The notes beneath the pieces were generated by a model, which was not told the origin of the DNA, did not search any database, and saw only the letters and a list, made by a program, of their open reading frames with translations. 64,000 nucleotides of DNA from Patescibacteria group bacterium (GTDB lineage Bacteria > Patescibacteriota > Minisyncoccia > Phycocordibacterales > EsbW-18), in the NCBI GenBank assembly GCA_038064475.1, contig JBBTTA010000001.1:111086-175085 (forward strand), written 5' to 3'. Made by a program: the position numbers and the translations under genes. Position 1 is the stretch's first letter. Every line of letters starts with the position of its first letter. Shown in pieces: positions 1-64,000 of this stretch.

Positions 1-293
1 CGATTACACATCACATCTGGATTTGGTGTGCGACCGTGTTTATATTCTTCAATCATATAGTCGGCGACATCACGTTTGTACGCTTCTTCAAGATCAAGAG
101 TTTCAAAAGGTATGTTGAGTTTCGCACACACCGCCATCGCATCCGCTCGGTCTTCGCGCCATGTGCACGTCAAAAATTCAGGGTGCCATGTTTTGATGAA
201 TACACCCGTTACATCGTGCCCACCATCCTTGAGAAGTGCGGCAGATACAGAGCTATCCACGCCTCCTGACATACCGACATATACTTTTGCCAT
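1..293 (-). CDS. mnmA: tRNA-specific 2-thiouridylase MnmA, N-terminal part (gene runs off the window start)
   Basis: Minus-strand translation from the ATG at 293 reads MAKVYVGMSGGVDSSVSAALLKDGGHDVTGVFIKTWHPEF..., which contains the SGGxDSS PP-loop typical of MnmA/TrmU. The ORF continues past coordinate 1. Confidence 0.8.
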   Translation of the reverse strand, partial: MAKVYVGMSGGVDSSVSAALLKDGGHDVTGVFIKTWHPEFLTCTWREDRADAMAVCAKLNIPFETLDLEEAYKRDVADYMIEEYKHGRTPNPDVMCN

Positions 294-457
294 ATCGCCA
301 CAAGTATACGCATGAATTGACGAAATTCAAGAAAAAATGTATTGTATTTTTGTTGGTTCCGACCAACACCCTCCAACATTTGCCTCGACAAGGTGTCCCC
401 TGGACAAGGCCCTTGTCTGAGGCTTTTTTTTAAGAAAGAAAGATATACTAGAGCTAC

Positions 458-976
458 ATGGTTGATATCGTACAAAAAGAAAATCACACACTTCGGGGTA
501 AGGCCGGACCTGTTGCACAGGCTGATTTTGGAAGTGAAAAACTTCATGAAATCATTGCGCGCATGTCTGATGCACTCTCTGGAGAAAATGACGGTGTTGC
601 GATTGCCGCACCCCAAATTGGCATTCCTCTCCGTATTTTTGTTATATCAGGGAAAGTACTTCGCAAAAAAAGAGACGGCTCACTAGCATCGGACCGTGTT
701 TTCATTAATCCAGAAATCGTAAACACTGCGCAGAAAAAAGAATGGATGGAAGAAGGATGTCTTTCTGTCCGCTGGCAATATGGTGAGGTCGAGCGTTTTA
801 TAAAAGCTACGGTGCGCGCACACGACGTGAACGGCAAAGCATTCACACTCGGCGGCGGCCGTCTCCTCTCACATATTTTTCAACACGAAATTGATCATCT
901 CAACGGCATTTTGTTTATCGACAAAGCACGCAACGTAAAAGAAATGCATCCTAACAAACCTCATTATGGATATTAA
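458..976 (+). CDS. def: peptide deformylase
   Basis: 172 aa carrying the GVAIAAPQIG, EGCLS and HEIDHLNG deformylase motifs. It sits immediately upstream of fmt and overlaps it. Confidence 0.9.
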   Translation: MVDIVQKENHTLRGKAGPVAQADFGSEKLHEIIARMSDALSGENDGVAIAAPQIGIPLRIFVISGKVLRKKRDGSLASDRVFINPEIVNTAQKKEWMEEGCLSVRWQYGEVERFIKATVRAHDVNGKAFTLGGGRLLSHIFQHEIDHLNGILFIDKARNVKEMHPNKPHYGY

Positions 977-1850
977 ATTTGTTTTTTGGGGAACGCCTGA
1001 TATTGCTGTTGCATCGCTCGAGGCCCTTGAAACACATGGACTGCTTCCCCGTCTCATTGTGACGGCTCCTGACAGAAAAGTTGGTCGCGGACTTGAACTT
1101 ACCCCAACAGACGTAAAGGTTTGGGCGAATGAGCGAAATATTCCTGTACTTTCACCCGAGAAACTTTCTGACCATACATTTATGGAAGCGCTCTCCCCCA
1201 CTTCGTACAGCATTTCTGAATGGGATGTCTTTGTTGTTGTTGCGTATGGAAAAATTCTCCCACACACAATTCTTTCACTTCCTCGTTTAGGAACAATAAA
1301 CATGCACCCATCTCTCTTGCCGCGCCATCGTGGTCCTGCTCCCGTTGAATCACAAATTCTTTTTGAGGGTACAAAAGATGGTGTAGGTATTTCTATCATA
1401 CTTCTCGACAAAGAAATGGACCACGGTCCCATTCTTGCTCATGCATCGGTCGGTGGTGCACTTTTATCATGGCCTATTGGAGCAGTTGAGCTTCGTGCAC
1501 TTTTAGGAGAAGCGGGCGGCACGCTCCTTTCAACTACGCTCCCAGAATTTGTACAAGGAAATATTACGCCAATTCCCCAAGACCACACACAAGCAACATT
1601 TTGCAAAAAAATAGAGAAAGAAGCTGGTTTGATTACTCTCACCGACGATCCATTCACTAATTTCAAAAAGATTTGTGCGTACGAGATTTGGCCACGTGCC
1701 TACTTCTTTGCAGAAAAGCACGGAAAACAAATTCGCGTTGTTATAACCAAAGCCTCATACGAAAATAACATCCTCACAATTGAGAGTGTTATTCCCGAAG
1801 GACGAAAAGAAATGACTTGGGACGAATTTCAACGCTATCTTGTATCTTAA
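966..1850 (+). CDS. fmt: methionyl-tRNA formyltransferase
   Basis: 294 aa with the N-terminal FWGTPD...A motif and the HPSLLPRHRG formyltransferase motif. The def-fmt gene order matches the usual arrangement. Confidence 0.9.
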   Translation: MDIKFVFWGTPDIAVASLEALETHGLLPRLIVTAPDRKVGRGLELTPTDVKVWANERNIPVLSPEKLSDHTFMEALSPTSYSISEWDVFVVVAYGKILPHTILSLPRLGTINMHPSLLPRHRGPAPVESQILFEGTKDGVGISIILLDKEMDHGPILAHASVGGALLSWPIGAVELRALLGEAGGTLLSTTLPEFVQGNITPIPQDHTQATFCKKIEKEAGLITLTDDPFTNFKKICAYEIWPRAYFFAEKHGKQIRVVITKASYENNILTIESVIPEGRKEMTWDEFQRYLVS

Positions 1851-1865
1851 ACACATTTGAAATTC

Positions 1866-1956
1866 CAGATACAAGGCGTGGGCGAGGACCAAACCGAGCA
1901 ATAGTTTTTCTATTGTGAGGGAGGATTGGAGCCCACAACACAGTAGGTGGATTTTC
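1866..1956. repeat. about 91-nt structured intergenic repeat, copy 1 (the second copy is at 20783..20875)
   Basis: Both copies begin cagatacaaggcg and end cagtagNtgNgatttc. They fold as nested stems gtgggc/gcccac, ccaa/ttgg and caatag/ctattg. Copy 1 lies in the gap between the convergent fmt and PPIase genes. Confidence 0.5.
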
Positions 1957-1964
1957 AAATGCGT

Positions 1965-2621
1965 TTAACGAACAATCTCAACGCTCGTGATAACAACATC
2001 TTCAACTGGTCGGTCACCTGTCGCAGTTTCGGTTGTTGCGATTGCATCAACAATTTCCATTCCGGAAATCACTTTTCCAAATACAGGATGCGAGCTTCCC
2101 ATTGGTGGCTTGTCAAAATCGAGTCCGGTATTATCAACAACGCTGATAAAGAACTGGCTACCACCTGAGTTTTTCTGACCTGTGTTTGCCATTGCTATCG
2201 TGCCGCGCACATTTGAATATCCTTCAACAAATTCGTCTTCAATCGTGTAGCCCGGACCACCCGTGCCCCAACGCATTGTTTGTGTTGCGTCTTTCGTCAA
2301 AGGATCCCCTCCTTGAATCATGAACCCTGCAATCACACGATGAAAACGCGTGTTGTCGTAAAAACCATCTCCTGCAAGTTTTATAAAATTACCTGTCGTA
2401 ATTGGCATGGCGTCGGAAAACAATTCAAACGTGAAGTCTCCACGATTTGTGTGAAAAATTGCTTGTGTCGCGCCTGCTGTTTTTGTTGTATCAGACGACG
2501 TTCCAATTTGTGGTTCATCTGCAATTGGTAATGAATTCATATCGGGAATACTTGAAATAATAAAGTATGCAACAAGTGCAACAATACTTAGCTTAACGAG
2601 TGACCAAAGAGCATTTCGCAT
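1965..2621 (-). CDS. peptidyl-prolyl cis-trans isomerase, cyclophilin type, with an N-terminal membrane anchor
   Basis: 218 aa containing HRVIAGFMIQGGDP and GTGGPGY, which are cyclophilin signatures. The N-terminus has a hydrophobic helix. Confidence 0.85.
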   Translation of the reverse strand: MRNALWSLVKLSIVALVAYFIISSIPDMNSLPIADEPQIGTSSDTTKTAGATQAIFHTNRGDFTFELFSDAMPITTGNFIKLAGDGFYDNTRFHRVIAGFMIQGGDPLTKDATQTMRWGTGGPGYTIEDEFVEGYSNVRGTIAMANTGQKNSGGSQFFISVVDNTGLDFDKPPMGSSHPVFGKVISGMEIVDAIATTETATGDRPVEDVVITSVEIVR

Positions 2622-2622
2622 A

Positions 2623-3000
2623 TTAGTTTTCTCCGAGTCCCATGGAACGAAGTATATTTTTCATAAAACGACCCCCCTTGCGCAACAAATGTGTTTTCTT
2701 GCTCTTTGTTCGCTGAAGTTCATCAACAAGACTGTCCTTTGCCGCATCGATTGCAGCATACAGGTCATCCTTCTCTGCAACTGCTCGGAGCGCCCCGTCT
2801 GCAGTCGTCAAATTCATCTCTGCCCTAAAAATATCTCCTGAGTGATGGTGCTGTGTTGTCTGTCCCAACTCGACTTGTACAAACGGATCTGCATCGCGAG
2901 GACCGAGGAACCGTTCGATCATACGCACTTTTTCTTCTGCATATGAACGAATTGCCGGTGTCAATTGCATGTGCACCGTCTTGATGTTGATGGTAAGCAT
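2623..3000 (-). CDS. hpf: ribosome hibernation promoting factor / ribosome-associated inhibitor A family protein
   Basis: 125 aa starting MQLTPAIRSYAEEKVRMIERFL, typical of the HPF/YfiA family. It ends 2 nt upstream of the PPIase gene. Confidence 0.8.
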   Translation of the reverse strand: MLTINIKTVHMQLTPAIRSYAEEKVRMIERFLGPRDADPFVQVELGQTTQHHHSGDIFRAEMNLTTADGALRAVAEKDDLYAAIDAAKDSLVDELQRTKSKKTHLLRKGGRFMKNILRSMGLGEN

Positions 3001-3059
3001 GGAAAACGTAGAACTAGAATAATAAATGCCTGTTACTTTCTCTATAGTACTACTTTTTC

Positions 3060-3959
3060 CTATCGGTCAAAAATACTTACAAGATACGTATCAATATCCC
3101 GCTGGTCCATGTCATAGAAGTACTCTTTTTCACGATGGAGGTCTTTTGCGAGATCGAGACCGACAAAACGCCAATGCCATGGTTCGAATTGGTAGTAGGT
3201 ATTGTTTTCAGGATACGAAAGAACAAATCCGTATTTGTATGCGTTTGCGAGAAGCCACGTATATGCTGGTGTAACATTGAATCCATCAAGCGCGCCGTTT
3301 GTTGCGACCGTTGAAAAATCCACCGTCGTGCCGAGTTGATGTTCTGAATATCCTTGATCTGCAGAAAATTGATTCGCCGTACCCGCACCATAGACGACAC
3401 TGTAGCTCGATTTGAGTGTTGTCTGTTCTCCAAATGAACGGAATGCGGAAATGATGCGAAGATCCACGTTATCGTTATCTGCTTCTTCCATGAGGTCTTC
3501 CAAAAAAGGCCATACTTTTGAGTGAATGTTTTCTGCCTCAACTTCTGGATATCTATATTGTTTTTCTATTTCTTTGAACGATGGCGGTGAGTAGTGTTCA
3601 TTCAAAAAGTACACTTTGGAGTATTTCTGCAATAGTTCAGGATCAGTTTTACTCAATTTTTCGAGCATACCAACCGTGTCAGCAATATCATCAATTTGGT
3701 CCTCCAAATCCTCGTTCTTTTTTTGTTCAGAGTAAAGAGCCTCAGACAATGTTTTATTTTCCAACTCTTTTTCTCCAAGTTTTGTTGAGAGATCCCCTAC
3801 CTCTGTCGTATATTTTTCATTCGCTGTGGCAAGTTTTGTCTGTGCTCTCCACCAGCCCAATGCAAGTCCCGCGCACAACACAAAGCCAATAAGAGCGTAT
3901 ATGTAGACTGACTGGGCTTTCTCTCTGGTATCGCTGTGATGCTCTGTATGTGTATTCAT
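3060..3959 (-). CDS. D-alanyl-D-alanine carboxypeptidase (VanY / peptidase M15B family), membrane-anchored with a coiled-coil region
   Basis: The C-terminus has YSEHQLGTTVDF and WHWRFVG, which are M15 motifs. The ORF track extends to 4040, but the ATG at 3959 (MNTHTEHH...) avoids overlapping the divergent GH18 start. Confidence 0.75.
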   Translation of the reverse strand: MNTHTEHHSDTREKAQSVYIYALIGFVLCAGLALGWWRAQTKLATANEKYTTEVGDLSTKLGEKELENKTLSEALYSEQKKNEDLEDQIDDIADTVGMLEKLSKTDPELLQKYSKVYFLNEHYSPPSFKEIEKQYRYPEVEAENIHSKVWPFLEDLMEEADNDNVDLRIISAFRSFGEQTTLKSSYSVVYGAGTANQFSADQGYSEHQLGTTVDFSTVATNGALDGFNVTPAYTWLLANAYKYGFVLSYPENNTYYQFEPWHWRFVGLDLAKDLHREKEYFYDMDQRDIDTYLVSIFDR

Positions 3960-4022
3960 ATCTTCATGAAATTTTTCAGCCAATAAAGATAGTGTATCAG
4001 GTATACTACTACCAATACACCT

Positions 4023-5216
4023 ATGCAAAAAGTACACCATTTTGGTTTCAGTTTCCTCTGTATTCTAGGGCTTGTTCTAGCGCCCTTCTTTGCGCATGCA
4101 GATATTCCAGATTTAGAGGTAACAGGTTGGATTCCCTACTGGACCGTCACTTCAGGAACGCGAGATGCGGCTCAACACCTTGAAACACTCACCGAAATCC
4201 ATCCGTTTGCCTACGTTATTAAGTCAGACGGCACGCTAAGTGACCTCGCAGATTTGGATAAACGCATATGGAAGCGTCTTTTCACAAAAGCGCGTCATGA
4301 GGATGTGTTGATTATTCCGACCGTCACCACAAGCAACGGCCCTTTGGTGCATAGCATTTTGACTAATGCACGACGTATGAAAGATCACGTCGAAGAAATT
4401 GTTGATATGGTTGAAGATGGCCGCTACGATGGTGTTGATATTAACTATGAAGGGAAATTAGCTGACACAAATCTTTTCTTTGCACTGTTCTTGCGTGAAC
4501 TCAAAAAAGAATTGGGATCAAAAATGCTTTCCTGCGCAATTGAATCACGCACGCCGCCTGAATCTCTCTACCGAGTTGTTCCTGATACAATCGAGTACGC
4601 AAACAACCTCCCCGCTATCGGTTTGTACTGTGACCGCGTGCAAATCATGACGTATGATCAACAACGCGCTGATCTTTTGTTAAACGATATGCGTAAGGGC
4701 GCGCCATACATTCCTGTATCTGACCCTGCATGGGTACGTAAGGTAGTTGACTACATGGCGCTCTCAATTCCTCGCGACAAAATGATGTTGGGTATTCCTA
4801 CCTACGGACATGAATTTGAAGTCATTACGATTCCTGATCAATTTTTGGAATACAATAAGGTCGGTTCACGAAATCCGGACACCGCACTCGATAAAGCAGA
4901 CGATAAAGATGTGGAGCCATCACGAAACAGCGCGGGTGAATTAAGTTTTTCGTACCTTCCTGACTTCATTGAGGACGATTTGCCACGAAATCTTCGTATT
5001 CCTGCAAACACCCCCGAAGGGAATAAAGCCGCCGCACAAGCACTCGCCTACGCCGGTATGACAGGACAAGCCGTTCCGGTCTATGTGGTGTGGTGGAGCG
5101 ATGCAGAAGCAATCGAAGATAAAGTTGAGCTCGCCGATGAGTTGGGGTTACGCGGTGTTGCAATATTTAAGATTGATGGGCATGAGGACGAAGATATGTG
5201 GAATATTTTTGAATAA
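4023..5216 (+). CDS. secreted glycoside hydrolase family 18-like (chitinase-like) protein
   Basis: The N-terminus looks like a signal peptide. The DGVDINYEG stretch matches the GH18 DxxDxDxE catalytic motif. Confidence 0.7.
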   Translation: MQKVHHFGFSFLCILGLVLAPFFAHADIPDLEVTGWIPYWTVTSGTRDAAQHLETLTEIHPFAYVIKSDGTLSDLADLDKRIWKRLFTKARHEDVLIIPTVTTSNGPLVHSILTNARRMKDHVEEIVDMVEDGRYDGVDINYEGKLADTNLFFALFLRELKKELGSKMLSCAIESRTPPESLYRVVPDTIEYANNLPAIGLYCDRVQIMTYDQQRADLLLNDMRKGAPYIPVSDPAWVRKVVDYMALSIPRDKMMLGIPTYGHEFEVITIPDQFLEYNKVGSRNPDTALDKADDKDVEPSRNSAGELSFSYLPDFIEDDLPRNLRIPANTPEGNKAAAQALAYAGMTGQAVPVYVVWWSDAEAIEDKVELADELGLRGVAIFKIDGHEDEDMWNIFE

Positions 5217-5254
5217 GAAAAAGCCCCGTATGGACATGTGGCCCACACAGAGCT

Positions 5255-5857
5255 TCAATTGACATGCATCTTTTTGCCGAACTTCTCAACGAAGTGGCAC
5301 ATCTGACCGGTGTACGCAAAGCAGAGCATGATTGTGTGATAAACGATGTTAATCGTCCACCACTTAAATCGCGATCTCTGCCACGGACTCGGATGATTCT
5401 CGTTCCAGAGCGCACGGAAAGTCAAAAGATCAATCGTCGCATCTGGGTAAAAGTACTTGAGAAGCCTTCGATATCGCCGCGCATGCGGCCCGTCGCAAAT
5501 GAGAAGAATGCTCTTCACATCCGGACGCACCTTGTGAATTTCTGTCACCTCCTGAATCGTATTGTTTGAGGTAACTGAGACCACACGCTTCGATGAAACA
5601 CCAAAGAAGTGCAGGTGCTTGAGCTTCGCTTTGTGCAATACATCCGCTCCGGGACCCAGATGCTCAGTGTTACCCCACGCAACCTCTTGCAATACTTCTT
5701 GATCTAAGAGGTATGCAGCGAAGGCAACACCTTGGCCTGTTGCACTGGGCAAGACCTTTTCGTGGTCATTGAGACCAGCGTATTCGGCAACAATACCGAG
5801 TTCATACGCGCCAACTTCTTTTCGTACTGTGTTACGAGGAACATAAGGATTCCGCAC
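5255..5857 (-). CDS. hypothetical protein of about 200 aa
   Basis: It is a long ORF and I recognised no confident family. The start codon is uncertain. Confidence 0.4.
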   Translation of the reverse strand: MRNPYVPRNTVRKEVGAYELGIVAEYAGLNDHEKVLPSATGQGVAFAAYLLDQEVLQEVAWGNTEHLGPGADVLHKAKLKHLHFFGVSSKRVVSVTSNNTIQEVTEIHKVRPDVKSILLICDGPHARRYRRLLKYFYPDATIDLLTFRALWNENHPSPWQRSRFKWWTINIVYHTIMLCFAYTGQMCHFVEKFGKKMHVN

Positions 5858-5923
5858 TTTTTACCACCTCCTTTTCTGAGAGGATTATATCACAAGAAGC
5901 CAGAGAAGTCAATAAGCACCCTT

Positions 5924-6790
5924 TCAGAGCGAATACTGTTTGAAGAGCGCTAACATACCACGAAGGTTTTTATCCCATTCAATCGTTTCGTGCGTTGAAA
6001 GCTCTACCGTAATTGCAGGAATATTAATTGAAGCAAGCCACCCTTCGGCGTCCCCTGTCACTTCATAACTATCAAATACATCGACTGTTTGATACCCAGC
6101 GGCAGTTGCGTATGAGGTCATGAGTGTGCGCGTCTCGGGTAAAATACCCATTTCACACTCTGATGCATACACGGCATTTGCTTGGCTGTGCCAGAACACA
6201 AAAGCATCGGGGCTTTGTGCGGTCACAAAATCACGAATCGCTCGAGTTTCAGGTTCAGAGAATGCAGACGTGCCCGCAGACACGACGTTCCCGCGCCATG
6301 TACTTTCTGGTTTCCATTTACAATCAAAGTTGCGGTTGAGGTCAACGTTGTTTGCATTGAAACGTCCAAGAGAATCATCTCCCCCAAGCGAAACGTCAGC
6401 GAGTGTGAAGCGTCCTTCCTTCCCTATGATTTTAAATACGCCGTCAGGATTTGCTGAAGGGATAATCGTTACCATGAGTGCGTCAGGAATTACTTCAGGA
6501 TGAAGTGTTAAGTAATCCATCGCTTCATACGCAAGCAAAACGCTATTCCATTCATATCCGCCGTGAATGCCTCCAACAAATACGAGATGGTTTTCACCGT
6601 CACCAAATGTTATCGCCTCAATAGGACGACCAAGGACCGAAGTACCAATCGTCGCACGCGTAACAACAGGTGTTTCCTCTACAGGCGGAACAACTTCAGG
6701 AACTTTGTCGCGCAGGAAAAAAACAAGGAGACCAATGAGCACTCCAAGAAGGAGAATGCCTCCGACAATCTTTTTACCGATGGGTCGCAT
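5924..6790 (-). CDS. zinc carboxypeptidase, M14 family, membrane-anchored (paralog 1)
   Basis: 288 aa with an N-terminal TM helix, GGIHGGYEWN and DLNRNFDC (M14 zinc-binding and NRN motifs). Its ATG shares one nucleotide with the stop codon of the upstream paralog. Confidence 0.7.
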   Translation of the reverse strand: MRPIGKKIVGGILLLGVLIGLLVFFLRDKVPEVVPPVEETPVVTRATIGTSVLGRPIEAITFGDGENHLVFVGGIHGGYEWNSVLLAYEAMDYLTLHPEVIPDALMVTIIPSANPDGVFKIIGKEGRFTLADVSLGGDDSLGRFNANNVDLNRNFDCKWKPESTWRGNVVSAGTSAFSEPETRAIRDFVTAQSPDAFVFWHSQANAVYASECEMGILPETRTLMTSYATAAGYQTVDVFDSYEVTGDAEGWLASINIPAITVELSTHETIEWDKNLRGMLALFKQYSL

Positions 6791-7677
6791 TATTCTTGGC
6801 TGGCAACGTATTCAATAACTGCGTCAGCACCCTTCCAGTTCTTTTCCCACTCTGTTGTGTCGTGTGTTGTAAGGAGAACGCTGATTGCTGGAATGCTTTC
6901 TTTCGCAAGCCAGTTCACCATGTCACCTGTAATGTCGTAAAAATCAAACTCTTCGTATGCGGGATACCCTGATGCCTTTGCGTAGAGGTTCGTCAATTCA
7001 AGTGTCTCTTCAGATACACCACCGTGACAGTTTGAAGCAAAGACTCCACCCGCTGAGCTGTAGAACACAACCACTGCGTCTGGGTCATTTTTCTCAATGT
7101 AGGCCTTCATTGCTTGGCTTTCTCGTTCAGAGAAGGCTCCTGTACCGCCGCTTACTGGAGTTTGCTGCCATACACCTGTTGCTTGCCAATCACAATCAAA
7201 GTTGCGATTGAGGTCAACATCGTTTGCGTTGAAGCGTCCAGGAATTGTTTCGCTCTTTGCAGTTGGCACGTCTTCTTTAGTGAATCGTCCTGATGTACCC
7301 ACAACTTCTTCCAAACCATCTGGGTTCAATACAGGAATAACTGATACCGTCACACCATCTGCAATCTCATCTGGATTTGCTTCCAAGAAATCAATAAGTT
7401 CGTATGAAAGCAATACTGTGTTCCATTCATAACCACCGTGAATACCTCCGACAAACAAAACCTCTTTATCTCCTTCACCAAAGTGATAGATAGGAATCTC
7501 ACGACCCTTAATTGATATACCAATAGATGTTTCTTCGAGAGCAACAGGAGTCGTTGTTGCATTCGTTGTTGTTGCTGTCTCTGGTGTCTCTGTAGTCTCC
7601 GGCTTACGTGTTGTAATCACCCAAATACCGAGCCCAATTAGAATAATGACAATAAGTGCTATAATGAATTTTTTCAT
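6790..7677 (-). CDS. zinc carboxypeptidase, M14 family, membrane-anchored (paralog 2)
   Basis: 295 aa with the same GGIHGGYEWN and DLNRNFDC motifs. It is clearly paralogous to the downstream gene. Confidence 0.7.
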   Translation of the reverse strand: MKKFIIALIVIILIGLGIWVITTRKPETTETPETATTTNATTTPVALEETSIGISIKGREIPIYHFGEGDKEVLFVGGIHGGYEWNTVLLSYELIDFLEANPDEIADGVTVSVIPVLNPDGLEEVVGTSGRFTKEDVPTAKSETIPGRFNANDVDLNRNFDCDWQATGVWQQTPVSGGTGAFSERESQAMKAYIEKNDPDAVVVFYSSAGGVFASNCHGGVSEETLELTNLYAKASGYPAYEEFDFYDITGDMVNWLAKESIPAISVLLTTHDTTEWEKNWKGADAVIEYVASQE

Positions 7678-7720
7678 GGAACTATTTTAGCATACTGGCT
7701 GTATTGTCAATTGGATACAC

Positions 7721-7747
7721 AAAAGGCCGCTTCCGCGGCCTTTTTTC
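7721..7747. terminator. rho-independent terminator, usable in both directions
   Basis: The hairpin ggccgc-ttcc-gcggcc is followed by tttttt and preceded by aaaa. Confidence 0.5.
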
Positions 7748-8265
7748 TAGTTGAATTTTATCGTTTGTGCGATATCGTCGATAAGTGAATCGAGGTTAAG
7801 ATCTTTTCGTTCCGCCTCACAAAGCTCTTGTTCCTTTTCATTCAAGTCATTGCACTGCAGAGATCGTGTACTGAATGCAAGTGCCACAGTTCGGTCATCC
7901 TTCACAAATACATACGCGTACTGTGTGTAAATATTTCCATCTCCACTATTTTTTATTTCAGTCACACAATACGTGTGTCCATCAATAGTGCGTTCTTCCG
8001 TTTCGCCTGCGCGCGCAATTTCAGTTCCCGCAGTGGTACAGAGATATGGCGCGTCAGAAATAATAATTTTTGGTGGCCAATCGTACGTAAACGTGTATTC
8101 AGCTCCAATTCGTCGTGGAAAGTTGAAATGAAATCCTTCTCCTTGTGTTGAATCCCATGAACCCAATACACCGATTTCATCGGCAAGACGTGACTTTATG
8201 ACTGCCGTTAGAACGGCTGCAAGGACGACAATGACAAGCGCCCCGATAATGATTTTCTCTTTCAT
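7747..8265 (-). CDS. hypothetical membrane-anchored protein
   Basis: 172 aa with an N-terminal TM helix. I recognised no family. Confidence 0.45.
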   Translation of the reverse strand: MKEKIIIGALVIVVLAAVLTAVIKSRLADEIGVLGSWDSTQGEGFHFNFPRRIGAEYTFTYDWPPKIIISDAPYLCTTAGTEIARAGETEERTIDGHTYCVTEIKNSGDGNIYTQYAYVFVKDDRTVALAFSTRSLQCNDLNEKEQELCEAERKDLNLDSLIDDIAQTIKFN

Positions 8266-8383
8266 ATATGTACCCTAGCACAAATAGCCGGTTAGGCATC
8301 ATTTACTCAAAAAATGGTACGAGAGGAAAAGAGACGTGGACGGCCCAGAAAAGGTGCCTGACCCCATTTACCTAGTTTACAAA

Positions 8384-8953
8384 TTAAAAGTTTCTTATAA
8401 TCGATTCACAAATATCTGCTGCTGTTTTTGCCCAATGTTCACTTATTTCTCCATTTCCCTCCGATAGTTCCTTGTGTAAATGCACATAGTTCCTTAAATC
8501 TCTGATGATGTGAATTTTATGATTTTCCATGTCGGAAAGATAGCCATTTTTGTGTGCAATCTCAAGAGCATCATTAAAGTTTTTTGCTTTTGGATATTTT
8601 TCAATTAATATAGCTTCAATAATCGAACCATATAAAATGATGGATGGTTTCCATAAGGAATTTTTTAGGCAAATTTTTGCAGATTTATAGTCTCTCTGAA
8701 GCAAGGGCTGTAGTCTTTTGCTGTTAATAAAGTCGAAGGTTCGCTCTGCAACTTTTTTTCTCATTGTTGGATCTTTTTCAAATAGATCCTTCGCACGATT
8801 ACTCATCATTTGTCGATATTCATCAGACACTAGCTTTGCTCTTGGAAATCGTTTTTGGTATTCAAGTGAAGACAGTTTGTGTTTTCTGTTTATATGAGTT
8901 GCGAGGCCTGAAGAAAATGTTTCTCCACAAATTTTACATTTTACTCTTTCCAT
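8384..8953 (-). CDS. C2H2-like zinc-finger protein with a C-terminal HEPN/DUF4145-like motif; possible defence or abortive-infection nuclease
   Basis: The N-terminus reads CKICGETFSSGLATHINRKH, a C-x2-C-x10-H-x4-H pattern. The C-terminus reads IIRDLRNYVHLH, an R..(R)N..H arrangement resembling the HEPN Rx4-6H motif. The gene is conspicuously AT-rich compared with its neighbours. Confidence 0.55.
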   Translation of the reverse strand: MERVKCKICGETFSSGLATHINRKHKLSSLEYQKRFPRAKLVSDEYRQMMSNRAKDLFEKDPTMRKKVAERTFDFINSKRLQPLLQRDYKSAKICLKNSLWKPSIILYGSIIEAILIEKYPKAKNFNDALEIAHKNGYLSDMENHKIHIIRDLRNYVHLHKELSEGNGEISEHWAKTAADICESIIRNF

Positions 8954-9121
8954 AGTTTTATATTGTTGCGGGACACTGGATTTTTGAATCCTCTCTTTGT
9001 ATTGACCGGTAAAGTGAGCATATCACAGGTATATGACTCGCGCAGTGCGACGGCACGAGCGGGAGTGCCGTTCTAGCAAGAACGGACACGTGTCATATGC
9101 CGGTGAGTATGCGAACGAATG

Positions 9122-9192
9122 TTGCGGGACTTGGATTCGAACCAAGATACCCTCCTCCAAAGGGAGGTGTCCTACCATTAGACGATCCCGCA
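9122..9192 (-). tRNA. tRNA-Gln (anticodon TTG)
   Basis: On the minus strand a cloverleaf can be drawn: acceptor TGCGGGA/TCCCGCA, anticodon stem CCTCC/GGAGG with loop CTTTGGA, and T-arm CTTGG-TTCGAAT-CCAAG. Confidence 0.85.
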
Positions 9193-9217
9193 GTAGCCAC
9201 ACTATACCTTTTGAAAC

Positions 9218-9442
9218 CTATTTTATAAAGGTGTCATCTATCTCAACAATTTTGTTGCGAGATGTGGTGCCCGCAACAATACACACCGCGCTTTGTGGAA
9301 CATTAAAATGTTTTGCGAGCACGCGGATAAGTTCCATATTTGCCTTCCCTTTTTCTGGCGTGGCGCGAATACCAACTTCAAGCCCCTCTGGAGTTTCTTT
9401 CACAAAATCTCCACGCAACACAACTTTAACGTTGTACTTCAT
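9218..9442 (-). CDS. DUF167 / YggU-family small protein
   Basis: 74 aa with EGKANMELIRVLAKHF...VAGTTSRNKIVEI, matching the YggU/UPF0235 pattern. Confidence 0.65.
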   Translation of the reverse strand: MKYNVKVVLRGDFVKETPEGLEVGIRATPEKGKANMELIRVLAKHFNVPQSAVCIVAGTTSRNKIVEIDDTFIK

Positions 9443-10469
9443 GTGGAGAAACGGTATCTACAAGTGCCAATTCAAGAGGCAAGTGAGCAATGTACGCACG
9501 AGACACTGCTCCATATGCGTCCAAGAATCGTGTAAGCACCGTTGAATTTATTTTTGGATTTTCTGTATGTGCAAATCCTTCCAAAATAGAAAGATCTTCT
9601 TCAGAAAACTCTTCTGCAAACACATCTTTCATATCTTTCGAATAACGAAGTAACAATACTGCGCGCAGTTTTTCCAACAACAGTTTTGCAAATACCTTCA
9701 TATCAACACCGGAATCTGTCGCGGAGCGAAGCGCGGCAAGGCCGCGCGAAGCGTCACTTTCTTGGATTGCGTACAGAATGCCATTGACGAGCTCGCCTTT
9801 TGGAGCCGACATAATAAGCGCGACTTCATCGACTGAAACTGTTTTATCAGACGACGATGCAAGAATTTTCTGCAAGACGCCGTTTGCATCACGGAACGAT
9901 CCGTCAGCCAAAAGTGCGATCAACTCCCCTGCCGCATGCTCAAGTTTAAAACCTTCTTTCTTCGCAACCTCAACAACGTATTCCTTAAGAAGTTTTCGTG
10001 AAGGTGATTTGAAGGTGTGCACTTCACAGCGAGAAACAATTGTTTCGGGGAGTTTTTCGAGTTCTGTTGTCGCGAGAATAAAAATGACGTGCGCTGGTGG
10101 TTCTTCGAGTGTTTTCAAAAGCGCGTTGAATGCTTCTTTTGTAAGCATGTGCACTTCGTCAATAATGTAGACCTTATACGTTGATTCAAATGGCAGTGTA
10201 TTCACCGCTTCACGAAGTGCGCGAACGTCTTCAATGCCACGATTTGATGCGGCATCAAGTTCGTAGAGATCAGTGTCAGTTGTGCCAAGCGCACGCGCCA
10301 CAATTCGCGCTACCGATGTTTTTCCTGTACCACGTGTGCCAGTGAACAGATATGCGTGCGATATATTTCCCTGTTTCAAAGCACCCTGAAGTGGCTTCAC
10401 CACTTGATCCTGTCCGCGGACGTCATCAAACTCCTGTGGACGATATTTTCGGTAGAGGGCGAGCGACAT
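9426..10469 (-). CDS. dnaX: DNA polymerase III subunit gamma/tau, short form
   Basis: It has the AAA+ clamp-loader Walker A (GTRGTGKTS) and the conserved LxxALEEPP box. At 347 aa it is short. Confidence 0.9.
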   Translation of the reverse strand: MSLALYRKYRPQEFDDVRGQDQVVKPLQGALKQGNISHAYLFTGTRGTGKTSVARIVARALGTTDTDLYELDAASNRGIEDVRALREAVNTLPFESTYKVYIIDEVHMLTKEAFNALLKTLEEPPAHVIFILATTELEKLPETIVSRCEVHTFKSPSRKLLKEYVVEVAKKEGFKLEHAAGELIALLADGSFRDANGVLQKILASSSDKTVSVDEVALIMSAPKGELVNGILYAIQESDASRGLAALRSATDSGVDMKVFAKLLLEKLRAVLLLRYSKDMKDVFAEEFSEEDLSILEGFAHTENPKINSTVLTRFLDAYGAVSRAYIAHLPLELALVDTVSPHEVQR

Positions 10470-10561
10470 GGGGCTATTGTAGCAAAATATTAAAAGAGCG
10501 CCCCTCCTTCGCCCCCTTCTTTGCTAAAGCTACGAAGGACAGGGAAGGCTACGGAGGGCAA

Positions 10562-10614
10562 GCAAAAACGAAGACCGCGACCCACTCCAGTTTTTCAACT
10601 GGGGCTGGTCGCGG
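10562..10614 (-). terminator. rho-independent terminator for the upstream minus-strand gene
   Basis: On the minus strand there is a GC-rich hairpin, GCCGCGACC...GGUCGCGG, followed by UCUUCGUUUUUGC. Confidence 0.5.
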
Positions 10615-10624
10615 CTGAAACTAG

Positions 10625-10966
10625 CTACATGACGTGGGGTGCCTTAGGTGCAAGCATCTCACCCCCCTCAACTCCAAACGGTGCATCATCCTTCGAGAAA
10701 AAGCGTATGACCCGAATTTCAATACCCTCTGAAATAAGACGGGGGCGAATCCCTTCCTCTCGAATAGGAACCTGTCGGGCGCACACCTGAAGAACTTCTG
10801 AGGTGAAAACATCGATATGTCCGAGTTTACAGAGACCCGTAAGAGCAAGGATTATTTCCATCTGCGAAAACAGTGGCTCGGTCGATCTATTCTCTTCATA
10901 GACAACGAAAGCTGCTTGTTCTTCTCGGAGAAAAAAGATGTAAGGACGACATTCCCAACTATGCAT
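10625..10966 (-). CDS. hypothetical protein, paralogous to 11071..11442
   Basis: 113 aa. Blocks such as FFLREEQAAFVVYEE and EPLFSQMEIILAL align with the neighbouring 123-aa ORF. Confidence 0.45.
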   Translation of the reverse strand: MHSWECRPYIFFLREEQAAFVVYEENRSTEPLFSQMEIILALTGLCKLGHIDVFTSEVLQVCARQVPIREEGIRPRLISEGIEIRVIRFFSKDDAPFGVEGGEMLAPKAPHVM

Positions 10967-11070
10967 CTCTATCTCCTTTCTGTTAATACATCTCTCTTAG
11001 GTATACGCCACAAAAAAGAAAAAGCAAACGAAAGGCCACACAGAGATTTGTGCGGCCAGAAATGATGACC

Positions 11071-11442
11071 TTACTGGTACAGACTTCCTGAAACGCCCCA
11101 GTCCTCTTCTTCCTCAAAAACAACATCTGAGAGTCTCAATGGTTCTGTGAGTAGATGCGGGGATATGCCGTCGGGTTTCAGCTGTGATCTGATGATCTCC
11201 TGTTGCACAAGTATTCCATCAGCCACGCTGAGCATTTGTATTGCCCACAGCACTTCCAAAATGAACTGGGCTTCAAACTTCGTAAAAAGGCGTGGTGTCG
11301 CTTTCAGTCGAAAGCTGGTCCCTTTGTCCTCTGTCACCTCTTTGTACAACAGAATAATTCCGTTTGCACCGTCGGAACGAGGCAAAAACAGCGAAGACCG
11401 CCCAGGAATGATTGGCATAGCGCCCCCTCTTTTTTGGTTCAT
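11071..11442 (-). CDS. hypothetical protein, paralogous to 10625..10966
   Basis: 123 aa with LFLPRSDGANGIILLYKE and PRLFTKFEAQFILEVL, which align with the downstream paralog. Confidence 0.45.
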   Translation of the reverse strand: MNQKRGGAMPIIPGRSSLFLPRSDGANGIILLYKEVTEDKGTSFRLKATPRLFTKFEAQFILEVLWAIQMLSVADGILVQQEIIRSQLKPDGISPHLLTEPLRLSDVVFEEEEDWGVSGSLYQ

Positions 11443-11526
11443 CTGTTTTTGTTATACGCTTCTCACAAAAAATATCAAGTACACATGACACTAAAAATAA
11501 TACCCTTCTCACATCTAACGTTCCAA

Positions 11527-11547
11527 CGTTCTATAGAACGATAGAAT
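11527..11547. promoter_or_regulatory. palindromic motif cgTTCTATAGAAcgatagaat, copy 1, a putative operator upstream of the ArsR-like gene
   Basis: It is a perfect 14-bp palindrome (cgttctatagaacg). A second 21-nt copy with one mismatch lies at 11886..11906. Confidence 0.4.
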
Positions 11548-11618
11548 ATTATTCTTTATTCTTTAAGAAAATTTGATGGGTGATTGTGTAGTCTATAGGC
11601 ATAAACCTACATACATCT

Positions 11619-11903
11619 GTGAATATTGATAAAAAGAAATTTCGATACCTCGAGAGAGTAACTCGTGGATCTTCACATAACCGCAGGATTCAAATTTTGT
11701 ATCTTCTTAACACAAAAGGAAATTTATCTGTTGAAACAATTTCCAACACCCTTCATACAAATTACAAGAATGCTGCACAACACACGCAACGCATGTTTAT
11801 TGCCGGTCTCATAGAAAAAACGCAAAGCGGCAGATCAGTACTTCACACACTTACACCACTTGGGAAATCCCTGCTTTCTTTCTATCGTTCTATAGAAAGA
11901 TAG
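11619..11903 (+). CDS. ArsR/SmtB-like winged-helix transcriptional regulator
   Basis: 94 aa with an HTH signature, RRIQILYLLNTKGNLSVETISNTLHTNYKNAAQHTQRMFIAGLIEK. The apparent start codon is GTG, so the true start is uncertain. Confidence 0.55.
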   Translation: MNIDKKKFRYLERVTRGSSHNRRIQILYLLNTKGNLSVETISNTLHTNYKNAAQHTQRMFIAGLIEKTQSGRSVLHTLTPLGKSLLSFYRSIER

Positions 11904-11906
11904 AAT
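11886..11906. promoter_or_regulatory. palindromic motif copy 2 (cgttctatagaaAgatagaat) overlapping the regulator's stop codon
   Basis: It matches the motif at 11527 with one mismatch. It is embedded in the 24-bp near-palindrome TCTATCgTTCTATAGAAaGATAGA. Confidence 0.4.
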
Positions 11907-11941
11907 GGGTTTTGGAAAAAATATAAAAATTTGGGGTTGTG

Positions 11942-12922
11942 TTAGCTAAGCGTTTTGTTTGTCTCTCGGATTAAAACCTCGCGCGCCTCAATCGCTGTCT
12001 TTACTTCCATCAATTCAAGTAAGAGAGGTTTCTGATACCCATCACCGTGCAAATACGATTTAAAATGCTTCTTCATTATTGAAAACGATTTATGTGGCAG
12101 AAGTTCTGCAAAAAGATTTGTGTGTTCAAGAAGTACGCGAAGTCGCTCGTGAAAATCCGGTCTCAATTTTCCGCTTAACAACCACGGATTCCCAAATATC
12201 GCGCGACCAAACATGATGCCATCACATCCCGAAGCTTTCACTTTCGCATGTGCGTCGTCCATATTCAAAACATCCCCGTTTCCAATGATGAGAGTGTCGG
12301 GTGAGATTTTATTGCGAAGCAGAACGGCACGCGCAATAAGTTCCCATCGCGCAGGCACTTTCGACATATCTTTTTTTGTGCGCGCATGCAGCGTCAGTGC
12401 CGCAGGTTTTTCTTCAAGCAGTGCTGGAATCCATGTTTCAATCTCGTCTTCATTAAAACCGCTACGTGTTTTCACTGACACAGGAATAGTGCTTCCCGCT
12501 TCATGAACACCTTCTTTCGTTGCGCGAATAAGTGCTTTTGCGAGCTCAGGATTTTTTATGATTGCCGCACCCGCACCTTGTTTGCACACATTCGTATCAG
12601 GACACCCCATATTGATATCAACGCCATCAAACCCCATCTCCGCCGCCAACTTCCCCGCTTGCTTCATGATGTCAGGATCTTTACTAAAAAACTGCGCGAT
12701 GATGGGCCGTTCGCTTTCAGTGTATGTAAGATCTTTAATGAGCACGTCATACCCACCCTTAAAAAGTCCATCGGCAGAGACAAATTCCGTCCATACGACG
12801 TCGGGTTTGCCATATTTCGCGATGATGCGACGAAATGCTGGGTCAGTAACATCTGCCAAGGGGGCGATACAGAAAAAAGGTTTATGTAGTGTCGTCCAAA
12901 AGTTATTCACAGGCACAACCAT
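11942..12922 (-). CDS. dusB: tRNA-dihydrouridine synthase
   Basis: 326 aa with the CIAPLADVTDPAFRRI and NMGCP motifs of the Dus family. Confidence 0.85.
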   Translation of the reverse strand: MVVPVNNFWTTLHKPFFCIAPLADVTDPAFRRIIAKYGKPDVVWTEFVSADGLFKGGYDVLIKDLTYTESERPIIAQFFSKDPDIMKQAGKLAAEMGFDGVDINMGCPDTNVCKQGAGAAIIKNPELAKALIRATKEGVHEAGSTIPVSVKTRSGFNEDEIETWIPALLEEKPAALTLHARTKKDMSKVPARWELIARAVLLRNKISPDTLIIGNGDVLNMDDAHAKVKASGCDGIMFGRAIFGNPWLLSGKLRPDFHERLRVLLEHTNLFAELLPHKSFSIMKKHFKSYLHGDGYQKPLLLELMEVKTAIEAREVLIRETNKTLS

Positions 12923-13031
12923 AGCACTTGCCTAGTCCGTATTCAAATGGTACATTCATACACCTGTTGTTCTTTGTTCGGCTAGTACGTGTCCGCATGG
13001 GGCGGAACGTTCTAAAGCAGTGGAGGAATGC

Positions 13032-13163
13032 ATGGCGACATTCAAGGGCAAGCCAACCGAGAAGAGCCTCAGCATGGTGAAGTTCTGCCCGAAGCGTACG
13101 AAGCGAAGCTACGCCCAGAGCCAGCAGAAGGATCGCCGCAGTAGGAAGCAGAAGTTCGGCTGA
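13032..13163 (+). CDS. small basic protein of 43 aa (MATFKGKPTEKSLSMVKFCPKRTKRSYAQSQQKDRRSRKQKFG), or alternatively a small RNA
   Basis: GGAGG lies 5 nt upstream of the ATG, and a canonical terminator follows about 30 nt after the stop. Codon usage is GC3-rich and atypical for the window. It is below the ORF-track size cutoff. Confidence 0.35.
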   Translation: MATFKGKPTEKSLSMVKFCPKRTKRSYAQSQQKDRRSRKQKFG

Positions 13164-13193
13164 CCCACCACCGCTACACAGAATCGAAGCACC

Positions 13194-13219
13194 GGAGTCC
13201 CTGTGGGACTCCTTTTTTT
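13194..13219 (+). terminator. rho-independent terminator
   Basis: The hairpin ggagtccc-tgt-gggactcc is followed by ttttttt. Confidence 0.7.
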
Positions 13220-13272
13220 GTTCGCGCTCATTAAGCGCGAACAACCCTTCGTAGCCTTGTGCGAAGTAGGGT

Positions 13273-14133
13273 TTATTCCACAGAAATTACTCCCTTCTTT
13301 TTGTAAAACACTTTATTACCGTAGCGAAGGTCAATGTATTCTAAGTACGCAAGGTCAGGTATTTCTGTTTTAAAATCAGATGAGTTCAAGATAACCGAAA
13401 GATCATTAAGTGCTGTCGTATACGATGATGAAGCCGTGAGGAGAATTTTGAATGTTGCCGTCTCCCCAATTCCCGAAGAAACGCTGGGACGAACCGTAAG
13501 AGTAACTGATGTGTCGGTCACATCACTTCGCGATGTGATGATTCCTTTTGTATCAAGTTCATCAAAGAGCGCATTAAGTGTTTTAAATTCCTCTTCTGGT
13601 AAAAACCACGAGCCAACGGGTTCGGTGAGAGACGTCAATCCACCACCATACCGAATATATGTTCCACCGGTGAGAAATGTGGGCGATGGTGCGTATACAA
13701 ATCCTGATGTATCGACAAAATAACATTTGCTGTCGTTTACACACCACACCGCAAACGGTTCACGTTCACGGATTGATACGGCCAACACGTCAAAGTCACG
13801 ACGTGACACATTTACGCGATCAAATCGTGGGTACGCATTCGTAAGAATTCCTTCAAGTTTATGTGTACGAATAAAAAGGATATTTTGTTTTGAAAAAATA
13901 TATCCATACGACCCTTCGAATTCTGGCGCAATGAGATTGAAAATATCTCGGTGCGAAACAGTTGTGATTCCATGAATCACCACACGATTAATGGAGAGTT
14001 GTGAGAGACGCGAAAGTTGTGAAAGGAGAAAAAGACATGACAACACGAGCACAATGCGAATTATCCACATGACAAGAAAGCGCCTGCGGCGTTCAACTCG
14101 TACGCGTTCAGTTGTAAAGCGTCGCCCAATCAT
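13273..14133 (-). CDS. ftsQ: cell division protein FtsQ/DivIB-like (POTRA domain), membrane-anchored
   Basis: It has a basic N-terminus, one TM helix, then INRVVIHGITTVSHRDIFNLI..., which is POTRA-like. Confidence 0.5.
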   Translation of the reverse strand: MIGRRFTTERVRVERRRRFLVMWIIRIVLVLSCLFLLSQLSRLSQLSINRVVIHGITTVSHRDIFNLIAPEFEGSYGYIFSKQNILFIRTHKLEGILTNAYPRFDRVNVSRRDFDVLAVSIREREPFAVWCVNDSKCYFVDTSGFVYAPSPTFLTGGTYIRYGGGLTSLTEPVGSWFLPEEEFKTLNALFDELDTKGIITSRSDVTDTSVTLTVRPSVSSGIGETATFKILLTASSSYTTALNDLSVILNSSDFKTEIPDLAYLEYIDLRYGNKVFYKKKGVISVE

Positions 14134-14147
14134 TTCGGCATTGTGGA

Positions 14148-15446
14148 TTATTGCGCCTTTGTAATACCCTCGGTCGTAGCCTTACGGGTGAGACGATCAC
14201 GGCCGCCCATGTAGGGACGAAGTACCTCTGGGATAAGGACTGATCCGTCTGCCTGCTGGAAGTTTTCAACGAGTGACACAAGGATACGTGGTGTTGGAAT
14301 TGCCGTGCAGTTCAGTGAGTGTGCAAATTGTCGTGCGCCGTCTTTGTCGGTGTACTTAATATTGAATCGACGACATTGAAAATCATGGAAGTATGATGCC
14401 GAGCTAATTTCGCGGTATTTCTCTTCCAAAGGCACCCATAATTCAATATCGTATTTCTTTACCTGACCCAAACCGAGATCAGCACCACAGTTTGCAACGG
14501 TGCGATATGGAATACCAAGCGTTTCGATAAACTCTTCGGTGTTGCGATTGAGCCACTCGTGCCACTTCACTGATTCCTCGTGATTTGCTTCACACAAAAT
14601 TACTTGCTCAAGTTTAAAAAATTCATGTACGCGAATAAGTCCTTTCACATCTTTACTGTAGCTTCCCGCCTCACGACGGTAACAAGGAGAAAATCCAAGA
14701 ATCTTTTTTGGCAATTCTTCTTTTGCAAGTACTTCATCGCCGTAATATCCCATAACCGGAATTTCAGCGGTTCCTGCAAGATAGTCTTCATCTTGTGTTG
14801 CGTAGATGTCTTCAACATCGTTTGGCAAATGTCCTGTGCCGTACAGAAGTTGTTTCTTCACAATAACGGGAGGAATCATTGGCATGAGATCTTTCTTTGT
14901 GAAGAAATCCATACCGTAATTCCAAATCGCAAAACACAGCCGTGCTCCATCATTCGTCAAATAGTATCCGCGAAATCCATGTACCTTTGAACCACGCTCA
15001 AAATCAACCATACCCAGTTCTCTCATTATCTCTACATGATCTTTTGCTTCAAAAGAAAATGCTGGTTTCTCTCCCCAACTTTTTATGTGCTGGTTGTCTG
15101 CGTCCGTTTCTCCTTCGGGAACTGATATGTCAGGGGTATTTGGTACCTGAAGCATCAAGGTCTTCCACATTTGCATCACCTCTTTGAGTTTTTCTTCAAG
15201 ACTGCCCAGTTCATCTTTTACGCGACGCATTTCAGATATCATCGCCGTACGCTCTTCTTGTGATGCCGATGTAATCGCATCACTCACTTTATTTTGTTCT
15301 GCACGCAAAGCCTCAACTTTTGTCATGAGCTCACGACGCTCATCATCAACAACAAGGAGTTCATCAATGTTTATGTTGACGTGCTTCTTTCGTGCACCAT
15401 CTTGCACAATGTCCTTATTCTCACGGATAAAATGTATATCAAGCAT
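14148..15446 (-). CDS. serS: seryl-tRNA synthetase
   Basis: It has the N-terminal coiled-coil arm and a class II core. I put the start at MLDIHFIRENKD; the ORF-track start further upstream overlaps dprA. Confidence 0.9.
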   Translation of the reverse strand: MLDIHFIRENKDIVQDGARKKHVNINIDELLVVDDERRELMTKVEALRAEQNKVSDAITSASQEERTAMISEMRRVKDELGSLEEKLKEVMQMWKTLMLQVPNTPDISVPEGETDADNQHIKSWGEKPAFSFEAKDHVEIMRELGMVDFERGSKVHGFRGYYLTNDGARLCFAIWNYGMDFFTKKDLMPMIPPVIVKKQLLYGTGHLPNDVEDIYATQDEDYLAGTAEIPVMGYYGDEVLAKEELPKKILGFSPCYRREAGSYSKDVKGLIRVHEFFKLEQVILCEANHEESVKWHEWLNRNTEEFIETLGIPYRTVANCGADLGLGQVKKYDIELWVPLEEKYREISSASYFHDFQCRRFNIKYTDKDGARQFAHSLNCTAIPTPRILVSLVENFQQADGSVLIPEVLRPYMGGRDRLTRKATTEGITKAQ

Positions 15447-15483
15447 ATGCGGGACTTTTGGAATATGGATTCTATTATACGGC

Positions 15484-16353
15484 ATGACACGCCCCGACGA
15501 AATCCGGCTTCTGGAGAAGGAGGAGTGGCCAGCATTTCTTCACGAAATAACCGATCCGCCTTCGAAACTCTTTGTACGGGGTGTTGTACCCCCTTCTGGT
15601 ACGCATTTTCTATCTGTCGTCGGCTCACGAAAATATTCTCCCTATGCAAAAAGTGTTTGTGAACGACTCATTGCTGGGCTTTCTGGCTATCCTATATCTA
15701 TTGTATCGGGTCTAGCGCTTGGTATTGATGGCATTGCGCATGAAGCAGCATTGGCGGCTGGACTCCACACTATTGCAGTCCCTGGGTCTGGTTTATCTGA
15801 CACGGTACTGTATCCACGTGCACATCTTCCCTTAGCACGTCGCATTATCCAGAGTGGTGGCGCGTTGATATCAGAGTTTGAGCATGAGTTCAAAGCAACT
15901 GATTGGAGTTTTCCTCAAAGAAATAGAGTGATGGCAGGTATGTCGCATGCAGTCCTTATTATTGAAGCGGGTGAAAAATCAGGAACACTCATCACCGCAC
16001 GACTTGGTATGGAGTATGGGCGACGAGTGCTCGTTGTTCCTTCGCCTCTTTTTACACCGTACGGAAAGGGTTCGAATGCTCTGTTGCGTGTCGGGGCTGA
16101 ACTTATTACCTCTTCATCAGATATTTTGGAAGCACTTGGTATTGAGGAAGCTGTACATAATGAAAAAGTGATGCCGCTCAATATATCTGACGACGAAAAG
16201 AAGATACTTGAAGTGCTCAATGAGCCGCTCCAAAAAGATCAGATCATTGCGCGCGCCGGCATGCCGGCGCGCGCTGTTCTCGTTCTCCTTTCGACACTCG
16301 AAATAAAAGGAATCATCACTGAACGTTTGGGAAAAATCGAACGTGTACGTTAG
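15484..16353 (+). CDS. dprA: DNA processing protein DprA/Smf
   Basis: GSRKYSPYAKSVCERLIAGLSGYPISIVSGLALGIDGIAHEAAL matches the DprA Rossmann-like domain. The start is the ATG at 15484; the longer ORF-track version overlaps serS in antisense. Confidence 0.8.
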   Translation: MTRPDEIRLLEKEEWPAFLHEITDPPSKLFVRGVVPPSGTHFLSVVGSRKYSPYAKSVCERLIAGLSGYPISIVSGLALGIDGIAHEAALAAGLHTIAVPGSGLSDTVLYPRAHLPLARRIIQSGGALISEFEHEFKATDWSFPQRNRVMAGMSHAVLIIEAGEKSGTLITARLGMEYGRRVLVVPSPLFTPYGKGSNALLRVGAELITSSSDILEALGIEEAVHNEKVMPLNISDDEKKILEVLNEPLQKDQIIARAGMPARAVLVLLSTLEIKGIITERLGKIERVR

Positions 16354-16400
16354 TATGAAGTTTGCAAAAGGTTGTGTATCGTAGTATTACTGTTCTTCAT

Positions 16401-18602
16401 ATGACAAAACTCGTCATCGTCGAGTCACCGGCGAAAGCAAAAACAATTGAAAAATATCTTGGCGAGGACTACGTTGTAAAAGCGAGCGTCGGTCACGTGC
16501 GCGATCTTCCAAAGAGCAACAAGAATGCAATTGATATCGAGAATGGTTTTACACCTAACTACGAAATCGTAGCCGCAAAACGCGCGGTGATTGATGAACT
16601 AAAAACAGCGGCGAAAAAAGCCGACCAAGTTATTCTTGCAACTGACCCCGACCGTGAAGGTGAAGCAATCGCATGGCACTTGGTGCAAGCGCTCGGCCTC
16701 CACAAAGCTGGTGCAAAAAAGAGTGGTGACGTACAGCGTGTTGTATTCCACGAAATCACAAAAGATGCCGTGCAAGAAGCGATGAAGCACCCACGCGCAA
16801 TTGATGAGAACCTCCGTCAAGCACAAGAAGCACGTCGAGTCTTGGACCGTCTCGTAGGATACGATCTCTCAGGACTTATTTGGAAAAAAGTTCGCTACGG
16901 TCTGTCGGCTGGCCGCGTGCAATCCCCCGCGCTTAGAATTCTCATGGAACGTGAGCGAGAAATTCGCGCATTTAAACCTGAAGACTACTGGATTCTCACT
17001 GCAGATACAAAAACAAAGTCAGGTGATGCGCTTGTGTTGACCGCAACCGAAGAACCTCGCGATCAAAAGCGTGTTGACACAATTATCTCTCTCGGAGAGA
17101 AAGCAGAGTGGCCAGTCACTGACATTAAAGAAACAACAGTTAATCGCCAACCAAAACCTCCGTTCACGACATCAACAATCCAGCAGGCAGCATCAACACG
17201 ACTCGGCTTCTCACCTTCACGCACGATGCGCGCGGCACAAAAACTCTATGAAAGTGGTCACATCACGTACATGCGTACTGACTCAACGACGCTTGCCGCT
17301 GTCGCCCAGAAACAAATTGTTTCTGTTATTGAATCTGAATATGGAAAAGAGTTTGCACGCCCAACAGCATACAAAAGCGCAAGTAAGAATGCACAGGAAG
17401 CCCACGAAGCTATTCGCCCAACTGATGTAGGGAAACAATCAGTAAAAAAAGGTGACGATGAAGATCGCCTCTACGAACTTATTTGGCGACGCACCGTAGC
17501 GAGCCAGATGGTGCCTGCACAGCTTTCGCAAACAAAAGTAGAAAGCATCCCCGATGCAAAAGATATGCCGGCGTTTACGGTCACAGGTTCACGCGTCATT
17601 TTTCCTGGTTGGTTAGCTGCTGATCCTGCATCTCGTGGTGAAGATGTCACGATTCCTCCAGTTGAGAAAGGTGAATTATTGAAATTGAAATCACTCACGG
17701 GAGATGCACGTCAAACACAGCCCCCAACACGCTACTCCGAAGCGGGTCTCATTAAAGAACTTGAGAAGCGTGGCATCGGTCGCCCTTCAACGTACGCCGC
17801 AATCATCAAAACAATTGAAGAGCGTGGGTATGTTTTGAAAGAAGGACGCACCTTGATGCCAACAGATACAGGAGATGTGGTGAGCACGTTCCTCGAAACA
17901 TATTTTGCTGATTACATCAGTGACTCATTTACGTCAGAAATGGAGGACGAGCTCGACGAAATCTCTCGTGGTGAACGTGATTATGCGAAAACATTGCAAG
18001 AATTTTATACACCATTTCAAAAAGAGCTCGCAAAGCGCTCAAAAGACGCAAAGAAAATCACTGACCTCGGTCCAGCGCCAAAAGAATTCCCCTGTCCGAA
18101 GTGTGGGAGTCCTATGGTCATGAAATTGGCGCGCAATGGAACGTTCATGAGCTGTTCTCGTTTTCCTGATTGTGATGGCGCTCGCGCACACGATGGTAAA
18201 GAAGTGACGCCACCTGAAGAATTGGGTAAAGATCCGGCATCAGGCGAATCTATTTTTGTACTTGAAGGACCCTACGGACCATACGTACAGATTGGTGTAA
18301 AAACCCCAAAAAATAAAAAACCTCGTCGCGCATCAATTCCAAAAGAGAAAGACCTTTCGACACTCACGATTGAAGAAGCCCTCAAGTATTTGAGCTTGCC
18401 GAGAGAACTTGGTGTACACCCAGAATCGGGCAAAGCAATCATAGCAAACATTGGACGCTTTGGTCCGTACATTGGACACGATGGTGATTTTCGATCACTC
18501 AAAACAGATGATGCGTATGCAATCACACTGAAACGCGCACTTGAGATATTAAAAGAGCCAAAGAAAGTCGGTCGCGGACGATTTGCCAAAAAGAAAAAGT
18601 AG
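16401..18602 (+). CDS. topA: DNA topoisomerase I
   Basis: The Toprim N-terminus reads LVIVESPAKAKTIEKYLG. The C-terminus has zinc-ribbon repeats such as CPKCGSPM. The start is set at MTKLVIVESP. Confidence 0.9.
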   Translation: MTKLVIVESPAKAKTIEKYLGEDYVVKASVGHVRDLPKSNKNAIDIENGFTPNYEIVAAKRAVIDELKTAAKKADQVILATDPDREGEAIAWHLVQALGLHKAGAKKSGDVQRVVFHEITKDAVQEAMKHPRAIDENLRQAQEARRVLDRLVGYDLSGLIWKKVRYGLSAGRVQSPALRILMEREREIRAFKPEDYWILTADTKTKSGDALVLTATEEPRDQKRVDTIISLGEKAEWPVTDIKETTVNRQPKPPFTTSTIQQAASTRLGFSPSRTMRAAQKLYESGHITYMRTDSTTLAAVAQKQIVSVIESEYGKEFARPTAYKSASKNAQEAHEAIRPTDVGKQSVKKGDDEDRLYELIWRRTVASQMVPAQLSQTKVESIPDAKDMPAFTVTGSRVIFPGWLAADPASRGEDVTIPPVEKGELLKLKSLTGDARQTQPPTRYSEAGLIKELEKRGIGRPSTYAAIIKTIEERGYVLKEGRTLMPTDTGDVVSTFLETYFADYISDSFTSEMEDELDEISRGERDYAKTLQEFYTPFQKELAKRSKDAKKITDLGPAPKEFPCPKCGSPMVMKLARNGTFMSCSRFPDCDGARAHDGKEVTPPEELGKDPASGESIFVLEGPYGPYVQIGVKTPKNKKPRRASIPKEKDLSTLTIEEALKYLSLPRELGVHPESGKAIIANIGRFGPYIGHDGDFRSLKTDDAYAITLKRALEILKEPKKVGRGRFAKKKK

Positions 18603-18608
18603 CAAGAT

Positions 18609-18639
18609 GGCCCCGCTGCGAAATGCAGCGGGGCCTTTT
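18609..18639. terminator. rho-independent terminator
   Basis: The hairpin ggccccgctgc-gaaat-gcagcggggcc is followed by tttt. Confidence 0.7.
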
Positions 18640-18745
18640 GATAGAGGTTAGCGAAAGTAGCCACGAAAGAAGAAATTTCTTACCGATTCCCGCGCCATGT
18701 TCTTGGCGAGACGGAAACGCGTGACTTGGTAGCGCCACCATCGCT

Positions 18746-19195
18746 TCATGCACCCTCCTCTACTGGAAAGAACCTATTGCCGATGCACCGCAATACGAAC
18801 AGTGTGTACCCCGAAATGAATCTGGATCGAAAGATGTGTGTGAGATCCTCGAATGTTTTCTGAGGATCTGTAGAATCCTTCACATATTCCTCGACTTTGA
18901 ATCGAATCTTACGGAGAAATCTTTGAGTAACCGCTGTCCCCTCAAAACGAAGGTATCCTTCGATGAGTTGCGAAACACTTGCGGTATCATTCTGATTAAA
19001 GAACCGATGCGATTCGATTTCAATCAACAGATCGATATCGATTCGCTCACCCAAATCACGCTCTTCTTGATTCTTCTCATAGTGGAGTTTGTCGAGGTCC
19101 TTCTCTTCCGAGAGATCCCGGCATCCCACATTAAGCGTCTTCGGAATCACGATGCCAGGAAGCGCTTCCTGCATCCGTTTCTGGTCGATAGACAT
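18746..19195 (-). CDS. hypothetical protein of about 150 aa
   Basis: The start is set at MSIDQKRMQ, with GGGGAG 7 nt upstream. This avoids overlapping the divergent rel gene. Confidence 0.45.
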   Translation of the reverse strand: MSIDQKRMQEALPGIVIPKTLNVGCRDLSEEKDLDKLHYEKNQEERDLGERIDIDLLIEIESHRFFNQNDTASVSQLIEGYLRFEGTAVTQRFLRKIRFKVEEYVKDSTDPQKTFEDLTHIFRSRFISGYTLFVLRCIGNRFFPVEEGA

Positions 19196-19284
19196 TCTGT
19201 ACTCCCCTTCCGAGATCAAATCTTTATGAACTCTACTCTTCGACCATGGATTGTCAATGAAGGCTTTTATGCCTATACTCAACC

Positions 19285-20766
19285 ATGACTCCTTCGCTCG
19301 AAATGCTTTTAAAGAGCCTTTCTCGAGCTTCCGCACAGGATCGAGACCTTGTTTCTCGCGCATGGAAATTCGCTGAGGAAGCCCATCACTCCCAAAAACG
19401 TGAGTCCGGAGAACCTTTCTTCACCCACGTTGCAAAAACCGCGGAGACGCTTGCGGCGCTTGGTGCCGACGCACCAACAATCGCCGCTGGACTCCTCCAC
19501 GACAGTATTGAAGACACAGGAAAAGATATTGAAGAAATCCGCGATACGTTTGGTCTCGAAGTTGCATTCCTTGTTGATGGTGTGACAAAACTTGGAAAGC
19601 TCAAATATCGTGGACTCAAACGTCACGTTGAATCATTGCGTAAACTTTTTATCGCAACCGCCGAAGACCCACGCGTCATTCTGATTAAGCTCGCCGATCG
19701 TCTGCATAATATGAAGACACTCTCGGCACTCCCTCAAGAAAAACGTATGCGTATCGCGCTTGAGACTTTGGAGATTTACGCGCCTATCGCGCATCGGCTC
19801 GGTATCGGAAAAGTAAAAGGAGAACTTGAGGATCTCGCCTTTCAAGCCGCATACCAAGAAGCATTCACAGAAACACGAAAGGCACGTGATGAAAAAGCAA
19901 AGCGCGCTGAAAGTGAGCTCAAAAAAATGGTTTTGAAGATTGGTACGATGCTTCGAGGCACCGGTGTAAAAGTACATACCCTCGATACACGCATCAAACA
20001 CCTGTACAGTCTCCACAAAAAACTACAAGAAAAAGGTAAAAACATTGAGAACGTCTACGACATTGCGGCATTGCGCATCATTGTGGAAACAGTTGAGGAG
20101 TGTTACCTCGTGCTTGGTTTAATTCACAGCGCATGGAAACCTTTACCTGGACGCATCAAAGACTACATCGCCGTTCCAAAACCAAACGGCTATCGCAGTT
20201 TACACACGAGTGTGTTCACGGGTACCGGTTCGGTCATTGAAATTCAAATTCGCACACAAGAAATGCACGATGTTGCTGAGCATGGTATTGCGTCACATGT
20301 GGCATACAAAGAAGACGGCTCGACAGACGGAAGTTTTGCGCTTGCACAAAATCTCATCAAAAGTCCCCTCCAAATAGCAGCCCAAGGCATTTCTCCACGC
20401 TGGATTAAAGACCTTGCTGAAACACACAAAGACGAACAGCAAGCACAATCATTTATAAAAAATCTCAAAACCGACTTCCTCGGCGATCGTATTTTCGTCT
20501 TCACACCAAAAGGCGAAGTCGTTGATCTCCCTTCAGATGCAACACCAATCGACTTTGCCTACTCAATTCACACCGATCTTGGACATCATGCTGCGGGAGC
20601 GCGCGTGAATGGAAAATATGTTGCGCTTGGCACCAAACTCAAGCACGGCGACATTGTTGAAATTGAAACAAAAGAGGCGAGTCACCCTTCTGCAAAATGG
20701 CTTACGTGGGTAAAAACAAGTTTTGCAAAGAAGAAAATACGTACTGCGCTTGAGCACAAAAAATAG
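19285..20766 (+). CDS. rel: bifunctional (p)ppGpp synthetase/hydrolase, short Rel/SpoT form with HD, synthetase and TGS domains
   Basis: The HD hydrolase motif is HDSIEDT. The synthetase motifs are YRSLHT and DxxALR. The C-terminus has a TGS-like GDIVEI region. The protein is 493 aa. Confidence 0.85.
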   Translation: MTPSLEMLLKSLSRASAQDRDLVSRAWKFAEEAHHSQKRESGEPFFTHVAKTAETLAALGADAPTIAAGLLHDSIEDTGKDIEEIRDTFGLEVAFLVDGVTKLGKLKYRGLKRHVESLRKLFIATAEDPRVILIKLADRLHNMKTLSALPQEKRMRIALETLEIYAPIAHRLGIGKVKGELEDLAFQAAYQEAFTETRKARDEKAKRAESELKKMVLKIGTMLRGTGVKVHTLDTRIKHLYSLHKKLQEKGKNIENVYDIAALRIIVETVEECYLVLGLIHSAWKPLPGRIKDYIAVPKPNGYRSLHTSVFTGTGSVIEIQIRTQEMHDVAEHGIASHVAYKEDGSTDGSFALAQNLIKSPLQIAAQGISPRWIKDLAETHKDEQQAQSFIKNLKTDFLGDRIFVFTPKGEVVDLPSDATPIDFAYSIHTDLGHHAAGARVNGKYVALGTKLKHGDIVEIETKEASHPSAKWLTWVKTSFAKKKIRTALEHKK

Positions 20767-20782
20767 AACATTTCTGAGGCCG

Positions 20783-20875
20783 CAGATACAAGGCGCGAGC
20801 GAGGATCGGACTGAGCAATAGTTATTTCTATTGTGAAGGAGAACCGGAGCTCGCAACGCAGTAGATGCGGATTTC
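20783..20875. repeat. about 91-nt structured intergenic repeat, copy 2
   Basis: It is roughly 85% identical to 1866..1956. Its stems are gcgagc/gctcgc and tcgg/ccgg, which are compensatory versus copy 1. It lies between the convergent rel and parB genes. Confidence 0.5.
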
Positions 20876-20885
20876 AGGAATGTTC

Positions 20886-21839
20886 TTAGACGCTGAAGTT
20901 GTTGATTGAGTATAGATCGTCGTCCGAGGGATCTTTCTTTGGGGTAGGTGGCTCACCTTCAGTTCCCTCTTGTGGCACTGTTGTATCTCTGGGTGCTTTT
21001 GTCGGAGCATTCTCCCCTTCTCCATTCAAAATACGGAGTACCTTACGCACGTCGTCTTCTGACATAACGTCAATTAAAATACGCCCACCGACAGCGCCCG
21101 GTTCAACGCGAACACGCGTGCCAAGTGTTTCTGATGCGCGCTCTTCAAGCTCCACAATATCTGGATCGTACATACGCTCTCGTTTGCGCACTTTATCAAA
21201 TGCAATACGACGAGAAATTTGTTCTGCGTCACGCACGTTAATTTTCTTCGCAATAATTTCTTTGAAAAGGGTACGTTGTTCTTCAGGACGATCAACAAGC
21301 ATAAGGAGTGGTCGTGTGTGACCTTCCGTAATCTGTCCTTCAGCGAGCGCTTGTTGCATCGCTTCGGGAAGCATGAGAATACGAAGTGTGTTTGAAACAT
21401 ATTCACGACTGCGGCCGATTTTCTTTGCGATATCCGTGTGTGAAAGACCAAATTGTCCTGCAAGTTGTTTAAATGCCTGCGCGCGTTCAACGGCATTGAT
21501 ATCTTCACGTTGAAGGTTCTCGATGATAGCAATCTCAAGTTTTACCTGTTCATTTTCTTGATCATCACGAATAATGACAGGGACTTGTGTTAGCCCAGCT
21601 ATTTTTGCCGCGCGTAAACGGCGTTCTCCGGCGATGAGCTCATATTCCATGCCCATACCACCGTTATCTCGAGAAACCTCACGCTGTGTCACCACAAGCG
21701 GTTGCAAGACACCATATTGACGAATTGAGTTCGCAAGATCCTTAAGACGCCCCTCATCAAAGTCGCGCCGTGGTTGATATGGATTCGGCACGATGCGATC
21801 CACTTCGACCCAAAAAATAGAATTACTCTGGTATGCCAT
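20886..21839 (-). CDS. parB: chromosome partitioning protein ParB/Spo0J
   Basis: It has the ParB box GERRLRAAK and the HTH GLSHTDIAKKIGRSREYVSNTLR. The start is set at MAYQSN. Confidence 0.85.
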   Translation of the reverse strand: MAYQSNSIFWVEVDRIVPNPYQPRRDFDEGRLKDLANSIRQYGVLQPLVVTQREVSRDNGGMGMEYELIAGERRLRAAKIAGLTQVPVIIRDDQENEQVKLEIAIIENLQREDINAVERAQAFKQLAGQFGLSHTDIAKKIGRSREYVSNTLRILMLPEAMQQALAEGQITEGHTRPLLMLVDRPEEQRTLFKEIIAKKINVRDAEQISRRIAFDKVRKRERMYDPDIVELEERASETLGTRVRVEPGAVGGRILIDVMSEDDVRKVLRILNGEGENAPTKAPRDTTVPQEGTEGEPPTPKKDPSDDDLYSINNFSV

Positions 21840-21935
21840 GTGTTCAGTGTAGCAAAATGAAACGCTCACGTCAGTGTGGAGATTCTGGGGATGTCTTATC
21901 GTACGAGCAGTTTTCTGCTAGAATCAATCCGAAAT

Positions 21936-22016
21936 GCCGGAGTGGCGGAATGGTATACGCGCACGACTCAAAATCGTGTCTCGAAAGGGATGAGGGTTCG
22001 AGTCCCTCCTCCGGCA
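21936..22016 (+). tRNA. tRNA-Leu (anticodon CAA), class II with a long variable arm
   Basis: A cloverleaf can be drawn: acceptor GCCGGAG/CTCCGGC, anticodon loop CTCAAAA, variable arm TCTCGAAAGGGAT and T-arm GAGGG-TTCGAGT-CCCTC. Confidence 0.9.
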
Positions 22017-22027
22017 CAAAGACAGTT

Positions 22028-22063
22028 GAGGCGGACGCATAGCGTCCGCCGATTACTGATTTT
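22028..22063 (+). terminator. terminator after tRNA-Leu(CAA)
   Basis: The hairpin gcggacgc-ata-gcgtccgc is followed by gattactgatttt. Confidence 0.6.
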
Positions 22064-22064
22064 C

Positions 22065-22187
22065 GCCGGAGGAGGGACTCGAAGGCGAATGCGGGCACCT
22101 TGTCAGCAGACAAGGTCGCATGAGCAGGGCCGAGCGGAGTAAGGAGCGACGGCGACGAACGAGCGCTTGGCCGAGTCCCGACGACTC
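22065..22187. repeat. tRNA-Leu 3'-flank structured element, copy 1 of 3
   Basis: It starts with gccggaggagggactcgaa, the exact reverse complement of this tRNA's T-arm and acceptor 3' half. A conserved GC-rich core follows (cgaatgcgggcaccttgtcagcagacaaggtcgcatgagcagg...gagcgacggcgacgaa). It ends with cgagtccc, which pairs with gggactcg in the first segment. Confidence 0.5.
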
Positions 22188-22201
22188 TTACCTACACCTT
22201 T

Positions 22202-23095
22202 ATGAAACCAAAAATCCTCGTCATCCTAGGGCCTACAGCTACGGGCAAAAGTGATATTGCGGTCCACCTTGCGAAAAAATTCGATGGGGAAGTCGTGTCC
22301 GCTGATTCACGGCAGGTATATCGCGGACTTGATATTGGCAGTGGAAAAATAACAAAGCATGAGATGAAGGGCGTTACGCATCACATGCTTAATGTAGTGA
22401 GCCCAAAAAATACATACACTGCAGCTCGTTTTGCATATGACGCGAATCGTATAGTAGAAAAAATCCTTTCAAAGAAAAAGTTGCCGATTATTGTTGGCGG
22501 CACAGGCATGTATATTGATGCACTTGTTGATGGTGTTATGTTTCCAGAAGTTCCTCCCAATCCCCTCCTTCGTAAAAAATTTGAAAAGAAATCCACCGAA
22601 GACCTTTTCCGTCTTCTTAAGAAAAAAGATTCTGTCCGTGCCAAAACAATAGACAAACATAATCGTCGTCGACTTATTCGCGCACTTGAAATTGTTGCTC
22701 TACTCGGAAAAGTCCCCTCTCAAAAAAAGAAAAGTATTTTTACACCACTCCATATTGGATTATTACTTTCTGATAAGGAACTCCGCGCAAGAATCCACAC
22801 TCGCCTACTCGCCCGAATGAAAAAAGGAATGGCAAGGGAAGTCGCACACCTCAAAAAAAGTGGTGTCTCGTGGAAACGTTTCGCAGAACTCGGACTTGAG
22901 TATCGCTATGTCGCACTGTATCTCCAGAAAAAGATTTCAAAACAGGGGATGTTGGTGAAGCTTGAAACAGAAATCTGGCGCTATGCGAAACGACAAATGA
23001 CGTGGTTTACACCAAATAAAAAAATCAATTGGTTCCGTCCGACGAAAGATGCGCGAAACATTGAAAAAAAAGTGAAACAGTTCCTCACCACATAA
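22202..23095 (+). CDS. miaA: tRNA dimethylallyltransferase
   Basis: The P-loop is GPTATGKS and the SADSRQVYRGLDIGSGK motif is present. Confidence 0.9.
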   Translation: MKPKILVILGPTATGKSDIAVHLAKKFDGEVVSADSRQVYRGLDIGSGKITKHEMKGVTHHMLNVVSPKNTYTAARFAYDANRIVEKILSKKKLPIIVGGTGMYIDALVDGVMFPEVPPNPLLRKKFEKKSTEDLFRLLKKKDSVRAKTIDKHNRRRLIRALEIVALLGKVPSQKKKSIFTPLHIGLLLSDKELRARIHTRLLARMKKGMAREVAHLKKSGVSWKRFAELGLEYRYVALYLQKKISKQGMLVKLETEIWRYAKRQMTWFTPNKKINWFRPTKDARNIEKKVKQFLTT

Positions 23096-23315
23096 TCTTC
23101 GTGGTATAAATGTTCCACTGGTGGGGTGGCCCTCCTTCGCATAAAGCTACGGAGGGTAAACGTCGCAGAATAAATGTAATCTTGTTCCCGATTTACACAA
23201 GAGCGAAGCGATTGTATTCTAAATCGCAATCCCTTTCTTGGCGGTATTCATTGTACAAAATTCGAACCTTTTTTGAAACCAATCCCGACGAGGAATGAAT
23301 CGCCCCGCCTCCGCA

Positions 23316-23732
23316 CTATTTATTTTCCTTTTTAGTCTGAGAGCGTTTCTCGTACGCTTTCCAACCAAGTAGCAAAAGAATGATAAGAACAACAAGAGCG
23401 CCTGCCAGAGCCCATGTCATCGGAGCCTTTTCTGCGAGATACGGAACAACATGATTTGAAACCAATAAAAGACCTGTCAGTCCAAAAATAATATCTAAAA
23501 TTCTATTCTCGATGACTTCATGAATATCAAAAAAGTACTCAATTGCTTCCCATGTCACCATACCGAAAAATGCTATACCGATAAGAAGATTTCGAGGCGC
23601 ATCAATAAAAGGCATGATAAATGCCATAACAACACCAGACCAAAAATGGACGATCATCCACAAATCCCAATATTTTCCTTCAGAAAAACTCCACGAAACA
23701 GATGGTGTACGAAGTCGGTGTTCAAGGTTCAT
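23316..23732 (-). CDS. hypothetical polytopic membrane protein
   Basis: 138 aa with several hydrophobic helices. Confidence 0.45.
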   Translation of the reverse strand: MNLEHRLRTPSVSWSFSEGKYWDLWMIVHFWSGVVMAFIMPFIDAPRNLLIGIAFFGMVTWEAIEYFFDIHEVIENRILDIIFGLTGLLLVSNHVVPYLAEKAPMTWALAGALVVLIILLLLGWKAYEKRSQTKKENK

Positions 23733-23736
23733 ATAT

Positions 23737-24633
23737 CTATACTACCTCGACATCTCGTAATGCAGCAATGCGTTCCTCAACTGGAGGATGCGTCATAAAG
23801 AGTTTTGTTAAAAACCCTCGACCGCTTTTTGCTCCAAATGGGTTTGCAATAAAGAGATGCGCCGTCGCGTGATTTGCGGCACGCATCGTGCCACTGTGCG
23901 TTGCAATTTTTTCGAGCGCTGACGCAAGACCTTCGGGATACCGCGTCAAAAGTGCACCTGACGCATCGGCCAAAAATTCTCGTTTACGAGAAATAGCAAG
24001 TTGCATGAGTGTTGCGGCAATTGGTGAGAGAATTGCAAGCACAATACCGATGAGCATCACGATGGCCCCCGCACGATTATCTCTATTACCTCCTCCAAAC
24101 ATACGTGAGCGAAGAAAAAAATCTGAAAGGAGGGTAATACAACCCACGAGCACAACGACAACGGTTGAGAGCAAAATATCGCGATTTCCAATATGTGAAA
24201 GTTCGTGCGCAATAACCCCTTCAAGTTCAGTGCGTGACAACACTGCCAAAAGTCCCGTCGTCACTGCAACGGTCGCATGCTCTTTATTACGCCCCGTGGC
24301 AAACGCATTGGGCACAGGATCATCAATCACGTAGAGCTTCGGCATAGGAAGCCCTGCAGTGATAGAAAGATTTTCAGTCACCGTATAGAGATCAAAAAAT
24401 TCTTCGCGCGAGGCTGGACGAGCGCGTGACACTGACAAAGCGATTTTGTCAGACCACCAATAGCTCGCAATATTCATGATGATGCTCACCACCACTGCTC
24501 CGTAGAGAATTTCTGGCGCACCATATGCTGCACTCACTCCCCACCCAATAAGAATAATTGCGACAAAGAAAAGCGACATCAAGACCCACGTCTTGAATAC
24601 GTTTGTGTCTTTGTGTGTGTAGAGACTTGCCAT
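23737..24633 (-). CDS. htpX: zinc metalloprotease HtpX-like (peptidase M48)
   Basis: It has the HELSHIGNRD HExxH motif and TM helices. The start is set at MASLYTHKD. Confidence 0.8.
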   Translation of the reverse strand: MASLYTHKDTNVFKTWVLMSLFFVAIILIGWGVSAAYGAPEILYGAVVVSIIMNIASYWWSDKIALSVSRARPASREEFFDLYTVTENLSITAGLPMPKLYVIDDPVPNAFATGRNKEHATVAVTTGLLAVLSRTELEGVIAHELSHIGNRDILLSTVVVVLVGCITLLSDFFLRSRMFGGGNRDNRAGAIVMLIGIVLAILSPIAATLMQLAISRKREFLADASGALLTRYPEGLASALEKIATHSGTMRAANHATAHLFIANPFGAKSGRGFLTKLFMTHPPVEERIAALRDVEVV

Positions 24634-24819
24634 ATTAGTGACCGACGTACATGAGTTCACGCATTTCTTCACTCATCAATCCTGAATTTCTATCAATCTC
24701 TTCAATCGCACGTACACTTTTCCATCCCACGAATAAAAACAAGATGAGGAACGCAAGAATGACATACCAGATGTTCCCCATCGGCCGTGTGCTTGATGCG
24801 TGGAATCCTGACATGCGTG

Positions 24820-25374
24820 TTAGTTAAACGCTACTTTCACCGGCTCACGTTGTTCGCTTCCCTCCTCAAGTTCAAAGAAATCACGTTGCTTCACATCAAA
24901 CATGCCGACAATGAGGTTGTTTGGAAATGTACGAATTGCAGTATTGAGATCGCGAACGTTTGTGTTGTAAAAGCGACGTGCTGCTTGAATTTTATTTTCT
25001 GTGTCCGAAAGTTCGCGCTGTAATTCAAGAAAGTTTTGATTCGCTTTGAGATCAGGGTAGGCTTCGGCAATTGCAAAGAGGGATTTGAGAGCTCCCGTGA
25101 GCATATTTTCTGCTTGTGCATGTTCCGCCACTGTTTGTGCACCGAGTGCCTGCGCGCGTGCCTTGGTGACATTTTCAAATGCCTCGCGTTCGTGCGTCGC
25201 ATATCCTTTAACCGTTTCAACCAAATTAGGAATGAGATCGTAGCGGCGCTTCAACTGCACATCAATATCTGCCCATGCCTCGTCCGCACGAACGCCCAAA
25301 CGTACAAATTTGTTGTACGTGAGCATGAGCCAGAGGGCGATGACGACAATAATGCCGACAAGAATATACAGCAT
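24820..25374 (-). CDS. lemA: LemA family protein
   Basis: 184 aa with an N-terminal TM helix and NKFVRLGVRADEAWADIDVQLKRRYDLIPNLVETVKGYATHE, which is the LemA signature. Confidence 0.8.
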   Translation of the reverse strand: MLYILVGIIVVIALWLMLTYNKFVRLGVRADEAWADIDVQLKRRYDLIPNLVETVKGYATHEREAFENVTKARAQALGAQTVAEHAQAENMLTGALKSLFAIAEAYPDLKANQNFLELQRELSDTENKIQAARRFYNTNVRDLNTAIRTFPNNLIVGMFDVKQRDFFELEEGSEQREPVKVAFN

Positions 25375-25457
25375 GGTTAGTGTTTAGACTTATAGATTGT
25401 TTAGTATACCACGAGGGCATGGGGTCAGACCCCCCTAGTCTGGGGTCTCCATTGTTT

Positions 25458-27158
25458 TTACGAATGTAGGTGTTTGGGCGCGTACTCAAGACTTCCCCTC
25501 ACCTTTTTCCCTGGGTTGAATATACCTTTCGGATCAAAAATATTCTTTGTTTGTTCAAAAAGTTTATACATGTCGTCTCCGAATTGCTGACGCAAGAATG
25601 GTGTTCGGATAATGCCATCGTTGTGCTCCCCCGACGCGGAACCTTTGTATGAAAAAACGAGGTTATATACTTTTTGAGCAATTTCAGGAATTACCTTGCG
25701 TACGTTTTCATCGGAAAGATTCATGAGCGGTATGATATGAAAATTTCCGTTTCCGATATGTCCTGCAATATTGTGAATCATGTAGTCGTTGTACTCATTT
25801 AAGATAGCGTACAGTTTTGGCAAAAACTCAGACAGCACACGTGGTGGCACCACAATATCGTCAATAAACGGCGCTGTCGAAACATGCTTTGATTTGTGGC
25901 GGAGCAAATTGAATGATTCGCGTCGAATAAGCCAATACTCTTCCATCTCTTTCTTATTCTTGAGTATCTCAACATAGCGCGGCTTAAACATCGCTAGTTC
26001 TTTTGCAAGCATTTCCGCTTTTTTCTTCAAGAGCACTGGGTCTTTGCCATCAAACGTAATCTGTAAAACCAATTTTGGAAGACCATGGCGAGCTATAGAA
26101 AGTGCCTCTGGAATACTTCCTTTCAAAAGCGTAAAAATATTTTTGAAACCAAGACGCTTCACAAACTGCACAAAGAACCTCAATGCAAGGCGAAGTGTTT
26201 TATCGTCGTACGATTCAAATGTTGTTGGTGTGTGTGCAAGTACTGTTTTGACAAGTTCCCCCAACCCTTCAAACGAATCCAAAAAGAGAATCATCATTTG
26301 CGAATGTGGATCAGGCGGGACGAGATCAAATGTAATCTCGGTGATAATACCGAGCGTTCCTTGTGAGCCCGTAAAAAGACGTGTGAGGTCAAGTGTTTCT
26401 TTGTGCGGGTCATACACATCCCATAGTGCATATCCTGAAGAGTTTTTGGTTACCTGTGGACGGGCATCTTGAATTATCTGCTGATTGTTCTTCACTAATG
26501 CATACATACGGCGATAGAGATCCCCTTCAAAGTCTTTCTGCAGGAGTTTCTGTTCAAGTGCCTCATGCGAAAGTTTTCCAAATGTGTATTCGTTACCATC
26601 AGAAAGCACAACCCTAAGCTCACGAATATAGTCGGCTGTCTTTCCGTACGCAAGCGTCAATTCCCCTCCTGCATTATTCGCCACCATGCCACCCACTGTG
26701 CACAATTCGCGAGATGCGGGGTATGACGGCATCAGGAGTCCACGCTTCATACTCTCGCGGTCAAAATCACGAAAAAACACCCCCGGTTCAACGGTACCTG
26801 TTGTTTGTGTAAATCCTTTGATATGCGAAAAGTATTTCGTCATATCAAGAACAATGCTTTCAGACAATGCCCCACCATCCATACCCGTGCCACCCGAGCG
26901 CGCGGTCAAGGACCACCCTTCGTGTTCTCCGACCGCACGTACAATCGTCGTGATATCCGACACGTTTTTTGGAACAATCACAGCCAAAGGTTTCAGTTCA
27001 AAAAGGGATGTGTCACGGCTCGCCGAACGAAGCGTGGCCTCGTCGGTGGTAATATCACCTGTAATACGTGACGAAAGCGTTTTGAGGAACTCATCCATAA
27101 CTTCGTCTAGTATAGCGTGTTTTTGTCCCGTTTGAGCCTGTGTGTGGACAGAAACCAC
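25458..27158 (-). CDS. FAD-linked oxidase (D-lactate dehydrogenase / GlcD-like)
   Basis: It has an FAD-binding PCMH domain (SGGTGMDGGALSESIVLD) and a C-terminal oxidase domain. The exact start is uncertain. Confidence 0.8.
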   Translation of the reverse strand: MVSVHTQAQTGQKHAILDEVMDEFLKTLSSRITGDITTDEATLRSASRDTSLFELKPLAVIVPKNVSDITTIVRAVGEHEGWSLTARSGGTGMDGGALSESIVLDMTKYFSHIKGFTQTTGTVEPGVFFRDFDRESMKRGLLMPSYPASRELCTVGGMVANNAGGELTLAYGKTADYIRELRVVLSDGNEYTFGKLSHEALEQKLLQKDFEGDLYRRMYALVKNNQQIIQDARPQVTKNSSGYALWDVYDPHKETLDLTRLFTGSQGTLGIITEITFDLVPPDPHSQMMILFLDSFEGLGELVKTVLAHTPTTFESYDDKTLRLALRFFVQFVKRLGFKNIFTLLKGSIPEALSIARHGLPKLVLQITFDGKDPVLLKKKAEMLAKELAMFKPRYVEILKNKKEMEEYWLIRRESFNLLRHKSKHVSTAPFIDDIVVPPRVLSEFLPKLYAILNEYNDYMIHNIAGHIGNGNFHIIPLMNLSDENVRKVIPEIAQKVYNLVFSYKGSASGEHNDGIIRTPFLRQQFGDDMYKLFEQTKNIFDPKGIFNPGKKVRGSLEYAPKHLHS

Positions 27159-27186
27159 TCAAACGTGCTACTATCCTTGAGCATAT

Positions 27187-27405
27187 ATGCAGAGTATTCC
27201 TGTCATACAGATAGTACTTTCGGTTCTCTTGATCGTACTCATCCTCATGCAGCAGTCAGAAGGCGGCATGGGCAATATGTTTGGTGGTGATGATGCGGGT
27301 AACCTCCGCCGCACACGACGCGGTCCTGAACGGGCCATCTTCATTGCTACAGTCATGGTAGCGATACTCTTTGCGGTAACATCACTTCTTGCACTTCTCT
27401 ACTAG
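27187..27405 (+). CDS. secG: preprotein translocase subunit SecG
   Basis: 72 aa with two TM helices and MQQSEGGMGNMFGG in the loop, which is typical of SecG. Confidence 0.75.
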   Translation: MQSIPVIQIVLSVLLIVLILMQQSEGGMGNMFGGDDAGNLRRTRRGPERAIFIATVMVAILFAVTSLLALLY

Positions 27406-27431
27406 AGACAATCTCTCAAACACGCCCCTGC

Positions 27432-29153
27432 GTGTTTTCTTGTATGGATATCCAAACACACGGTATATCAAGCACTGATTCTCCTACGCGAAACGTATGG
27501 GGTAATTCCACATTTCTTGAGCGCGTCCTTTTGCTTTGTCTCTCAGCTATTGTTGTTGTCAGCGGTTACATATTCTTTTCACACCTCACGACACGCCTAA
27601 CTCTTGAACAACCCTCACGCGGTGGTTCATTCACTGAGGGTATTGTCGGCACACCACGTTTTATCAATCCGCTCCTCGCACAATCACAAGCCGACCAAGA
27701 TTTGAGCATACTTTTGTTTTCGGGTTTGATGCGTGCTTTGCCTGACGGCACACTTGTTCCTGACCTCGCTCGTGACTTTACGGTGTCCGAAGACGGAACC
27801 CAGTACACATTCATGCTTGATAGAGATGCCGTTTTCCACGATGGCACAGCGATCACTGCCGATGACGTTGTCTTTACCATTACACGAGCACACGATCCAG
27901 CATTGCAAAGCCCTCAGGAAGACGTGTGGACGGGTATCGGTGTTGAAGCATTAAATGAGCGAACAGTCACCTTCACCCTGTCACGTGCATACGCATCATT
28001 CCTTGAAAACCTTACGATTGGTATTTTGCCCGCACACCTTTGGGAGAGCACGCCCCCTGAAGAGTTTTCCGCACACATTTTGAACACTGAACCTGTTGGT
28101 AGTGGTCCGTACAAACTAGCATCAGTGAAACGAAATACATCAGGTATTCCTACAAGCTACATCTTGAGTGCATTTAATGATTCAACACGCGGCCGACCAC
28201 ATATCAATGAAATCATTATTCGCATTTTTGGAAATGAAAAAGATGTCCTAAGTGCATTTCTCGATAATGATATCGACAGTCTTGATGGACTTGACCCGAT
28301 TGATGCAAAAACGCTTACAGACAACGGTGCCCTTGTCAGTCAATATGATCTTCCTCGGGTATTTGGTCTGTTCTTCAACCAAAATAAAAATGACACGCTC
28401 ACGAGCATTTCAGTTCGTCGTGCACTCAACGCCGCGATTGATAAAGAAGTAATCGTTGAGGAGGTACTCAACGGTTTTGGTGAAGCACTCTACTCGCCTC
28501 TTCCAACAAATCTCTTTGCCGCATCAACAACAAACGTTACTAACCATACAGAAGAGGCACGGGGTATTCTCGAACGCGCAGGGTTTGTACTGAATGAAGA
28601 GACAGGATTTTTTGAGGATGACGACATTCCACTCTCCGTTCATATCGCAACAGCAAATTCACCTGAACTTCGCACCGTCGCCGATATGGTAAAAGACGCG
28701 TGGGAGAAGGCTGGTATTGAAACAACAGTCGAACTTTTTGATATTGGCCAACTCCACCATGAGGTAATCCGCCCACGCTCGTACGATGTACTTTTGTTTG
28801 GTGAAGTGGTTGGCCGTGATGGCGATCTCTATCCATTTTGGCATTCATCACAACGCAACGACCCTGGGCTCAACGTTGCCCTCTATGCAAGCATTACCGC
28901 CGATGCTATACTCGAGGACATCAGAGCAACCCTTGATTCGGCTACGCGAGAGGAACTCTACACGTCCTTCGTGGACGAGATAGAGTCAGATGTGCCCGCG
29001 GTATTTCTGTATATGCCGCACCTTCTCTATGTTGCTCCAAAAAATGTGTCTGGTATGACTATTGGAGTCGTCCACACAGGAGCTGAAAGATTCTTGGATG
29101 TTCATGAATGGTATGTGCGTACTGAACGTGTTTGGAAATTCCTTTCACACTAA
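27432..29153 (+). CDS. ABC transporter substrate-binding protein, family 5 (peptide/nickel type), membrane-anchored
   Basis: 573 aa with an N-terminal TM helix. It shows the family 5 SBP fold, but I recognised no specific signature motif. Confidence 0.7.
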   Translation: MFSCMDIQTHGISSTDSPTRNVWGNSTFLERVLLLCLSAIVVVSGYIFFSHLTTRLTLEQPSRGGSFTEGIVGTPRFINPLLAQSQADQDLSILLFSGLMRALPDGTLVPDLARDFTVSEDGTQYTFMLDRDAVFHDGTAITADDVVFTITRAHDPALQSPQEDVWTGIGVEALNERTVTFTLSRAYASFLENLTIGILPAHLWESTPPEEFSAHILNTEPVGSGPYKLASVKRNTSGIPTSYILSAFNDSTRGRPHINEIIIRIFGNEKDVLSAFLDNDIDSLDGLDPIDAKTLTDNGALVSQYDLPRVFGLFFNQNKNDTLTSISVRRALNAAIDKEVIVEEVLNGFGEALYSPLPTNLFAASTTNVTNHTEEARGILERAGFVLNEETGFFEDDDIPLSVHIATANSPELRTVADMVKDAWEKAGIETTVELFDIGQLHHEVIRPRSYDVLLFGEVVGRDGDLYPFWHSSQRNDPGLNVALYASITADAILEDIRATLDSATREELYTSFVDEIESDVPAVFLYMPHLLYVAPKNVSGMTIGVVHTGAERFLDVHEWYVRTERVWKFLSH

Positions 29154-29180
29154 TTTTTAATCGTTTATCTCTTTGCCGCA

Positions 29181-31208
29181 GTGCGGCACTCTATGCAGAA
29201 AAGTACATCAGAGGGTTCTACAGAACGAACTCATTCATCACCCATCGGAGACAATCGTCCTCGCCGACGCCCCTTTAGCGCAACAGGCGGTAGCGGGCGT
29301 CCTCACTCAAGTCACGCAAGTCACACATCTTCCGCAGTTGGTGACCGTCGATCAACAAGCGACCCACGTGGAAGCGGTTCTCGTCCTACCGGCACTCGCC
29401 CAAGTGGCGGTCGTAGTGGTGGTTCGCGTATGGGTAGTGGCGGTCGTAGTGGTGGTCGTATGCGCCCTCCAAAGCACACACGTCAGAATCACATCGTGTC
29501 ATCAGTACCACGCCGAAGCAATGTTATTCCTCCTCCGGGAGAAGGCGTGCTTCGTGTGATTCCCCTCGGTGGTGTGGAAGAAATCGGAAAGAACATGACA
29601 GCGATCGAATATGGTGATGACATCATCATTATCGATGCGGGTTTTCAGTTCAGTGAAGTTGAAACTCCTGGTATCGACTACATTCTTCCCGATACTACCT
29701 ACCTCAAAGAACGCAAAGAAAAAATTCGTGCGCTTTTCATTACACACGGTCACTTTGACCACATCGGCGCAATTCCCTATCTCATGAATGACCTCGGCAA
29801 TCCACCGATTTACTCTCGTCAGTTCGGAGCTCTCTTGATACAAAAGCGTCAAGCAGAATTCCCTGACACACCACAACTAAATATTCGTGTTATCCGCGGT
29901 GATGAGAAAATTCAGATTGGTACAAACTTTGTTATTGGTACCTTCTCTATCTCACACGCAATTCCAGACTCAATGGGTCTTATTATCGACACACCACAAG
30001 GCACTATTGCGTTTATTGAAGACGTTCGTGTAGACCATGTCGATGGTGTTGCGACAGCTGGAGAAATCGATCACTACAAGGGTCTCAAAGAAAAGAAAGT
30101 ACTTCTCTTCACCCTCGACTCAACATCAATTGAAAAACCAGGGTTCTCAACTCCTGAATCAAAAGCTGTTGAAACAATTGAAAAGATTATGAAAGACGTT
30201 CCGGGACGTCTCATCATTGGAACATTTGCCTCACAAGTTGAACGTGTTATTCAGATTATCAATGCCGCAGATCACTACAATAAAAAAGTAGTCATTGATG
30301 GTCGCAGTATGAAGACAAACATTGAAATCGTAAAAGAGCTAAAGCTCTTGAAGCACGACAATATCGTTCCGATTGAAGAAATGGATAGCTACCCTCCAAA
30401 TAAAATTGTGGTCATGGCAACAGGTGCGCAGGGTGAGGAATATTCTGTATTCGATCGTATTGCAAACAAGTCACATAAATACATCACCCTCAACAAAAGC
30501 GATACAGTACTTTTCTCATCATCAGTTATTCCAGGAAATGAAACCGCAATCACACGTCTCATGGACAACTTGTATCGCCAAGATGCAAAAGTGATTACGT
30601 ACATGGATTCTCCTGTCCACGCATCAGGACACGGTAGTCGCGGTGAATTGGAATGGATTCACAAACAGATGAACTACAAATACTTCATGCCCGTCCATGG
30701 TTTTCACTACAAACTCCGCATGCATGCTGAACTCGCAGAAGGACTTGGCGTGAAGCGTGAAAACATCATCATTCCTGATAACGGTTCTATCATTGAATTT
30801 TCAAACAACGGTGACACCATGCATGTTCGTAAGGAAAAAGCATCAAATGAACGCATCATGGTTGACGGTTTCTCAATCGGAGGCCAACAAGAAGTGGTTG
30901 TTCGCGACCGTCAGACTCTTGCTGAACAAGGTATCTTCATGATTGTCGTATCAGTCAATCCAAAGACGGGTAAACTCCGTAAATCACCTGACATTATTTC
31001 TCGTGGTTTTGTCTACCTCAAAGAACAGCAAGAACTCATCAATGGTGCCCGCTCGCTCGTTGCAAAAACGGTTGAACACACAACAAAAGGGATGCAACCG
31101 ATCAACTTTGATATCGTAAAGAACGTTGTAACTGACGAAGTACGTCGCTTCCTCTTCCAGAAGACAGCCAAGTCTCCCATCGTCATTCCTGTCGTCATCG
31201 GGGTATAA
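29181..31208 (+). CDS. rnj: ribonuclease J with an RG/RS-rich disordered N-terminal extension of about 110 aa
   Basis: It has the metallo-beta-lactamase HxHxDH motif (HGHFDHIGAIPYL) and a beta-CASP domain. The N-terminus is low-complexity and rich in R, G and S. Confidence 0.85.
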   Translation: MRHSMQKSTSEGSTERTHSSPIGDNRPRRRPFSATGGSGRPHSSHASHTSSAVGDRRSTSDPRGSGSRPTGTRPSGGRSGGSRMGSGGRSGGRMRPPKHTRQNHIVSSVPRRSNVIPPPGEGVLRVIPLGGVEEIGKNMTAIEYGDDIIIIDAGFQFSEVETPGIDYILPDTTYLKERKEKIRALFITHGHFDHIGAIPYLMNDLGNPPIYSRQFGALLIQKRQAEFPDTPQLNIRVIRGDEKIQIGTNFVIGTFSISHAIPDSMGLIIDTPQGTIAFIEDVRVDHVDGVATAGEIDHYKGLKEKKVLLFTLDSTSIEKPGFSTPESKAVETIEKIMKDVPGRLIIGTFASQVERVIQIINAADHYNKKVVIDGRSMKTNIEIVKELKLLKHDNIVPIEEMDSYPPNKIVVMATGAQGEEYSVFDRIANKSHKYITLNKSDTVLFSSSVIPGNETAITRLMDNLYRQDAKVITYMDSPVHASGHGSRGELEWIHKQMNYKYFMPVHGFHYKLRMHAELAEGLGVKRENIIIPDNGSIIEFSNNGDTMHVRKEKASNERIMVDGFSIGGQQEVVVRDRQTLAEQGIFMIVVSVNPKTGKLRKSPDIISRGFVYLKEQQELINGARSLVAKTVEHTTKGMQPINFDIVKNVVTDEVRRFLFQKTAKSPIVIPVVIGV

Positions 31209-31217
31209 TAGAACCCT

Positions 31218-32375
31218 ATGCAACCGAAGCATCTTCGCCGAATCACGTATGCGTTCGCGTTTTTTGTGACACTTCATGTAGCGCTCATCACCTACATCAA
31301 TTCGAATGCCCTCGCCCGCATTGTAGGACAAAATCATGTGGATATAGTGTATACGGGAGGATTTTTGATTGCCCTTGTCTTTCTTCTCGTCTTGCCACGC
31401 CTCCTTCGAAATAACGGGGATGTAAGAACGACACTTGCACTCATAGTGCTTCAGATAGGTACACTGTGTGGACTTGCGTTCTTCCCCGCTTCCCCACTAT
31501 TTGTCTTTTTTTTCCTGATACAACTCATTATTCCACCTCTTTTGTATCTCGATATCGATGTCTTCCTCGAACATGCAACGAAAGACGAAACCACAGGAAG
31601 AACCCGCGGGGCATTTCTCACGTTTCTTAATGTCGCATTCCTCATTTCACCTCTCATCACGGGATTTGTACTCGGTCAGGGAGAAGTGTATTCATTGGTA
31701 TATCTTCTTTCGGCAGGAGTACTCCTTCCTGCGCTTGCCCTTATTCTAGTTGCATTCAAACATTTTAAAGACCCCCCCTATCGCCACATAGAGATTGTCG
31801 ATGGTATTCGTAAGGTCGTGGCTTCAAAAAACCTTCGAGGTATATTCATTTCAAATTTCCTGTTGCGCTGTTTCTTCGCAGTCATGACTATCTTCATGCC
31901 ACTCTATCTTCACAGCGAGCTCCAGTTGCCGTGGATTACGATTGGAGGCCTCTTTACCGTAATGCTTCTTCCTTTTGTCTTGTTTGAGTATCCCCTTGGA
32001 CGCCTTGCCGATACACGTTTTGGCGAGAAGGAAATCCTTGCGTGTGGATTCTTTGTTATGGCATCTGCAACCGCACTCATCCCCTTTATTCCTGCTTCTG
32101 CACTCGTGCTCCTGAGCATAACGCTCTTCATGACGCGTGTCGGTGCAAGTGCTCTTGAGAGTATGAATGATACGTTTTTTTTCAAACATGTCAGCGAGAC
32201 GGACACAGAAACGATTGCCCTGTTCCGTATGTTTGAGCCACTCTCCTACATCATTGCGCCGCTTTTGGCTGGACTTGTCCTCGTTTTCATTGATATCCGC
32301 TTTATTTTCCTTGTTCTCGGTGCTGTAATGACTCTTGGCATACCTGTTGCACTCGGTCTTCGTGATACTCGCTAG
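31218..32375 (+). CDS. MFS transporter
   Basis: 385 aa with about 12 predicted TM helices, typical of MFS topology. Confidence 0.7.
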   Translation: MQPKHLRRITYAFAFFVTLHVALITYINSNALARIVGQNHVDIVYTGGFLIALVFLLVLPRLLRNNGDVRTTLALIVLQIGTLCGLAFFPASPLFVFFFLIQLIIPPLLYLDIDVFLEHATKDETTGRTRGAFLTFLNVAFLISPLITGFVLGQGEVYSLVYLLSAGVLLPALALILVAFKHFKDPPYRHIEIVDGIRKVVASKNLRGIFISNFLLRCFFAVMTIFMPLYLHSELQLPWITIGGLFTVMLLPFVLFEYPLGRLADTRFGEKEILACGFFVMASATALIPFIPASALVLLSITLFMTRVGASALESMNDTFFFKHVSETDTETIALFRMFEPLSYIIAPLLAGLVLVFIDIRFIFLVLGAVMTLGIPVALGLRDTR

Positions 32376-32420
32376 TTGTACACGGAAGAATATGTTCGGT
32401 ACAATAGTGGGGCTTATTGA

Positions 32421-32720
32421 ATGGTAATTTTTCTCATGGATCACAACGCACAAAAACAAGTCACGATTTACTCAACACCAACATGTCATTTTTGTCACAT
32501 GGCAAAAGACTATTTTGGAGCACACAACATCGCCTTCACTGATTACAATGTTGGCGAAAATATGGAAAAGCGAGCTGAAATGGTCGCAAAAAGCGGACAA
32601 CTAGGCGTGCCTGTTATTGTGGTGACTGATCCAGACATTCCCGAAGGAGGAGAAGGACGCGACCATATCGTGATTGGATTTGACGAAGAGTATCTTGCAA
32701 ATCTTCTCGGAACAAATTAA
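32421..32720 (+). CDS. glutaredoxin-like / NrdH-like thiol-disulfide oxidoreductase
   Basis: It has a CHFC active site in VTIYSTPTCHFCHMAKDYF and a thioredoxin fold. Confidence 0.7.
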   Translation: MVIFLMDHNAQKQVTIYSTPTCHFCHMAKDYFGAHNIAFTDYNVGENMEKRAEMVAKSGQLGVPVIVVTDPDIPEGGEGRDHIVIGFDEEYLANLLGTN

Positions 32721-32746
32721 AAAAGAGGCCAGAGGCCTCTTTTTTG
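32721..32746. terminator. bidirectional rho-independent terminator
   Basis: The hairpin agaggcc-aga-ggcctct is flanked by aaaa and tttttt. Confidence 0.75.
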
Positions 32747-32757
32747 TTACAGAACCT

Positions 32758-33642
32758 CTATTGCAGTGGCAAGATTCGTGCGAGTGACTCCACACGACCG
32801 GTGTACACCAGTGTTGGAATACCAAGAAAACAATCGTTCTTCACATCGATCGCCGCGCCACCAGAATTTCCTCTCTCGATTTTGGCTGATGTGATGTAGT
32901 GGTCCGTATCAATTCCAGAAATAATTCCTTCCGTTGCAGTGATTGATTCTTTTGAACCAATTCCTGGATAACCGAGGATGACAACGCTATCCCCAATCAC
33001 AGGGCGTTCGGTACACACTTTCCACGGCAACACACCAAGTGTGGCTTCAGGTACAGGTGCTTCTGCAATATCTTTTCCTTCTTCGAGCACTATATCGTCC
33101 CCATCGATTTCGTACTCAGTATCATTATCAAAACGCTTCAGAAGACATTCCTCTGCCCTAATCACTTCTTCAGTCACCACATGTTTGTTCGTCATCATAC
33201 GAACCCCCGTTTCTTCGCGTATAAGCGTTGCTGACCCTCGTCCCGTTCTATCAACACCCTCTGCATCTTCAAACTGACATTCGACGACATACACATACGG
33301 GCTCCACGATGCAACAAGTCCTGCAATATTCGAGTCATCTTTAAGTGTTGTTAGGTTTTCTGAGAGAGCACCAAGCTCATCGGCAAGTTTCTTCGCCTCT
33401 GCGTCACGAAGTGCGGCGCTTTCTCCCATCTCCTCAAAGACAGTACGGAGTATATCTGTGTCCCCCGCAACTCCTGCAATCTCCTCTGATAAAGCCCCAA
33501 AGCGGTCGCTTATATTTTGAGAAAGGGCACGCTGTGCGCGGTATAAAGAAATAACACCGTAGCCCAACGCGATTGAAACAAGGAGCAAAAAAGCGCACAC
33601 ACTCGCAAGAATCAACATATTCTGTTTCGTAAGCACACGCAT
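32758..33642 (-). CDS. trypsin-like serine protease (S1 family), membrane-anchored with a coiled-coil region
   Basis: It has a C-terminal GNSGGA catalytic-serine motif and TNKHVV around the catalytic histidine. Confidence 0.65.
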   Translation of the reverse strand: MRVLTKQNMLILASVCAFLLLVSIALGYGVISLYRAQRALSQNISDRFGALSEEIAGVAGDTDILRTVFEEMGESAALRDAEAKKLADELGALSENLTTLKDDSNIAGLVASWSPYVYVVECQFEDAEGVDRTGRGSATLIREETGVRMMTNKHVVTEEVIRAEECLLKRFDNDTEYEIDGDDIVLEEGKDIAEAPVPEATLGVLPWKVCTERPVIGDSVVILGYPGIGSKESITATEGIISGIDTDHYITSAKIERGNSGGAAIDVKNDCFLGIPTLVYTGRVESLARILPLQ

Positions 33643-33674
33643 AGCAACTATGATACCACAGCGTATATGAGGTT

Positions 33675-35465
33675 TTAGATGGCTCCTTCGCGTCGTGCTT
33701 TTGAGCGATCGTTTTCTGTCAAATATTGTTTTCGCAAACGAACGCTTTTTGGTGTAACCTCGAGAAACTCATCTTCTGCCATCCATTCAAGACCTCGTTC
33801 GATTGAAAGTATCATCGGTGGTACCAAATTCAACGCTTCGTCAGTTCCTGATGCGCGAACATTTGTGAGTTGTTTCCCCTTTGTTGGATTCGCCATCATC
33901 TCATCTCCCTTTGCTGTGTTACCAATAACCATACCTTCATACACTTCAGTTGCAGGGCCAATGTAGAGCGTGCCGCGATCCTGAAGGCCCCAGAGTGAGA
34001 AGCCGAGTGACTTACCTCCTGCCATAGAAATCATAGAACCGACAATGCGCTTTTTAATTTCTCCCGCCCATGGACGAAAGGCAATAAAACGTGAGGCAAG
34101 AATTCCCTCTCCACGCGTATCAACAACGAACTGGTTTCGATAGCCAAGCAAACCGCGTGTTGGACCTTCAAAAATAATGCGAACGTGCATGTCATGAACG
34201 TGCATGTTCTGCATGACAAAGCCACGCACACTAAGTCGTTCAATAATCGATCCCTGAAATTCAATAGGCGTATCAATAACGAGTTCTTCAAACGGTTCCA
34301 TCTTTACACCATTCTCTTCTTTGATGATAACTTTTGGCTGAGATACCTGAAGTTCAAATCCTTCACGACGCATAATATCGATAAGAACGGCAATGTGGAG
34401 TTCACCACGTCCGTAGACTTCAAACACATCTGGTTTTGGAAATTCAACGCGAAGCCCAACGTTCACTTCAAGCTCGCGCTCCAAACGCTCTCGGACTTGT
34501 CGCGACGTAACAAATTTTCCCTCTTTACCGGCAAAAGGCGAATTGTTCACGAGGAAGTTCAAAACGATTGTTGGTTCGTCAATTGCAATCGCAGGCAAGG
34601 GTGTTATTTCAGGATCCGATGTTACTGTTTCTCCAATGTAAATATCTGGTAGCCCTGCGATAAGCACGATGTCACCTGCACCTGCAGATGAAACATCAAT
34701 ACGTTCAAGTCCTTTAAAATTAAAAATCTTCGTAATTTTCCCTGTGCGCGCTTCCCCATTAGGCTTTTTTACCGTTACTGACTGACCAGCCGATACCGTG
34801 CCTTGATAAATTCTCCCAACAGCCATTCGTCCAAGAAAATTGTCGTATGCGAGATTGAATGGCTGAAGTGTAAATGGTCCATCAGTTCCTTCAGATGTTG
34901 GTTTAACATGTTCCAAAACAACATCAAGGAGTGGCATCAAATCTTTTGTCTCATCCTCTATGTTTCGTTTTGCAATACCATCACGTCCAATCGCATACAC
35001 AACAGGGAAATCAAGCTGTGCGTCGTTTGCTCCCAATTCCATAAAAAGCTCAAGGACCAAATCAACAGCATGTTTTGGATTTGCCGCAGGCTTATCAATT
35101 TTGTTGATGACGACAATTGGTTTCAAACCAAGCTCGAGTGACTTCTTCAAAACGAAACGTGTCTGTGGCATTGGTCCTTCCTGTGCGTCAACAACGAGGA
35201 GCACTGAATCAATTGAACGGAGTACGCGCTCTACTTCAGAACCGAAATCAGCATGTCCTGGTGTGTCCACAATATTGATACGTGTTCCTTTGTACTCAAC
35301 TGAACAGTTTTTTGCATAAATGGTAATACCACGCTCTTGTTCAAGCGTATTGGAGTCCATTGAGAAGCCTTCTTCCATTGCACCCGTCTGACGCAAAAGA
35401 GCGTCGGTAAGTGTCGTCTTACCGTGGTCCACGTGTGCAATGATGGCTATGTTTCGTATTTCCAT
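33675..35465 (-). CDS. typA: translational GTPase TypA/BipA
   Basis: The G1 motif is [13 protein letters not shown] and the DTPGHADF motif is present, with EF-G-like domains. The start is set at MEIRNIAII; the ORF-track start is a GTG 30 nt upstream. Confidence 0.9.
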
Positions 35466-35574
35466 CCCGTTAGAAGTAGGCCGCGGCAAAGCCACTTTCT
35501 ACCTGATTATTTTGTAATTGCTTTGTTTTCATTTTTGTACCTATCTATATCTATTGGCCGCGACTTCTAACGGG
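35466..35574 (-). promoter_or_regulatory. bipA leader with a long inverted repeat and a 20-aa upstream ORF
   Basis: A perfect 12-bp inverted repeat (cccgttagaagt / acttctaacggg) with a GC-rich extension encloses about 85 nt. On the minus strand a uORF, MKTKQLQNNQVESGFAAAYF, occupies 35532..35470 and ends 4 nt before the bipA AUG. Confidence 0.35.
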
Positions 35575-35612
35575 ATCCATAACAAAAGTAAAACGCCCTT
35601 CGTCAAAAGATG

Positions 35613-36866
35613 TTAACGTCGGTTTCGATTGTACGGCAGCTCGATAAACGTGAGTGCCTTACCTGCCTTTCCTGCGCGACCTGTTCGTCCAATACGGTGA
35701 ATGTAGTCTTCGTACGTTCCCGGCAAATCATAGTTAATAACGTGCGACACGTCGGCAATGTCGAGTCCTCGTGCGGCAACGTCCGTTGCCACAAGAATCG
35801 TCACGTGATTCTTTTTAAACTGTGTGAGTGCGCGCTGACGCTTTGCATGGTTCTTATCACCGTGAATAGATTCTGCCAAAAAACCATGTTTGATGAGATC
35901 TTTTGAAAGTGCTTCAACACCGTGCTTCGTGCGTCCAAAAATAAGCACTTTGTGAAAGCCCTCACCACGCAATACTTCAACAAGCTTCTCAAGCTTTCGC
36001 TCACCTTCTTTAAGACGGACAACGTCCTGATCAACGTTCTTTGCGGTGTCGCGTGTCTTCACCGATACCGTCACAGGATCTTTGAGGAATTGTGAAATGA
36101 GCGCAGTTATTTCTGGTGACATTGTCGCAGAGAAAAAGAGTGTGTGACGATCCTTTGGTGTTTTCGCCATCATGAACTTCACGTCCCCAATGAACCCCAT
36201 GTCGAGCATACGGTCTGCTTCGTCCAATACAACGCTTTGAAATCCCGAGAGATCAAGGTATCCGTGTTCAATCATATCCTTAAGACGTCCTGGTGTGCCG
36301 ATCACAACATGTGGGCGACGACGAAGTGCAATCAACTGTGGACGCATGGGTGCACCACCGACAATACATGCGGAATAAATATTGGTACCACGTGTAAATC
36401 CCCTGAGCTCCTCCTCAATTTGAATTGCGAGTTCGCGTGTTGGTACGATAACAAGCGCGCTTTGGTTACGCGTTGTAAATATTTTGTGAAGAAGGGGAAT
36501 AAGAAATGCTGCTGTCTTCCCTGTTCCTGTGTTTGCAATACCAACAACATCTTTTCCTTCGAGAATGTAAGGAATTGATTGATCCTGAATTGGTGTTGGG
36601 ATTGTGTAACCTTTTTTTTCAATCGCAGTCTTAATGCGCTCATCAATAACAAAATCATTAAATGAGTGCTTTGGCGCGATGACTTCTGCTTCTTCAATCA
36701 CTGACACTTTGTACACGAATTTTGATACGTCACTAAACGTTTGATCTTTGAATCGATTATGACCACTTTTTGGTGCACCAAATCGACGACCTCCTCCTCT
36801 AAAAGGTGGGCGCGTTGAACGTTGAAAACGGTTTTTGCCGCCTTGTGGGCGATGCTTTGTATACAT
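35613..36866 (-). CDS. DEAD-box ATP-dependent RNA helicase with an RG-rich N-terminal extension
   Basis: It has the motifs GTGKTAAF, DEAD, SAT and HRIGRTGRAG. The N-terminus reads RPPFRGGGRRFGAPKSG. Confidence 0.85.
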   Translation of the reverse strand: MYTKHRPQGGKNRFQRSTRPPFRGGGRRFGAPKSGHNRFKDQTFSDVSKFVYKVSVIEEAEVIAPKHSFNDFVIDERIKTAIEKKGYTIPTPIQDQSIPYILEGKDVVGIANTGTGKTAAFLIPLLHKIFTTRNQSALVIVPTRELAIQIEEELRGFTRGTNIYSACIVGGAPMRPQLIALRRRPHVVIGTPGRLKDMIEHGYLDLSGFQSVVLDEADRMLDMGFIGDVKFMMAKTPKDRHTLFFSATMSPEITALISQFLKDPVTVSVKTRDTAKNVDQDVVRLKEGERKLEKLVEVLRGEGFHKVLIFGRTKHGVEALSKDLIKHGFLAESIHGDKNHAKRQRALTQFKKNHVTILVATDVAARGLDIADVSHVINYDLPGTYEDYIHRIGRTGRAGKAGKALTFIELPYNRNRR

Positions 36867-37092
36867 ACGAAACTGATTTGACCTTTATGTGTCTGTAAGA
36901 CGGTCAAAATTCTCGTCAGTTTCGTTGTCGTTTCACTAAACTGGAAACGTATATCTCGTGCTTATTCGCACAAAGCCTGTTGGCAGAAACCTAGGAGAAA
37001 ACCTTACGTGAGAATAATAAACTATCTGAGACAGTATGTCAACCCCGCGTAAAGTAAGTTCAACAAGTAAGTGCCCCCTCTTTCCTACTTTT

Positions 37093-37111
37093 GGAGGCTA
37101 AGCCTCCAAAT
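37093..37111 (-). promoter_or_regulatory. hairpin motif UUGGAGGCUUAGCCUCCAA in the helicase 5' region; a second copy lies upstream of gyrA
   Basis: The identical 19-nt hairpin (an 8-bp stem with a 3-nt loop) occurs at 37093..37111 and 54835..54853. Both copies are upstream of minus-strand genes. Confidence 0.3.
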
Positions 37112-37160
37112 GATTAGACCCTCCGGTTTATGGGGTCAGACCGCATTTATCGCTCACCTC

Positions 37161-37198
37161 AAACATGCAAAGCCGCGTCTACCGAAGGCAGACGCGGC
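37161..37198 (-). terminator. rho-independent terminator after the 37225..37812 gene
   Basis: On the minus strand the hairpin GCCGCGUCU...AGACGCGGC is followed by UUUGCAUGUUU. Confidence 0.6.
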
Positions 37199-37224
37199 TC
37201 GACTCGATACCTGAAGTGTTTTTT

Positions 37225-37812
37225 CTACAGAAGACCATCAACAAAGTCTTCGACTTTGTTTTGATATCCAGCCTCACAGGCTTCCTTTGCCCATAAAAGA
37301 CCATCAGAGCCTGATTCCCTTGCAACGCGGCGCATAACATTCTTAAACACTGTTGAGCCCGGTTTTATGTTAAGCCCGTCCTTCAAGTACTTTTGAGCGC
37401 GGGCGGGAGCGGCCTCACACGTCACGTTGACTTGTATTTCTTCAAGTATAACGTCGACTGCATCTTCCGTGCTTGTAGCAATTTGTCCCGTGGTGCCGTG
37501 ACGCGCTGTCACGTAGAGCGTGTACGTTCCAGGGCCAACAACGTTCCACGGTAACGTGTAGGGTGATGTTGTGCCAACCATCAAAGGAAATGGATCGGCA
37601 TTAACCACCTCACTTACACCATTTACCCACAACGTAAGACTCTTCACCGATGCAATCGGACTATGCTCCACAACTCCTGTGACGTTATACGTTTGTGGGA
37701 ACGAATCAAACGTCAACGTCGGAACGGGATCAAGACTTACAATCGGTGTATGTGCGTGAACAACACCGACACTCAAGAACGCTAGAGCCAAACTCGCCAA
37801 TACAATTTTCAT
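37225..37812 (-). CDS. hypothetical secreted protein
   Basis: It has a signal peptide (MKIVLASLALAFLSVGVVHA) and a Thr/Val-rich, beta-rich body. Confidence 0.45.
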   Translation of the reverse strand: MKIVLASLALAFLSVGVVHAHTPIVSLDPVPTLTFDSFPQTYNVTGVVEHSPIASVKSLTLWVNGVSEVVNADPFPLMVGTTSPYTLPWNVVGPGTYTLYVTARHGTTGQIATSTEDAVDVILEEIQVNVTCEAAPARAQKYLKDGLNIKPGSTVFKNVMRRVARESGSDGLLWAKEACEAGYQNKVEDFVDGLL

Positions 37813-37907
37813 ACACAATATTTTTAAACTACTAATGCGCGCATAATACACATGAGTGCTCAAATTTATTTAAAGAAAAACCTCGACTGTATGTCGAGGT
37901 TTTTCTT

Positions 37908-40640
37908 TTACACTTCCTGATGTTTCGGTGTGGGCGCTGGTGCTTTCATTGATTTCGTGCGCGATGCTTTTCCTTTCTTCACAATTGTCATGATGAATTC
38001 GCGCTCGCCTTTTTCGTTTTCAGTCGGAGCAATATCAACAGACACTTTACCCCCTTCCAAAATTCCCTTCGATACCATAAGTTGTGCCACTTTCGTCAAA
38101 ATCTTGTCCTGAATAAGACGCTTCAATGGACGTGCGCCGTATGTTGGATTAAATCCTTTTTCAGCAAGATATTCAATCGTCGCAGGAGACACTTCAAGTT
38201 CAATCTCTTTTTCAGTAAGGCGCTTTGTGACATTCTTAATCTGAATTTCAACGATGCGTGCAATAGCTTCTTTCGGCAAAATATTGAAGACAAGAATTTC
38301 ATCAAGACGGTTCAAGAATTCTGGGCGGAACTGATCACGAAGTGCTTCCATAACTTTATCGCGAACGTTCATGTTTGATTGTTCATGTGCGTCTGACGAA
38401 CCAAATCCAATCGCATGCATGCGATCGAGGTACTGTGCACCAACATTTGATGTCATAATAACAACGGTATTTTTGAAATTCACAACGCGCCCTTTTGCGT
38501 CAGTCAAACGTCCATCATCCAATACCTGTAAGAGAACGTTGAAGACTTCGGGGTGTGCCTTTTCAATTTCATCAAAGAGAATCACGCTGTAGGGTCGGTG
38601 ACGAACGAGTTCTGTCATTGAACCACCTTCTTCGTGTCCGACATATCCCGGAGGCGCACCAATCACTTTTGACACCGAGTGGCGTTCCATGTATTCAGAC
38701 ATGTCGATGCGGATGAGTGCTTTCTCATCGTCAAACATAAATTCAGCAAGCGCTTTCGCAAGTTCAGTTTTACCAACACCGGTTGGACCAAGAAACATAA
38801 ATGACCCAATCGGACGATTAGGGTCTGCAATACCTGCGCGTGAACGCTTCACGGCATTTGCAATTTTTTCAACCGCTTCATCCTGACCAATGACACGCTC
38901 TTTCAAGACATCTTCCATACGTGAAAGTTTCTCCGCTTCGCTTTCAAGCATGCGTGCGACAGGAACACCCGTCCAACGTGCAACAATTTCAGCAATCTCT
39001 TGTTCAGTTACTTCTTCTTTCAAAATACGACGAGATTTTTGCAAACGTTTCAAACGAGCGTCTTTTGTCTGCAATTCTTTTTCAAGAGCAGGGATGTGGC
39101 CGTAACGAATTTCTGCAGCACGTGCAAGATCTGCTGTTGCTTCGGCAGCTTCAGCCTCGAGACGCTCGCGTTCAAGCGATTTCTTAATATCTTTAATTTC
39201 AGTTATCGTTCCTTTTTCGTTCTTCCATTTAAGTTCAATTTCACTGATTGTTTCCTTGAGGTCAGCAATCCCTTTTTCAATAGCTTTCGTACGTGTCTTT
39301 GCTTTTGCCGCCTTGTCGCTCTTGCCCGCTGCTTCGTTTTTCAAAGCCTCGCGTTCAATTTCAAGAAGCATAATGGCACGGTGCGTCTCTTCAAGAATTG
39401 GTGGCTTGTTTTCAAGCGAAATACGGAGTGCTGATGATGCTTCGTCGATAAGATCGACGGCTTTGTCAGGCAAAAATCGCTCACTGATGTAGCGGCTTGA
39501 AAGGTTTGCTGCGGCAATGAGTGCATCATCAGTGATTTTGACACCGTGGTACAACTCATACTTTTCTTTGAGACCTCGCAAAATAGCAACGGTATCCTCA
39601 ATCGATGGCTCGTTGATATAGACCGGTTGGAAGCGACGTGTGAGTGCGGGATCTTTTTCAATGTGACGCTGGAATTCTTTAAGCGTTGTTGCACCAATCG
39701 CGCGAAGCTCGCCGCGAGCGAGTGCGGGCTTCAACATGTTTGACGCATCCATTGCGCCGTCTGCGGCGCCCGCACCAACGATCGTATGAATCTCATCAAT
39801 GAAGAGAACAATTTTGCCATCTGCTTTTTCGATTTCCTTCACAATCGCTTTCAAACGTTCTTCAAATTCTCCACGATATTTTGTTCCGGCAATCAACGAA
39901 CCCAAATCGAGTGAAACGAGATCTCTGTCTTTGAGTGATTCAGGGATATCGCCTGATGCGATACGCTGTGCAAGCCCTTCGACGACTGCAGTTTTTCCGA
40001 CGCCAGCTTCACCAATCAAAATAGGATTGTTTTTTGTGCGACGAGAAAGAATTTGAATGATGCGATTGATTTCTTTATCGCGACCAATTACGGGATCGAG
40101 TTTATTTTCTTTTGCGAGGTGTGTGAGACTTCGTGTGTAGCGTGCAAGTGCGCGCGGCTTCTTTGTCGTACCATGTGCTTCGTGTGTCGCGTGCTTTTCG
40201 CGCAACTCTTTCAAGATGCGTGTGACGTTTTCTTTTTCAATCTTAAATCGTGACAACACATCACGTACGTCATCAGACGCTTCAAGTGCAGCAATAAAGA
40301 GGTGCTCGGTTGAAATAAACTGGTCAGAGAATGACGACGCAACTTGTGCTGATGCTTCAAGAGACTTCGCCAATTCCTGCGTCAAATACATTTGGTATGA
40401 CGGTGCAATCATGGGACCGTTTTCAGGTGCCTCAATTGCTTCAAGGAGTGCGTCGGTAAGAGAAATCGTATCGACTTCGAGTTTGTCCAAAATAGACGCA
40501 ACCATTGATTCTTCCTGCAAAATCAACGCCGTGACGAGGTGTACGACGTTTACATTGCTCTGACCACGCTCTATAGCGAGTTCATGAGCTTTTTTGATGG
40601 CCTCTTTGGCCTTTGTAGTGAAGTTTTTAAATGGAGGCAT
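37908..40640 (-). CDS. clpB: ATP-dependent chaperone ClpB
   Basis: It has two AAA+ modules with Walker A GEAGVGKT and GPTGVGKT, plus a long middle coiled-coil typical of ClpB. Confidence 0.85.
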
Positions 40641-40695
40641 ATTGGTGAATATACGCTTCTAAAAATATACTACATTAATCGGCTTCGGTCAATCC

Positions 40696-41445
40696 TTACT
40701 GAACGATCGGCGCAAACGTCATATCGCTACCGTTTGCAATGAGTCCCACCACCCTGCCTTCTATATCAACAAGTGGGCTCCCTGGTACTAAACTCCCTCC
40801 CGACACTCCCGCACGAACCAGTGGTCCTCCCTCCGTTTCAGGTATAAGTTCAGCAACAATGCCTGCAGATACCGTTAATGAGGCCCCCCCACCGACTGCA
40901 ATGACTGTTTCTCCCAACACAAGCGTTGTAAAAGCTGAGAATGATGCGGGTAAAAGTGTCGCAACATCTAAGTCTTCGCGTGACTGCATTTTCAAGGTGC
41001 CCTGACCATCGTTTTGTGACGCGAGCACGGTTGCAGAAATTTCTCGAGTATCGTTGAGAACAACGACATATCGGTTTCGCTCATTGAGCGCGTTCGCCGT
41101 CATCACGGTGCCTTGTGTGTCCGTGATAATACCAAGCGCTACAAATTGTTTTATGTCGTTACTCTGAACACGATACACACGCACAATTGATGGCAATGCC
41201 TTTTCGATAGCTTGAGAAATAAGCTCACCTTCACGCACAATGACCGTCGTCTCCTGTTCTGTAGCAGAACCTTGAATAATCGTTTCGATTGGTTGTTCAA
41301 TGATGCGGCTGATGACACGTGTGATGTCTGCGGGCGCTTTTTCTATCAACGACACGGTAACAATGCCCGTCGCAACTGAGGTGACAAACGAGATAAGAAG
41401 TGTAAGAAGAATTGCTTGATTAGGAGTGAGCTTCTCAAGTTCCAT
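40696..41445 (-). CDS. membrane-anchored HtrA/DegP-like trypsin-fold domain protein, possibly catalytically degenerate
   Basis: It has an N-terminal TM helix and a GVSGGSLV...VDIEGRVVGLIANG serine-protease-like C-terminus. The region expected to carry the catalytic histidine reads MTANALNE, with no His. Confidence 0.45.
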   Translation of the reverse strand: MELEKLTPNQAILLTLLISFVTSVATGIVTVSLIEKAPADITRVISRIIEQPIETIIQGSATEQETTVIVREGELISQAIEKALPSIVRVYRVQSNDIKQFVALGIITDTQGTVMTANALNERNRYVVVLNDTREISATVLASQNDGQGTLKMQSREDLDVATLLPASFSAFTTLVLGETVIAVGGGASLTVSAGIVAELIPETEGGPLVRAGVSGGSLVPGSPLVDIEGRVVGLIANGSDMTFAPIVQ

Positions 41446-41470
41446 AGAATGCTAGTATACCACAAGTACG

Positions 41471-42637
41471 TTATGAAATGATGTCAGACAAGACGCTCAT
41501 AAGTACGTCAATATCTTCACGTGTTGTGCTGTATCCAAATGAAAAACGAATCGTATTATTTGCATGCTCGCGATCAAATGCAGCGATGACATATGAACCT
41601 TCTCCCCCACCTGAAAGACATGCACTCTTCGCAGATGCAGCAATACCGTGTTCACTCAGCTGTGCAACAAGAAATTCTCCTTCAGATCCTGGAAATGTTA
41701 CGTTAACAATTCCCCCTGCGCATTCTGTTTTTTCTCCATTCACAATACACTCAGAAAATCGTTCGTGAATTCTTTTAATCAAATATGTCGAGAGTGCATT
41801 GAAATGCAACGCTGTTTCTTCGTAACGTTTCTGTGCGAGTGTTAACGCTTTTTCTAAGCCAACAATTGCTCCTGTGTTTGGTGTTGCACCTTCATAACCA
41901 GAACGCCCATGAAGCACGCCACAGAGCCCCACATAGGGCACACCAGTACGAACAAAGAGTAGTCCTGAACCAGCAGGACCGTACATCTTGTATGCATCTA
42001 GCGTTACAAGATCCGCGCCGAGCTTTTTCATATCGAGACGTATCGTCAATGGCGCCTGTGTTGCGTCGGTGTGCAGAAGTGGTGTCTGTCCGTGGCTTGT
42101 TTTCCGTTTTTCTCGAATGATTTTTGCAATCTCTTCAATTGGTTGTACCGTACCGATTTCATTATTCACCAACATCACCGAGACAAGCACGGTGTTGTCT
42201 TGAATAAGTTCTTGTAGTTTTGTTACATCAACAACACCTTCTGTGGTAACTGGTGCAAAAGAAACAGAGAGTCCGCGTCGCGCGAACATTTCTGCACATG
42301 CGCGCACTGATGAATGCTCCAACATCGAGACAACAACATGCATGTTTGAAAGTTCGCGGCCAGAGTCCTGAAGAGCGTTTACAACACCCCACAATGCCCG
42401 CATGTTTGCGTCTGTGCCGCCCGATGTGAAATACAGTTCGTCTTGAGACGCGTTCAAAAGTTTTCCAATTGAAGCGCGCGCTTCTTCAATCACTTCTTTG
42501 TTTGCAACACCGTCACGATGGAGCGCACGGGGGTTCGCAAATCGTTCACGGAAAAAAGGCTGCATTGCCGCATCAACATCTCCATGCAGTGGTGTTCCCG
42601 AAGCGTAGTCGAGATAGATGACTGGTCGCTCTTTCAT
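41471..42637 (-). CDS. cysteine desulfurase (class V aminotransferase, NifS/IscS-like)
   Basis: It begins VIYLDYASGTP and has a PLP-lysine region. The start is set at MKERPVIY; the ORF-track extension overlaps infB. Confidence 0.8.
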   Translation of the reverse strand: MKERPVIYLDYASGTPLHGDVDAAMQPFFRERFANPRALHRDGVANKEVIEEARASIGKLLNASQDELYFTSGGTDANMRALWGVVNALQDSGRELSNMHVVVSMLEHSSVRACAEMFARRGLSVSFAPVTTEGVVDVTKLQELIQDNTVLVSVMLVNNEIGTVQPIEEIAKIIREKRKTSHGQTPLLHTDATQAPLTIRLDMKKLGADLVTLDAYKMYGPAGSGLLFVRTGVPYVGLCGVLHGRSGYEGATPNTGAIVGLEKALTLAQKRYEETALHFNALSTYLIKRIHERFSECIVNGEKTECAGGIVNVTFPGSEGEFLVAQLSEHGIAASAKSACLSGGGEGSYVIAAFDREHANNTIRFSFGYSTTREDIDVLMSVLSDIIS

Positions 42638-42741
42638 ACACGCATTGTAATGCGAAACACTCAGCCCCGCACTTGGTATTTTTGATATTTTATTGTATAG
42701 TAAGAGTCCTATGACCTCGGCAACGGTCGGATATACACCAT

Positions 42742-44238
42742 ATGACAACGTCTCACGAAAAATCGTCGCGCCCACCTGTCCTTGTCGTGCTTGGTCACGT
42801 TGACCACGGTAAGTCCAGCCTCCTTGATTACGTTCGCAAATCAAACATCGTCGCGGGTGAAGCGGGTGGTATTACCCAACACACAGCTGCCTACGAAGTT
42901 GTTCATAAAGATTCGTCAAAAAAAGACCAGAAAATAACGTTCATCGACACACCTGGCCACGAAGCATTCGGCGCACAACGAAAGCGTGGCGCCGCTTTGG
43001 CTGATATTGCAGTTCTTGTTGTATCCGCAGAAGACGGTGTGAAGGCACAAACAAAAGACGCCCTTTCTGCAATCATTGCGTCAAACATTCCCTACATCGT
43101 TGCAATCAATAAAATCGATTTGCCTGCGGCAAATGTTGAACGAACACTCGGCACGCTTCTTGAAAATGAAATCTACGTTGAAGGACGTGGCGGTACTGTT
43201 CCCTTCGTTCCGATAAGTGCAAAAACTGGTGAAGGCGTTCCTGAACTCCTTGATATGGTGTTGCTCTTGGCCGAGGTGAATCAATACACAGGTGAAGCGA
43301 AAAAGCTTGCCGAAGGTATCATTGTCGAATCACATCGCGATCCGAAGCGTGGTATCTCTGCAACATTCATTATTCGTGAAGGAACGCTCGATGTTGGTAT
43401 GGCAGTTGCTTCAAGCGGTGCGTACGCTCCTGTACGCAGTATTCTCGATCACACAGGTGTTCAACTTAAGACTGCAACCATGTGTGCGCCGGTGACGGTG
43501 GTCGGCTGGAGTGCATTGCCTTCAGTTGGTGAGATTGTTGTCTCGTTTGAAAAGAAGAAAGACGCTGAAAGCTATGCGGACGAACACCGCATCTCCCCTG
43601 TTGCACAAACTGCCGCATCTGAAGATGCAGACATGGCAATCCTCCCTATCATCATCAAAGCAGACGTAATGGGTTCTCTCGATGCTCTTCGACACGAAAT
43701 CAATAAAATTAAAGATGATCGACTCACTATTAAAATCATCAGTGCTGATGTGGGTGCGATTGGCGAAAATGATATTAAACGCGCTGGTGGTGATGCGCGA
43801 ACCGTTATTCTTGGCTTCAACACATCAATTGAAGACAGCACGCGAGAACAAGCGGAACGTGCAGGCATTGAAATTCACACAGAAACAATCATCTACAAAC
43901 TTGGTGAATGGCTCACCGAGCTCATGCAAACTCGCCGTCCAAAACAAATGGAAGAAGTGGTGCATGGCAAAGCAAAACTCTTGCGTATCTTTAGTAAGTT
44001 ACGTACGAAGCAAGTGATCGGTGCGCGTGTTGATGATGGTGCGATCGGACTTGGTGATACCGTAACCATTCTCCGCCGAGGGGAGCCAATTGGTCACGGA
44101 AAAATTATTGAGCTCCAGAAAAATCGAAATAATGTAAAAGAAGTTGAGCAAGGTTCTGAATTCGGTGCAAAGATTGATAGCAGTGTTGAAGTTGCGGTCG
44201 GAGATGAGTTGTCAGCATTTACTCACATTGAGCAATAA
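42742..44238 (+). CDS. infB: translation initiation factor IF-2, short form lacking the long N-terminal region
   Basis: It has the G domain [17 protein letters not shown] and DTPGHEAF. It is immediately followed by rbfA, which is the conserved gene order. Confidence 0.85.
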
Positions 44239-44239
44239 T

Positions 44240-44554
44240 ATGCACGAAGGAACACGAGAAGAAACATTTGCGCATCTTGCTGCAGAGTTTATCAATCGAG
44301 AATCAAACCGCGAATCACTTATTACCGTCACGCGCGTGATGTCGTCAACGGACAGCAAACGTGCTGATGTCTACATCACTGTACTCCCTGACACACGCGT
44401 TCCTGAGGCCCTCGACTTTTTGAAACGTAAACGAAGTGAGTTCCGTGAATTCGTAAAAACACATACGCGCGGACGTTCAGTTCCAACATTTGATTTTGTG
44501 TTTGATGTTGGTGAAAAAAACCGACAAGAAATCGAAGCATTGTCACAACATTGA
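44240..44554 (+). CDS. rbfA: ribosome-binding factor A
   Basis: 104 aa beginning MHEGTREETFAHLAAEFINRESNRESLITVTRV, which resembles RbfA. It sits directly downstream of infB. Confidence 0.7.
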   Translation: MHEGTREETFAHLAAEFINRESNRESLITVTRVMSSTDSKRADVYITVLPDTRVPEALDFLKRKRSEFREFVKTHTRGRSVPTFDFVFDVGEKNRQEIEALSQH

Positions 44555-44625
44555 GGCACGGGCGGGAATCGAACCCGCGCATGACGGTTTTGCAGACCGT
44601 AGTGTTACCACTTCACCACCGTGCC
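44554..44625 (-). tRNA. tRNA-Cys (anticodon GCA)
   Basis: On the minus strand: acceptor GGCACGG/CCGTGCC, anticodon loop CTGCAAA and T-arm GCGGG-TTCGATT-CCCGC. Confidence 0.85.
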
Positions 44626-44670
44626 ATGATTGTGTACAGAGTATCTCTATTTTGGTATTTTGGGAAGCAA

Positions 44671-44753
44671 GCTGGGGTGGCGAAATGGTATACGCGACAG
44701 ACTTAAGATCTGTTGTCCGCAAGGACGTGAGGGTTCGATCCCCTCTCCCAGCA
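44671..44753 (+). tRNA. tRNA-Leu (anticodon TAA), class II
   Basis: Acceptor GCTGGGG/TCCCAGC (with one G-U pair), anticodon loop CTTAAGA, long variable arm and T-arm GAGGG-TTCGATC-CCCTC. Confidence 0.9.
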
Positions 44754-44766
44754 CTAAAATTGTTGA

Positions 44767-44799
44767 GACGAACACATGTGTTCGTCGATTACTATTTTT
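44767..44799 (+). terminator. terminator after tRNA-Leu(TAA)
   Basis: The palindrome gacgaacacatgtgttcgtc is followed by gattactattttt. Confidence 0.6.
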
Positions 44800-44919
44800 G
44801 CTGGGAGAGGGGATCGAAGGCGAGTGCGGGCGCCTTGTCAGCAGACAAGGTCGCATGAGCAGGACTGAGAGGAATGAGGAGCGACGGCGACGAATGAGCT
44901 CTTGGTCTGAGCCCCTCTC
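44800..44919. repeat. tRNA-Leu 3'-flank structured element, copy 2 of 3
   Basis: It starts with gctgggagaggggatcgaa, the exact reverse complement of this tRNA's 3' half. The core is about 90% identical to copy 1. It ends with cccctctc, which pairs with gagagggg in the first segment. Confidence 0.5.
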
Positions 44920-44968
44920 TTAAAATATAAATTGCGAATAGAGCGTTATTTTAGTAGGATACAAACAC

Positions 44969-45040
44969 CCATCCGTAGCTCAATGGTAGAGCAGCTCCCT
45001 CTTAAGGAGTTGGTTGTAGGTTCGACTCCTACCGGGTGGA
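44969..45040 (+). tRNA. tRNA-Lys (anticodon CTT)
   Basis: Acceptor CCATCCG/CGGGTGG, D-arm GCTC-AATGGTA-GAGC, anticodon loop CTCTTAA and T-arm GTAGG-TTCGACT-CCTAC. Confidence 0.85.
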
Positions 45041-45130
45041 CTTTCAAAGAAAGTCCTGCATATTAGAGTGTGCGGAGCACATTCTACTCCGGCAAGCTTT
45101 GCCTGATTCGCGTTCTGACGCGACAAAGCT

Positions 45131-45224
45131 TACCGGGTGGACAAGTGAGCCGGTATCGATGAGCTTGCTTATCGGAAACGGCGAGCGCGGACACTCGGTA
45201 TCCTATACCGGGTGGACAAGTGAG
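45131..45224 (+). repeat. two 19-nt direct repeats (taccgggtggacaagtgag) that copy the 3' end of tRNA-Lys; they resemble att-site remnants
   Basis: The 12-nt core taccgggtggac is present at the tRNA 3' end (45030..45041) and again at 45131..45149 and 45206..45224. Confidence 0.5.
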
Positions 45225-45246
45225 TTTTAGTCGCCTGCTCACGTTC

Positions 45247-45328
45247 GGGCGAGTGGCGAAATTGGTAGACGCGCCAGCCTTAGGAGCTGGTGGAGCAATC
45301 CTTGGAGGTTCGAGTCCTCTCTCGCCCA
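45247..45328 (+). tRNA. tRNA-Leu (anticodon TAG), class II
   Basis: Acceptor GGGCGAG/CTCGCCC, anticodon loop CTTAGGA, long variable arm and T-arm GGAGG-TTCGAGT-CCTCT. Confidence 0.9.
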
Positions 45329-45335
45329 CACATAC

Positions 45336-45368
45336 AAAAACAACGCCAGTTTATTGGCGTTGTTTTTG
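45336..45368 (+). terminator. terminator after tRNA-Leu(TAG)
   Basis: The hairpin aaaaacaacgcc-agtttatt-ggcgttgttttt is present. Confidence 0.6.
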
Positions 45369-45384
45369 TATGTGCTGACGAAAA

Positions 45385-45495
45385 CGAGAGAGGACTCGAA
45401 GGACGGAGCGGTGTTGCAGAAGCTTCTGCAACCGCGAGTCCGTGCCTAGCCCGAACCGAGCGACGGCGAGGTGAGAGGCGAAGGAGAGTCCTCTT
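45385..45495. repeat. tRNA-Leu 3'-flank structured element, copy 3 of 3 (the divergent member)
   Basis: It starts with cgagagaggactcgaa, the reverse complement of this tRNA's 3' half. It shares gagcgacggcga with the other copies. Its internal hairpin gttgcagaagcttctgcaac replaces the ccttgtcagcagacaagg hairpin of copies 1 and 2. It ends with gagtcctct, which pairs with agaggactc. Confidence 0.45.
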
Positions 45496-45656
45496 CCCTT
45501 TCAAGCCCCTGTTAAGCCTTTATTTTTGGCCATATAGCTTGACTTTTTGGGTGAAAGTGCTATAATCGTCGGCAGAGTTGGGAACGTGTGTTCCCTAAAG
45601 TTCTTCGTCAACCTAGAGTCAAAACAAACTTCCCTATTGGGAAAGGAGATACAAAA

Positions 45657-46757
45657 ATGCTCATCTGGTTCGCAATCGTAGTGCTTTTCGTAATCCTCGT
45701 CATCCTTGCCGGAAAACTCGGCTGGTTCATGACCGAGGTTCCCGAGGGCTCTATGAAGTTCGTAAAAGCTGGTGAGGATTACGTCCGTACAATCCTCAAC
45801 ATCAAGAACAAGACGATGGTCAGGAAGTTTGATCCAGCAACTGGAGTCGAAGAAGAAGTCATCGAAACTGGATTCAATCCACTGTCTTTGTCTCCTCTTC
45901 GTGTATTCGGTTTTCACTGGATCAGTTGGATGTGGCCTCTTCGGCGTCTGCATCGGTTTTCTTTGACTACGAACATTCTCATTACGGAAACCGAACAGGG
46001 TCAAAAGAAACTCCACGAGTGGGTGCAGACCAAGCCACACGACAACACCGACCGACTTGGTCTCATGATCCGATCATACTTCTTTTTGAAGGGGGTCGAG
46101 CTCAAGGGGCAGTTCAAGGTAGACGTCGTTGTGTTCGCTCTCATGGAGATCGTCAACCCGCGTCTTGCAGTCTTCGTGTACAATGCTGACTTCGTCAAGA
46201 TCTTGGGACCAGCAATCCTTTCTGGATATGCTGACAATGCCAAGACCAAAGACATCGTCCAGTTCACGAACCTGAAGAAAGGACGTGGGAGTAAGTTCGC
46301 ACAAGATGTTTGTGAGTATGTAAATACAGGCCGCAGAAGTAAGGTCGCAACCGAGAAAATCGAAAACGTATACGGCGTTCGACTTGTCGAGACGTTTGTA
46401 TACGAGTTCGACCAAGCAGATGCTGATCCCGAGGCTCTCAAGGCCGCACAGGCTCAGAAAGTTGCCGAGCTCCAAGCAAAGGCAACTATCACAAGAGCAA
46501 CGGGTCAAGCTGAAGCTCGAGTGATCGAAGCCAATGCAAAAGCCACCGAGCTCTCGTCGAACGTCAAAGCACTCGTCGAGGTTGGGGTTGATCCCAACGA
46601 AGCGATGCGTAGTTACGCGACCATCCGTTCGACAGAGAATGTTCCAAACCTTCAGACGTGGGTGCAAGGTGGCGGTGTGGTTCCGACAGTTTCTGTTGGC
46701 AATCCCACTTCCCCTTCCCCTTCGTCCAAGAACAAACCCAAGGAGACTCCCTCATGA
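45657..46757 (+). CDS. SPFH / band-7 (stomatin/HflK-like) domain membrane protein
   Basis: It has an N-terminal TM helix, a band-7 core and a coiled-coil, AQAQKVAELQAKATITRATGQAEARVIEANAKA. AAGGAG sits 8 nt upstream of the ATG. The region's GC is visibly elevated. Confidence 0.75.
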   Translation: MLIWFAIVVLFVILVILAGKLGWFMTEVPEGSMKFVKAGEDYVRTILNIKNKTMVRKFDPATGVEEEVIETGFNPLSLSPLRVFGFHWISWMWPLRRLHRFSLTTNILITETEQGQKKLHEWVQTKPHDNTDRLGLMIRSYFFLKGVELKGQFKVDVVVFALMEIVNPRLAVFVYNADFVKILGPAILSGYADNAKTKDIVQFTNLKKGRGSKFAQDVCEYVNTGRRSKVATEKIENVYGVRLVETFVYEFDQADADPEALKAAQAQKVAELQAKATITRATGQAEARVIEANAKATELSSNVKALVEVGVDPNEAMRSYATIRSTENVPNLQTWVQGGGVVPTVSVGNPTSPSPSSKNKPKETPS

Positions 46758-47815
46758 TGAAGCGATTTTTGTTTCGTGCGAAGCGTTTCGCACGCAAGTG
46801 CGATATCAGGCTTCGTCGGAGGTTTCGTTCATTCGCAACCTTCGTCACGGTTCAGCGACGACGTGTTGGTTCTCACCTTCGCGTCGTGGTTTGGCCGAGG
46901 CTCAAGCTTCGACTGAACCAATTCAGTGTCCTTCTCATCACGAGAGGTATCGTACCTATCAAGGCACACTACCTGAAACATCGACTGATGGTTGTGACTG
47001 CCTTTAAGTTCGTGCTGAAAATCACTGCGGTCATCGTAGTGCTTCTCATAGCACGCGCACAGGGGCTCTTCGGAGAGAGCCTTTCTTTGAGGGAGTATCG
47101 GTGGTGGATCCTTGGAGTGCTTGTTGCACTCTGTGTGGTTCTACTTTCCGTGCTCCTATATCGGAAAGGGGTTCGCCTCAAGAAGTTTTCACTTCCGGGT
47201 TCTGTGGGTGAGAGGTTCAGCTTCAAAGGCTTCCTCAAACTTGCTCTGCTTGTGTTCGTGATCTTCTTCTTCAAGGATGTCATCGTAGCTACGGCTGCGG
47301 GCATCTGGAGCATTCGTCCCACCGACGAGAATATCGCTCGTTGGGAGAAGGACAAGCGTGCTGCTGAAGAAGCGACACGCAAAGCTCGCAGAACGGATTG
47401 GCCGTGCACATACGACCTCTCGGAGTACGGCGGGAAGCACGTCGCTAACCACGACGCGAAGTTCCTCAAGCCGGACGATGGAGAGGCGTGGAAGGTCTGT
47501 TTCTATGACCGACGCAAGCCCGAGCCCCTCTCCAACCAGCAGTTGAATAACTTCTGGAAGGACACCTTCCCTACACTCGTCGGAGATTCTGCTGGCTGGG
47601 ATGTAATCGTGATCAAAAACCGTGACTTCAACACGAAGACGTGTATGGTCCGGGACAAGCACAACAACGCATACTACCGACAGCAGTTTCCGAAGGAGTC
47701 TGGCGAGGTTTCGATCGACATGGTCGACGAGTCTCGCCGGCTCGTCATCGGCGGGGACAGCAAGGAAGAGGCCGAGTCGGGTAAAATCCCGCAAGTGTTC
47801 ACAATTTCCTGTTAG
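46754..47815 (+). CDS. hypothetical membrane protein co-transcribed with the SPFH gene
   Basis: Its ATG overlaps the SPFH stop (ATGA). It has two or three TM helices centrally and a soluble C-terminal domain. Confidence 0.5.
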   Translation: MMKRFLFRAKRFARKCDIRLRRRFRSFATFVTVQRRRVGSHLRVVVWPRLKLRLNQFSVLLITRGIVPIKAHYLKHRLMVVTAFKFVLKITAVIVVLLIARAQGLFGESLSLREYRWWILGVLVALCVVLLSVLLYRKGVRLKKFSLPGSVGERFSFKGFLKLALLVFVIFFFKDVIVATAAGIWSIRPTDENIARWEKDKRAAEEATRKARRTDWPCTYDLSEYGGKHVANHDAKFLKPDDGEAWKVCFYDRRKPEPLSNQQLNNFWKDTFPTLVGDSAGWDVIVIKNRDFNTKTCMVRDKHNNAYYRQQFPKESGEVSIDMVDESRRLVIGGDSKEEAESGKIPQVFTISC

Positions 47816-47834
47816 ACTCAAGGTTGAAATTCCA

Positions 47835-47870
47835 GAGGCGACGCCACAAGCGTCGCCTCTTTTCTTTTTT
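47835..47870 (+). terminator. rho-independent terminator
   Basis: The hairpin gaggcgacgc-cacaa-gcgtcgcctc is followed by ttttctttttt. Confidence 0.75.
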
Positions 47871-47920
47871 ATACATAACAAAACACCCCCTACACACCAC
47901 CATAGTGGTGTCGGGCGAAC

Positions 47921-47945
47921 AAAAACCACCAGTAGGTGGTTTTTG
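47921..47945. terminator. bidirectional terminator
   Basis: The hairpin aaaaaccacc-agta-ggtggttttt is present. Confidence 0.6.
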
Positions 47946-47968
47946 TTTTAGCCGGCAAGTTTTTGTTT

Positions 47969-48277
47969 TTAGATTCCGCCTTCAACTTGCGGCTCTATCT
48001 GTTCGTTTATTGAAGGTAGAGGCTCGTTACTTCCTATAGTCCCATGAATGATACGGATGATGCCAAACACTGACACCATGATGACCATGCCAATGATTCC
48101 ATAAAGCATATTCCTCTTCCCTGTTGCACGCTCACCTTCGTCATCAACATTCTTTATGAACTGGAATATTCCGTAAATGAAGAGGAGAAATGCAACAGCA
48201 AAAAGCAACATGATGACCGGACGCACGATGACATCATACAGTCGCGTCAAAAGTCCATTAACGGTCATTGGCTCCAT
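47969..48277 (-). CDS. small two-helix membrane protein, pilin-like paralog 1 (TrbC/VirB2-like architecture)
   Basis: 102 aa. The core LLFIYGIFQFIKNVDDEGERATGKRNMLYGIIGMVIMVSVFGIIRII is shared with the five upstream ORFs. Confidence 0.55.
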   Translation of the reverse strand: MEPMTVNGLLTRLYDVIVRPVIMLLFAVAFLLFIYGIFQFIKNVDDEGERATGKRNMLYGIIGMVIMVSVFGIIRIIHGTIGSNEPLPSINEQIEPQVEGGI

Positions 48278-48291
48278 GAACTGAAATATAG

Positions 48292-48642
48292 TTAGTTTCC
48301 TTCAACACCAGGAACTGGTAGTGACCCACCTTGATCAACACCAACCGCGTCACCAATCCATCGGATGATACCAACGATAGAAACGATAACGAAGAGTGCA
48401 ATGATACCTCCGATCATGAGGTTTTTACCTTGTTCTTTTGCTTCGTCACTACCTGAAGCGAAGATAAACTTCACCAAACCCCAGAAGAAAACAAGGAGAG
48501 CGATACCGACAACGATAGGTGTTGCAAGATCAACCAACCGGCCGATCGCTTCAACAATGTTCTCCACATTACCCAACTGTGCGTGTGCAAATGCTGGCAC
48601 AAATGCCGCAGCCGCAAGCGCGATAAGACCAATTCTTTTCAT
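48292..48642 (-). CDS. pilin-like small membrane protein, paralog 2
   Basis: 116 aa with a signal peptide ending AFAHA, then a hydrophobic helix, the loop GSDEAKEQGKN and a second helix IGGIIALFVIVSIVGIIRWI. Confidence 0.55.
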   Translation of the reverse strand: MKRIGLIALAAAAFVPAFAHAQLGNVENIVEAIGRLVDLATPIVVGIALLVFFWGLVKFIFASGSDEAKEQGKNLMIGGIIALFVIVSIVGIIRWIGDAVGVDQGGSLPVPGVEGN

Positions 48643-48749
48643 ACGTGTAAATATCTAGTTTTTAAACCTATAGGCCTTCGAAAGAAAGCTATGTATCCAT
48701 TATACCCTGCCCTGTGTGTGAGCAAGGACGCTATACACAGATGGGGAAA

Positions 48750-49118
48750 CTATGGTGTTGGAGGTGGTATTACTATTGGTGGAAGAATTGGAGGTGTTCC
48801 CGGTGTTATACCAACCTCTATTCCAATCCAGCGTATAATTCCGAAAATTGCAAAAAGTACAAAGAGTGCAATCGCACCTTGTACCATAAGTCGACGCCCT
48901 CCTTCTTTCGCACCTTCGTCTTCCGCATTCGCAATGTATTTTACAAGACCCCAAATAAAAACAAGAAGTGCAAGTGAAGCTGCAATGATTGTCAGTGTAG
49001 TGATAACTTGTCGAAAACTGGTTAAAAGGAGCTTTGTATTTGAAAGATTACCTCCTCCTTGCGCCAACACAAGAACCGGAAGAGCAAGAAGCCCAGATAT
49101 AAACAATAATTTTTTCAT
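48750..49118 (-). CDS. pilin-like small membrane protein, paralog 3, with a Pro-rich C-terminal tail
   Basis: 122 aa with the same core, LVFIWGLVKYIANAEDEGAKEGGRRLMVQGAIALFVLFAIFGIIRWI. Confidence 0.55.
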   Translation of the reverse strand: MKKLLFISGLLALPVLVLAQGGGNLSNTKLLLTSFRQVITTLTIIAASLALLVFIWGLVKYIANAEDEGAKEGGRRLMVQGAIALFVLFAIFGIIRWIGIEVGITPGTPPILPPIVIPPPTP

Positions 49119-49137
49119 AAAATAATATTAATTAATT

Positions 49138-49446
49138 TCAACCGAAGATATCGGTCTTGATAAACTGAACGATACCCCAGAAAGAGAAAAGAACGAACAA
49201 ACCGATAATACCGTATACCATTATTTTTCGGCCGTCATCCTTCGCTTTTCCATCCCCCGCTGATGCAATGTACTTTACGATTCCCCATACGAACGCAAGA
49301 ACTGCCAAAGCGCTCGCCAGCACAATAAGTGGGTTGATAAGGCCGATCGCGTCATTAATAAGTTCTGTAAGATTTGCAGGTGCGGCAAAGGCAAGACTTG
49401 GAACAATCAAGGAAAGAATAAAAGCTGATTTTTTCATATTATCCAA
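49138..49446 (-). CDS. pilin-like small membrane protein, paralog 4
   Basis: 102 aa reading AFVWGIVKYIASAGDGKAKDDGRKIMVYGIIGLFVLFSFWGIVQFI. Confidence 0.55.
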   Translation of the reverse strand: MDNMKKSAFILSLIVPSLAFAAPANLTELINDAIGLINPLIVLASALAVLAFVWGIVKYIASAGDGKAKDDGRKIMVYGIIGLFVLFSFWGIVQFIKTDIFG

Positions 49447-49873
49447 AATGAATTATTTCTGCTGAGTTTGTTCCTGCTCGTATCTGGTCAAGTGTTCCTT
49501 TGATGACGTTCGCAAGCACCGTCGCCCCAAGAAGTACCGCTGTGCCGATAAGTGTATACAAAAGAGTTTTCTTTGCGCTTTTCAACGCCTCCTCATTACC
49601 ACGTGCCTTCACAAACAAAAATCCGGAGTAAATGATGAAAAAAACAGCGACATAAAATCCAATCGTCGTTGCAGCTTTTGCGGCTTCGACAACAACTTCT
49701 TGAATTGAATCAAATTTAAGTGGGTTAACAATTTGAACAGGGCCCGGATTAGGTGTTCCTTGCGCAAAGGCAAAAGATACCGAAATAAATAGTCCAAAAA
49801 ATAATGCTATATAAAGTTTTTTAAAATGCGTTTCCATATCCTCCGTATCCAGACTTAACAAATGTTGTAACAA
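49439..49873 (-). CDS. pilin-like small membrane protein, paralog 5 (longer form)
   Basis: It has the same topology and loop, GFLFVKARGNEEALKSAKKTLLYTLIGTAVLLGATVLANVI. The start is uncertain; METHFKK at 49837 is possible. Confidence 0.5.
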   Translation of the reverse strand: MLQHLLSLDTEDMETHFKKLYIALFFGLFISVSFAFAQGTPNPGPVQIVNPLKFDSIQEVVVEAAKAATTIGFYVAVFFIIYSGFLFVKARGNEEALKSAKKTLLYTLIGTAVLLGATVLANVIKGTLDQIRAGTNSAEIIHFG

Positions 49874-50219
49874 TAAGATTCACGATAAGCCAAGCTGACA
49901 AAGCTATTATAAAGCCAATACCTGCATTTTTAAAGATGCTTTTTGCTTGTTCCATCCTTCCAGGATTGCCTCCCGCTGTAATAAGCAAAAACCCAGCCCA
50001 CAAGAAAAGAATTGTCACCAAGGGAATTGAGATCTTAAAGAGGAGAAAATCAATGAGACCGTCAACAAGTTGAACGAGACTCGCAAAATTACAGTCCAAA
50101 CCGTCACAGGGAACAAGACCTTCCGGCTCTGCTGCCCCAACAAGGATCGGTACCAAAAGAAGCATAAAAACGGCAACGCTTGCGTACACTCCCCATCGTT
50201 TGCCTGCCGTTTGTTTCAT
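49821..50219 (-). CDS. pilin-like small membrane protein, paralog 6 (with a Cys pair in the N-terminal region)
   Basis: 132 aa reading ILFLWAGFLLITAGGNPGRMEQAKSIFKNAGIGFIIALSAWLIVNLIV. Confidence 0.5.
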   Translation of the reverse strand: MKQTAGKRWGVYASVAVFMLLLVPILVGAAEPEGLVPCDGLDCNFASLVQLVDGLIDFLLFKISIPLVTILFLWAGFLLITAGGNPGRMEQAKSIFKNAGIGFIIALSAWLIVNLIVTTFVKSGYGGYGNAF

Positions 50220-50245
50220 ATATCTATTGTATCGCCTCCCCAGTT

Positions 50246-51547
50246 CTAGTCTATGAGGTTTTGCAGGCGTGTATCCGCTTCTCCTACCGCTTGGCTCACT
50301 CCACGGCGGCCTGATGCGATGTCAGAAATCATCGTTCCCAAAATGCCATCTGTCTCCGTTGGGCTTGGATCAAGAAATCCATGTGCAATAAGTGCTTCTG
50401 TGTAAAAGATTGATTTGAACGCATCGGTTGGTTTTTGTGCCAAGAGGTCTCGGCGAACAGGAGAAAGTAAAAACTTGTCCGACCACAATTGACCAGCTTG
50501 TGCACCCGAGAGTGCAAATGCTGCTTGGAATGCCCCGCCGACGTTGTCAGATTGCTTCATGAGCGCAATACCGTAGAATTTTCCGAATGTAGATTTTGTC
50601 GGGCCATCAGATACTTGTGGTACACGCGCAACATCGAAATTGAGGTTCGGATTTTTTTCCTGAATATCAAGAAGCTCACTTGCAAAACCAAGGTAGAGTG
50701 CAAGATCACCTCGCAAAAACATATCGAGCGATGCAGGTAATGCACGATTCCATGAATAGACCAGCTTCACCGGATTTGCGAACTCGGTGTAAAAACGAAT
50801 TGCTGAATCCGCGGGCGCCTCCGCAAATCCAAGCCTGTCAGAAAGAATTGATTCCACACCTTGTGTCGGAATACGTGTCGTGATTGGATTCCCCGCTTGC
50901 ATAACGAGTGTTGCAAGAATTTCTTTTGCATTCGTTACGTTTTCATACCCACCGAGTGCAATTGTGCTTTGCAAAACACTAAATGATGGATCCGTTTTTG
51001 TAAGTTTTGTTGAAAGATCGACAAGTTCGTCCCACGCTTTTGGCGGAAGGGCTAAGCTTGCTGCATTAAAGAGTGAGCGGTTCCAATACATGACAAGAGG
51101 ATCGACAAGAATTGGAAGTGCCAAAACACCCTCATCGGTGAGATAAATTTCTGATCCTTCGGCGAATGTGTCGCGGAAGGTGCGTTCCGTCATTGATGTA
51201 AAGGGTACGGTGTAAATCTTATCTTCGTAGCGCATGATATATTCATGCGGCAAAATGATTGCATCAGGCCCACGTTGTGCCGCCAAGGCTTCAATAAGTT
51301 CGGTATCGAATGTATCAGGTGAGAATTCTTTGTAGGTAACTGCGGAAAGTGAGTTGTCGGTGTCTTGGTTGTAGAGCGTCAAAATGTCTCCAACAAGCGC
51401 TGTGTCGAGCGTTCCCCAAATTGTGCCCGCTGCGGGCACAGCGTCTCCTCCACTGCCTCCAAATTTTCCGAATGTTGCAATTGCGGCAACACCCATGACG
51501 ATAAAGAACCCAAATATTGCGAGAAGTACTGCTTGAAATGTTTTCAT
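50246..51547 (-). CDS. membrane-anchored extracytoplasmic solute-binding-protein-like protein
   Basis: 433 aa with an N-terminal TM helix and a large periplasmic-type domain resembling family 1 substrate-binding proteins. It is the first large gene upstream of the pilin-like array. Confidence 0.5.
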   Translation of the reverse strand: MKTFQAVLLAIFGFFIVMGVAAIATFGKFGGSGGDAVPAAGTIWGTLDTALVGDILTLYNQDTDNSLSAVTYKEFSPDTFDTELIEALAAQRGPDAIILPHEYIMRYEDKIYTVPFTSMTERTFRDTFAEGSEIYLTDEGVLALPILVDPLVMYWNRSLFNAASLALPPKAWDELVDLSTKLTKTDPSFSVLQSTIALGGYENVTNAKEILATLVMQAGNPITTRIPTQGVESILSDRLGFAEAPADSAIRFYTEFANPVKLVYSWNRALPASLDMFLRGDLALYLGFASELLDIQEKNPNLNFDVARVPQVSDGPTKSTFGKFYGIALMKQSDNVGGAFQAAFALSGAQAGQLWSDKFLLSPVRRDLLAQKPTDAFKSIFYTEALIAHGFLDPSPTETDGILGTMISDIASGRRGVSQAVGEADTRLQNLID

Positions 51548-51654
51548 TTTAATTAAGGAAGTAAGAAGTAATTAGTAAGAAGTAAGGTGCAGAGTTGCAG
51601 ATTTAATTTGGTTCTTTTCTTTCTTATTTATTACTCATTATCTTTTACTTTATT

Positions 51655-52185
51655 TTACTTCTTTTTTCTTAAAATCATACCGTAATGGTGTGACCCGGCA
51701 TCCACATCTTGCTCAAACTCCAATCCTGCTTGTTCAAACAGCGTCCGGGCGGCATTTTTACCAAACACAGCATCGGTGTGCGGCCCCATGCCGCCAAACG
51801 AGTCTGTCCAATCGACGATAAGTACTTTGCCGCCCGGACGCAAAATGCGCGCGACCTCTTGTGCAAATCGATCGCGCGCTTCTATCTGAAACAACACATT
51901 AGAGACAATAGCTGCGTCCAAAAAGCCGTCGGCAAGTGTTGTTGCATGATCGCTCTCCAAATCACTCCAAATAACGTGGAGATTTTTGAAACCCTTTGCA
52001 TGTGCCTCTTTCTTTACCTTCGCCAAAAGATCTTTCTGCACGTCGATCGCATAGACGGCTCCATTATCCCCAACCTCTTTAAGCGCCTCCAAGGCGTGTG
52101 CCCCCGCGCCAACACCAAGATCAGCAACCTTCATACCAGCACCTAATTTAAACTGTGAAATTATTTTGTCAGGACGAGCGAACAT
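51655..52185 (-). CDS. class I SAM-dependent methyltransferase
   Basis: 176 aa with VADLGVGAGAHALEA (motif I) and LRPGGKVLIVDW. Confidence 0.7.
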   Translation of the reverse strand: MFARPDKIISQFKLGAGMKVADLGVGAGAHALEALKEVGDNGAVYAIDVQKDLLAKVKKEAHAKGFKNLHVIWSDLESDHATTLADGFLDAAIVSNVLFQIEARDRFAQEVARILRPGGKVLIVDWTDSFGGMGPHTDAVFGKNAARTLFEQAGLEFEQDVDAGSHHYGMILRKKK

Positions 52186-52208
52186 ATACTTCTAGTGTAC
52201 TATAAAAG

Positions 52209-52270
52209 AACAGAGAACAAAAAACAGAGGAAACACTTGTATTGTGGCCCTCTGTTTTTTGTTCTCTGTT
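52209..52270. terminator. perfect 22-bp inverted repeat (aacagagaacaaaaaacagagg / cctctgttttttgttctctgtt), a terminator-like hairpin
   Basis: It lies between the gyrA stop and the methyltransferase start. On the minus strand it is followed by CUUUUAUAG. Confidence 0.55.
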
Positions 52271-52286
52271 ATCTGTTTTCGTTTGC

Positions 52287-54761
52287 TTACAAGCAAACAA
52301 GTGATGCAATCGTGTCCCCTTCACGCATTTTCATGATGCGTACACCTTGTGTAACGCGTCCGAGTTGAGGGATTTCCTTCAATGCAACACGGATAACCTG
52401 TCCTTTTTGTGAAATAACCACCAATTCCTCAACAACGTCCGATGACACAATCTGTGCGGCAATCACTTTACCTGTCTTTGGTGTTACGTTCGCCGTCTTG
52501 ACACCTCCACCACCGCGCTTCTGTACTTTGTATTCACCAACAGGAGTTCGTTTACCATAGCCGTTTGACATGAGAATAAGGAGAGCATCGTTGTTGTCAT
52601 TCTTACCGACAACACCTGCACCAACAACATGATCGCCCTTATCCATATCAACACCACGCACACCTCCAGCAGTACGTCCCATCTGACGAACATCAGATTC
52701 TTTGAAACGAATTGACTGTCCTTCGCTTGTTGCAAGAATTATTTCGTCGCCTTCTGACACAAATGCGCTTGAAATGAGTTCGTCGCCTGAGTCGAGTGAG
52801 ATCGCAATAATACCGCTCTGGCGTACGTCATAGAAACTTTCTGATGCAACTTTCTTTGCAACGCCCATCTTCGTCACCATAAGCACACTCCCCTGTTTTG
52901 CTTTTGCGTCTTTCGACAATGCCAACACTGATGTCACACGTTCTCCATCAGATAGGGAGAGGAAGTTCATGATTGATTTTCCTTTTGTTGCGCGCTTGCC
53001 TTCTGGCAATTCATGCATCTTCAATTGGTACACCTTTCCGCGATCCGTGAAAAAGAGAAGATCGCTGTGTGTAGAGCAGCTCAAAAACGTTGTGACGAAG
53101 TCTTCCTCTTTTGTATTCAAATCAATCACACCAATACCGCCACGCTTCTGTGTTTTGTATTCCGTTGGGTTTGTTCGCTTAATGTAGCCACCGGCAGTGT
53201 ACACAAGCACGTTCTCCTCGTCAGGAATAAGATCCTCAACTGAAAGCATTTTTACACCACCCTTCACCACTTTTGTACGACGATCGTCACCATACTTCAG
53301 AGCGATCTCGGTGAGTTCTTCTTTAATCGTGTCGCGCATTTTCTTCTCGCTCTTCAAGAGTGTCTTGAGTTCACCAATGAGTTTCTGAATCGCATTGAGT
53401 TCATCCTCAATCTTCTTTCTCTCAAGCCCGGCGAGGCGTTGCAACTTCATTTCAAGAATCGCGATTGCCTGACGTTCAGAAAATCCAAATGTTTTCATGA
53501 GCGCCAACTTTGCCGTCGCACCATCATCCGATTTCTTAATTGTCACAATCACCTTATCAATATGGTCAAGCGCCTTGCTCAAACCAAGCAAGATGTGTTC
53601 ACGTGCTTCTGCTTCGCGAAGATCAAACTCCGTACGTCGCTTGATAACAACCATGCGGTGCTTGATAAACTCTTCCAAAATACTCTTCAGTGAAAGTGTG
53701 AGTGGAATGCCGTCAACGAGACATACGGTGTTTGTGTGAAATGTTTCTTCAAGTTGCGTGTGACGATACAGATAGTTGAGTACTTTCTGTGGATGCCCAC
53801 CAGTTTTGAGATCAATCGCAATACGAAGATCCTTTGCTGATTCATCGCGAATGTCTCGAATACCGTCGATTTTTTTCTCGTGCACCAAATCGGCAATCTT
53901 CATGATGAGATCTGCTTTGTTCACACGATATGGGATTGATGAAATGATGATTTGGAATTGTCCTTTCTTCCCTTCAACGATTTCTGCTTCACCGCGTGTC
54001 ACAATACCTCCCTTTCCTGTCGCGTACGCATGCTTGATATCTTTTTCACCGAAAATAACTCCCCCCGTTGGGAAGTCTGGGCCCTTTACGTGTTCCAAAA
54101 GTTCGTCTGTTGTTGCTTCAGGATTTTCAATCAACACTTTTGTCGCATTAATCACTTCGCGCAAGTTGTGTGGTGGAATGTTTGTCGCCATACCAACTGC
54201 GATACCGAGTGTGCCGTTCAAAAGAAGTCCGGGGACTGCTGCAGGAAAGACGGTTGGTTCTTTGAGACGACCATCGTAGTTCGGACGCCATAGAACCGTA
54301 TCTTTTTCAAGATCACGAAGAAGCTCTGCGGCCAAGCGTGACATGCGAGCTTCGGTGTAACGCATTGCCGCTGGTGGATCACCATCGATTGAACCGAAGT
54401 TTCCTTGACCAATCACCCATGGATATCGATATGAAAATGTCTGCGCCATACCAACCATCGCATCGTACACAGATGCGTCACCGTGCGGGTGGTATTTACC
54501 AAGCACATCACCGACAACAGTCGCTGACTTGCGTGGTTTTGAAGACGCAGTGAGATTGATGTTGTGCATCGCGTAGAGAATACGACGATGTACTGGTTTC
54601 AAACCGTCACGTACGTCAGGCAGAGCACGCGATGTGATAACTGACATCGCGTAGTCGAGGTACGATTCACGCATCTCGGTTGAGACGTTGCGCGACACAA
54701 TACCAGAGGCACGTGGTGCCTCTGGTGTAGGTTCATTTGTGGCTTCTTTTGTTCGCGCCAT
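52287..54761 (-). CDS. gyrA: DNA gyrase subunit A
   Basis: It contains [27 protein letters not shown] with the active-site Tyr region, a QRDR-like segment and a C-terminal beta-pinwheel. Confidence 0.9.
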
Positions 54762-54834
54762 ACTCCTCTATTATATCAAAAAATGTAGGAAAATCCAGTG
54801 TTTTCCACCTGTTTTGGAGGATTAACCTCGCCTT

Positions 54835-54853
54835 GGAGGCTAAGCCTCCAAGG
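54835..54853 (-). promoter_or_regulatory. hairpin motif UUGGAGGCUUAGCCUCCAA, gyrA upstream copy
   Basis: It is identical to the motif at 37093..37111 and lies about 75 nt upstream of the gyrA start. Confidence 0.3.
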
Positions 54854-55129
54854 CTAGTTTGGGAAGAGATTCTTGAGTGCCTCAAAACCCTCCCCGAAGC
54901 CCTTACGTAGACTCTCAAATGGGCTCTGTGTTGTCGGTTGTGTCGGTTGTGTAGGTTCTCTATCTGAACGCACAGCAAGTGTCACAAACCACAAAAGTGC
55001 AACAAAAAATGTCAGAGACAACGCAGTCAGAAACGCAATTCGGCGGCGTTCATGGAGTGGGCGTTCATGTATCTTTCGAAGAGTTTGAAATAGCATCGCG
55101 TTATGCGGCGACGGGATCGAGAACGACAA
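54854..55129 (-). CDS. hypothetical small membrane protein
   Basis: 91 aa with one TM helix and a TQPTQPT repeat. Confidence 0.4.
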   Translation of the reverse strand: MSFSIPSPHNAMLFQTLRKIHERPLHERRRIAFLTALSLTFFVALLWFVTLAVRSDREPTQPTQPTTQSPFESLRKGFGEGFEALKNLFPN

Positions 55130-55748
55130 TGTCGCCTTCTTTATCTATAACATCCTTCTTTCTAATCGTAAGTTTATCAACTGGCTTTATATCTGACTCC
55201 CCTTCTTCTTTCAAAAATGCTTTCAAAGTTTCTTTCGTATAGTGCATCGGAATAATGAGGTGCGGTTCGAATGACACAGCAATCTTGCCTGCCTGCGTGG
55301 GTGTAAGCACGTCTTCATTACCGACAGGAAGGAAGAGAATATCGATGTCGCCAATTTCTTCGAGTGTTTCAGGTGAGAGTTGTGGATTTGAAAGCGCACC
55401 GAGGAAACACAAACGCATTTCTTCAAGCGTCACAACATACACCGTATTGATTTTCTCTTCCCCACCATAGACTGATTCTGATGCAAAACCGCGCACATAT
55501 ACTTCTGCAAATTCGTATTCACCAGGACCTTGTATAACAAATGGCTCTTTATCGCCACGTGAGACTGTTTCAACACCATTCATGTCAGGGTGGTCTAGTG
55601 TTACAAGCGCGATGTCAGCTCCAAAGCTCGACGCAGGAAGTTTTGATTTCTTGGAGACAGGATTAAAGGCAAGAACGGTGTCGCCGAACTGTACTTTGAA
55701 CGATTCGAGTGTGTTGTACGTAATAATCATGTAGAGAGAGTATACCAA
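55101..55748 (-). CDS. MBL-fold metallo-hydrolase
   Basis: 215 aa with a beta-lactamase-like fold, for example LDHPDMNGVE and IIPMHY. Confidence 0.55.
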   Translation of the reverse strand: MVYSLYMIITYNTLESFKVQFGDTVLAFNPVSKKSKLPASSFGADIALVTLDHPDMNGVETVSRGDKEPFVIQGPGEYEFAEVYVRGFASESVYGGEEKINTVYVVTLEEMRLCFLGALSNPQLSPETLEEIGDIDILFLPVGNEDVLTPTQAGKIAVSFEPHLIIPMHYTKETLKAFLKEEGESDIKPVDKLTIRKKDVIDKEGDIVVLDPVAA

Positions 55749-55769
55749 AAATCGTGACTCTAAACCCCT

Positions 55770-56741
55770 TTACCGAAGATACAATTCCTTGTTCTGTTTA
55801 TGCTCCTCAAACGTCTTTGCGTAGTAGATTTTGCCCGACTTGTCAGAGAGATAGAAGTAGTAGTCAGATGTAACAGGTTCTGCGGCGGCGCGAAGTGAAT
55901 CGAGGCCAGGGTTCGTAATCGGTGTTGGCGTCAAACCACGATAGACGTACGTGTTGTAGGGTGAATCAACTTTAAGGTCTTCAAGAGTGAGGTCTGCTGA
56001 ACCTTTTCCTAAGAGATAGACAAACGGCGCATCTACTTGCAGTGCCATATCGTCGTCGAGACGTTTCCATAAAATACCTGAAACAATTTGCCTATCCTCA
56101 AACGTCTTCGCTTCCTCTTCAAGAATTGATGCCATGATGACAATGTCAGAGAGTGTTCGACTAGAAGATGCAATTGATGAAGTTAGTGTTGTAATCTTTT
56201 CATTGAACGTATCTTCTAACGTTTGAATGATACGTGTTGCTGTCGCATTTGGTGGAAAGAAATATGTATCAGGAAAAAGATATCCTTCACGTGACTCCGC
56301 TCCTCTGATAAACGCTTCTTTAGAAAATGCTGGCAAGGTTGTTGCAAAAATATCTGCCATCTCATGCACTGATGTTCCTTCAGGAATAAGCACACGCAAA
56401 GGCTTCACACGAAAATCTGCATGCGTCATACGCCACGCAGTCACAAATAAGCGCGGTGCGCCTTCAAAGTAGTATTCCCCTGCCTTCACGCCAGTGCCGC
56501 CGCCCGTGAGTACAGCAAACACTTTAAAAAAGAATTCTGATGCAATAAGGTTTTTTGCCTCAAGGATATCTGCTGTCTCATGAAGTGTTGCCCCATCTGG
56601 AATATGCGCGTACGTTGGGTACTCGCCTCCACGCCTCGCCCATGCCGGGGCTACGGCCGAGGGTGGTGTCTGTAAAAACACAATCAAAAGAATGAGAAGG
56701 CAGGTAGCGGCACTGATTATAATCGTTCGGCGTGACAGCAT
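55770..56741 (-). CDS. mltG: endolytic murein transglycosylase MltG (YceG family)
   Basis: It has an N-terminal TM helix and the YceG-like motif IPEGTSVHEMADIF. Confidence 0.8.
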   Translation of the reverse strand: MLSRRTIIISAATCLLILLIVFLQTPPSAVAPAWARRGGEYPTYAHIPDGATLHETADILEAKNLIASEFFFKVFAVLTGGGTGVKAGEYYFEGAPRLFVTAWRMTHADFRVKPLRVLIPEGTSVHEMADIFATTLPAFSKEAFIRGAESREGYLFPDTYFFPPNATATRIIQTLEDTFNEKITTLTSSIASSSRTLSDIVIMASILEEEAKTFEDRQIVSGILWKRLDDDMALQVDAPFVYLLGKGSADLTLEDLKVDSPYNTYVYRGLTPTPITNPGLDSLRAAAEPVTSDYYFYLSDKSGKIYYAKTFEEHKQNKELYLR

Positions 56742-56743
56742 GA

Positions 56744-58066
56744 CTAGCTAGGAAGATTTATTGGTGGTTCACTCTTACGTGATTCAATGCGGCCCAGTGT
56801 TGGTGTTTCAGACACGCCACCTGGGAAGTGGAAAATCGTCGCCAACTCTTCAGAGTTGAGTATAAAAGGTTTTCTTTTATATTTTTCCTTAAAAAGGAAT
56901 TGCGTGCTGATGCCACTGTGCGGTGCGTGGAAATATCCGCGCAAACGATATGCTTCAAACATATTCTTTTTCATCTTTGGAAGCTTTTTTCCAAAAGGAT
57001 CTTGAAACCAATAGTCATGGCTGGTTCCAAAAGCTTTCTTAAAACCATTCAAATAGCCCGAGCTGTACTGTGCCAACACACCGTTAAGCGCCCCTTTGTG
57101 CCCATTATTGAAGTATTCTTTCTCAGCAAGATAGAGCGCACGAATACCTACGTCATATCCAGTTTTGCTGGTGCTTCGTTCAAGTGCCTCAATCGTGTCT
57201 TTCTCCACTGGTGTTAGGTTTATTTTATTGTCTTCGGGATCTTCACCTCGAATTTTTCGCTTCTTGATGATCGATGCGATTTCAGTTTTTACATCGTCCT
57301 TCCACTTATCCGTTGGTTCACGCCATTCTTTTACTTTCTTTCCTACATCAAAGACATCTTCAGGTTTTGTAAATTGAGAAAGAAGCGATACGTTTTTTGG
57401 GTCTTCTTTTTTATGTGCACGAAGAAGAATTTGGATCCATGCCTGTTCGCCTTTGCCGAGTCCACCCAAGTATTCAAGGACCTGTGTAATCGGATCAATT
57501 TTAAATTCTTCTTTGGGATCTTTATCGAGACCGTAATCAATATATGTCTTTATTGGGTAGGGATCTATTTTCGTAAGTGCGAATTCAGCAGCATAGAGAT
57601 CTGCCTTGTTTTTGTCATACATAAAGGCAAGTGTGTAGTCAGGCACCTCGGTCACTTCAACTGTCGGATACTGTGCGTAGAGGCTGTTTTGAATTCCTTT
57701 GACCGAATCCTTCCACGTCCAAATGAAAAATTTTACCTGTCCCTCAATAGACACAAGTTCAAGCGAAAACCACGGACGTACTCCCCCTTTCCAATATTTG
57801 TCGTACCATGTTCCCTCTCCACCAGTCGCATAAAAAACGCCAAGCGCCAATTCCATTGCTGCAGGAGATTTTGAAACTTCTTTTGGTACACGAATTTCCA
57901 AAAGTACTGGCTCTTTGCTCTGTATGTACTGTGCGCGGCGATATGCCATCCACTGCTGCCAAAACGCACTGATGAGTGCGAGCGGAAGCCAGAGGGGAGC
58001 AAAACGCCACACAAGTTTGAGGACAGAGACAATCGTATCAAGCGTGCTACCAAAATATTCGAACAT
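56744..58066 (-). CDS. hypothetical membrane-anchored protein of about 440 aa
   Basis: The start is set at MFEYFGSTLD, which is followed by a TM helix. The body is large, soluble and K/E-rich. I recognised no family. Confidence 0.45.
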   Translation of the reverse strand: MFEYFGSTLDTIVSVLKLVWRFAPLWLPLALISAFWQQWMAYRRAQYIQSKEPVLLEIRVPKEVSKSPAAMELALGVFYATGGEGTWYDKYWKGGVRPWFSLELVSIEGQVKFFIWTWKDSVKGIQNSLYAQYPTVEVTEVPDYTLAFMYDKNKADLYAAEFALTKIDPYPIKTYIDYGLDKDPKEEFKIDPITQVLEYLGGLGKGEQAWIQILLRAHKKEDPKNVSLLSQFTKPEDVFDVGKKVKEWREPTDKWKDDVKTEIASIIKKRKIRGEDPEDNKINLTPVEKDTIEALERSTSKTGYDVGIRALYLAEKEYFNNGHKGALNGVLAQYSSGYLNGFKKAFGTSHDYWFQDPFGKKLPKMKKNMFEAYRLRGYFHAPHSGISTQFLFKEKYKRKPFILNSEELATIFHFPGGVSETPTLGRIESRKSEPPINLPS

Positions 58067-58118
58067 GGTTCTATGATAGCCTGTTGAAATTGATTTACCA
58101 ATACAGCTTTTTGGATAC

Positions 58119-58150
58119 AAAACACCCCGACGTTTGTCGGGGTGTTTTCT
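58119..58150. terminator. rho-independent terminator
   Basis: The hairpin aaaacaccccgac-gttt-gtcggggtgtttt is present. Confidence 0.7.
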
Positions 58151-58256
58151 TGTATAAAACGGTGGAGCGAACTTAGTTTTTTGAAAAGCCTCGGAAAGTG
58201 CGACGGCACTGGACGGAGCAAAAATACAGGAGTATTTTTGCGTGCTTTTCAAAAAA

Positions 58257-59327
58257 CTATGCGAGCGTATATTTTCCGTCTGACGTCTTTTCGAAGTGCT
58301 TGCTGTCCTGAAGGTTTACCACAATCGTGTTTGGCTTCACGTAACGTTCCTTCAACACCTTCTCGATAATTTCGTCCTTTGCAAGCGTACCGTGCTGTTT
58401 CAAGACCTTCTTGATAACGTCCCGAACGACTCCTTCAACATACCCCCATTCAGAGAGGGCGTAGAGACCGCGTCCAACGAGAACAAATCGTCCGTCCTTA
58501 ATAAGTTCGTTGTGTGCTGTTGCAATGTGCGCCTTACGATCAAAAAGTTCGCTAATGCGCTTTGCAACTTCAGTAAAGTGCAATGGTGAACCATGTTGAC
58601 GAATGGCGAGGTATGCGTAGTCGCGGATACCTTTTGGTGTGATATTCGCTGATGAGGTTGGCCCCCATTCGCCGAGAGGATTGCTACCAATCATTTTTGA
58701 AATCGAGAGCCAGCGCTTTACCATTTCTTCGTTACGGTAGTGTTCTGCAAGATCCTTGATGTGTTCCAAAAATCCTTGAACGATATCTGTTTCAGACACG
58801 AGTTCATCGTCAGAAAGTGTCGTGTATAGTTTTTTTAATGCTTCTTCAATCTTTTCTGCAACACCACCATCAACGTGCCAACGGTGCACAAAGTGCTCGT
58901 CTTCTTTTCGTTTTTCAAATGCTTCGCCGATAACAAGAAGTGCATTGAAGTGATTGCGTGTGCTCTGATCAGTTGAGAGGTGATTCAAAAATGCTTCCTC
59001 AGACACGATGCCACCACAGAAAAGCATTTCTTCGCGGAGTTCGTTAAATGCTACTTGCTCTTTTGTGTATACGTCTGACTTGCGAATAGTTGCGAGGGCG
59101 TAGTTTTCAATCTGACGAACACGTTCTCGTGTGATGTTATACTCACCACCAATTGCTTCAAGCGTCATGCGCTTTGCCTTGTCGTTGAGACCGTAGCGCT
59201 TCACGAGAACATCTTTTGCGCGATCCGTGAGTACACTCAAAAGGCGCTTCGTCACTTGCTTTGGGTTGAAGTGAATCGACGCCTTTGGTGTGCTCACTGC
59301 CTTTGTTTTTGCGGCTGTTTTTGCCAT
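58257..59327 (-). CDS. sigma-70 region 4-like HTH domain protein with an unrelated C-terminal domain
   Basis: The N-terminal segment LEAIGGEYNITRERVRQIENYALATIRK matches sigma-70 region 4.2. The remaining roughly 250 aa have no recognisable sigma regions 2 or 3. Confidence 0.55.
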   Translation of the reverse strand: MAKTAAKTKAVSTPKASIHFNPKQVTKRLLSVLTDRAKDVLVKRYGLNDKAKRMTLEAIGGEYNITRERVRQIENYALATIRKSDVYTKEQVAFNELREEMLFCGGIVSEEAFLNHLSTDQSTRNHFNALLVIGEAFEKRKEDEHFVHRWHVDGGVAEKIEEALKKLYTTLSDDELVSETDIVQGFLEHIKDLAEHYRNEEMVKRWLSISKMIGSNPLGEWGPTSSANITPKGIRDYAYLAIRQHGSPLHFTEVAKRISELFDRKAHIATAHNELIKDGRFVLVGRGLYALSEWGYVEGVVRDVIKKVLKQHGTLAKDEIIEKVLKERYVKPNTIVVNLQDSKHFEKTSDGKYTLA

Positions 59328-59458
59328 ATGGTGTCAAACGTGTTCTAAGCTGTTAAACGCCCTTTCTACCCCCTAGATATGCGTATCAGTGTATCATTGA
59401 CTGGATTACCCGTCAAGGGCGACTCTTGGGGTCAGCCCCCAAACGTAGAACATTATTA

Positions 59459-61858
59459 CTACTCCGGAATAATGTTCAAAATCCTGTCCTGTATGTAAAT
59501 ACGTCGCTTTACTGAGCTGTTTCCTAGCCATTTAGCTACCGCTGGCATTGCCTTTGCCGCCTCAAAAACCTCCTCTTCCGAAGCCCCCCGAGACGCCTCA
59601 ACCGTGCCACGGACCTTACCGGAGACCTGAACGGCAATCATAACTGAGCCCCCCTTGAGGGCCTCCTCATCCAGAGCCGGCCATGAGGCCTCATGTTGCC
59701 GCCCTGTGTTCCCAATCACCCCCCAGAGCTCTTCGGTAATGTGCGGTGCAAATGGCGCAAGTAAGAGGAGGAGTGTGTTGTACCACTCACGAGGTACGAA
59801 TGGCAGTTCTTCAAGACTATTCGTAAGTATCATGAGCGAGCTGACCGCAGTATTGAACTTCATTGCCTCAATATCACCACTCACTTTTTTAATTGTTGCG
59901 TGCAAAACTCGTTTTACGTCGAGAGATTCATCAACATCATCAGCAACCTTTTCGGAGAGCTTCCACACACGTTCAAGAAAACGGCGTATGCCCACGAGAC
60001 CGTTCGTTGACCATGCAATCATCTGATCATACGGACCCATAAACATTTCATAGGTGCGAAGTGCGTCAGCACCAAATCGTTCAACGACTTCGTCAGGGTT
60101 CACGACGTTGCCCAATGACTTCGACATCTTCTCTCCATCTTCCCCCAAAACAAATCCGTGCGACAAGCGTCGTGCGTATGGTTCCAATGTTGGCACAACA
60201 CCAATGTCGTACAAGAATTTGTGCCAGAAACGTGAATACAACAGGTGAAGCGTTGTGTGTTCCATACCGCCGTTGTAGAGATCAACTGGCAACCACTCCT
60301 TCATGTTCTTTTTGTCTGCTAATGCTTCATTATTTTTTGGATCAGTATAACGAATGTAGTACCACGATGAACCTGCCCAGTTTGGCATCACATCTGTTTC
60401 ACGCTTCGCTTTCCCTCCACACTTTGGGCATGTCGTATTCACCCACTCATGCATTTGTGAAAGTGGTGAATCACCTGAATCCGTTGGTTCATATTTTTCA
60501 ACAGGCGGCAACACCACAGGAAGCTCTCCTTCAGGCACAGGGACCCAGCCACACTTCTCACACGAAATCATTGGGATTGGTTCGCCCCAATAACGCTGAC
60601 GTGAAAACACCCAGTCGCGGAGACGATATGTTGTCGTTATTGCACTCCCCACATGTTTTGTTATTTTTTCTTTTGCTTCTTCAGTCGAAAGCCCGTCAAA
60701 TTTCCCTGAGTTGATGAGTGTGCCATCTCCAGAATACGGAAGCGACTCTGATGTTTCAATCACTTGTACAACAGGAATATTGTATTTCTTCGCGAAATCA
60801 AAATCACGTTCGTCGTGCGCAGGCACCGCCATGATGGCGCCTGTTCCGTAGCCACCAAGTACGTAATCAGCAATAAACATTGGAATTTCAACACCGTTTG
60901 CGGGATTGATTGCAACAATACCCTCGAGTTTGACTCCCGTTTTTTCTTTGCCTAATGCCTGTCGTTCAATATCTGTCTTTGTCTTTGTTTGCTCAACGTA
61001 TCGTACAACCTCCTCTTTGTTTTCTAATGACTTGTGACTAGTGACTAGTGACTGCAGAAATTCGTGTTCAGGGGCAAGTACAAGATATGTTGCACCAAAG
61101 AGTGTGTCAGGGCGTGTTGTGAATACCTTAATTCCTGATTCCTGATCTTTTATTTTGAATTCTATTTCCGCTCCCTTACTTGGTGCAATCCAATTCTTTT
61201 GTCCCGCAGTCACTGCAGGAATAAAATCAACTATGTCCAAATCATCATACAGACGTTGTGCGTACTTCGTAATTGCAAGCATCCACTGTTCGCGCTCTCG
61301 TTTTTCAACAGGTGTACCACAACGTTCGCAACATCCACCAACCACCTCTTCATTCGCCAAACCAATTTTATCTTTTGGACACCAGTTGATCGTAGTTCTT
61401 GTTTTGTATGCCAAATCGTTTTTGTAGAGCTGTAAAAATATCCACTGCGTCCATTTGTAGTAGTTAGGATCTGACGTATTTATTTCTCGTGACCAATCAA
61501 ATGAAATACCAAGCATCTGCATCTGCTTTTTGTAGACGGCAATATTTTCTTTTGTTACTTCATGCGGATTACGCCCCGTCTTGATAGCATAGCTTTCTGT
61601 TGGCAAACCGAATGCATCCCATCCCATTGGATAGAGGACGTTTTCACCTTGTGCACGTCGCTTACGAACGAGGGCATCAAGCGCAGTGTAGCTCCGGACG
61701 TGTCCGGTGTGAAGCCCTGCGCCAGACGGAAATGGAAACTCAACAAGGATGTATGATTTCTTTTTTGAAGAACCATCCCCCGCGCGAGCATACGAGGGGT
61801 CATCAGCCCATATCTTTTGCCATTTCGGCTCAATCGCTTTAGGATCATACTCCTGCAT
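59459..61858 (-). CDS. leuS: leucyl-tRNA synthetase
   Basis: It has the class I HIGH motif (HTGHVRSY) and KMSKS, plus a CP1 editing domain. The start is set at MQEYDPKAIEPKWQ. Confidence 0.9.
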   Translation of the reverse strand: MQEYDPKAIEPKWQKIWADDPSYARAGDGSSKKKSYILVEFPFPSGAGLHTGHVRSYTALDALVRKRRAQGENVLYPMGWDAFGLPTESYAIKTGRNPHEVTKENIAVYKKQMQMLGISFDWSREINTSDPNYYKWTQWIFLQLYKNDLAYKTRTTINWCPKDKIGLANEEVVGGCCERCGTPVEKREREQWMLAITKYAQRLYDDLDIVDFIPAVTAGQKNWIAPSKGAEIEFKIKDQESGIKVFTTRPDTLFGATYLVLAPEHEFLQSLVTSHKSLENKEEVVRYVEQTKTKTDIERQALGKEKTGVKLEGIVAINPANGVEIPMFIADYVLGGYGTGAIMAVPAHDERDFDFAKKYNIPVVQVIETSESLPYSGDGTLINSGKFDGLSTEEAKEKITKHVGSAITTTYRLRDWVFSRQRYWGEPIPMISCEKCGWVPVPEGELPVVLPPVEKYEPTDSGDSPLSQMHEWVNTTCPKCGGKAKRETDVMPNWAGSSWYYIRYTDPKNNEALADKKNMKEWLPVDLYNGGMEHTTLHLLYSRFWHKFLYDIGVVPTLEPYARRLSHGFVLGEDGEKMSKSLGNVVNPDEVVERFGADALRTYEMFMGPYDQMIAWSTNGLVGIRRFLERVWKLSEKVADDVDESLDVKRVLHATIKKVSGDIEAMKFNTAVSSLMILTNSLEELPFVPREWYNTLLLLLAPFAPHITEELWGVIGNTGRQHEASWPALDEEALKGGSVMIAVQVSGKVRGTVEASRGASEEEVFEAAKAMPAVAKWLGNSSVKRRIYIQDRILNIIPE

Positions 61859-61926
61859 AGATAAAAAGAATACTACCACTCAAAAACAGAATCAGGAAGC
61901 AAGAATCATGAATCATGCGTGTGAGC

Positions 61927-61958
61927 AAAAATCCGCCCGAAGGCGGATTTTTGCTTTT
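61927..61958. terminator. rho-independent terminator
   Basis: The hairpin aaaaatccgcc-cgaa-ggcggattttt is followed by gctttt. Confidence 0.75.
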
Positions 61959-61976
61959 GATTCTTGATTCTACTCT

Positions 61977-62921
61977 TTAGTACTTCGGAAATGCAGGATA
62001 TTTCTGCGGATCAACCGTTCGTTCGAAACACGTACGTCCTTCACCATGTTCAAAGATTCCTTCCATTCCCCATGGATCACGCGCAGGCACTGTTGCTTCA
62101 CTCATTACACTCTCGCGTGCAAATGTTGCACACAAATCGAACGAAAGCTGGCCTGTAACAGCGTACTCGTATGTCTCACCTGTCTCTGGATCCGTTGGCG
62201 CAACATACCCACTGAACTCATCTGAAAGATCAGAAAGGGCGACAGGAAGTTTTTGTCGTGTCTGCCAGTAGTTCAAAACCTCCCACTGAATACCCGAGAG
62301 ATCAGACACGCGCTGCTCATCAAACTTCAATGCACGTCGTTCGCTTGGAGAACCAATCGTCAAAAACCCACAGACAATTGCTCCAAGAACAAGAAGTGCG
62401 GCAATAACGATGAGTGGTTTATTAACAGATGTATCACCTCGCATTGATCTGCGAAGATCGTAGAAGTAGTAGCCAAAGACACTGCCCGCAACAGCAAAGA
62501 CAGCAAGCATCTTCATCACAAAGCGAATCGTCACTTCACTACCGAGGTATGTGTTCAAGAGTGCAATAACGTCACCCACAACAACCGCACCTGCGGCAAA
62601 AAGTGTAAACCATACAAACCACTTACGAATTGAAAGTGTTGCTTTTGCAGAGTTCGCCGCAATGTCTTTGCGTACCCACCACGACAAAACGAGGAACAAT
62701 GGAAAGACAACGAGAAGCGTTGAAATCGTGAACTGCAACGTTGACGCTGTTGATGAGTAAGAGAAGTAGTAATTTGAGAGTGCATCAGGAAACTTTGAGT
62801 TGATAATTGCAAAAAGCATTGCAAGAAGGCTTCCTGCTGATGTGTAAAGTGAGAGTGCAATGCCCACATAGACGAAGAAGTCCTTTGGAGACATTTTTGG
62901 TCGATCAATTGTTGGTTCCAT
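61977..62921 (-). CDS. hypothetical polytopic membrane protein
   Basis: 314 aa with about 6 TM helices and a soluble C-terminus. Confidence 0.45.
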   Translation of the reverse strand: MEPTIDRPKMSPKDFFVYVGIALSLYTSAGSLLAMLFAIINSKFPDALSNYYFSYSSTASTLQFTISTLLVVFPLFLVLSWWVRKDIAANSAKATLSIRKWFVWFTLFAAGAVVVGDVIALLNTYLGSEVTIRFVMKMLAVFAVAGSVFGYYFYDLRRSMRGDTSVNKPLIVIAALLVLGAIVCGFLTIGSPSERRALKFDEQRVSDLSGIQWEVLNYWQTRQKLPVALSDLSDEFSGYVAPTDPETGETYEYAVTGQLSFDLCATFARESVMSEATVPARDPWGMEGIFEHGEGRTCFERTVDPQKYPAFPKY

Positions 62922-62979
62922 ATGTGTACTTAATGAATATATGCCTCATGGTAGCACCCTTTTTATGCACCCGAGAAAC

Positions 62980-63007
62980 TTGACAAAAACTTAAGATTTG
63001 CTATATT
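62980..63007 (+). promoter_or_regulatory. near-consensus sigma-70 promoter (TTGACA, 16-nt spacer, TATATT)
   Basis: cTTGACAaaaacttaagatttgcTATATTagc is read directly from the sequence. It points into the GC-rich non-coding-looking locus. Confidence 0.4.
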
Positions 63008-63014
63008 AGCGATA

Positions 63015-63535
63015 TCTAGACGTTTGGGTCAAGTGCCCTCCGCCGTAGAGTTCCTTCACAGCAGTTCAGTCTCACCTACCGCCCCTAAACGGGCAAAGGA
63101 GAATGGATGAGGAATCGTCACGGTCCGGTCGCGAACGCGACCAACTTGTTCAACTTCATGAGGAACACCTCGACGCCGGCCTGACCGACGGCTGCGACGA
63201 GTACCCCGCTCGCGAACATCGTGTTCGCGTAAGAGTAACCATGTTCCGCAACACTTCGAGCGTGCGGAACCAATCCCTCGGGAGCACCGATGACGGAAAC
63301 GCCACCGGATTAAGACGCGAGTGCGAGCTCGCACTTCCGCCCACAGCATGTCGCGAGGACATTCTGCACACTCGTTGTTCAAAAGAACCCTGATGATGGG
63401 TCACTGGGACACAGCCGCGACACCGTCCGGCGCCCCCACCCTTTCCCAACCAAAACTGGGACGAATCAGGTATACGAGGCCTTCGAAAAAAAACTAAAAA
63501 GGCGTCTCAAAAAAAGAAAAGAACTGCAACAAACT
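63015..63535 (+). ncRNA. rnpB: GC-rich structured RNA candidate, possibly RNase P RNA
   Basis: Local GC is well above the background. Three mutually overlapping short ORFs in different frames, a typical structural-RNA artefact, cover it. A promoter and a terminator bracket it. P4-like GGUCCGG and ACCGGAUUAAG strands are complementary to each other. There is a GUAAGAG motif after a hairpin, and UCCCUCGGGAGCA resembles the P15 region. The RNA would be short for type A RNase P. Confidence 0.35.
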
Positions 63536-63538
63536 GGC

Positions 63539-63580
63539 CCCGCTCGCGCAATGCGCGAGCGGGGCCTTTTACTTTTCTGA
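63539..63580. terminator. strong bidirectional rho-independent terminator
   Basis: A 14-bp GC-rich hairpin, ggccccgctcgcgc-aat-gcgcgagcggggcc, is followed by ttttacttttct. Confidence 0.75.
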
Positions 63581-63582
63581 TA

Positions 63583-64000
63583 TTATGGTTGGCTTATTAT
63601 TTCCCACTTTTTATTTTGTCGTAGTGCAAACATACCAGCAACAAACAATGCCATTGAGGTGAGTGCAGAAAGCATGCAATACACACATATCGCTTTAATA
63701 ACAAATAGTTGTAAAAATACCAAAACCAGCGAAACACATAATCCCGCAAAAGTGAGTTTTGATGCAAGTACAACATACTTTTTTTCCATACGCGTCAAAG
63801 AGAGAAGCGCTAAAAGAAATATGCTTGCATAGTAGAGCACACCAAAAAACGCCACGGGGATACCACCAATTTCAGAATACGTACTCGTCAAAACCGTCTC
63901 ACATCCCCCAATGATTGAACATGGCACGGGAGCCTCCAACACATGCTCAATAGTTAAAAACATTGCGTCCAAAAATCCTACAAAGGCAAGAATAGTGAAC
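63583..64000 (-). CDS. vitamin K epoxide reductase (VKOR)/DsbB-like membrane protein, partial (N-terminus beyond the window end)
   Basis: It has TM helices and the Cys motifs CSIIGGCETV and CVYC. The reading frame stays open past coordinate 64000. Confidence 0.55.
   Translation of the reverse strand, partial: FTILAFVGFLDAMFLTIEHVLEAPVPCSIIGGCETVLTSTYSEIGGIPVAFFGVLYYASIFLLALLSLTRMEKKYVVLASKLTFAGLCVSLVLVFLQLFVIKAICVYCMLSALTSMALFVAGMFALRQNKKWEIISQP

What the first reader, a model, noticed from the sequence alone, without database searches (positions are those of the whole stretch)
62980..63580. GC-rich 0.5-kb non-coding-looking locus bracketed by a consensus-like promoter and a strong terminator; candidate RNase P RNA
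A TTGACA-16 nt-TATATT promoter at 62980 points into about 500 nt whose GC is far above the local background. Three short ORFs in different frames and strands overlap one another there, as is typical of structural RNA. The locus ends at a 14-bp GC hairpin with a U-tract. Inside, GGUCCGG (63124) and ACCGGAUUAAG (63307) are complementary like RNase P P4 strands. A GUAAGAG element follows a hairpin, as in J11/12, and UCCCUCGGGAGCA resembles the P15 region. No other RNase P RNA candidate is visible in the window. The RNA would be shorter than type A between the P4 strands, so the identification is tentative. It could instead be a different structured RNA.
Basis: partly seen in the sequence, partly recalled or inferred. 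Interest (0 to 1): 0.55.

Follow-up and report, generated by a model that had tools for sequence, protein, structure and literature searches.

The report
Clade-specific structured RNA, not RNase P
The GC-rich locus is a real, separately transcribed structured-RNA gene found only in a narrow group of groundwater Patescibacteria; it is not RNase P but an undescribed, fast-evolving RNA with conserved ribosome-binding sites followed by tiny, non-conserved reading frames.

Summary
A near-consensus promoter (62980-63007), about 560 nt at 56-61% GC (window mean 45.7%) and a 14-bp terminator (63536-63566) form a stand-alone + strand unit.

The RNase P reading does not hold:
- No RNase P, tmRNA, SRP or 6S model matches, even at E<=10.
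- The conserved P4 motifs (CR-I, CR-V) are absent from all 12 related elements.
- The region holding the proposed P4, J11/12 and P15 motifs is not conserved.

Related elements sit at the same spot (YchF-[element]-DUF5671-LeuRS) in relatives whose DUF5671 protein is 59-73% identical. They range from 186 to 942 nt. The element is missing from one relative at 58% and from all at 46% or less.

No long ORF is conserved, and none has real homologs in billions of proteins. Three modules show compensatory base-pair changes. SD-spacer-AUG sites are enriched on the + strand (20, versus 3 on the - strand and 5.0 +/- 2.2 in shuffles), but the ORFs behind them are 2-32 codons and not conserved as peptides.

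Best reading: an undescribed, lineage-specific, modular structured RNA that engages ribosomes. Its function is unknown. A family-wide anti-SD gating model was tested and not supported.

The parts
62980..63007 (+). Promoter of the element: -35 TTGACA (62980-62985), 16-nt spacer, extended -10 TGcTATATT (62999-63007). The transcript probably starts near 63014.
   Evidence: 11 of 12 matches, TG present. The same TTGACA-N16-17-TGnTATAnT layout occurs in 9 of 11 related elements. It is the only promoter of this type in the 64-kb window.
63015..63049 (+). 5' stem-loop. P1 pairs UCUAG (63015-63019) with C63044 and UAGA (63046-63049), and CG (63021-22) with CG (63041-42). It is capped by hairpin 1, GGGU-CAAGU-GCCC (63026-63038).
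   Evidence: RNAalifold consensus of the four subgroup-1 members. Own MFE fold. 81% identity over 43 nt with L054. The covariance model built from subgroup 1, which includes the window itself, scores the window 78.6 bits over 63010-63112.
63050..63073 (+). Pyrimidine-rich segment: GUUCCUUC (63050-57, the family motif GUUCYUU), GUUCA (63064-68) and UCUC (63070-73). In the predicted fold it pairs with the SD/AUG region downstream.
   Evidence: Motif conserved across subgroups. Pairing seen in the MFE and centroid folds. In the window the site is less accessible than in shuffled controls (P unpaired 0.13 vs 0.29), but this does not hold across the family.
63081..63101 (+). Hairpin 2, GCCCC-UAAA-CGGGC (63081-63094), followed by the Shine-Dalgarno sequence AAAGGAG (63095-63101).
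   Evidence: AAACGGGCAAAGGAG is identical over 15 nt in L066, and L010 has a close version. The hairpin next to the SD is present in all members, with three pair types at positions 3 and 4.
63107..63184 (+). Mini-ORF A, 25 codons (MRNRHGPVANATNLFNFMRNTSTPA*). Its AUG lies 5 nt after GGAG. The 96-aa ORF's AUG at 63103 lies only 1 nt after the SD. The ORF contains the hairpin GGUCGCG-AA-CGCGACC (63126-63141).
   Evidence: The peptide is not conserved: translated similarity to relatives is higher out of frame than in frame (49 vs 16 for the window against L059), so the constraint is at the nucleotide level.
63185..63279 (+). Cluster of GC hairpins: CGCGAACA-UCG-UGUUCGCG (63211-63229) and GUUCCGCA...UGCGGAAC (63243-63270). 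CCCCGCUCGCG (63204-63214) is an exact copy of the terminator's 5' arm.
   Evidence: Only 10-11-nt chance-level matches to other members, so this part is lineage-specific.
63280..63313 (+). Second ribosome-binding site (GGGAG at 63280-84, 5-nt spacer) with a 7-codon mini-ORF MTETPPD* (63290-63313). Can also form a GNRA-type hairpin, (G)ACG-GAAA-CGCC.
   Evidence: A 32-nt block is 91% identical in L061 (MAETPPD*), and L066 has a related MAQTPPS* with synonymous changes in its Pro codons.
63321..63388 (+). Palindromic hairpin GUGCGAGCUCGCAC (63321-34); conserved block CACUUCCGCCCAC (63332-44); hairpins AUGUC-GCGAG-GACAU (63348-62) and GUUC-AAAA-GAAC (63377-88).
   Evidence: CACTTCCGCCCAC is identical in L059, where it precedes the GAGGAGG-AUGG three-way-junction module.
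63389..63470 (+). Multi-branch domain closed by CCUGAU (63389-94) pairing with AUCAGG (63465-70). It starts with AUGAUGGGU, a possible counterpart of the AUGGUSWUGGG three-way junction seen in L054, L057, L059 and L064.
   Evidence: MFE and centroid folds. The junction is supported by covariation in the four relatives. Its homology to the window's domain is inferred only.
63471..63535 (+). A-rich, weakly structured tail (two AGGCNUNNNAAAAAAA repeats) leading up to the terminator.
   Evidence: A purine/A-rich tract before the terminator is seen in other members too.
63536..63576 (+). Intrinsic terminator: 14-bp stem (13 G-C), 3-nt loop, then UUUUACUUUU. It may also terminate the convergent VKOR gene on the - strand.
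   Evidence: All 10 full-length members end in a GC hairpin with a T-run on this strand. The only two differences from strain variant L004 in 2,779 nt lie at the top of this hairpin.

Best explanation
The locus is a single-copy, separately transcribed gene for a structured RNA of about 560 nt on the + strand. It belongs to an undescribed family confined to a narrow clade of Paceibacteria-type Patescibacteria, where it always lies head-to-head with the DUF5671-leuS operon.

**Shown:**
- A strong promoter and an intrinsic terminator are conserved.
- There is no conserved protein frame.
- Three modules (hairpin 2, a long 5' hairpin and a three-way junction) keep their pairing through compensatory changes.
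- Shine-Dalgarno-plus-AUG sites are conserved and specific to the + strand, while the ORFs behind them (2-32 codons) vary freely in length and sequence.
- The family is modular and evolves fast, from 186 to 942 nt.

**Inferred:**
- The RNA acts as an RNA, in a regulatory or ribosome-associated role.
- Ribosomes load at the conserved sites. Translating the mini-ORFs probably serves the RNA itself, by shaping its folding or protecting it from decay or premature termination, and does not yield functional proteins.

The closest functional analogy is a dual-function or leader-peptide-bearing small RNA. It is not RNase P.
For: - **Transcription unit:**
- **GC peak:**
- **Synteny and distribution:**
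- **Sequence links between members:** window vs L057 E = 4e-10, L054 2e-9, L056 2e-7, plus a 32-nt block at 91% in L061. Further short blocks.
- **No conserved protein:**
  - Six-frame matches occur only between close pairs, in all frames and both strands, and switch frame from block to block.
  - The 108-aa ORF has no homolog in 5.8 billion proteins.
  - The 96-aa ORF matches only itself and tandem-repeat artefacts, and was called only once, on a 995-nt contig.
  - No Pfam hits.
  - Gene callers leave the gap empty.
  - Indels between L054 and L057 are mostly not multiples of 3.
- **Structure:**
  - Three-way junction: 97% of cells paired vs 78% shuffled, 11 of 19 pairs compensatory, slid controls 29-52%.
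  - Subgroup-2 5' hairpin: 100% paired, 6 compensatory pairs.
  - Hairpin 2 pairs in all members, with 3 pair types at two positions.
  - Fold z = -4.3.
- **Strand:** about 11 G-U cells against 1 A-C cell in the scored helices. T-runs follow the terminators on the + strand.
- **Ribosome-binding sites:** 20 SD-AUG sites on the + strand, 3 on the - strand, 5.0 +/- 2.2 in shuffles, 0 of 500 shuffles reaching 20. At the junction-linked site, GAGGAGG and AUG are kept while the spacer varies in sequence and length.
- **Peptides not constrained:**, and ORFs of 7, 32, 14 and 15 codons behind the same site.
Against: - There are no expression data, so the transcript, its ends and any translation are all predicted.
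- Only 12 members are available, some truncated.
- The covariation alignments were made by hand to fit the proposed helices, with only 3-4 sequences each, so they lean towards the structure.
- The link between the two subgroups is not statistically significant. The subgroup-1 covariance model gives L064 10 bits, E about 1; the subgroup-2 HMM gives the window E = 0.07. The link rests on synteny, promoter layout and short collinear blocks.
- About three quarters of the window's element has no detectable counterpart in any other member, so much of it may be under weak constraint or none.
- SD-AUG counts come from related sequences, so the number of independent events is nearer 8-9 than 20.
- A specific anti-SD gating mechanism was tested and failed across the family.
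- The TPP mini-ORF keeps its two Pro codons through synonymous changes, so at least one peptide might matter.
Confidence: 0.6

Rival explanations
1. The transcript is mainly a messenger for one or more very small proteins (mini-ORF A of 16-31 aa, or the 7-aa MxxTPPx peptide). The GC-rich remainder is structured untranslated region.
For: - Conserved, + strand-specific SD-AUG sites with proper spacing.
- The sites are moderately accessible (mean P unpaired 0.40).
- There is one in-frame 3-nt indel inside ORF A between L054 and L057.
- The MxxTPPx* mini-ORF recurs in three members with synonymous changes in its Pro codons, and an MPPN start recurs in three members.
Against: - Peptide similarity is higher out of frame than in frame.
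- The same initiation site is followed by ORFs of 7, 32, 14 and 15 codons, and by 2 codons in L068.
- L054 and L057 differ in ORF A by 1 synonymous and 3 non-synonymous changes.
- Covarying helices run through the ORFs.
- This reading does not explain 400-800 nt of GC-rich, hairpin-rich sequence.
Confidence: 0.2
2. It is a highly diverged or reduced RNase P RNA. CPR bacteria are known to carry diverged forms that escape standard thresholds.
For: - The window has GAGGAA..GUCCGG, GCGUAAGAG and ACCGGAUUA in the order expected for CR-I, J11/12 and CR-V.
- Lui et al. 2021 found that 10 of 35 circular CPR genomes needed lowered RF00010 thresholds (PMC8172020).
- No RNase P was found anywhere else in the 64-kb window.
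Against: - No RNase P model matches at E<=10, which lists hits down to about 14 bits, in the locus, in the window or in four relatives.
- CR-I and CR-V are absent within 3 mismatches from all 12 members.
- The motifs are not conserved in relatives.
- Members range from 186 to 942 nt, and the element is absent next to DUF5671 in L009 and in all more distant relatives. An essential, universal ribozyme would not behave this way.
- The window covers only 64 kb of a contig of about 324 kb, so the real rnpB can easily lie elsewhere.
Confidence: 0.02
3. It is non-functional, or only weakly constrained, GC-rich spacer: decayed foreign DNA or accumulated palindromic hairpins. On this view the promoter and terminator serve the neighbouring genes.
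For: - Turnover is very fast, and about 75% of the window's element has no counterpart elsewhere.
- Length varies from 186 to 942 nt.
- Contigs often break at this spot: L010, L053, L056, L063 and L069.
- Part of the terminator arm is duplicated inside the element.
- The terminator could serve the convergent VKOR or YchF gene.
Against: - A near-consensus promoter pointing into the element, away from any gene, is conserved in 9 of 11 members.
- GC is far above the genome mean in every member, the opposite of what decay would give.
- Helices show compensatory changes.
- SD-AUG sites are strand-specific.
- There is no similarity to phages or plasmids.
- It is single-copy, so it is not a dispersed repeat.
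Confidence: 0.08
4. It is a long cis-acting leader on the - strand (T-box-like or similar) that controls the DUF5671-leuS operon downstream of it on that strand.
For: - On the - strand the element lies directly upstream of DUF5671 and LeuRS.
- The - strand folds slightly better (z = -5.3 against -4.3).
Against: - No T-box or other leader model matches on either strand.
- G-U pairs in the covarying helices would become A-C mismatches on the - strand.
- SD-AUG sites number 20 on the + strand and 3 on the - strand.
- The T-runs follow the terminators on the + strand.
- DUF5671 appears to have its own extended -10 box (TGCTACCAT, 62948-62956 on the - strand), lying between the element's promoter and the gene. 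This is read from the sequences.
Confidence: 0.03

Closest known systems
Bacterial RNase P RNA, type A (Rfam RF00010), including the diverged CPR forms described by Lui et al. 2021 (PMC8172020)
   Same: A GC-rich, hairpin-rich RNA of a few hundred nucleotides with its own promoter and terminator, in a CPR genome where RNase P RNA is known to be hard to detect. The window has three short motifs that superficially resemble CR-I, J11/12 and CR-V.
   Different: No covariance-model match. No CR-I or CR-V in any family member. The motifs are not conserved. Length varies five-fold. The element is absent from close and distant relatives at this locus. It carries ribosome-binding sites and mini-ORFs, which RNase P RNA does not have.
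Dual-function small RNAs, e.g. Staphylococcus aureus RNAIII (514 nt, encodes the 26-aa delta-haemolysin) and Bacillus subtilis SR1/SR1P (from my own knowledge)
   Same: A stand-alone transcription unit, about 0.5 kb, with many hairpins, that combines RNA structure with a Shine-Dalgarno-preceded small ORF.
   Different: No sequence or structural homology. Here there are several initiation sites per RNA, and the ORFs are not conserved in sequence or length (2-32 codons). No target-binding seed has been identified. Length is highly variable.
Large GC-rich bacterial non-coding RNAs of unknown function found by GC-rich intergenic-region screens (OLE, ROOL, GOLLD, raiA; Rfam; screens such as PMC6429828 and PMC8632094, whose titles and abstracts were seen)
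   Same: A long, GC-rich intergenic RNA in a lower-GC genome, with predicted complex structure and no known function.
   Different: Those families have elaborate, strongly conserved consensus structures and a wide distribution. This one is modular and fast-evolving, restricted to one small clade, matches none of them in Rfam 15, and carries translation-initiation sites.
Leader-peptide attenuators and regulatory upstream ORFs (trpL, ermCL and the like; from my own knowledge)
   Same: A conserved ribosome-binding site and start codon followed by a very short ORF whose translation, not its product, is what matters. The site is embedded in alternative RNA hairpins. The window also has a duplicated terminator arm that could act as a competitor (63204-63214).
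   Different: There is no downstream structural gene: the transcript ends at its own terminator and the next gene is convergent. No amino-acid-specific codon run is present.
Type I toxin mRNAs (hok, tisB and the like; from my own knowledge)
   Same: A highly structured, stable-looking small mRNA with a short ORF. In the window member the initiation region is partly sequestered.
   Different: The peptides here are hydrophilic or basic, not hydrophobic membrane peptides, and they are not conserved. No antisense RNA gene was identified. Sequestration is not seen across the family.

Membership tests
Bacterial RNase P RNA (Rfam RF00010/RF00011; also archaeal RF00373, nuclear RF00009, type T RF02357) | A match to an RNase P covariance model, even below the gathering score as in diverged CPR forms | tested here: not met
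   No RNase P family appears at E<=10 (hits are listed down to about 14 bits) in window 62900-63650, in the whole window or in L054, L057, L059 and L061.
Bacterial RNase P RNA | The universally conserved P4 sequences: CR-I (GAGGAAAGUCCGG) and CR-V (ACAGAAnnCGGCUUA) | tested here: not met
   Within 3 mismatches neither motif occurs at a plausible site in any of the 12 members; the only hit is a 3-mismatch CR-I-like match inside L064's terminator. The window's CGGAUUA is shared only with L061.
Bacterial RNase P RNA | A P4 long-range helix and core helices conserved among relatives | tested here: not met
   The proposed P4 strands (63122-63128 and 63304-63314) have no counterpart in most members. 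The 186-nt member L068 lacks the entire region.
Bacterial RNase P RNA | An essential, universal gene with a stable core size (about 300-450 nt in bacteria) | tested here: not met
   Members range from 186 to 942 nt. The element is absent at this locus in L009 (58% neighbour identity) and in all relatives at 46% or less. Those genomes may of course carry rnpB elsewhere.
Bacterial RNase P RNA | Pre-tRNA 5'-leader cleavage activity | not testable with these tools
   Needs an in vitro cleavage assay.
tmRNA (Rfam RF00023 and two-piece forms; ARAGORN) | A tRNA-like domain formed by the 5' and 3' ends, plus a tag reading frame | tested here: not met
   ARAGORN finds nothing in window 62800-63700 or in ten related loci. 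No Rfam match.
SRP RNA and 6S RNA (Rfam) | A match to the family covariance model | tested here: not met
   No such match at E<=10.
T-box or other cis-acting leader of the DUF5671-leuS operon | Lies on the same strand as the regulated gene, directly upstream of it, and matches a leader model | tested here: not met
   Strand indicators favour the + strand: 20 vs 3 SD-AUG sites, + strand T-runs, G-U pairs. No T-box match on either strand.
Dual-function small RNA (a functional class, not a homology family) | A stand-alone structured RNA carrying a translatable small ORF | tested here: inconclusive
   The stand-alone unit, the structure and the SD-AUG sites are shown. Translation and any RNA-level target are untested. 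The peptides are not conserved.
Protein-coding gene (the 96-aa ORF at 63103-63393, or the - strand ORFs) | A reading frame conserved in relatives, or homologs in protein databases | tested here: not met
   No Pfam hit. The 96-aa ORF matches only itself and tandem-repeat artefacts among 1.84 billion representatives. The 108-aa ORF has no homolog. The window shares no translated match with any relative. The 96-aa ORF's AUG lies only 1 nt after the SD. The 97-aa - strand ORF was tested only by Pfam and by the six-frame comparison.

The most novel reading that the evidence does not exclude
The conserved SD-AUG sites on a fast-evolving structured scaffold are the functional core. On this reading the RNA exists to recruit or park ribosomes, either as a ribosome-sequestering RNA or as a sensor of translational status. 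That would make it a kind of riboregulator not described before, in bacteria with minimal genomes and few known regulators.
Probability: 0.1. Interest if true: 0.7.

Novelty: new variant of a known kind. Interest (0 to 1): 0.4.

Why it matters
Almost nothing is known about regulatory RNAs in Patescibacteria (CPR), which cannot be grown alone and have very small genomes. If this element is real, it is a lineage-specific RNA gene with a strong promoter. It keeps its ribosome-binding sites while the rest of it changes quickly in sequence and length. That pattern would be a useful handle on how these organisms couple RNA function to translation.

There is also a practical lesson for annotation. 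A GC-rich, ORF-free island in a CPR genome should not be assigned to RNase P on motif resemblance alone. The 96-aa ORF at this locus should not be annotated as a protein.

Tried and rejected
- **RNase P, tmRNA, SRP, 6S, T-box:** no Rfam match at the gathering score or at E<=10, for the locus, the window or the relatives. ARAGORN was negative.
- **Protein-coding readings:** Pfam, a search of 5.8 billion proteins, a search of 1.84 billion representatives and a six-frame comparison across the family were all negative. The hit to P0122 (E = 8e-23) is one weak local match multiplied by 10 perfect tandem repeats.
- **Peptide-level conservation of mini-ORF A:** it looked plausible by eye, with an in-frame indel and Met-Arg encoded by different Arg codons. 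The frame test rejects it, because out-of-frame translations score higher.
- **Anti-SD gating as a family-wide mechanism:** RNAalifold and MFE folds pair the pyrimidine motif with the SD in subgroup 1. But there are no compensatory changes there, and SD-AUG accessibility equals that of upstream-shuffled controls (0.40 vs 0.38).
- **CsrA-type sponge:** by eye, the window RNA has about 12 GGA motifs in about 520 nt, near the roughly 10 expected from its composition. This idea was not pursued.
- **Joining the two subgroups with a covariance model:** not significant.
- **Mobile-element or foreign origin:** no phage match, and only a 37-nt chance-level match to a Streptomyces plasmid.
- **Extra copies:** none in the window or in 69 loci.
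- **MAFFT alignments across subgroups** were out of register and were not used for pair counts.
- **Literature searches** found no description of such an RNA in CPR bacteria.
Full report
**1. The observation**

- A sigma-70-type promoter, TTGACA-16 nt-TATATT with an upstream TG, lies at 62980-63007. A 14-bp terminator (13 G-C pairs) lies at 63536-63566, followed by TTTTACTTTT.
- GC is 0.565-0.585 between 63000 and 63400, against 0.36-0.45 on either side. In 300-nt windows this is the highest GC peak of the whole 64-kb window: 0.61 against a mean of 0.457.
- Overlapping ORFs of 96 aa (+), 108 aa (-) and 97 aa (-) are present.
- The quoted motifs exist within 2-3 nt of the stated positions.
- The predicted transcript folds better than all 100 dinucleotide shuffles (z = -4.3).

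**2. RNase P and the other known RNAs**

At Rfam's gathering thresholds the window yields only six tRNAs.

Diverged CPR RNase P RNAs are known to fall below Rfam's thresholds. Lui et al. 2021 found this in 10 of 35 circular CPR genomes (PMC8172020). I therefore repeated the search at E<=10, which lists hits down to about 14 bits. I ran it on the locus alone, the whole window, two other gene-free gaps and four related elements. No RNase P, tmRNA, SRP, 6S or T-box model appears. The only hits in the locus are driven by the terminator hairpin.

ARAGORN finds no tmRNA. The universally conserved P4 sequences CR-I and CR-V are absent, within 3 mismatches, from all 12 family members.

**3. Origin and relatives**

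The flanking genes encode a DUF5671 membrane protein (61977-62921, -) followed by LeuRS, and a VKOR-family protein (63583 onward, -).

Identical copies occur in Hainich groundwater metagenomes, where the gene callers leave the 660-nt gap empty. The DUF5671 protein is MEK7606146.1, from a Patescibacteria MAG. Related genomes are Paceibacteria-type CPR bacteria.

I fetched contigs encoding DUF5671 homologs that are 59-73% identical. In these, the same position (YchF-[gap]-DUF5671-LeuRS) holds a gene-free stretch of 55-74% GC in genomes of 47-55% GC.
- Nine of eleven carry a TTGACA-N16-17-TGnTATAnT promoter pointing into the gap.
- All full-length members end in a GC hairpin followed by a T-run on the same strand.

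Sequence similarity to the window is detectable:
- L057 E = 4e-10, L054 2e-9 and L056 2e-7. The query for these included the promoter.
- A 32-nt block is 91% identical in L061.
- Further short collinear blocks are listed.

From the end of the -10 box to the terminator T-run, the elements measure 186 nt (L068) to 942 nt (L054); the window's is 563 nt.

The element is absent from L009, where the neighbour is 58% identical and VKOR abuts DUF5671. It is also absent from all loci at 46% identity or less. It is single-copy in everything I hold and has no similarity to phages or plasmids.

**4. What this means for the RNase P reading**

- L068 goes straight from the 5' domain and a two-codon ORF to the terminator.
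- ACCGGATTA recurs only in L061, as the end of a 7-codon mini-ORF block.

A five-fold length range, patchy presence and the absence of the catalytic-core motifs are incompatible with an essential, universal ribozyme. The window covers only 64 kb of a contig of about 324 kb, so the real rnpB can simply lie elsewhere.

**5. It is not a protein gene**

- No Pfam hit for any of the three long ORFs.
- The 108-aa ORF has no homolog among 5.8 billion proteins.
- Among 1.84 billion representatives, the 96-aa ORF finds only itself plus proteins made of perfect tandem repeats, in which one weak match is multiplied 10-12 times. It was called as a gene only once, on a 995-nt contig. Its AUG lies 1 nt after the SD, whereas the AUG at 63107 lies 5 nt after it.
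- A six-frame all-against-all comparison of the 12 elements gives matches only between close pairs. They occur in every frame and on both strands, as short blocks that change frame. The window matches nothing.
- Indels between L054 and L057 are mostly not multiples of three.

**6. Evidence for RNA structure**

Three modules keep their base pairing while their sequence changes.
- **Three-way junction** (L054, L057, L059, L064): 97.2% of cells pair against 77.6% in shuffles. Eleven of 19 pairs change on both sides. Slid-register controls give 29-52% pairing and 0-2 such pairs.
- **Long 5' hairpin of subgroup 2** (L010, L061, L064): 100% of cells pair, with 6 compensatory pairs; controls give 40-60%.
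- **Hairpin next to the first SD:** it pairs in all members, with three pair types at two positions.

The caveats are that each test has only 3-4 sequences (up to 11 for the hairpin) and that I made the alignments by hand to fit the helices.

G-U pairs outnumber A-C by about 11 to 1 in these helices, which favours the + strand.

The two sequence subgroups are not joined by statistics. The subgroup-1 covariance model scores L064 at the correct place with only 10 bits, and the subgroup-2 HMM hits the window at E = 0.07. Their relationship rests on synteny, promoter layout and short shared blocks.

**7. Ribosome-binding sites**

Sites with GGAG or GAGG 4-11 nt upstream of an ATG occur 20 times on the + strand of the 12 elements. 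That compares with 3 on the - strand and 5.0 +/- 2.2 in dinucleotide shuffles; no shuffle of 500 reaches 20. Because the sequences are related, the number of independent events is nearer 8-9.

At the site in front of the three-way junction, GAGGAGG and AUG are kept while the spacer varies in sequence and length. That is how a translation-initiation region behaves.

The ORFs that follow are not conserved:
- The junction-linked site is followed by ORFs of 7, 32, 14 and 15 codons, and the first site in L068 by only 2 codons.
- For mini-ORF A, translated similarity is higher out of frame than in frame, 49 against 16.

The one possible exception is the 7-codon MTETPPD* (63290-63313). It appears as MAETPPD* in L061 and MAQTPPS* in L066, with synonymous changes in the two Pro codons.

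**8. Mechanism**

I first favoured gating of the first initiation site by the conserved pyrimidine motif GUUCYUU. It pairs with the SD in the folds of subgroup 1 and with an upstream purine mimic in subgroup 2.

The test did not support this across the family. The mean probability that SD..AUG is unpaired is 0.40, against 0.38 when the upstream sequence is shuffled. Only the window member is lower (0.13 against 0.29, with 9% of shuffles as low).

What the data do support is narrower. This is a structured RNA that keeps accessible ribosome-binding sites whose downstream ORFs are free to vary. I infer that ribosome loading, or translation of the mini-ORFs, serves the RNA in cis by affecting its folding, stability or protection from premature termination. 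I also infer that the RNA itself is the functional product. This step is inference, not demonstration.

**9. Verdict**

The general reading, a non-coding structured RNA gene, is supported. The specific reading, RNase P, is not supported.

The element is best described as an undescribed, clade-restricted, modular structured RNA with conserved initiation sites and non-conserved mini-ORFs. Functionally it is closest to dual-function or leader-peptide-bearing small RNAs, but it is homologous to none in Rfam 15.

Interest is moderate. New lineage-specific RNAs in CPR genomes are to be expected, but the combination of conserved ribosome-binding sites with a rapidly changing scaffold is unusual and can be tested.

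Noticed in passing
window 63204-63214 versus 63538-63548 and 63554-63564: CCCCGCTCGCG inside the element is an exact 11-nt copy of the terminator's 5' arm, so it is fully complementary to the terminator's 3' arm, 339 nt away. It could be a competing (anti-terminator-like) pairing or a remnant of a duplication.
   Followed up: no
window 10470-11070: A 600-nt gap with no ORF of 120 aa or more, with raised GC (0.54), directly upstream of a dnaX-like gene (9426-10469, - strand). The - strand fold has z = -3.0. No Rfam match even with lax filters, and no Pfam hit for its small ORFs. In many bacteria SRP RNA sits upstream of dnaX (my own knowledge), so this could be another unrecognised RNA.
   Followed up: partly
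window 12923-13272: A 350-nt gap at GC 0.55 between a dihydrouridine-synthase-like gene and an FtsQ-like gene (gene names judged from the translations, not tested). It contains a small basic ORF (13020-13163, +; 43 aa from its first ATG). No Rfam or Pfam hit.
   Followed up: partly
L010, L053, L056, L063, L069 (contig ends): Several metagenome contigs end inside or right next to the element. This suggests strain-level heterogeneity, or assembly trouble at this GC-rich, hairpin-rich spot.
   Followed up: no
window 63552-63553 versus L004: Strain variant L004 differs from the window at only two adjacent bases in 2,779 nt (TG to CC). Both lie at the top of the terminator hairpin, changing a 14-bp stem with a 3-nt loop into 13 bp with a 5-nt loop. 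It could also be a sequencing error at a hairpin.
   Followed up: yes
window 63583-64000 and L001 4253-5339, compared with L054, L059, L061 and L064: In the window's genome a DsbA-VKOR gene pair lies between YchF and the element. In all relatives that carry the element and extend far enough, YchF is the direct far-side neighbour. In L009 a VKOR-like ORF abuts DUF5671 with no element. The element stays attached to the DUF5671 side.
   Followed up: partly
window 62948-62956 (- strand): TGCTACCAT, an extended -10-like box for the DUF5671 gene, is conserved in relatives (L054 TGCTACCAT, L068 TGCTATACT). It lies back-to-back with the element's promoter, so the two -35 regions would overlap (read).
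   Followed up: no
window 37870-37912: A cluster of sub-threshold Rfam sRNA hits (ncr1015, BSnc120, ohsC) is explained by an ordinary bidirectional terminator, AAAAACCTCGACTGTATGTCGAGGTTTTTC, between two convergent genes.
   Followed up: yes
L054 and L057, 3' halves of the elements: These two members share a long 3' domain that is 70-88% identical (e.g. TGCGACAGACCCCGCTCCAACAGGAGATAGGACCGGTTAAAG). It has no counterpart in the window element and no Rfam match. It may be a separate structured module.
   Followed up: no
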